Shown: piece after piece, positions 1 through 23,037 of the stretch
How positions within the stretch are numbered: the first letter of the stretch is position 1
How the letters are laid out: each line of letters opens with the position of its first letter
Source: Ignisphaera sp.
GTDB taxonomy: Archaea > Thermoproteota > Thermoprotei_A > Sulfolobales > Ignisphaeraceae
Length of the DNA: 23,037 nt
Direction of reading: 5' to 3'
Assembly: GCA_038821645.1 (NCBI GenBank)
Contig: JAWBDT010000006.1
Coordinates: 64,146 to 87,182, forward strand
Notes under the pieces: model-generated
The model's input: only the letters and a program-made list of their open reading frames with translations
Database searches by the model: none
Told to the model about the DNA's origin: nothing
Made by a program: the position numbers and the translations under genes

Positions 1-428
1 ATCTCGTAGTACTGTCTCCATGTGTCTATTTTTACATGAATTTTATCGAATATGAAGAACTCTAGTTCTGCTGACACAAATGCTCTAGTTTCTTGATCAA
101 GTAGAATATTATCAACTTTTTGAGCAACATATCTCGGATCTTTTGAAAGACGTGTTGAAGCAAGATATACATCACATATCAGTCTAGCTGTACTATTGCT
201 CCATGGAATTAAAGCATATGTTGAGAAATCAGGTTTAAGACTTAAATCACTCTCCTCGATATTTGCAAACCCTTTAACACTACTACCATCGAATCTACCA
301 ACAAGAGTATTAACGAATCTAGATATTGTAACCTGCCTTAACGAGCCAAGAAGATCTGTGAACTGTAGCAGTATCCAGTTTACGTTATCTTCTTCAATTC
401 GTTTCAACACTTCATCAACACTTTTCAA
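1..428 (-). CDS. glnA: Glutamine synthetase type I, N-terminal part (runs off the left edge)
   Basis: Not in the ORF track. Manual translation from TTG at 428: MKSVDEVLKRIEEDNVNWILLQFTDLLGSLRQVTI...FDGSSVKGFANIEESDLSLKPD...ARLICDV...KDPRYVA...SAELEFFIFD. These are the GS-I FTD..G, FDGSS, ESD, DPR and ELEF motifs. GGTG lies 7 nt upstream of the TTG. Confidence 0.95.
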   Translation of the reverse strand, partial: MKSVDEVLKRIEEDNVNWILLQFTDLLGSLRQVTISRFVNTLVGRFDGSSVKGFANIEESDLSLKPDFSTYALIPWSNSTARLICDVYLASTRLSKDPRYVAQKVDNILLDQETRAFVSAELEFFIFDKIHVKIDTWRQYYE

Positions 429-487
429 TAATGTGCACCACACTTTAATCGATACTAAATATTCTGTCCTCACTATATATTGCAAGC

Positions 488-519
488 TATATAAACATTT
501 GTACAATAATACTTGTACA
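488..519 (-). promoter_or_regulatory. Probable glnA promoter (TATA box TTTATATA) with adjacent 7-6-7 inverted repeat
   Basis: 488-495 reads TTTATATA on the minus strand, about 60 nt upstream of the glnA start. TGTACAA-taatac-TTGTACA lies at 500-519. Confidence 0.55.
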
Positions 520-962
520 TTTATCCATAAGTGTATGGAGAATCCCACTAAAAATGCTAAACGTTTGTCCAAAAAGATTCATCCAAGATATTATACATAT
601 AACATTTTGCTACTCTTCACTATCGAACTGGATATATTCATGAGATCTCTATAATTGATAGATTCTTAGTTGTACTTATTAGCGTTTAATTAGATTCAGA
701 GAATTAGATATTAATCAATTAGTCTATGTATAATGTATTTCAATATGTATCAGCTTTAGAGCTATAAACGTATCAAGTTTTATCTTCTAAGCTAGCTATC
801 TCAAAAGTTGTAATATAGAAGTTAAGACTAACCAGAATACTGTGATTCATGGAAAATAAAAATGCGAAGAATATATCTATCCATATGTGAAGGATCGATA
901 AACTAGAGAAGCAAACAGAATCATATATTGTATACACTATTGGCTTAGCTTAACAAATTAGA

Positions 963-1700
963 TTATGTATGCATAACGCTTTCCTTCTTCTTGATCTGTT
1001 GATCATAGAGCTCTTGAATCATTTTCTCTATCTCTTCAACTTTTTCTGCATAACTAAGTAGTTCACTTACATCAATTTCTGTGCTAATAATTGATGAAAG
1101 TATTTTTACAGCTATTGCTGCAGCCTTATGGTCTATTGTTTCTGGTTGAGTATATGGTAGAATAGCTACTGCTGGAATATTGTTTTGTTGAAGAGATATA
1201 AGGATTGAGGCTAGAGGACCTACTATGTAGGCTCCTTTTATAAAGTAGGGTGCATTAAGTTCTCTCTTGCTTGATGATGTTTTAAGCCATCTATACTCTT
1301 CCTCACCTTCTCTAAAACGTGCATCAAGTCCACCAAACAACACAACTTCAGCTATCTGAATTTTCTTTAGAAGAGCTAGAAACTCATTAATGAAGCTGAA
1401 CATATATCTTCTTTCTGGATTTACTCTATTGAGTAACACTACTACGCTACATCCATTGTCTAGATGTCTATAGAATATTTCGTGAGGCATACTGAATCCA
1501 TAATCTTCAATAGATGTGAAATCAGGTATGTTAGGAGGCTCTATATAGCCTATAAAATCCATAGTGAGTTTAGATACAATGTATCTAGGGGCTAAGAACC
1601 CTACAGCTCCAAATCCTTGGAATCCTGTAACAAGATACGTTTTATCACCTTTGAACTCGTTTTTAAGTAACTTAAGCTTATAACTCTTTCTCATTTTCAT
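963..1700 (-). CDS. PAC2-family proteasome assembly chaperone (Pba-like)
   Basis: Motifs GFQGFGAVGFLA, LFGGLD, IVGPLA, LPY...DHKAA. Last gene of the pan operon. The start may be the ATG at 1694. Confidence 0.85.
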   Translation of the reverse strand: MKMRKSYKLKLLKNEFKGDKTYLVTGFQGFGAVGFLAPRYIVSKLTMDFIGYIEPPNIPDFTSIEDYGFSMPHEIFYRHLDNGCSVVVLLNRVNPERRYMFSFINEFLALLKKIQIAEVVLFGGLDARFREGEEEYRWLKTSSSKRELNAPYFIKGAYIVGPLASILISLQQNNIPAVAILPYTQPETIDHKAAAIAVKILSSIISTEIDVSELLSYAEKVEEIEKMIQELYDQQIKKKESVMHT

Positions 1701-2208
1701 TTCTATTCACCAACTTTTCTCTAATTTGTACAGCTACACCATAGGTAGCTGTTATCATTGTTTCGTAGTCTAGTAATGCTCTACCTACACTGATAAGCTT
1801 ATCATCTTCATCAACAACCAGCACCTCATCGTATGGCCTTATAGATTCATCTGCTTTCATAATATGTTTAGCGAATATAGAGTTTCCCTTAACTATATCA
1901 TCCACCATTTCATTGGCTACCACAACCCGACGCTTAGGAAAGGATAGGACTTTATGAAGCAATATACCTAGCTCTATATGTGGAACTATATAGAAGTCTG
2001 ATGCTCTAACCATAGCTAAAATCCTGTCTCCATAAAGAAAAGCTCTAACTCTCTTAGTTTTACGAGAAAAACAGATCTTGATTTTCTCTACATCTATAAG
2101 GTCTAGAATTCTCGAAGATTCTTCACCAAACTGATAGATGAGCATATACATTAACATCTCTATACTTTCTTCATCTATACTTCTACATCTTAATGTTGCT
2201 GGAATCAG
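1678..2208 (-). CDS. PUA-domain RNA-binding protein (resembles the C-terminal region of archaeosine TGT, COG1370-like)
   Basis: YQFG, SRKTKRVR, then a PUA domain (GNSIFAKHI..ADESIRPYDEVLVVDEDDKLISVGRA...GVAVQIR). Start uncertain: CTG at 2208 has an SD; the ORF track uses ATG 2253. Confidence 0.85.
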   Translation of the reverse strand: MIPATLRCRSIDEESIEMLMYMLIYQFGEESSRILDLIDVEKIKICFSRKTKRVRAFLYGDRILAMVRASDFYIVPHIELGILLHKVLSFPKRRVVVANEMVDDIVKGNSIFAKHIMKADESIRPYDEVLVVDEDDKLISVGRALLDYETMITATYGVAVQIREKLVNRNENEKEL

Positions 2209-2224
2209 TTCTACACACCTAGAC

Positions 2225-3412
2225 CTATAGATGGAGTATACTTGTAGATACATGTCTAGATATGTAGGGTCTGAATCGTTCTTTCAAAATCTTGGCTATA
2301 CTGTACGTAAAATCGTTGGATGTAACGATATCTCTTCCTTCTCTAATGGCTCTTAAAGCTGCCTCTGTACATATGGCTTTGATTTCCGCACCTGTAGCTC
2401 CCTCAGTTAGTTTAGCTATCTCAATTAGGTCTACATCGTGAGCTAGAGGCATTTTGCGTGTATGTATCTTCAATATCTCGTATCTTCCCCTAATATCTGG
2501 TAGAGGTATCTCTATGATTTTATCGAATCTTCCAGGTCTAAGAATTGCTGGATCAAGTACATCTATTCTATTTGTTGTTGCAATTACTTTAACGTTATCT
2601 AAAGGATCAAAACCATCCATTTCAGCTAGAAGCTGTGTTAATGTTCTGTGTATTTCTCTCTCACCTGTTGTACCTACATCGAGTCTCTTAGCCGCTATAG
2701 CGTCTATCTCATCTATTAGAACTATAGATGGTGCCTTCTTTCTAGCGAGAGTGAAAAGTTCTTTAACAATTCTAGCTCCTTCACCTATAAACTTTTGAGC
2801 TAATTCAGAAGCTACAAGCCTTATAAATGTTGCATTAGTTTCATGAGCAAGAGCTTTAGCTAGTAATGTTTTTCCACATCCTGGAGGACCATAGAGAAGT
2901 ACTCCTTTTGGAGGCTCTATACCCATTGCCTTAAATTTGTGTGGATACTTTAGCGGAAGTTCTATAGCTTCTCTCAATTCATCTATTTGTTTCTCTAGAC
3001 CACCAATATCTTCATACCTGATGCTGGGTCTTTCAACAATTTCAAAAGCTTTAACGTATGGATCTTCAGATCTAGGAAGAACCTCTACTATAGCTGATCC
3101 ACGCTGATTGAGAGCTACAGAAGCACCAGGTTTAAGTCTAGATTTATCGACTGTTGGAAGAATGTATACAACAAGTACAGGTCCTGAAGAACTTTTAACT
3201 AATGCTCTATCACCATCAAGTACATCTAGAAGCGTTGCTTCAACTAATGGAGGTGCCATTAATTTCTCTACCTGAGACTTGTAGTACTCTAGTTCTTCAG
3301 CATACTTAGCCAAAGTCTCTCTAAGATTCTCTAATTCTGTCTCTAGTTCTCTAACTTTTAACTCTAGATATTCTGAGTAATGTTCACTACTACTGTCCTC
3401 AGTAGCCATCAT
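2225..3412 (-). CDS. pan: Proteasome-activating nucleotidase (AAA+ ATPase)
   Basis: N-terminal coiled coil, OB region (VKSSSGP), Walker A GPPGCGKT, pore loop KFIGEGAR, Walker [30 protein letters not shown]. The start may be the second ATG at 3409 (GGTGGA upstream). Confidence 0.97.
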
Positions 3413-3477
3413 AATCCACCAGATACTTGTTTACCAAGTATAAAGATAAAAACAGTTTACCACCTTAATATCTCTTG

Positions 3478-4062
3478 GTGATTCAACTGAAGAAAAATAA
3501 CGAACAGATTTATTGTGAAATGTGTGGAAATCCAATTGATAGAGGAGCAGAAAAGAGAGTAACTGTAGATAATATTTTATTAACAGTATGTGAGTCATGC
3601 TATACGAAACTATCTCCAAGAACATCAAAACAAGTTGTTACGAGAACTAATTTGGTGTCAGATAAATCGACAAAACAAGTTATACAAAAGCCTATAGCCA
3701 GTAAAACAGCAACTAGCTCTAGCCTAACTAAAGCTAAGAGTAAGCTCGATGTTGATAGGAAGTCCATCCCAAGTGAGCGATGGGAGCTTGTTGAAGATTA
3801 TTCCGAGAAGATAAAGAAGGCACGAGAATCTTTTGGATGGGATCCACGAACACTCGCCATAAAGGTAAAAGTTAGTGAGAATATTATAAAGAGAATTGAG
3901 AGTGGTAAACTTAGACCTACACTAGATCTGGCTAGAAAGCTTGAAGAGGTTCTGAACATAAAACTACTAGTGCCAGCTGTAGAAGATGAGTTGAAAAACG
4001 AAAAGATTGACAAGTACGTAACCTTGGGAGAAATAGTTGATATAAGAAGTGATAAGAGGTAG
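3478..4062 (+). CDS. mbf1: Archaeal multiprotein bridging factor 1 (Zn ribbon + Cro-type HTH)
   Basis: CEMC...CESC ribbon, ELVEDY..IKKARE HTH, RIESGKLRP, C-terminal TLGE. Divergent from pan, a known context. Start is among 3475, 3478 and 3487. Confidence 0.92.
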   Translation: MIQLKKNNEQIYCEMCGNPIDRGAEKRVTVDNILLTVCESCYTKLSPRTSKQVVTRTNLVSDKSTKQVIQKPIASKTATSSSLTKAKSKLDVDRKSIPSERWELVEDYSEKIKKARESFGWDPRTLAIKVKVSENIIKRIESGKLRPTLDLARKLEEVLNIKLLVPAVEDELKNEKIDKYVTLGEIVDIRSDKR

Positions 4063-4067
4063 ACAAC

Positions 4068-5168
4068 ATACTGGAAGAAACAATACTAGTAGTTAGAGCT
4101 GAAGATAGCAACAATATAGATGAAATACTATCTATATCGAGAGAGGCTGGTTTCAATGTAAAAGAGATTATCTATGTGAGAAAGACGAATAGCAAATGCT
4201 ATCTAAGCTCTTTCCAACTCTCTAAAGTTAAATCTATAGTTCAGAATAACAGTATCAAGAAGCTGTGTGTATATGATGAACTTAGACCAAGACATGTTAC
4301 ATGTTTAATGAAGGAGCTAGGGATAGAGGTTATAGATAAAGTTCTAATGATACTCACAGTCTTTCAGAATCATGCTGGTTCTAGAGAAGCCCTTCTCCAG
4401 ATAGAGATGGCGAGATTAAAGCATCAGTTACCGCTTATTCGTGACTGGATTAGAAGGATAAAGGCGGGCGAACTTCCAGGATTCTTAAGCTTAGGCCGAT
4501 ATGCTGTAGATATCTATTATAGACATATAACCAGACGTATAGCAAAGATATCGGAAGAGCTTGAGAAACTTAGAATCAAGAGGTCACATGAACGTGAGAA
4601 GAGAAAGAAGCAAGGGTTTATACATGTAGCTATAGTCGGTTACACAAATGCTGGTAAAACCACTCTATTCAATACTTTAACTAATCTTGTTAAACCCACA
4701 GGAATCGAAATGTTTACAACACTTTCCCCCAAATCGTATATGATAAGGATATGTGGAATTAACATTGTGGTTACAGATACCATAGGTTTCATTAAGAACA
4801 TACCTATAGGAATTATAGAGGCATTTAGAGCTGTTCTAGAAGAGATAAGTGATGCTGATGTAGTGCTACTGGTAATAGATGGAAGTAAAGTTTTAGATCA
4901 AGTAGAAATTGAGTTAAAGACCTCGCTCAATATACTGAAGGATATAGGGGCTTTAGGCAAGCCTTTGATAATAGCTCTAAATAAAATAGATGTAGCAAAT
5001 GATGCAAACATTAGCGATATAGTTGAACTAATTAAGATAAACACTAATGAATACAAAACACAGCTTATAGATGTCATCACTATATCAGCTTTAAAGAGAT
5101 ACAACATAGACCTACTCAAGGATGCTTTATGTCGTACTGTACAACAAGTCCAGAGAAACTTGGTATAG
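4068..5168 (+). CDS. hflX: GTPase HflX
   Basis: IDKVLMIL.VF..HAGSREA.LQIEMARL, G1 GYTNAGKT, G2 FTTL, G3 DTIG, G4 NKID, G5 SAL. The frame is open from 4056, and the HflX N-domain requires a start at ATA 4068 or CTG 4071 rather than GTG 4176. Confidence 0.93.
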   Translation: MLEETILVVRAEDSNNIDEILSISREAGFNVKEIIYVRKTNSKCYLSSFQLSKVKSIVQNNSIKKLCVYDELRPRHVTCLMKELGIEVIDKVLMILTVFQNHAGSREALLQIEMARLKHQLPLIRDWIRRIKAGELPGFLSLGRYAVDIYYRHITRRIAKISEELEKLRIKRSHEREKRKKQGFIHVAIVGYTNAGKTTLFNTLTNLVKPTGIEMFTTLSPKSYMIRICGINIVVTDTIGFIKNIPIGIIEAFRAVLEEISDADVVLLVIDGSKVLDQVEIELKTSLNILKDIGALGKPLIIALNKIDVANDANISDIVELIKINTNEYKTQLIDVITISALKRYNIDLLKDALCRTVQQVQRNLV

Positions 5169-5698
5169 ATGTTTATGTACTTAGGCTTGGACATAGGCCT
5201 AGTAGAGATCGTAGAGTAACTACGCATGTAGCGCTTGTTGCTAGAGCTTTTGGAGCTAGAGGAATCTATATTGCTGAGATTGTTGATGAGAATGTTAGAA
5301 GATCTATAGAGAAGGTGATAGATCGTTGGGGTGGTAGATACTTCAAGATAGAGATGGGGATAAATCCTGTAAATCTTATTGATAGCTTTAGAAATAGTGG
5401 TGGATGTATTGTACATCTAACTATGTATGGTCTACCTCTCGATAGCGTTATAGATGTTGTTAGAGAGAACTGTAACAAGATACTAGTTGTTGTAGGTTCT
5501 GAAAAAGTCGAGAGGATATTCTATGAACTTGCTGATTACAATATAGCTGTAGGCAGTCAGCCTCATTCAGAAGTATCAGCATTAGCTCTATTTCTCGATA
5601 GACTCTGGAAAGGTGTAGAACTAGGATTATGTTTCCATGACGCAAAATACTATATTATACCGAGTACAAAAAGTAAGGTGGTGAAGAGAGTTGAGTGA
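5129..5698 (+). CDS. trm56: tRNA (cytidine56-2'-O)-methyltransferase, SPOUT family
   Basis: LRLGHRP.RD.RVTTHVALVARAFGA, VHLTMYG, VVVGSEKV, NIAVGSQPHSEVSALA.FLDRL. Confidence 0.96.
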   Translation: MSYCTTSPEKLGIDVYVLRLGHRPSRDRRVTTHVALVARAFGARGIYIAEIVDENVRRSIEKVIDRWGGRYFKIEMGINPVNLIDSFRNSGGCIVHLTMYGLPLDSVIDVVRENCNKILVVVGSEKVERIFYELADYNIAVGSQPHSEVSALALFLDRLWKGVELGLCFHDAKYYIIPSTKSKVVKRVE

Positions 5699-6185
5699 TG
5701 ATGTCCTCCTTAAGGTTGTAGAGGCTATAGCTGGTGAAAATGGTAAAAGAATTGTGGTATCTCTACTGGAATCAGAAACAGGTAAAAGTGATGAAGAGTT
5801 AAGCAATGAACTTAATATAAGGGTAAACGATGTTAGGAGATTACTTTATGAATTAGCAAATCATGGATTTGTAGCCTACAATAGATCCACAAGAAGTGAT
5901 ACTCGATGGCATGATTATACATGGTTTACAAATAGACCCATGCTGGAGCAAGCGGTAAAGAAGAGAAAGAGAGAGATAATCAGAATTCTAGAGGAGAGAC
6001 TTTCGTATGAAGAGCTCCACACATCATATATATGTCCTATGGATTCAACGCAATACTCATTTGATGAAGCTTTCGAAAACAATTTCCGATGCCTAAAATG
6101 TGGAGCTGAGCTTGTGGAGCTTGATAACAGAAAACTTGTGTCGTATCTTAGACAGCTAATAGATGAATTGAAGAAAAGTGTATAG
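5691..6185 (+). CDS. tfe: Transcription factor E (TFE alpha)
   Basis: Winged helix (SDEELS..L....NDVRRLLYEL), Zn ribbon CPMD...FDEAFENNFRCLKCG..L...DN. SD GGTGA lies 6 nt before TTG 5691. Confidence 0.95.
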   Translation: MSDDVLLKVVEAIAGENGKRIVVSLLESETGKSDEELSNELNIRVNDVRRLLYELANHGFVAYNRSTRSDTRWHDYTWFTNRPMLEQAVKKRKREIIRILEERLSYEELHTSYICPMDSTQYSFDEAFENNFRCLKCGAELVELDNRKLVSYLRQLIDELKKSV

Positions 6186-6187
6186 CT

Positions 6188-7132
6188 ATGAAATATACAA
6201 TTGTAGATCTTTTCTGTGGAGGTGGAGGATTCTCTATAGGCTTTAGAGCTACTGGCTATAGAATAGCTATAGCTATAGATAATGACCCAGTATGTGGAAA
6301 GACATTCAAGTTCAATTTTCCTAATACAATAGTTTTAGTTGAAGATATAAGAGATATAGATGGAAGAGATATAACATACTTTATTGGTAGAACACCAGAT
6401 ATAGTCATCGGTAGCCCTCCTTGTGAACCATTCACAGGAGCAAACCCTAAGAGAGAGAAAGATCCTTTGGATCGTCTCTACAAGGATCCACAAGGAACTC
6501 TTGTTCTAGACTTCATAAGGCTTGTAGGTGAGCTTAAGCCACGGATATTCATAATGGAGAATGTGCCAGCATTAAATGTGCCTGAAATAAGAGAATCTAT
6601 AGTTAGAGAATTTAGCTATATTGGATACAGCCAGATTTTCTTTAATCTACTTAAGGCAGAAGATTATGGAACTCCAAGTAGAAGAACTCGATTGTTTGTA
6701 TCTAATGTCGTTTTGAAGCCTAAGCCTATTGGTAGAAAGGTGCTGGTGAGAGATGTGTTAAAGGATATCTCATGTGAAACAGATTTGCCTAACAATACAT
6801 GTCTATATCCTACTGATAGAAAGTTGAAGAGAATAGTAAGGATTAGCTGGGGTAAAGCTCTCTTCTATTATCAGGGAGCTTTAAAAAGAATTCCAAATTA
6901 TATAAGACTAGATCCAAATGATTTAGCTCCAACTGTTCTAGGTTCATCAAGGTTTTTACATCCTTATGAAAATCGTATATTAACTGTACGTGAACAAGCA
7001 AGGCTTATGGGATTTCCAGACGATCATGTATTTTTTGGTGATAGAGATCAGCAATATAATCAGGTAGGTGAAGCTGTTCCTCCACCACTATCTTACTCTA
7101 TAGCCTTATATCTACGTGAGAACTATATCTAG
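6188..7132 (+). CDS. dcm: C5-cytosine methyltransferase (Dcm/DNMT fold), orphan
   Basis: Motif I DLFCGGGG, IV GSPPCEPF, VI MENV, VIII GTPSRRTRLF, IX RILTVREQARLMGFP, X GEAVPP. The symbol is family-level only; the substrate is unknown. Confidence 0.92.
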   Translation: MKYTIVDLFCGGGGFSIGFRATGYRIAIAIDNDPVCGKTFKFNFPNTIVLVEDIRDIDGRDITYFIGRTPDIVIGSPPCEPFTGANPKREKDPLDRLYKDPQGTLVLDFIRLVGELKPRIFIMENVPALNVPEIRESIVREFSYIGYSQIFFNLLKAEDYGTPSRRTRLFVSNVVLKPKPIGRKVLVRDVLKDISCETDLPNNTCLYPTDRKLKRIVRISWGKALFYYQGALKRIPNYIRLDPNDLAPTVLGSSRFLHPYENRILTVREQARLMGFPDDHVFFGDRDQQYNQVGEAVPPPLSYSIALYLRENYI

Positions 7133-7148
7133 ATTGAGGTGAAGCACT

Positions 7149-7628
7149 ATATCCATACAGCTATACTTGATAGCTTATGCCCCTTCAAGTCCTCATAGAC
7201 TTTATGACTTAGCTAAGCTGGCTTTTTCAATGAGTATTGTTTCAGCATTTATCGTTGTAAAACCCGTAGGTATAGCAGCTCAAACAGGTCTACCCGAGGT
7301 CTTTAAGCTTGCTTATAAGCTCGATAGAAGGTTTTTGGTGTTTCCTAGACTTCAAGATCTGAAGGAGATGATTAAGATAGATGAGGCTTTATTCATAGTC
7401 CATAATGTTGATGATGCTCCTGATATATGTGAAATAGACTTTAGAGATAGAGAGAATATCGGTGTAGTTGTTCAGGCAGGTGAAACCCCATTCACTAAAG
7501 AGGATTTAGCTATGGGGAGAATAGTGAAGATGCGTGAAATAGATGCATATAGAGCACCTAATGCTGTAGCTGATGCAGCTATAGCTTTAACAAAGCTATA
7601 TAGGTTGTTTAAGAATGTATTATGTTGA
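7149..7628 (+). CDS. DUF2122/COG4080-like protein (labelled RecB-family nuclease in databases, predicted SPOUT-like)
   Basis: SS.HRL.DLAKL...FIVVKPVGIAAQTGLPEVFKLAYK matches my recollection of the family signature (GxAAQxGxP). Start is ATA 7149 (SD GAGGTGA) or TTG 7167. Confidence 0.7.
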   Translation: MSIQLYLIAYAPSSPHRLYDLAKLAFSMSIVSAFIVVKPVGIAAQTGLPEVFKLAYKLDRRFLVFPRLQDLKEMIKIDEALFIVHNVDDAPDICEIDFRDRENIGVVVQAGETPFTKEDLAMGRIVKMREIDAYRAPNAVADAAIALTKLYRLFKNVLC

Positions 7629-9292
7629 TATACAAAGGCTTGGTTGATGTGGAAAAAGTACTTGTTATTGATGCAAATGCGCGTTGTAGTGGAAAGAGGT
7701 TTGCTACACTTGATGTTATAGGTGTGGGTCCAAGACTTATTACCGCCTTACTCAAGAGCTACGGATTTGAGGCTGTTCTTCATCCCTATGAAAATATTAT
7801 AAATAACCCGAGACTAGTTAAAAATTATGATGTTGTTGCTGTATCTTTTATGGTCAGCGATATTGTTGCTGTACAAAAACTTTTAAAATCATTGAAAAGA
7901 TTTCGAGAAAACAGAGGTCTTGTTGTTTTAGGTGGTCCAGGAACTCTAGATGAAGATGTTCTTAAAATTCTAGATTTTGATGTAGCATTTATTGGTGAAG
8001 CTGAATACACTTTTCACTATCTATTCCATAGATGTGGTTATCGCTCATTTCGCGAACTAGTTCACGAAATAGGTAACAGTAGAGAAGTTCCAAAAGGTTT
8101 AGCTATAAAACGTGGAAATAACGTTGTAAGTGGTGGTCTAGGTTATTGGGTACCTAAGGATCTGCTTTTCAAAGTTATACCCGAAATTAATGATGTAAAG
8201 AATTATCCATATTATTGGGCATGTAGAATCTATGTAGAAGTTGTTAGAGGATGTAGTAATTTCTGTAGACCATCTATTACTAGTTTATGTAGTGAATGTG
8301 GAATATGTAATTCTAAAGATTTAAGTAAAAGAGTTGTATGTCCAGCAGGTATACCACCTGGCTGTGGCTACTGTAATGTTCCATTAGTACATGGGTATGC
8401 AAGATCGAGAGACATATACTCTATAGTTGAAGAAGTACACAAACTAATTGATCTTGGAGCTACACGAATTGTTCTAAGTGCTCCAGATTTCCTAGATTTT
8501 GGTAGAGATGCTAAAGTTCAAGACATTCTCACAGATCCCTGCAACCCTTCACCAAATATAGATATGATAGAGAAACTCCTTGAAGAGCTTACAAACGTTG
8601 AACAAGTAAGTGAAGGCAAAGCATCTATATCTATTGAAAACATTAAGGCTTGTCTAGTAAATAGAGAGGTTGCTGAGGTATTAGGCAAATATCTCAAGAA
8701 TACAGCAATATACATAGGGCTTGAGAGCTGTAGCAATAAACTTCTGAATATTGTTGGTAGACCTTCGAAATGTGAAGATGTTTTAAACGCTATAAAACTC
8801 CTAGTCAATAAAGGGTTAAGACCCTACGTTTATTTGATTCACGGACTTCCTCACGAAGATGTAGAAGATATAAAGAAAACTATAGGAGTGATACCTCTTC
8901 TGAAGGATCTAGGCGTAGAAAGAATTGTACTCTACAGATTTAGATCTCTACCTAGAACAGCTTTCGAAAAAATAGATAAAGTTGTTGAAGCTATTGATCC
9001 AGAGATAGTAAAATATCGAGAAATATTGAAAGAAGAGGTTAGAAAGTTTAATAGCTATCGTAAAATGGAGCTCATTGGTAGACATATTGATGTGGTTATT
9101 GCTTCAAAACATCATAAACATCAACACTATCTAGTTGGATATCCATTAACTCACGGTCCTGTAACTCTAATAAAGACTTCCAAGAGATACATAGGCTATT
9201 TAGCTAGAGTTAAGATAGTTAAAGCTTTAAGTGATAGAATTGTGTTGGGAGAAATAATACATATAAAGCAGAAGATAGTTAAGAATTTGTAG
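7622..9292 (+). CDS. Radical SAM protein with B12-binding-like N-domain and C-terminal TRAM-like domain
   Basis: N-domain LDVIGVGPR...LGGP...FIGEAE; EVVRGC...GCGYC; SR....IVEEV; IGLES; YLIHGLP; beta-rich C-terminus (IGYLARVKIVKALSDRIVLGEI). The start may be GTG 7649. Confidence 0.88.
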   Translation: MLIYKGLVDVEKVLVIDANARCSGKRFATLDVIGVGPRLITALLKSYGFEAVLHPYENIINNPRLVKNYDVVAVSFMVSDIVAVQKLLKSLKRFRENRGLVVLGGPGTLDEDVLKILDFDVAFIGEAEYTFHYLFHRCGYRSFRELVHEIGNSREVPKGLAIKRGNNVVSGGLGYWVPKDLLFKVIPEINDVKNYPYYWACRIYVEVVRGCSNFCRPSITSLCSECGICNSKDLSKRVVCPAGIPPGCGYCNVPLVHGYARSRDIYSIVEEVHKLIDLGATRIVLSAPDFLDFGRDAKVQDILTDPCNPSPNIDMIEKLLEELTNVEQVSEGKASISIENIKACLVNREVAEVLGKYLKNTAIYIGLESCSNKLLNIVGRPSKCEDVLNAIKLLVNKGLRPYVYLIHGLPHEDVEDIKKTIGVIPLLKDLGVERIVLYRFRSLPRTAFEKIDKVVEAIDPEIVKYREILKEEVRKFNSYRKMELIGRHIDVVIASKHHKHQHYLVGYPLTHGPVTLIKTSKRYIGYLARVKIVKALSDRIVLGEIIHIKQKIVKNL

Positions 9293-9395
9293 TCGTATCC
9301 ACATGACGAGGATCCAACTATACATATAGATCAAAAGGTATTTGCTTGAAATCTAGACTGTACCTCTCATTAAGATATATAGGTTGGAAAGATAA

Positions 9396-9749
9396 GTGAG
9401 TCAAATAAAGGTGAACCGCAAGGTGAAGGTATCGGTTATAGAGCTTACATCATTTGAAGACATGGTACTGTTTCTGTACTCAAGACTCACAACCATGAAC
9501 ATAAACTCGGCACTACTATGTAACACCAGAAATTGCTTCACGATAATAACAGCTAGCGATCAACAGATATTCGTAATATCATCTCCTCCACCACAAGAAC
9601 AAAGATGCAGATATTCATATCTCGACGACTATGGAAAAGTTAAATGTAGCGATACACCTCTACCAGGCAGACCTACGATATTCATACTGCAAGTCAAGGA
9701 AATTAAAGAGAAAGAAAGCCTTGTAGAGGCTTTAACTAGCTCAAGATAA
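9396..9749 (+). CDS. Hypothetical protein (possibly a small crenarchaeal conserved family)
   Basis: Fills the gap between the radical SAM gene and the tRNA, with a purine-rich leader and plausible composition. No motif securely recognised. Confidence 0.65.
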   Translation: MSQIKVNRKVKVSVIELTSFEDMVLFLYSRLTTMNINSALLCNTRNCFTIITASDQQIFVISSPPPQEQRCRYSYLDDYGKVKCSDTPLPGRPTIFILQVKEIKEKESLVEALTSSR

Positions 9750-9846
9750 TTTACCTCTATCATCAGAACACCAAAGCGAGAACCAGAATAAATATTTTTA
9801 GGTTTCTGCAGAAAATCACAAAATATGTGTAAGTCTATAGAGTAGT

Positions 9847-9931
9847 GCGGGGGTGCCCGAGCCAGGTCAAAGGGGTCGGGCTGAGGACCCGATGGCGTAG
9901 GCCTGCGTGGGTTCAAATCCCACCCCCCGCA
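9847..9931 (+). tRNA. tRNA-Leu (anticodon GAG), no intron, CCA not encoded
   Basis: Acceptor GCGGGGG/CCCCCGC-A, anticodon arm TCGGG-CTGAGGA-CCCGA, long variable arm, T arm GTGGG-TTCAAAT-CCCAC. Confidence 0.97.
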
Positions 9932-10217
9932 TCAACATTTCACAACCTATCTATCGACATTCATTAGGATACATCTATAGGTAATAGTATTTGATATAAG
10001 TATGTAATAAATTGTTTTGTAAAAATTTTGGAGACTCTATTCTCTAAGTCGATACAATGATTTACGATCTATATGTATAGAATTCATACACCTTGAACTT
10101 AATTGAGAAATCTATCTGAAAGAGTATCATCAACTTTACAGCCTTAATGATTTTGATTAATAAACTTTAGTTGTACAGTATGTGTAACGGTTAGATGTTA
10201 AGATAAAGTGATGTTTT

Positions 10218-10553
10218 ATGATATATGGATGGGAGGCTAAATGGATTCGCAGAAAATACAAAATGGGTGAAGGATTAGAAATCGAGACTTGTCAGGATTT
10301 GTCTACAGGTCTTATAGTATGTCCTCTTTGTGTAGATATATCGTATTTATGTCCCAGTTTCACAGAACCTTCAACAGCTTCTATATCTACAGATGCTGTA
10401 TTTTTCTTTTCTTCTGAAGATCTATTCCATCATATGAAGGCTCATGCAAAAGCCGGAGAATGGAGTAAACACATACCTAGTGAAGTGGAAGAAGAAGGAG
10501 AAGAGTATTTTGAAGAGGAAGGAGAAGAAGATTCAGCTACAGATGATGTTTAA
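10218..10553 (+). CDS. Small C2H2-type zinc-finger-like protein with acidic tail
   Basis: TGLIVCPLC...FFFSSEDLFHHMKAH followed by an E/D-rich tail. Overlaps the aglB 3' end convergently by 21 nt. Confidence 0.75.
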   Translation: MIYGWEAKWIRRKYKMGEGLEIETCQDLSTGLIVCPLCVDISYLCPSFTEPSTASISTDAVFFFSSEDLFHHMKAHAKAGEWSKHIPSEVEEEGEEYFEEEGEEDSATDDV

Positions 10554-12965
10554 AAACTCGTCTTTAAGTTTCAGTATAGACACAAACACATATCTATACA
10601 TGTTGTTGCTTAATTCTACTGGTTGTGAGATAGATATGTAAGCTATATCATAAATATCTTGGTTAAGCTTCGCTGGATCTAGAGAGTATCCAAAGATTAG
10701 TGGATCAGGGAATATAGCTAAACTTCCTTCATGACTTACAGCAAGTAGTGTGGATACAATAGTTTGTTCAAATGATGGATATAGATCTTCTAAAGCCTTT
10801 GATACCGACCACATAAACAGCCTTGGAAGAGTTGCATTTAAGACTCTTTCTGAATCTATATTTAGAGATACAAATGATGTGATTCTCTGTCCTAGTGAAC
10901 CTGAGATTAACACATGATTAATCCATTCATTGTTATATATATCAAACTGATAGAGTGAAGTACTGTAAGTAAGATTCTCTTGAGCCCATCTACCTGTCGC
11001 TAAATAAACTATTGCGCTTATGAACTTAGGTATATCGCCAAAGCCTTGGGGATATACAGGAAAAGCAATGAATAGTTTCTTGGCTTCTGGAACTATATAG
11101 ACATCGACTGGACTAAATATAACTATATACACCTCCTTCTTACTGCACACACCAAAATCTTTCAGCTGTCTATAGGTTTCATTATAGCTATTGGTAAAGA
11201 ATTTCGCTAATTTTTGTATCTTCTCAGAATTTATTGTAGCTCCATCTGCTACAGTAGATCTGTTCCCTATTACCGAAAGCCAGTAGCCGTAATCCCACCA
11301 ACTTATGACTAGAGAATCTTGAGAAGTATTTCTCTGTAAGAACCTTAAGGCAGATATCCAAACATCTGTAGGTGTGTAAAAACCTTCAGCTATCGCTATC
11401 ATTGGATACTTGTTGTAAACTACTGAAGAAGCATAAGCTAAATATATAGATGGAATGGTGATAGATAGAGCTATAAGTAGTGTGATAAGTTTCGTAAAGT
11501 CCATCTTAACTTTAATTGCCTTACCTATGTATGTTATCTGTGGTTTGGCGAGAAACAGTAATCTACCTACACTATAGCCTAGTACAGAAGCAAAAACCAC
11601 TTTAGTGTAGTCGCTAAAGTATGCAGTATTGTAGGTTGCATACCATGATAAGAAAGCCCATATAGAGAATATTAATGATATATACGCTCTATTCTTAAAG
11701 GCATCGTACAGAGCTGTAGGAATCAATATAAATATCAGCAACAGTAAGTATACAACCATGTACCACTCAAGATATTCACCACCAGGTCTGTACTGAGCAA
11801 CAGTAGCTGCAACACCACCAGGGTTAATACCAAGGCCTAGTAAAATCTTACCAGCAATAGGTATAACTCTATTGAGTTGTTGCAGAAATCCGGGGACACT
11901 TGCCGCTAGACCTAATATCGTTACACTTGTGATTACTAGTACAAGTAATACAGCTATGTATATTTTCATTGGAGATACTGTAAATATTCTCTTAATACCC
12001 TTAGACTTCTTAGTAGACTTTTTAGCATATAACGACCTAGCTCTAGAGCCTAGAAACAGACTAAGTAAGGCTCCAAAAATATAGAAGGCGAAAGCTATAG
12101 GAAATGCTAGGCATATTATCGCTCTTCCACCATGATATGCCTTCATAGAGATCATCGCTATAATAGGTATCGCTATCTCTATCGCAAAAACTAGTGTATA
12201 TTTCTTAAAGTTATCTACTTGTGTTAAATCTATGAAAATTGGTGCAAGAACTAAAGTTACATAGATAGGTACTGCTGTAAGCCCTATACCTGTCCATACA
12301 CTTGCAGCATATCCTATAGCCATCCCCGCCAATACACTATTAAGTAGGTTTGGTTTTTTGAGTAGACGTATGTGGAGCCATAGAACTAGTGGAGCTGTAA
12401 ACAATCCGAAACTGTACTTAACTGTGAATCCAGCTACTTCTCTACTTAGAAAAACTAGTGCATAAGCAAATGCTGAAATAATTGATGCTATATCACTCCT
12501 AGTCAATTCTTTTACTGCTAATGCTGTAAAAATCACACCTAAAGCGCCAAGCATAGGCGGTATAAGTGCCATTAGATCTAGTAACTCTACACCAAATAAT
12601 TTAACAAATTGATACAGGAAATATATCGTGAGTAAGTGACCTGGTAACTCTGTTGCATAAAGATTCCGACACTCAGGATACCAGAATAAACATGTAGCTG
12701 GATTCTTTTCCGTTAGGTCAAGTAGAGATTCAAGACCGTGACGATCCATATAGCTTACTATCCAATAATTCACATATGGATCTAATTCATCTAGTTTAGC
12801 TTCAGGATACACAATCCCCATACCAATATTGATGACATTAAGATACTGTTGAACCCTTAACCAGAAACCAACAATAGATGCAACCAGAACTAATATTGCT
12901 GCGATAAGTCTAGAATGACTATCCCAGAAACTATATACCTTTCCATATATCTTCGATAGCACCAT
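10533..12965 (-). CDS. aglB: Oligosaccharyltransferase AglB (STT3 family)
   Basis: LRV..., ELDPY, many TM helices, TVAQY (TIXE-like), WWDYGYW...GNRSTVADG, DIPK. SD AGGTAGGT upstream of the ATG. Confidence 0.95.
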   Translation of the reverse strand: MVLSKIYGKVYSFWDSHSRLIAAILVLVASIVGFWLRVQQYLNVINIGMGIVYPEAKLDELDPYVNYWIVSYMDRHGLESLLDLTEKNPATCLFWYPECRNLYATELPGHLLTIYFLYQFVKLFGVELLDLMALIPPMLGALGVIFTALAVKELTRSDIASIISAFAYALVFLSREVAGFTVKYSFGLFTAPLVLWLHIRLLKKPNLLNSVLAGMAIGYAASVWTGIGLTAVPIYVTLVLAPIFIDLTQVDNFKKYTLVFAIEIAIPIIAMISMKAYHGGRAIICLAFPIAFAFYIFGALLSLFLGSRARSLYAKKSTKKSKGIKRIFTVSPMKIYIAVLLVLVITSVTILGLAASVPGFLQQLNRVIPIAGKILLGLGINPGGVAATVAQYRPGGEYLEWYMVVYLLLLIFILIPTALYDAFKNRAYISLIFSIWAFLSWYATYNTAYFSDYTKVVFASVLGYSVGRLLFLAKPQITYIGKAIKVKMDFTKLITLLIALSITIPSIYLAYASSVVYNKYPMIAIAEGFYTPTDVWISALRFLQRNTSQDSLVISWWDYGYWLSVIGNRSTVADGATINSEKIQKLAKFFTNSYNETYRQLKDFGVCSKKEVYIVIFSPVDVYIVPEAKKLFIAFPVYPQGFGDIPKFISAIVYLATGRWAQENLTYSTSLYQFDIYNNEWINHVLISGSLGQRITSFVSLNIDSERVLNATLPRLFMWSVSKALEDLYPSFEQTIVSTLLAVSHEGSLAIFPDPLIFGYSLDPAKLNQDIYDIAYISISQPVELSNNMYRYVFVSILKLKDEFLNIICS

Positions 12966-13112
12966 AAATGACCTACCTTCATATCTACCAAATTCATTGA
13001 AGAGCTTTTAAGTTTATGTTCTTCTCAAACTTATTGAATACTGTGTCTAGTAACATCTCTTCGTCTAGAGATGCCTCATCTATGTAATCAAGAGATAGAC
13101 TTAGGTGATGAT

Positions 13113-13646
13113 ATGAATCATCAATCTGTATCTCTACTGTCAAAACAGACGATATTGTGTCCCATATGCAGAAACGAAGCCGAGATAACGATATCTGAAT
13201 ATTCGACACAACATGAAGACATAGTGATCATCTCCTTAAAATGTAATTACTGTAGTTATAGAAGAAGCGATATAATACCGATAGCCAGCGAAAGCATAGA
13301 AAAATGTATAGAAATTGAGATCAAAGAGCCCAAAGACCTTAATACATTACTTTACATACCTCAAGATACAACCATAAGTATTCCTGAAATAGGTGTAGAA
13401 GTAGATGTCAAGGAGCTTACATTAGGTAGCTACATAACTGTTGATGGAATTTTATTTGAAGTAGCTGAAAAAATGAGGATTGTGTGCTTAGACCAGAAGC
13501 TAGCTGATAACTGCATAGATACTCTACAGATACTTAACGATATAATTAGTGGAAATGTAAAGCCACTAACTATTAGATTGATGAGTCTATATGGAGGTAT
13601 AAGGGTTGTGAAGACATATAGAGAAAATTATAAGAAAAAATGTTGA
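13113..13646 (+). CDS. ZPR1-type C4 zinc-finger protein
   Basis: CPIC...C..CSYRRSD, DLNTLL....TISIPEIGVEV, YITVDGIL. AGGTGA precedes ATG 13113; the ORF track starts at 13071. Confidence 0.85.
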   Translation: MNHQSVSLLSKQTILCPICRNEAEITISEYSTQHEDIVIISLKCNYCSYRRSDIIPIASESIEKCIEIEIKEPKDLNTLLYIPQDTTISIPEIGVEVDVKELTLGSYITVDGILFEVAEKMRIVCLDQKLADNCIDTLQILNDIISGNVKPLTIRLMSLYGGIRVVKTYRENYKKKC

Positions 13647-13662
13647 GGAAATGTGTATCTGG

Positions 13663-14208
13663 TTATGTTTTTTTGATTTGTATAGGTTTTCCTTTCTTTT
13701 CTTTCTGTTTCTTCTTTATCGTTATCTCTAGTACACCATTTCTATAGGTAGCTTCAGCTGTATCTATATCTACTTCAACTGGTAGATCTATCTCTTTTCT
13801 ATACTTTTTATCGTGATTTGATGCCTCAATAAGTATCTTGTTACTCTCTAGAGCCTCCACCTTTATCTTGTTCTCATCAACACCCGGTAATTCTGCTACG
13901 ATCCTTACCCTATCTTCTTCCTCGTAGATATCTACAAGAGGTTCACGTTCATCTGTAACAACTATACGTGCTCTACCACCTTTCTTAACATTACCGAATT
14001 CATATATCTTTGGAACACCATCTGGACCAATCTCAATCCTAAAGCCATAGACTATAGGTTTTCTATGGATACTCGAGAACTCATCAGGATTCATCAAATG
14101 TATTCTAGAGAGCTCTCTCTCGAAATCCTCTAGCTCTTCTTGTAGCTCTCTAAACAATTCATCAAAAATATCGAATATATCTCTTCTCTTTCTTCTATGC
14201 TCACTCAT
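13663..14208 (-). CDS. hsp20: Small heat-shock protein Hsp20 (alpha-crystallin domain)
   Basis: DIFDIFDE, PIVYGFRIEIGPDGVPKIYEFGNV, REPLVDI, AELPGV, ATYRNGVLEI and a C-terminal IxI. SD AGGTGT 6 nt upstream. Confidence 0.96.
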   Translation of the reverse strand: MSEHRRKRRDIFDIFDELFRELQEELEDFERELSRIHLMNPDEFSSIHRKPIVYGFRIEIGPDGVPKIYEFGNVKKGGRARIVVTDEREPLVDIYEEEDRVRIVAELPGVDENKIKVEALESNKILIEASNHDKKYRKEIDLPVEVDIDTAEATYRNGVLEITIKKKQKEKKGKPIQIKKT

Positions 14209-14371
14209 ATCGAGACACCTAGAGCATTAGAGTTAACACTCTCTCAGTTCTAAGCTATGCGGGTTTTAAAATTTATAGAACATCTTATAGATAATGTTCT
14301 AGAAAACTGTTGGCTAGAGTGCCATAACTATATAAATAGGCTAGATTAATTTCTGTATGCAGGTGATAGAT

Positions 14372-14791
14372 ATGGCTAAACGTAGAAGCAAGTGGCGAAG
14401 GACTTGGCAAGTAGTTAAAAAGATGATGCAGGAAGCTAGAAAGGTCAAGGCATATGAAAGCCTTAAGCAGTGTCCTGTTTGTGGTAATCCTCATAGTTTA
14501 TCCATATCGATAAAAACTGATAAGAGTAGTGAGAAAAGGAGTGCAGAAGTTGTATGTAGTGTTTGTGGCTTTGAACATAGATTCGATGAGATTCCATCTA
14601 TAGCTGATGAGTTTTGGGTATACTCAAAGGTACTCGATATAGTTCATAGCGAAACAGTAGAAAAAAAGAAAGAAGAAGTCGTTGAAACCGTAAGTAGTGA
14701 GGTAGCTGGTCAAGATGTTGAAGGTGCAAAGGCAACTTCATATGAGGAAGAACCAGAGATATCTATAGATATTGAAGATGAGCCCCAGTAA
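14372..14791 (+). CDS. Elf1-like transcription elongation factor (basic N-terminus, Zn ribbon, acidic tail)
   Basis: MAKRRSK..., CPVCG...AEVVCSVCG...VYSKVLD. CAGGTGA lies 5 nt before ATG 14372; TATATAAA at 14329-14336. Confidence 0.65.
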   Translation: MAKRRSKWRRTWQVVKKMMQEARKVKAYESLKQCPVCGNPHSLSISIKTDKSSEKRSAEVVCSVCGFEHRFDEIPSIADEFWVYSKVLDIVHSETVEKKKEEVVETVSSEVAGQDVEGAKATSYEEEPEISIDIEDEPQ

Positions 14792-14815
14792 CTCATGTAA
14801 ATAGCTGTTGATTGG

Positions 14816-15962
<1,147 letters not shown>

Positions 15963-16015
15963 AAAACCACTATACATATTTATTGAGTTAAAAACTGAAC
16001 TGAAGCTTATGCACA

Positions 16016-16855
16016 CTATCTAGCGTTCTCTTGTTCTCTACATAACGTGAATATAATGTTTAATGGTTTAAGCGGTGTATAGCCGGGCTCTCCTTCAACA
16101 TCCTTTAAAACCTTATGGATACACCAACCACTTCTTCTAGCTATATCTACAAGTTCACTTAAACTGTATATCCTCATTCTAAACATAGCTTCATCCAGAA
16201 ATATGTAGTTAAGTCCTTCTTTTCTGTAGAATCGCTGCTTTATTAGTATCTCGCTTACAACTGGATTAAATATTGTGTGCTCAAGCACTATAACATCATC
16301 GTAATCATATGCCACTAACCTAGGCCCTATAAGCCCTAACTCCATAACTAGATAATCTTTGTTCACGAAATCTACAAACATTAGCACTCCACTATCTTTA
16401 ACCATATTCCTAATGGTACTCAGTATACGTACATCTGTTTCCTCATCATAATACCCTATAACGGAAGACCATACAAATATCACCGCATCAAATCTCATGG
16501 AATCAAAGTTGCACTGATCTATGAATCTTGCATCACAGAGAATGAATGTAACTCTATTGTTTAAACCTCTGGATTTAGCTCTTTCAGAAGCAATATCTAT
16601 GTATATGGGAGAGATATCTATACCCACTACATTGTAACCTATCTCAGCAAGTTCTAGAGCTATCCGCCCAGTACCACATCCCACATCTAGTACATATCCT
16701 TTCTCTATGCCTAACATCATCAATTGCTTAGCTATACCTTTAGCTATCTTCTTAGCTCTCATAGTCATGATCCTAGAGTCCATAATCCTTCTGAAGAGCT
16801 CGCCCTTTTCTATAAAATAGTTTACCACAATATCGCTCATTTTGCTTTCCTTCAT
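16016..16855 (-). CDS. Class I SAM-dependent methyltransferase
   Basis: VLDVGCGTGR, VVGIDISP, CDAR, FDAVI..WSS.IGYY. Confidence 0.92.
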   Translation of the reverse strand: MKESKMSDIVVNYFIEKGELFRRIMDSRIMTMRAKKIAKGIAKQLMMLGIEKGYVLDVGCGTGRIALELAEIGYNVVGIDISPIYIDIASERAKSRGLNNRVTFILCDARFIDQCNFDSMRFDAVIFVWSSVIGYYDEETDVRILSTIRNMVKDSGVLMFVDFVNKDYLVMELGLIGPRLVAYDYDDVIVLEHTIFNPVVSEILIKQRFYRKEGLNYIFLDEAMFRMRIYSLSELVDIARRSGWCIHKVLKDVEGEPGYTPLKPLNIIFTLCREQENAR

Positions 16856-16978
16856 TAGATTACCCAGCCAATATCTTGTTTGCTAATGAAACACTTATTC
16901 TAGAACACTACGGTGGGTTTTTCAGCTATTTAAACGTAGATACAGGTTAGCTATAGTAGTTATGTGAGTGAAGTATTT

Positions 16979-19066
16979 ATGCCTAAGAGAATCTATTGGC
17001 CAAAGGTTAAGAAGATCTGGTGGTGTCTTAACTGCAACATACCTGTACTACAAGAAATATGCCCTAGATGCAGAAGTAGAACAACGAGAATTCAATTATC
17101 TGATCCAGGAGATGCTAGACTTGCTTTTGAAAGAGACTATAAATCTCTTTATGCAGCATATATCTATGAGTTTGGTACATCTAAAGGATTTAACGATATT
17201 ATAGGTAGATCTATAGCGCTTGTGAATAAAGCTCCATATTACGACGAAATGAAGGAAATTGTAGCTGATGGAACTCAAGTGGGGCGCTTATATTTTGATC
17301 CCCTGCTTAGAAAATGGAGATTTAGGTTGTCGAGAACCTCTGCAATAAAGTTATATACTTGTTACCCCGATGTAGTTGAAACTATTACTGTACATAAGAA
17401 GTACTATAAACATTCTGATATAATTCGTATAGATAAAGTTATAGAACCTGAGAAACAGGTAATTCTACTTGATTCTAGTAACAATGTTGTTGGCCTGGGT
17501 TACTCTAAGGGGAAAGGAAAGGTAATGGTTCATAGTTGGTGGGGTTCTTTGGTAACAGATAGAATTGTCCCAAATAACGATGTATATAGAAAGACTACCA
17601 TAGATGATGTGGTTAAAGCTCATGAGGAATATATGAACATACTGGTTTCAAGAGCTAAGAAATTTATAGCTATTATGAATGAGAAGATAGATAAACCTGT
17701 GATAGTGTCTTTTAGTGGTGGTAAAGATAGTCTCGTAAGTCTTCATCTGGTGCTGGATTTAGGTATGAAACCCATAGTGCTATTCAATAATACTGGTATA
17801 GAGCTTCCTGAAACAATATCAACTGTCTACAATATTGTTGAAAGCTATGGTTTAGAACTTATCGAGGCTTCAGCTCAAGATAAGTTCTGGACAACAGTAA
17901 ACGAGTTAGGAATACCTGGTAGAGACTATAGATGGTGCTGCAAGGTTTGTAAACTAGCTCCTCTAGCCTATACTGTAAAAAGTTTGTGGAGTTCTGGTGG
18001 ATTAAATGTTGTTGGTCAAAGAGCGTATGAGTCTATAGATAGAGCGAAAAGCCCAAATGTATGGAGATTGCGATGGGCTCCAATGTTACTGAATATCTCG
18101 CCTATAAATGAATGGTCTCAGTTTGAGGTATGGCTCTACATATTCATGAATAAACTACCTGCAAACCCTCTCTACTTCATGGGTTATGAAAGAATCGGTT
18201 GTTTTATGTGTCCTGCCTCAACTTTAGCGGAGCTTGAGCTTGTTTCACAAACACATAGAGATTTATGGAGTAAATGGCTTGAAGTTCTAGAGTATTGGGC
18301 TAAGAGAATGAATATGCCTAGAGAATGGATAGACTATGGATTATGGAGATGGACTGGACCCGCAAGATATAAGTCTATGCTAGCTAGGAGACTTAAAGTA
18401 TCTGACAGCATTGATAATTGGTTCCAAAGCTTTAAATCTATGCTAGATCCAGACATAGATATAGTTAGACGAGATGACAACGGCTTTGAAGTAGAGATGG
18501 TAACACCTATAGATATAGAGTTTCTAGAGAACCAGATCTCTATACTTAAACCAGATCAATACGGAGTTGATGTAGATAGAAACCATGCGTTCATTAAATG
18601 GTCTAACGCCTATATATCACTCGACATTAAGGGAAGAATAAGCTTAACATTAATAGAAAGCAGCGGTATTGAAAGACTCGTAGATATCCTGAAACTATTC
18701 TATAGATGGCGCTTCTGCACTGGATGTAGATCTTGTGAAACGATATGTCCTTCAGAAGCTGCAAAAGTTTCGCACTTTAATGGAAGAATTAGACCTTTCG
18801 TCAATAGAGATCGATGCATAGGGTGTAGATTCTGTGTATACAATTGTCCTGTAGCTGAAGTTTATGTAGAACATGTTGTTGCTTCCATACTTCTAAATGA
18901 TCCAGAGGCATGGCGTAGAGAAAGTAGAGAACATCATGAAGAGGTTATGGAGAAGATAAAAGAGTATATAAGGAAAAGGATATATGGTTTAGAACCTCGA
19001 AAGAATGTAGAGAATAGAGAGTATGCAGAAGCTTCATACTTCTTTAATATTCTTCAGAACACCTAA
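16979..19066 (+). CDS. PAPS-reductase-fold protein with N-terminal Zn ribbon, short PUA-like domain and C-terminal 2x[4Fe-4S] ferredoxin
   Basis: WCLNCNIP...CPRC, PGDARLAF, PP-loop SFSGGKDS, TGIELPET, RWCCKVCK, GQRAYES..R, RIGCFMCP, then CTGCRSCETICP and CIGCRFCVYNCP. ATG 16979 has GAGTGA upstream; the ORF track uses GTG 16964. Confidence 0.9.
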   Translation: MPKRIYWPKVKKIWWCLNCNIPVLQEICPRCRSRTTRIQLSDPGDARLAFERDYKSLYAAYIYEFGTSKGFNDIIGRSIALVNKAPYYDEMKEIVADGTQVGRLYFDPLLRKWRFRLSRTSAIKLYTCYPDVVETITVHKKYYKHSDIIRIDKVIEPEKQVILLDSSNNVVGLGYSKGKGKVMVHSWWGSLVTDRIVPNNDVYRKTTIDDVVKAHEEYMNILVSRAKKFIAIMNEKIDKPVIVSFSGGKDSLVSLHLVLDLGMKPIVLFNNTGIELPETISTVYNIVESYGLELIEASAQDKFWTTVNELGIPGRDYRWCCKVCKLAPLAYTVKSLWSSGGLNVVGQRAYESIDRAKSPNVWRLRWAPMLLNISPINEWSQFEVWLYIFMNKLPANPLYFMGYERIGCFMCPASTLAELELVSQTHRDLWSKWLEVLEYWAKRMNMPREWIDYGLWRWTGPARYKSMLARRLKVSDSIDNWFQSFKSMLDPDIDIVRRDDNGFEVEMVTPIDIEFLENQISILKPDQYGVDVDRNHAFIKWSNAYISLDIKGRISLTLIESSGIERLVDILKLFYRWRFCTGCRSCETICPSEAAKVSHFNGRIRPFVNRDRCIGCRFCVYNCPVAEVYVEHVVASILLNDPEAWRRESREHHEEVMEKIKEYIRKRIYGLEPRKNVENREYAEASYFFNILQNT

Positions 19067-19080
19067 TGAGCTGATGCTCT

Positions 19081-19671
19081 ATGGCTTCTCAAAAATTTCT
19101 AGAAGAAGCGAGTAAACATGTGGAACCTATCTATGCACAAGGGTTTTTCTATGTCTCTTTGGGATGCATATCCTACTATCTAGTGTTTGATTATAATGAT
19201 CCCTACGAATACTATGGAACTATAGTGAAGGATGAAAAAGCATTCAATGACGAAGTAACTAAACTTTGGATGAATATGCAGAAATTTCTTGATGGAGAGA
19301 TTGTAGTTATCAACGGTACTAGAGTCAGTCCCAGGGTTGTTATGATCGATATTGGTTTTAGGGGAAGCAGAAGAAGACCTTACATCGTTTTCGGTATAAG
19401 ATTTAGAGCTCCCATAAGAATTGGATTGAATATATATGAGAATAGATATAGTCCCGAGGTAGTTGAATATGATTATGTAGCATATTGGATATTTCCACCC
19501 TCATCAAGAATAATCAAGGTGGATATGGGTCAAGGTAATGAAGAATGGGATATTGTTGGAAAGAATATTCTAGCTATATATGGCTTTAGAGGTAGGAAAA
19601 GTGGTGGATATGAGTATATAGAATTCGAGATACGTGATTACGTAAAAACTGATGCAGGTGAAACTAATTAA
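19081..19671 (+). CDS. Hypothetical protein, aromatic-rich
   Basis: 196 aa ORF 14 nt after the previous stop. Its stop overlaps the next ATG (TAATG). No family recognised. Confidence 0.8.
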   Translation: MASQKFLEEASKHVEPIYAQGFFYVSLGCISYYLVFDYNDPYEYYGTIVKDEKAFNDEVTKLWMNMQKFLDGEIVVINGTRVSPRVVMIDIGFRGSRRRPYIVFGIRFRAPIRIGLNIYENRYSPEVVEYDYVAYWIFPPSSRIIKVDMGQGNEEWDIVGKNILAIYGFRGRKSGGYEYIEFEIRDYVKTDAGETN

Positions 19672-20432
19672 TGAATATAATTTCGGAGAGCTTCAAAACA
19701 ATATACACATCGAATGTCTTGAGAAAAACCATACATCTAACATTATCTCTTATACTAATAATTCCTTTCTCACAACCCTATAGAGACTTCATGAACACTT
19801 TACTCTCTTATTCTCTAGACCCTACGCTACTAACTATGGTTATTCTCCTATTTACAGCAGCATTCATAAATAGTCTACAGATACGTGTACCAAATCTAAG
19901 AAATAGATTCATACATATTCTTGGAGATCTTAGAAAGAAACTCTTAAGTAGTCTAGAAACAATTATGAAAGGTAATACTGATATTCTTGAAAACATAGAC
20001 AAGATGTTCTCACGATATGAGGAAAAGCTTATAGAGTTTATTTCAAGTGTTGAAAGAAGCTATGAGTTAAGGTACGGCTACATATGTGTAACATTTGCTC
20101 TGCTATCTATAACAATAAGTTATGTGCTTTTCAGCCATGTAGCTGTATACGGGATTTTGGCATTGGGTATTGTCGACACTCTTTCTTCTATCATCTCGAT
20201 GTTTACGCACACCAGAAGGAAGTTCCTAAAACATACCAACATATCCATTCTATCAACTTTCTCGATATTCACATTACTACTATATACCCTAAATCGGAAT
20301 ATTGTTAGTTCTATTACTTTGAGTTTTGTAGCAGTAGTTGTTGAGCTCTTAAGTCCTGAAGACAACTTAACGTTACCTATAGCCGTAAGTCTCGTAGCGC
20401 ATGTTATGAATGTTCCTCCACTAAACATTTGA
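19671..20432 (+). CDS. Dolichol/phytol kinase (SEC59)-like membrane protein
   Basis: N-terminal RKTIHL, multiple TM segments, LGIVDTLSSII, C-terminal VVELLSPEDNLTLP. Confidence 0.7.
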   Translation: MNIISESFKTIYTSNVLRKTIHLTLSLILIIPFSQPYRDFMNTLLSYSLDPTLLTMVILLFTAAFINSLQIRVPNLRNRFIHILGDLRKKLLSSLETIMKGNTDILENIDKMFSRYEEKLIEFISSVERSYELRYGYICVTFALLSITISYVLFSHVAVYGILALGIVDTLSSIISMFTHTRRKFLKHTNISILSTFSIFTLLLYTLNRNIVSSITLSFVAVVVELLSPEDNLTLPIAVSLVAHVMNVPPLNI

Positions 20433-20440
20433 TCTAGTGG

Positions 20441-20722
20441 TCAAGGTTCAGCAGCACTCCATACAGCTATCAATAGGTATCTTCCTCTAGTTTGTACATG
20501 TATATCAGCGATATCTGGATCAAGAAGATACATTTTTTCATAGTTTTGGTTAGCATCTATATCTACTATCTTTAGATTTGCTGAAAGAATTTCTCTAAGT
20601 TGTTTCATATCTTTCTCAGCTTCTTCTCTAGATGTATATACACCTACTATAGCAGTCATTGTTTCTCTAACAGCTGTACCTAGAGGTGTCTTTCTATAAT
20701 TGAACCACATAGTTTCAGCCAT
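20441..20722 (-). CDS. Hypothetical protein (about 93 aa)
   Basis: Likely start ATG 20722 (MAETMWF..., GCAGG upstream), which avoids overlap with the divergent gene. Contains GVYTSREEAEK. Confidence 0.65.
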   Translation of the reverse strand: MAETMWFNYRKTPLGTAVRETMTAIVGVYTSREEAEKDMKQLREILSANLKIVDIDANQNYEKMYLLDPDIADIHVQTRGRYLLIAVWSAAEP

Positions 20723-20781
20723 GTGTCTGCCTGCTAATATATGTATCGATATGTTTAAGTTCTTATCTGTGGGATATATAC

Positions 20782-21129
20782 ATGTTAATCGAGATAGTAG
20801 CAATCATAGGATTAGATCCTGTGAGTACAAACGCTCTAGAGAATCTACAGCATGCTGCAGAAATTCTTAAAAAAGAGTACGGCATCAAGATCCTGATTGT
20901 GCCTTACAACACGTGGAGTGACACCATAAACTCCTCAATCAAGTCTCTTCCAATAATAGTCATAGGTGGTTCAAAAGCTTTTACAGGTTATGCACCATCA
21001 GTTAAAGAAATCATTAAGTACGTTCTCGATCACGTGAAACAGAACAAAAGAAGGAAGAGATATGAAGCACTTGTACCTGCAGGTATTATAGAGAAAGACC
21101 ATTTACTTCTTTCAGCTGCAATAACTTGA
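20782..21129 (+). CDS. Thioredoxin-fold-like hypothetical protein without cysteines
   Basis: LPIIVIGGSKAFTGYAPSVKEI resembles the cis-Pro/beta-hairpin half of the thioredoxin fold. No CxxC. Confidence 0.6.
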   Translation: MLIEIVAIIGLDPVSTNALENLQHAAEILKKEYGIKILIVPYNTWSDTINSSIKSLPIIVIGGSKAFTGYAPSVKEIIKYVLDHVKQNKRRKRYEALVPAGIIEKDHLLLSAAIT

Positions 21130-21367
21130 TCATTAAATACTAACCAGCTCAACTCTTATTAGATATAATCATTCATTAATCACGAAACCACATGATCAAA
21201 AACACAATCTTTGTACACAATTGTATAGCCTATTATATTTAGCTATGATTCTCATATGCCTAGAGTACGATGACTTGATTCTCTTATTTCTCTAGCTAGA
21301 GTTGTGGTGATAATGAATTCTTCATATTTTTAATTCCGTATACAGTATATTGCCTCTTGGAACATCT

Positions 21368-22390
21368 ATGATGGATATAGATGTTGTTGTAATAGGTTCA
21401 GGGATTTCAGCTTTAAAAGCACTTTATGTAGCAAAACTCTACAACAGGAATGCTCTAGCTGTTGATGTTCATGGAGGTGATGGAGGATATATCCAATTAT
21501 TAGATGGAGAAGATGCTGTTGCTAAAGCTCCATTATTCATAGACCTTGACGAAGCAGACTTTTTGCATAGTCTCGGAATAGATGTTAAATGTTATGAGGT
21601 TAAGCATAACGTTTTAAAATCAGGTAACTATGTTCTAAAGACGGTAGGTTTTATTGATATCGATGTCCAGATGAATTGGTTTACAAGATGGCTAAATAGC
21701 AATAAGCTTTGTTTTGATGTAGAGCTCTTCGCTAAATTGAAGAAATCATACGAATTTCCAACATACAGACCGATCCATTCAGTAGCTAATATAAGGAAGA
21801 TCGATGTAGAGAAAAAGATTTTAGCATTATCAACAGGAACAATCATAAAGTACAGCAAGATAGTATACACATGGCCTCTAGAGCTCTTACCTCAAAACCT
21901 ATATCCAAACAGCATTAAGAACATTATTGAGCAATTCCTAAACCAACTTGAACTAAAATACGTATCGCTATACATTTACACAACTCTAGCTAAAAGTATA
22001 GAATCCAAAGAGAACTTGATAACAATATATACTCACGCAACTAAGGCATCAAAAATACATACAGCTATAGCATTACACCTACACAACAAAAAGATAATGT
22101 ATACAGCAACAAGTTACACAAAACAACATCCACTTATACCTGGAATAAGAGAGAAGATAGTATCCGAATTAAAAAAACATAGAATAACGAATTCAATAGA
22201 TGCGCTGAAGAAACACTATACAAACATCACCTACGGTCTATTAAATAAAATAAATGAAAACATCCTTAAAGAACTTGAGCAACTACTAGAAAACCACGAC
22301 ATTATACTCTTTGGAAGAATAGCACAATGGAGAGAAAAAACTATAAAAGAAATACTAACAGACAAAACAATAGAACAGAAGATAGCTTAA
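21368..22390 (+). CDS. FAD/NAD(P)-dependent oxidoreductase-like protein
   Basis: Rossmann start DVVVIGSGISAL, GG.GG, IKYSKIVYTWPL and C-terminal LFGRIAQW. Start among 21350, 21368 and 21371. Confidence 0.75.
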   Translation: MMDIDVVVIGSGISALKALYVAKLYNRNALAVDVHGGDGGYIQLLDGEDAVAKAPLFIDLDEADFLHSLGIDVKCYEVKHNVLKSGNYVLKTVGFIDIDVQMNWFTRWLNSNKLCFDVELFAKLKKSYEFPTYRPIHSVANIRKIDVEKKILALSTGTIIKYSKIVYTWPLELLPQNLYPNSIKNIIEQFLNQLELKYVSLYIYTTLAKSIESKENLITIYTHATKASKIHTAIALHLHNKKIMYTATSYTKQHPLIPGIREKIVSELKKHRITNSIDALKKHYTNITYGLLNKINENILKELEQLLENHDIILFGRIAQWREKTIKEILTDKTIEQKIA

Positions 22391-22438
22391 TTAAGCCATG
22401 ATAGCTTATTTAGTTAGACAAAATGAGTTATCTTTATG

Positions 22439-22517
22439 GCGGCGGTCGTCTAGCCTGGTCTAGGACGCCGGCCTTCCAAGCCGGAGATCCCGGGTTCAAA
22501 TCCCGGCCGCCGCACCA
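22439..22517 (+). tRNA. tRNA-Gly (anticodon TCC), no intron, CCA encoded
   Basis: Acceptor GCGGCGG/CCGCCGC-A-CCA, anticodon arm CCGGC-CTTCCAA-GCCGG, T arm CCGGG-TTCAAAT-CCCGG. Confidence 0.97.
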
Positions 22518-22962
22518 ATTATTAATACATTATAAACAGTATCCGAAAGTACATTGAATACAATGTATGTAGACCATGTATTTGTTTTATAGTATATCGA
22601 AGCCAATGACTTCAAATAATTCTAGGAATAGAAAGAAGTTGACATAAACAACTACTAGAGTGTAAATCGTGTAACAGAAGCCCTATAGAAGTGTAGTGAA
22701 ACCTCTACTAACTCTCTACCTAGAAAGGTACCCCAACTAAACGTTAATCATGTACAATGAAGATATGCAAACAGAATCTCTGTGTCTTCATAATGTGCAA
22801 TGACTTCTTGACAACATCAGACTTATACTAACTTTGTATAATTACATTCAATATCATTAGTTATGCTGTTAACCAATATTGTTGCCAACATAACTAAATA
22901 AAATTAGTTAAATAAAAGAAAGCTCTACTAATAAGTAGATGTTTACATAAGATCATGTCGGG

Positions 22963-23037
22963 CTATTGAGAAGAACACACAACTTCACCTAGATGGTTGA
23001 TATCGCCCCAGAAATGTTTACCATCGATAACGCCTAT
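22963..23037 (-). CDS. Possible 3' end of a gene entering from the right edge
   Basis: Open frame IGVIDGKHFWGDINHLGEVVCSSQ* up to the window edge. Only 24 codons; loosely like an alpha/beta-hydrolase His loop. Confidence 0.4.
   Translation of the reverse strand: MGVIDGKHFWGDINHLGEVVCSSQ

Follow-up and report, generated by a model that had tools for sequence, protein, structure and literature searches.

In the window (the whole 23,037-nucleotide stretch of Ignisphaera sp. DNA analysed here), aMBF1, HflX, Trm56 and TFE are encoded on one strand upstream of a C5-cytosine methyltransferase gene, which is followed by genes for a DUF2122/COG4080 protein and a radical SAM protein (Table 1). The packing of the last three genes behind trm56 and tfe is as tight as the first-pass annotation had described: 2 nt separate the TFE stop codon (ending at 6185) from the methyltransferase ATG (6188), 34 nt lie between the methyltransferase stop codon and the DUF2122 TTG at 7167, and the DUF2122 and radical SAM genes overlap by 7 nt. 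The true DUF2122 start is probably upstream of TTG 7167; the residues encoded from 7143 match the first strand in alignments of homologues, and an SD-like GAGGTGA at 7136–7142 precedes the open frame. The GC content of the region (0.355–0.372) lies within the range across the whole window (0.315–0.382), and no nuclease, Vsr or mobile-element family was found among the 14 neighbouring ORFs scanned, in agreement with the earlier reading of the region as native and free of such genes. PADLOC gave no family matching DUF2122, and only generic methyltransferase models matched the methyltransferase. The genes are native and stand within a conserved housekeeping array.

Table 1. Genes of the methyltransferase locus (positions refer to the window).
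Feature	Position	Strand	Length	Profile match
trm56	5129-5698	+		PF01994, E 9e-45
tfe	5691-6185	+		PF02002, E 6e-21
C5-cytosine methyltransferase	6188-7132	+	314 aa	PF00145, E 2e-50
DUF2122/COG4080 protein	listed ORF 7167-7628; frame open from 7143	+	153 aa	PF09895, E 3e-17
radical SAM protein	7622-9292	+	556 aa	PF04055 Radical_SAM, E 8e-17

The methyltransferase carries the full set of catalytic motifs, namely I (FxGxGG), IV (PC), VI (ENV), VIII (RxR), IX and X, and a highly conserved target-recognition region. It matches TIGR00675 (E 7e-40), and its PF00145 match covers profile positions 1–319 of 324. Its motif IV is PPCE and its motif X is GEAVP; PPCE, ENV and GE[AS]VP are present in 81/81 methyltransferase sequences, and the invariant columns include F9, G11, G13, G14, P77, P78, C79, E124, N125, V126, R166 and R168. 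The protein is 52–70% identical to its same-position counterparts in 80 Thermoproteota loci, which include Sulfolobales such as Acidianus and Stygiolobus; with a protein carrying the label Ignisphaera aggregans (P0034) it shares 65% identity. Table S3 of the 2023 survey by Anton et al. (PMC10609329) gives HG2 members for I. aggregans, Acidianus and Stygiolobus, and the I. aggregans member shares its original cluster number with M.SuaII and M.Asp7I. On the basis of the shared genomic position, the 52–70% identity and the appearance of these three taxa with HG2 members, we infer from sequence comparison that the enzyme belongs to the persistent archaeal HG2 family, which the survey reports in 99/100 Crenarchaeota. 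When expressed in E. coli, the HG2 enzymes M.SuaII from Sulfolobus acidocaldarius and M.Asp7I from Acidilobus sp. 7A methylate DNA at the inner C of CCWGG (PMC10609329), so that the earlier description of the substrate as unknown was only partly right. In common with them, the Ignisphaera C5 methyltransferase has about 315 amino acids and no accompanying endonuclease gene; CCWGG specificity, however, is known for M.SuaII and M.Asp7I only and is predicted for the Ignisphaera enzyme. In the survey the family counts as orphan, and the available text mentions no SPOUT neighbour, the word 'spout' occurring 0 times (PMC10609329).

The AlphaFold2 (AF2) model of DUF2122 (pLDDT 96.3) predicts a single-domain SPOUT protein, with an alpha/beta fold of SpoU/TrmD type and a presumed C-terminal knot, rather than a PD-(D/E)xK nuclease. 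At E <= 0.001 Foldseek gave 90 matches. The 49 that were listed are all SPOUT methyltransferases, among them TrmL/YibK, TrmH, TrmJ, CspR and AviRb (TM 0.65–0.77 over ~150 columns, E down to 4e-7); no nuclease occurs among the listed matches. The SPOUT-like assignment cited in the first-pass annotation is thus upheld by structure prediction, and the predicted fold lends no support to the 'RecB-family nuclease' label that DUF2122 still bears. A 2007 analysis had already predicted SPOUT for COG4080, while describing it as devoid of the conserved catalytic Arg or Ser of 2'-O-methyltransferases (PMC1829167), and the nuclease label has been judged spurious (PMC1829167, PMC2441816). The predicted fold, over ~150 residues, is shared with the SpoU/TrmH-TrmL-TrmJ 2'-O-methyltransferases, as are a G-x-E knot motif after strand 5 and a C-terminal helix carrying A-x-x-I-x-L-Y. 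At the sequence level, DUF2122 did not match a solved SPOUT protein significantly: phmmer found nothing among solved structures, the profile search of solved structures gave one chance-level match only, and hhalign against the Trm56 alignment paired the knot region at a non-significant probability of 5%. A basic R/K follows strand 1. Among 73 family members, E/D106 is kept in 71, R/K11 in 68 and G104 in 54, and G35, A37, A38 and G41 are conserved in 69–70. The most conserved motif, K-x-x-G-x-A-A-Q-x-G-x-P-E, follows strand 2 and is not known as a feature of SpoU-class enzymes.

Conservation of the gene order was surveyed in the best 80 of at least 581 confirmed candidate loci, all 80 from Thermoproteota; the survey was anchored on the methyltransferase, and DUF2122 genes without a methyltransferase fall outside its view. 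DUF2122 adjoins the methyltransferase in 72 of the 79 assessable loci (64 on the same strand and eight on the opposite strand), is 2.2 kb away in one, and was not found within the flank in six, where the methyltransferase is intact. The two genes are neighbours in loci that carry the labels Desulfurococcales, Sulfolobales, Thermofilales and Thermoproteales. For the 65 same-strand pairs the median estimated gap is 1 nt, with 29 overlapping and 23 separated by 0–20 nt, a spacing that suggests translational coupling. TFE is directly upstream of the methyltransferase in 68/80 loci. Where TFE is absent (11 assessable loci) the pair is mostly kept, for example behind MCM-Hel308 in Thermofilales and behind polyprenyl synthase or TtuA-like genes elsewhere. 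The array PAC2-PUA-PAN / aMBF1-HflX-Trm56-TFE is likewise conserved across loci; trm56 and tfe belong to the same tightly packed array but lie outside the conserved pair. The conserved unit is a two-gene operon of methyltransferase and DUF2122, not one of three genes. In two loci lacking DUF2122 (L013 and L076) the methyltransferase is followed by a 362-aa ORF, and these two ORFs are mutually unrelated.

The radical SAM gene behaves differently from this pair. Among the 51 loci with at least 2.5 kb of downstream sequence, it adjoins the pair in five, all Ignisphaera (L001–L004 and L007), and is missing from the neighbourhood in the other 46. Orthologues with ~40% identity exist in Desulfurococcales, Sulfolobales and Pyrolobus but not beside the pair, and the gene is therefore presumably encoded elsewhere in these genomes; in other lineages, unrelated genes come after the pair. 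The enzyme it encodes is thus distinct from the pair and widespread in archaea, and only in Ignisphaera has its gene come to stand behind the pair. The single conserved module of three genes put forward in the first-pass annotation is consequently not borne out: linkage is patchy for the radical SAM gene (5/51) and holds for the methyltransferase and DUF2122 (72/79).

The AF2 model of the radical SAM protein (pLDDT 92.7) shows three domains: an N domain resembling flavodoxin/B12-binding domains, a radical SAM core, and a predicted five-strand TRAM-like C-terminal beta-barrel at about residues 488–551. The best Foldseek matches are MtaB, MiaB, MgmA and RimO (E 6e-23 to 1e-17, TMt 0.72–0.77), of which MtaB, MiaB and RimO align with the protein over its full length; MgmA (9ccb) is also the best sequence match (E 4e-12), and structural similarity to TsrM, TokK and CysS is weaker than to MiaB. 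The flavodoxin-like N domain, the barrel and the C-terminal beta-barrel are features in common with MiaB, MtaB, RimO and MgmA, and the 'radical SAM/TRAM' description is to this extent apt. Pfam TRAM, on the other hand, has no match at E <= 0.01 in this protein or in any of 41 family members, and the TRAM label rests solely on the predicted fold. Two further features set the protein apart from MiaB, MtaB and RimO. Its N domain is without the three conserved Cys of the auxiliary [4Fe-4S] cluster, no invariant Cys being found before residue 211 when the N-terminal Cys residues of methylthiotransferases were looked for, and the canonical CX3CX2C gives way to C211-(36)-C248-x2-C251 with an invariant Cys4 insert (C223, C226, C229 and C240). 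PF02310 (B12-binding), whose cut-off is 32.1, reaches 30.1 bits in this protein and matches 36/41 family members at E <= 0.01. TIGR04013 and TIGR00089 reach 131 and 86 bits, each against a cut-off of 251; the protein falls under every NCBIfam equivalog cut-off, and far under those of the MtaB, RimO and MiaB models. The archaeal family to which it belongs is uncharacterised, and its radical SAM motif is unusual. [quoted passage not shown]

The association of methyltransferase and SPOUT-like gene is itself not new. It was reported in 2008 for MJ1199 and M.MjaORF1200P (MJ1200) of Methanocaldococcus jannaschii (PMC2441816), where a COG4080 SPOUT-like gene likewise stands beside a putative m5C methyltransferase (PMC2441816, PMC1829167) in which PCE replaces PCQ in motif IV, as in the Ignisphaera enzyme. 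That locus belongs to another phylum and is compared here by its published description only. MJ1200 is reported to have no clear DNA methyltransferase activity in vitro, and the same is stated of MJ0563 (PMC2615612). The arrangement also resembles E. coli dcm-vsr, in which a CCWGG-specific C5 methyltransferase gene overlaps a small partner gene at its 3' end, but here the partner, with its predicted SPOUT fold, is no Vsr endonuclease. The match to solved Dcm structures is confined to residues 3–133, and the target-recognition regions are therefore unlike at the sequence level. There is also no signature of very-short-patch repair: in 1.01 Mb, the deamination products CTWGG+CCWAG have an observed/expected ratio (O/E) of 1.09, and CCWGG has an O/E of 0.98, a lack of depletion that is uninformative about methylation.

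These observations were weighed against several explanations. The label of DUF2122 in Pfam and COG, together with the former listing of the MjaORF1200P subfamily in REBASE as putative restriction enzymes (PMC2441816), would suggest a type II restriction-modification system with the 'RecB-family nuclease' as cognate endonuclease. Since the confident model of DUF2122 gives SPOUT proteins only among the listed matches and no nuclease, this reading fails at the level of the fold and can hardly be correct; the absence of any PADLOC match for DUF2122, the published judgement of the label as spurious (PMC1829167, PMC2441816), the vertical rather than patchy persistence of the methyltransferase family (PMC10609329), the lack of an endonuclease family in the 14 ORFs and the same housekeeping position in 68/80 loci all point the same way, and the first-pass annotation was right to set restriction-modification aside. 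A three-enzyme pathway for stepwise modification of a cytosine or an RNA site, in which the radical SAM/TRAM protein would work together with the C5 methyltransferase and the SPOUT protein, would fit the tight packing in the window (the 34-nt gap and 7-nt overlap), the identical order in the five Ignisphaera loci, and the MiaB/MtaB-like fold and TRAM-like domain, which suit an RNA substrate. As a conserved module it is largely refuted by the 46/51 loci without the radical SAM gene nearby, by the orthologues encoded elsewhere in Desulfurococcales, Sulfolobales and Pyrolobus, and by the unrelated genes that trail the pair in other lineages; we regard such a pathway as very improbable.

A more serious competitor, though still an unlikely one, is that the methyltransferase is a true epigenetic CCWGG DNA methyltransferase and an orphan, as which the published survey treats the family (PMC10609329), and that DUF2122 is an unrelated RNA methyltransferase left adjacent by inherited order. 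Gene order in related archaea can be conserved by inheritance without functional coupling; the conserved PAC2-PUA-PAN / aMBF1-HflX-Trm56-TFE array demonstrates how strong inherited synteny is here, and the six loci without the partner within the flank agree with it. Against simple inheritance, the pair is intact in most of the 11 loci that have lost the TFE context, its adjacency survives inversion in eight loci and is reported in a euryarchaeon (PMC2441816), and 29 of the 65 same-strand pairs overlap. We therefore favour, with somewhat better than even confidence, the explanation that the pair forms a two-protein SAM-dependent nucleic-acid methylation unit, in which the methyltransferase and DUF2122 would act on one common nucleic-acid target. 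The C5 enzyme would make m5C, and the SPOUT protein would either place a second methyl group on that target or serve as a SAM-binding specificity or regulatory subunit. Complex prediction for the two proteins gave a score of 0.00 without controls, which speaks neither for nor against binding.

The nature of the target divides the methylation-unit reading further. An RNA substrate (tRNA or rRNA) with a catalytic SPOUT protein is a realistic possibility, if short of an even chance; site-specific methylation of DNA by two orthologues in E. coli (PMC10609329) speaks against it. DNA at CCWGG, where the SPOUT protein would restrain or direct the methyltransferase, is a tentative candidate at about one chance in three; bulk DNA methylation is disfavoured because a dot blot of S. 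acidocaldarius DNA revealed no m5C (PMC5809426), because MJ0563 and MJ1200 showed no clear activity and because CCWGG is undepleted. Other roles, or a functionally uncoupled pair, account for the remainder. The strongest form of the RNA proposal, that the crenarchaeal 'orphan' C5 methyltransferase is neither an orphan nor primarily a DNA enzyme and modifies RNA with its SPOUT partner, is speculative and improbable.

Methylated cytosine (m5C) deaminates fast at high temperature. The family thus presents a puzzle: two members of a near-universal crenarchaeal C5 methyltransferase family methylate CCWGG in E. coli, yet m5C is undetected in S. acidocaldarius DNA (PMC10609329, PMC5809426). What is added to the 2023 survey is that a partner of predicted SPOUT fold travels with the methyltransferase in the large majority of assessable loci from several orders, and this linkage makes the puzzle approachable by experiment on two defined genes in a tractable host. 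Two corrections accompany it, namely that the nuclease label of DUF2122 is unsupported and that the radical SAM gene drops out of the proposed module. Were the RNA reading true, the methyltransferase would be a second, Dnmt2-independent DNMT-family enzyme acting on RNA, and its retention in hyperthermophiles would be explained despite the undetected m5C in S. acidocaldarius DNA. A candidate RNA substrate would be the tRNA D-loop at C16-C17-W-G18-G19, and the bacterial SpoU-type TrmH methylates G18 of this loop. The available text of a study of Ignicoccus tRNA contains nothing on D-loop m5C or Gm18 (PMC7337903). The D-loop reads CCWGG in 33 of the 69 tRNA genes of the surveyed loci.

The C5-cytosine methyltransferase, DUF2122/COG4080 (PF09895) and radical SAM genes lie in an array, tightly packed on the + strand, that extends from aMBF1 to a tRNA-Leu(GAG) gene. 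The methyltransferase gene begins 2 nt after the TFE stop, 34 nt separate its own stop from the TTG listed as the DUF2122 start, and the DUF2122 and radical SAM genes share 7 nt, from the ATG of the latter to the stop of the former. The GC content is even over the gene region, and no nuclease, Vsr or mobile-element family was found among the 14 neighbouring ORFs scanned; the first-pass annotation of three tightly linked genes behind trm56-tfe, with no such gene nearby, thus stands. For each of the three proteins the nearest relatives bear the label Ignisphaera, and the host is an Ignisphaera-like archaeon of the Thermoproteota. The families themselves and the pairing of the first two genes have been described before, and the window genes are members of uncharacterized kinds. 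In the literature searched, which lies outside most subscription journals, no functional study of DUF2122/COG4080, MJ1199, MJ1200, M.SuaII, PAE3113 or APE2001 was found, and searches of the same reach on CCWGG in Crenarchaeota and on SPOUT in archaea returned no functional study of the pair.

Genes of the + strand array around the methyltransferase-DUF2122 pair (window positions)
Feature	Position	Strand	Remark
aMBF1	3475-4062	+	
HflX	4176-5168	+	listed start GTG 4176
Trm56	5129-5698	+	
TFE	5691-6185	+	
C5-cytosine methyltransferase	6188-7132	+	
DUF2122 protein	7167-7628	+	listed start TTG 7167
Radical SAM protein	7622-9292	+	
117-aa ORF	9396-9749	+	
tRNA-Leu(GAG)	9846-9933	+	

Synteny was scanned with the methyltransferase as the anchor, DUF2122 alignments being too divergent for this use. 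The scan gave at least 581 confirmed candidates among at least 600 pattern matches, from which the best 80 loci were taken, one per species (L001-L080). All are from Thermoproteota, with 52-70% identity to the methyltransferase, and were searched in six frames using a profile for each of the three families, along with the window's neighbouring proteins as queries. Among these best 80, 64 loci carry DUF2122 right beside the methyltransferase and on its strand, and eight carry it there on the opposite strand (by label six Pyrodictiaceae, one unassigned Desulfurococcales and one Thermoproteota), which amounts to adjacency in 72 of the 79 assessable loci; DUF2122 lies 2.2 kb away in one locus, L072, and was not found in the available flank of six of the 79. 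The adjacency spans loci labelled Desulfurococcales, Sulfolobales, Thermofilales and Thermoproteales. With script-estimated starts, the median distance from the methyltransferase stop to the DUF2122 start is 1 nt over 65 same-strand pairs, 29 of which overlap and 23 of which lie within 20 nt. TFE is directly upstream of the methyltransferase in 68 of the 80 loci. Of the 11 assessable loci that lack TFE, most keep the pair behind other genes: in Thermofilales these are genes for MCM and a Hel308-type helicase, and outside that order the preceding gene is a polyprenyl synthase, TtuA-like or glycosyltransferase gene. The pair is a conserved and probably co-translated unit. MJ1199 (COG4080) of Methanocaldococcus jannaschii was reported to adjoin the putative m5C methyltransferase M.MjaORF1200P, an adjacency argued in the available text of that report to be the sole reason for the listing of this subfamily as restriction enzymes in REBASE (Orlowski & Bujnicki, 2008; PMC2441816). 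The association was therefore already known for one genome; its near-constancy across a phylum is new here.

The DUF2122 family is small: 77 proteins reached E <= 0.001 when 1.84 billion representative sequences were searched. An AlphaFold2 model built from 73 sequences (pLDDT 96.3, pTM 0.90) was compared with the PDB using Foldseek, and all matches listed are SPOUT methyltransferases: TrmL/YibK, TrmH, CspR, TrmJ (including the S. acidocaldarius enzyme), AviRb and RlmB, with TM values of 0.65-0.77 over about 150 columns and E values down to 4e-7. No nuclease fold occurs among these matches, and PADLOC gave no match for DUF2122. Together, the model and the lack of a nuclease fold among the matches confirm, at the level of predicted structure, the SPOUT fold predicted for COG4080 in 2007 (Tkaczuk et al.; PMC1829167). 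The name 'RecB-family nuclease' is excluded on the same modelled fold. The earlier proposals that DUF2122 is SPOUT-like and that the genes do not form a restriction-modification system are both borne out, the latter also by the 14 ORFs scanned. A SPOUT-like G-x-E follows strand 5 (G104 in 54 of 73 members, E/D106 in 71 of 73) and a basic residue stands at the start of helix 1 (R/K11 in 68 of 73). The best-conserved part over the 73 members is a motif particular to this family that follows strand 2 (G35, A37, A38, Q39, G41 and E44), and no significant link to solved SPOUT proteins was found at the sequence level.

The methyltransferase has intact catalytic motifs, with the full C5 set present, and a highly conserved target-recognition region. 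Its motif IV is PPCE, as opposed to PCQ, and its motif X is GEAVP; both variants are found in 81 of 81 sequences (the 80 loci and the window). Its relatives in Desulfurococcales, Sulfolobales and other Thermoprotei are widespread, with identities of 55-60%. The available text of Anton et al. (2023; PMC10609329) describes HG2 as a persistent m5C methyltransferase family present in 99 of 100 Crenarchaeota, most Methanococci and Pyrococcus, and Table S3 of that work gives the Ignisphaera aggregans member the same original cluster number as M.SuaII (S. acidocaldarius) and M.Asp7I (Acidilobus sp. 7A). Because of family likeness and this listing, we infer that the window methyltransferase belongs to HG2, a placement made through relatives and Table S3 rather than through the M.SuaII sequence.

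Both proteins of the pair would act on one nucleic-acid target, for which RNA and DNA are competing readings. The known substrates of characterized SPOUT enzymes are RNAs and, in rare cases, proteins, which speaks for RNA, as do the neighbouring trm56 and tRNA genes. In the same direction, m5C was not seen in a dot blot of S. acidocaldarius DNA in the available text of Couturier & Lindas (2018; PMC5809426), the study cited for negligible m5C in native DNA of this species in PMC10609329, and MJ0563 and MJ1200 of M. jannaschii, which carry a PCE motif, had no clear DNA methyltransferase activity, on lambda DNA, in that of Zheng et al. (PMC2615612). Against this, the two orthologues M.SuaII and M.Asp7I are reported to methylate DNA site-specifically at CCWGG in E. 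coli (PMC10609329), and MCM and Hel308 precede the pair in Thermofilales, both of which favour DNA. The frequency of CCWGG is uninformative (O/E 0.98 in 1.01 Mb). CCWGG also occurs in the D-loop (C16-C17-W-G18-G19) of 33 of the 69 tRNA genes predicted by ARAGORN in L001-L080 and the window, including both window tRNA genes, tRNA-Leu(GAG) and one at 22439-22517. This is the same sequence as the reported DNA methylation site of the orthologues, a coincidence that we offer as a lead only.

The radical SAM gene, proposed earlier as the third member of a conserved module, does not hold that position: it adjoins the pair in only five loci (L001-L004 and L007), all Ignisphaera, and is absent from the neighbourhood in 46 of the 51 loci, out of 80 in all, assessable with at least 2.5 kb of downstream sequence. 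Orthologues of about 40% identity are present in Desulfurococcales, Sulfolobales and Pyrolobus yet not beside the pair, and therefore lie elsewhere in those genomes. The invariant cysteines of the family are C211, C223, C226, C229, C240, C248 and C251, none of them in the N-terminal domain; in the window's 'CSNFC', conservation does not extend to C215. In place of the usual CX3CX2C the family therefore has C211-(36 residues)-C248-x2-C251 (residues 211-251, window 8252-8374) with a Cys4 insert (C223, C226, C229 and C240) that may be a second metal site. The C-terminal domain has five strands in the AlphaFold2 model (pLDDT 92.7), for which the best full-length Foldseek matches are MtaB, MiaB, MgmA and RimO. 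Although alike in predicted architecture to MiaB-type enzymes, the protein departs from the methylthiotransferases in its motif, in its N-terminal cysteines and in scoring below all NCBIfam equivalog cut-offs; Pfam TRAM was found in none of 41 family members. The 117-aa ORF that follows has no match in Pfam, NCBIfam or PADLOC, and it is also found behind the radical SAM gene in four Ignisphaera loci (L002, L003, L004 and L007; 124-154 bits).

Two listed gene starts deserve comment. The DUF2122 frame is open from 7143, and the residues encoded before the TTG (..IQLYL) correspond in alignment to beta-strand 1 of homologues. This stretch, from 7143 to the TTG, contains no ATG, GTG or TTG codon, and an SD-like GAGGTGA lies at 7136-7142. 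An 88-aa version, protein entry P0013, is entered as the window's own in the protein collection, which suggests that the public gene call is truncated. For HflX, the open frame reaches back to 4056, and in the loci the homologous ORFs begin before the listed GTG, so that the gene may start immediately 3' of aMBF1 (4056-4176).

In L072 (Thermogladius sp. 4427co) a 559-aa ORF (9302-10981) separates methyltransferase and DUF2122; it matches no Pfam family at E <= 1e-5, is without relatives among the remaining 79 loci and contains a Gly/Ala/Ser-rich stretch near its C-terminus. The Thermofilales arrays from MCM and the Hel308-type helicase to the methyltransferase are at L019:3159-9476, L031:3672-9485 and L043:3195-8951, with an intein in MCM of L019 and L043 and no DUF2122 within the flank of L043. 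In several loci a tRNA-Val gene lies directly behind DUF2122. At 963-6185 of the window, PAC2, a PUA-domain protein and PAN are encoded on one strand and aMBF1, HflX, Trm56 and TFE on the other, an array kept in most loci of Desulfurococcales and Sulfolobales. The similarity of the PUA protein (1678-2253) to the archaeosine synthase ArcS is confined to the C-terminal part of the latter.
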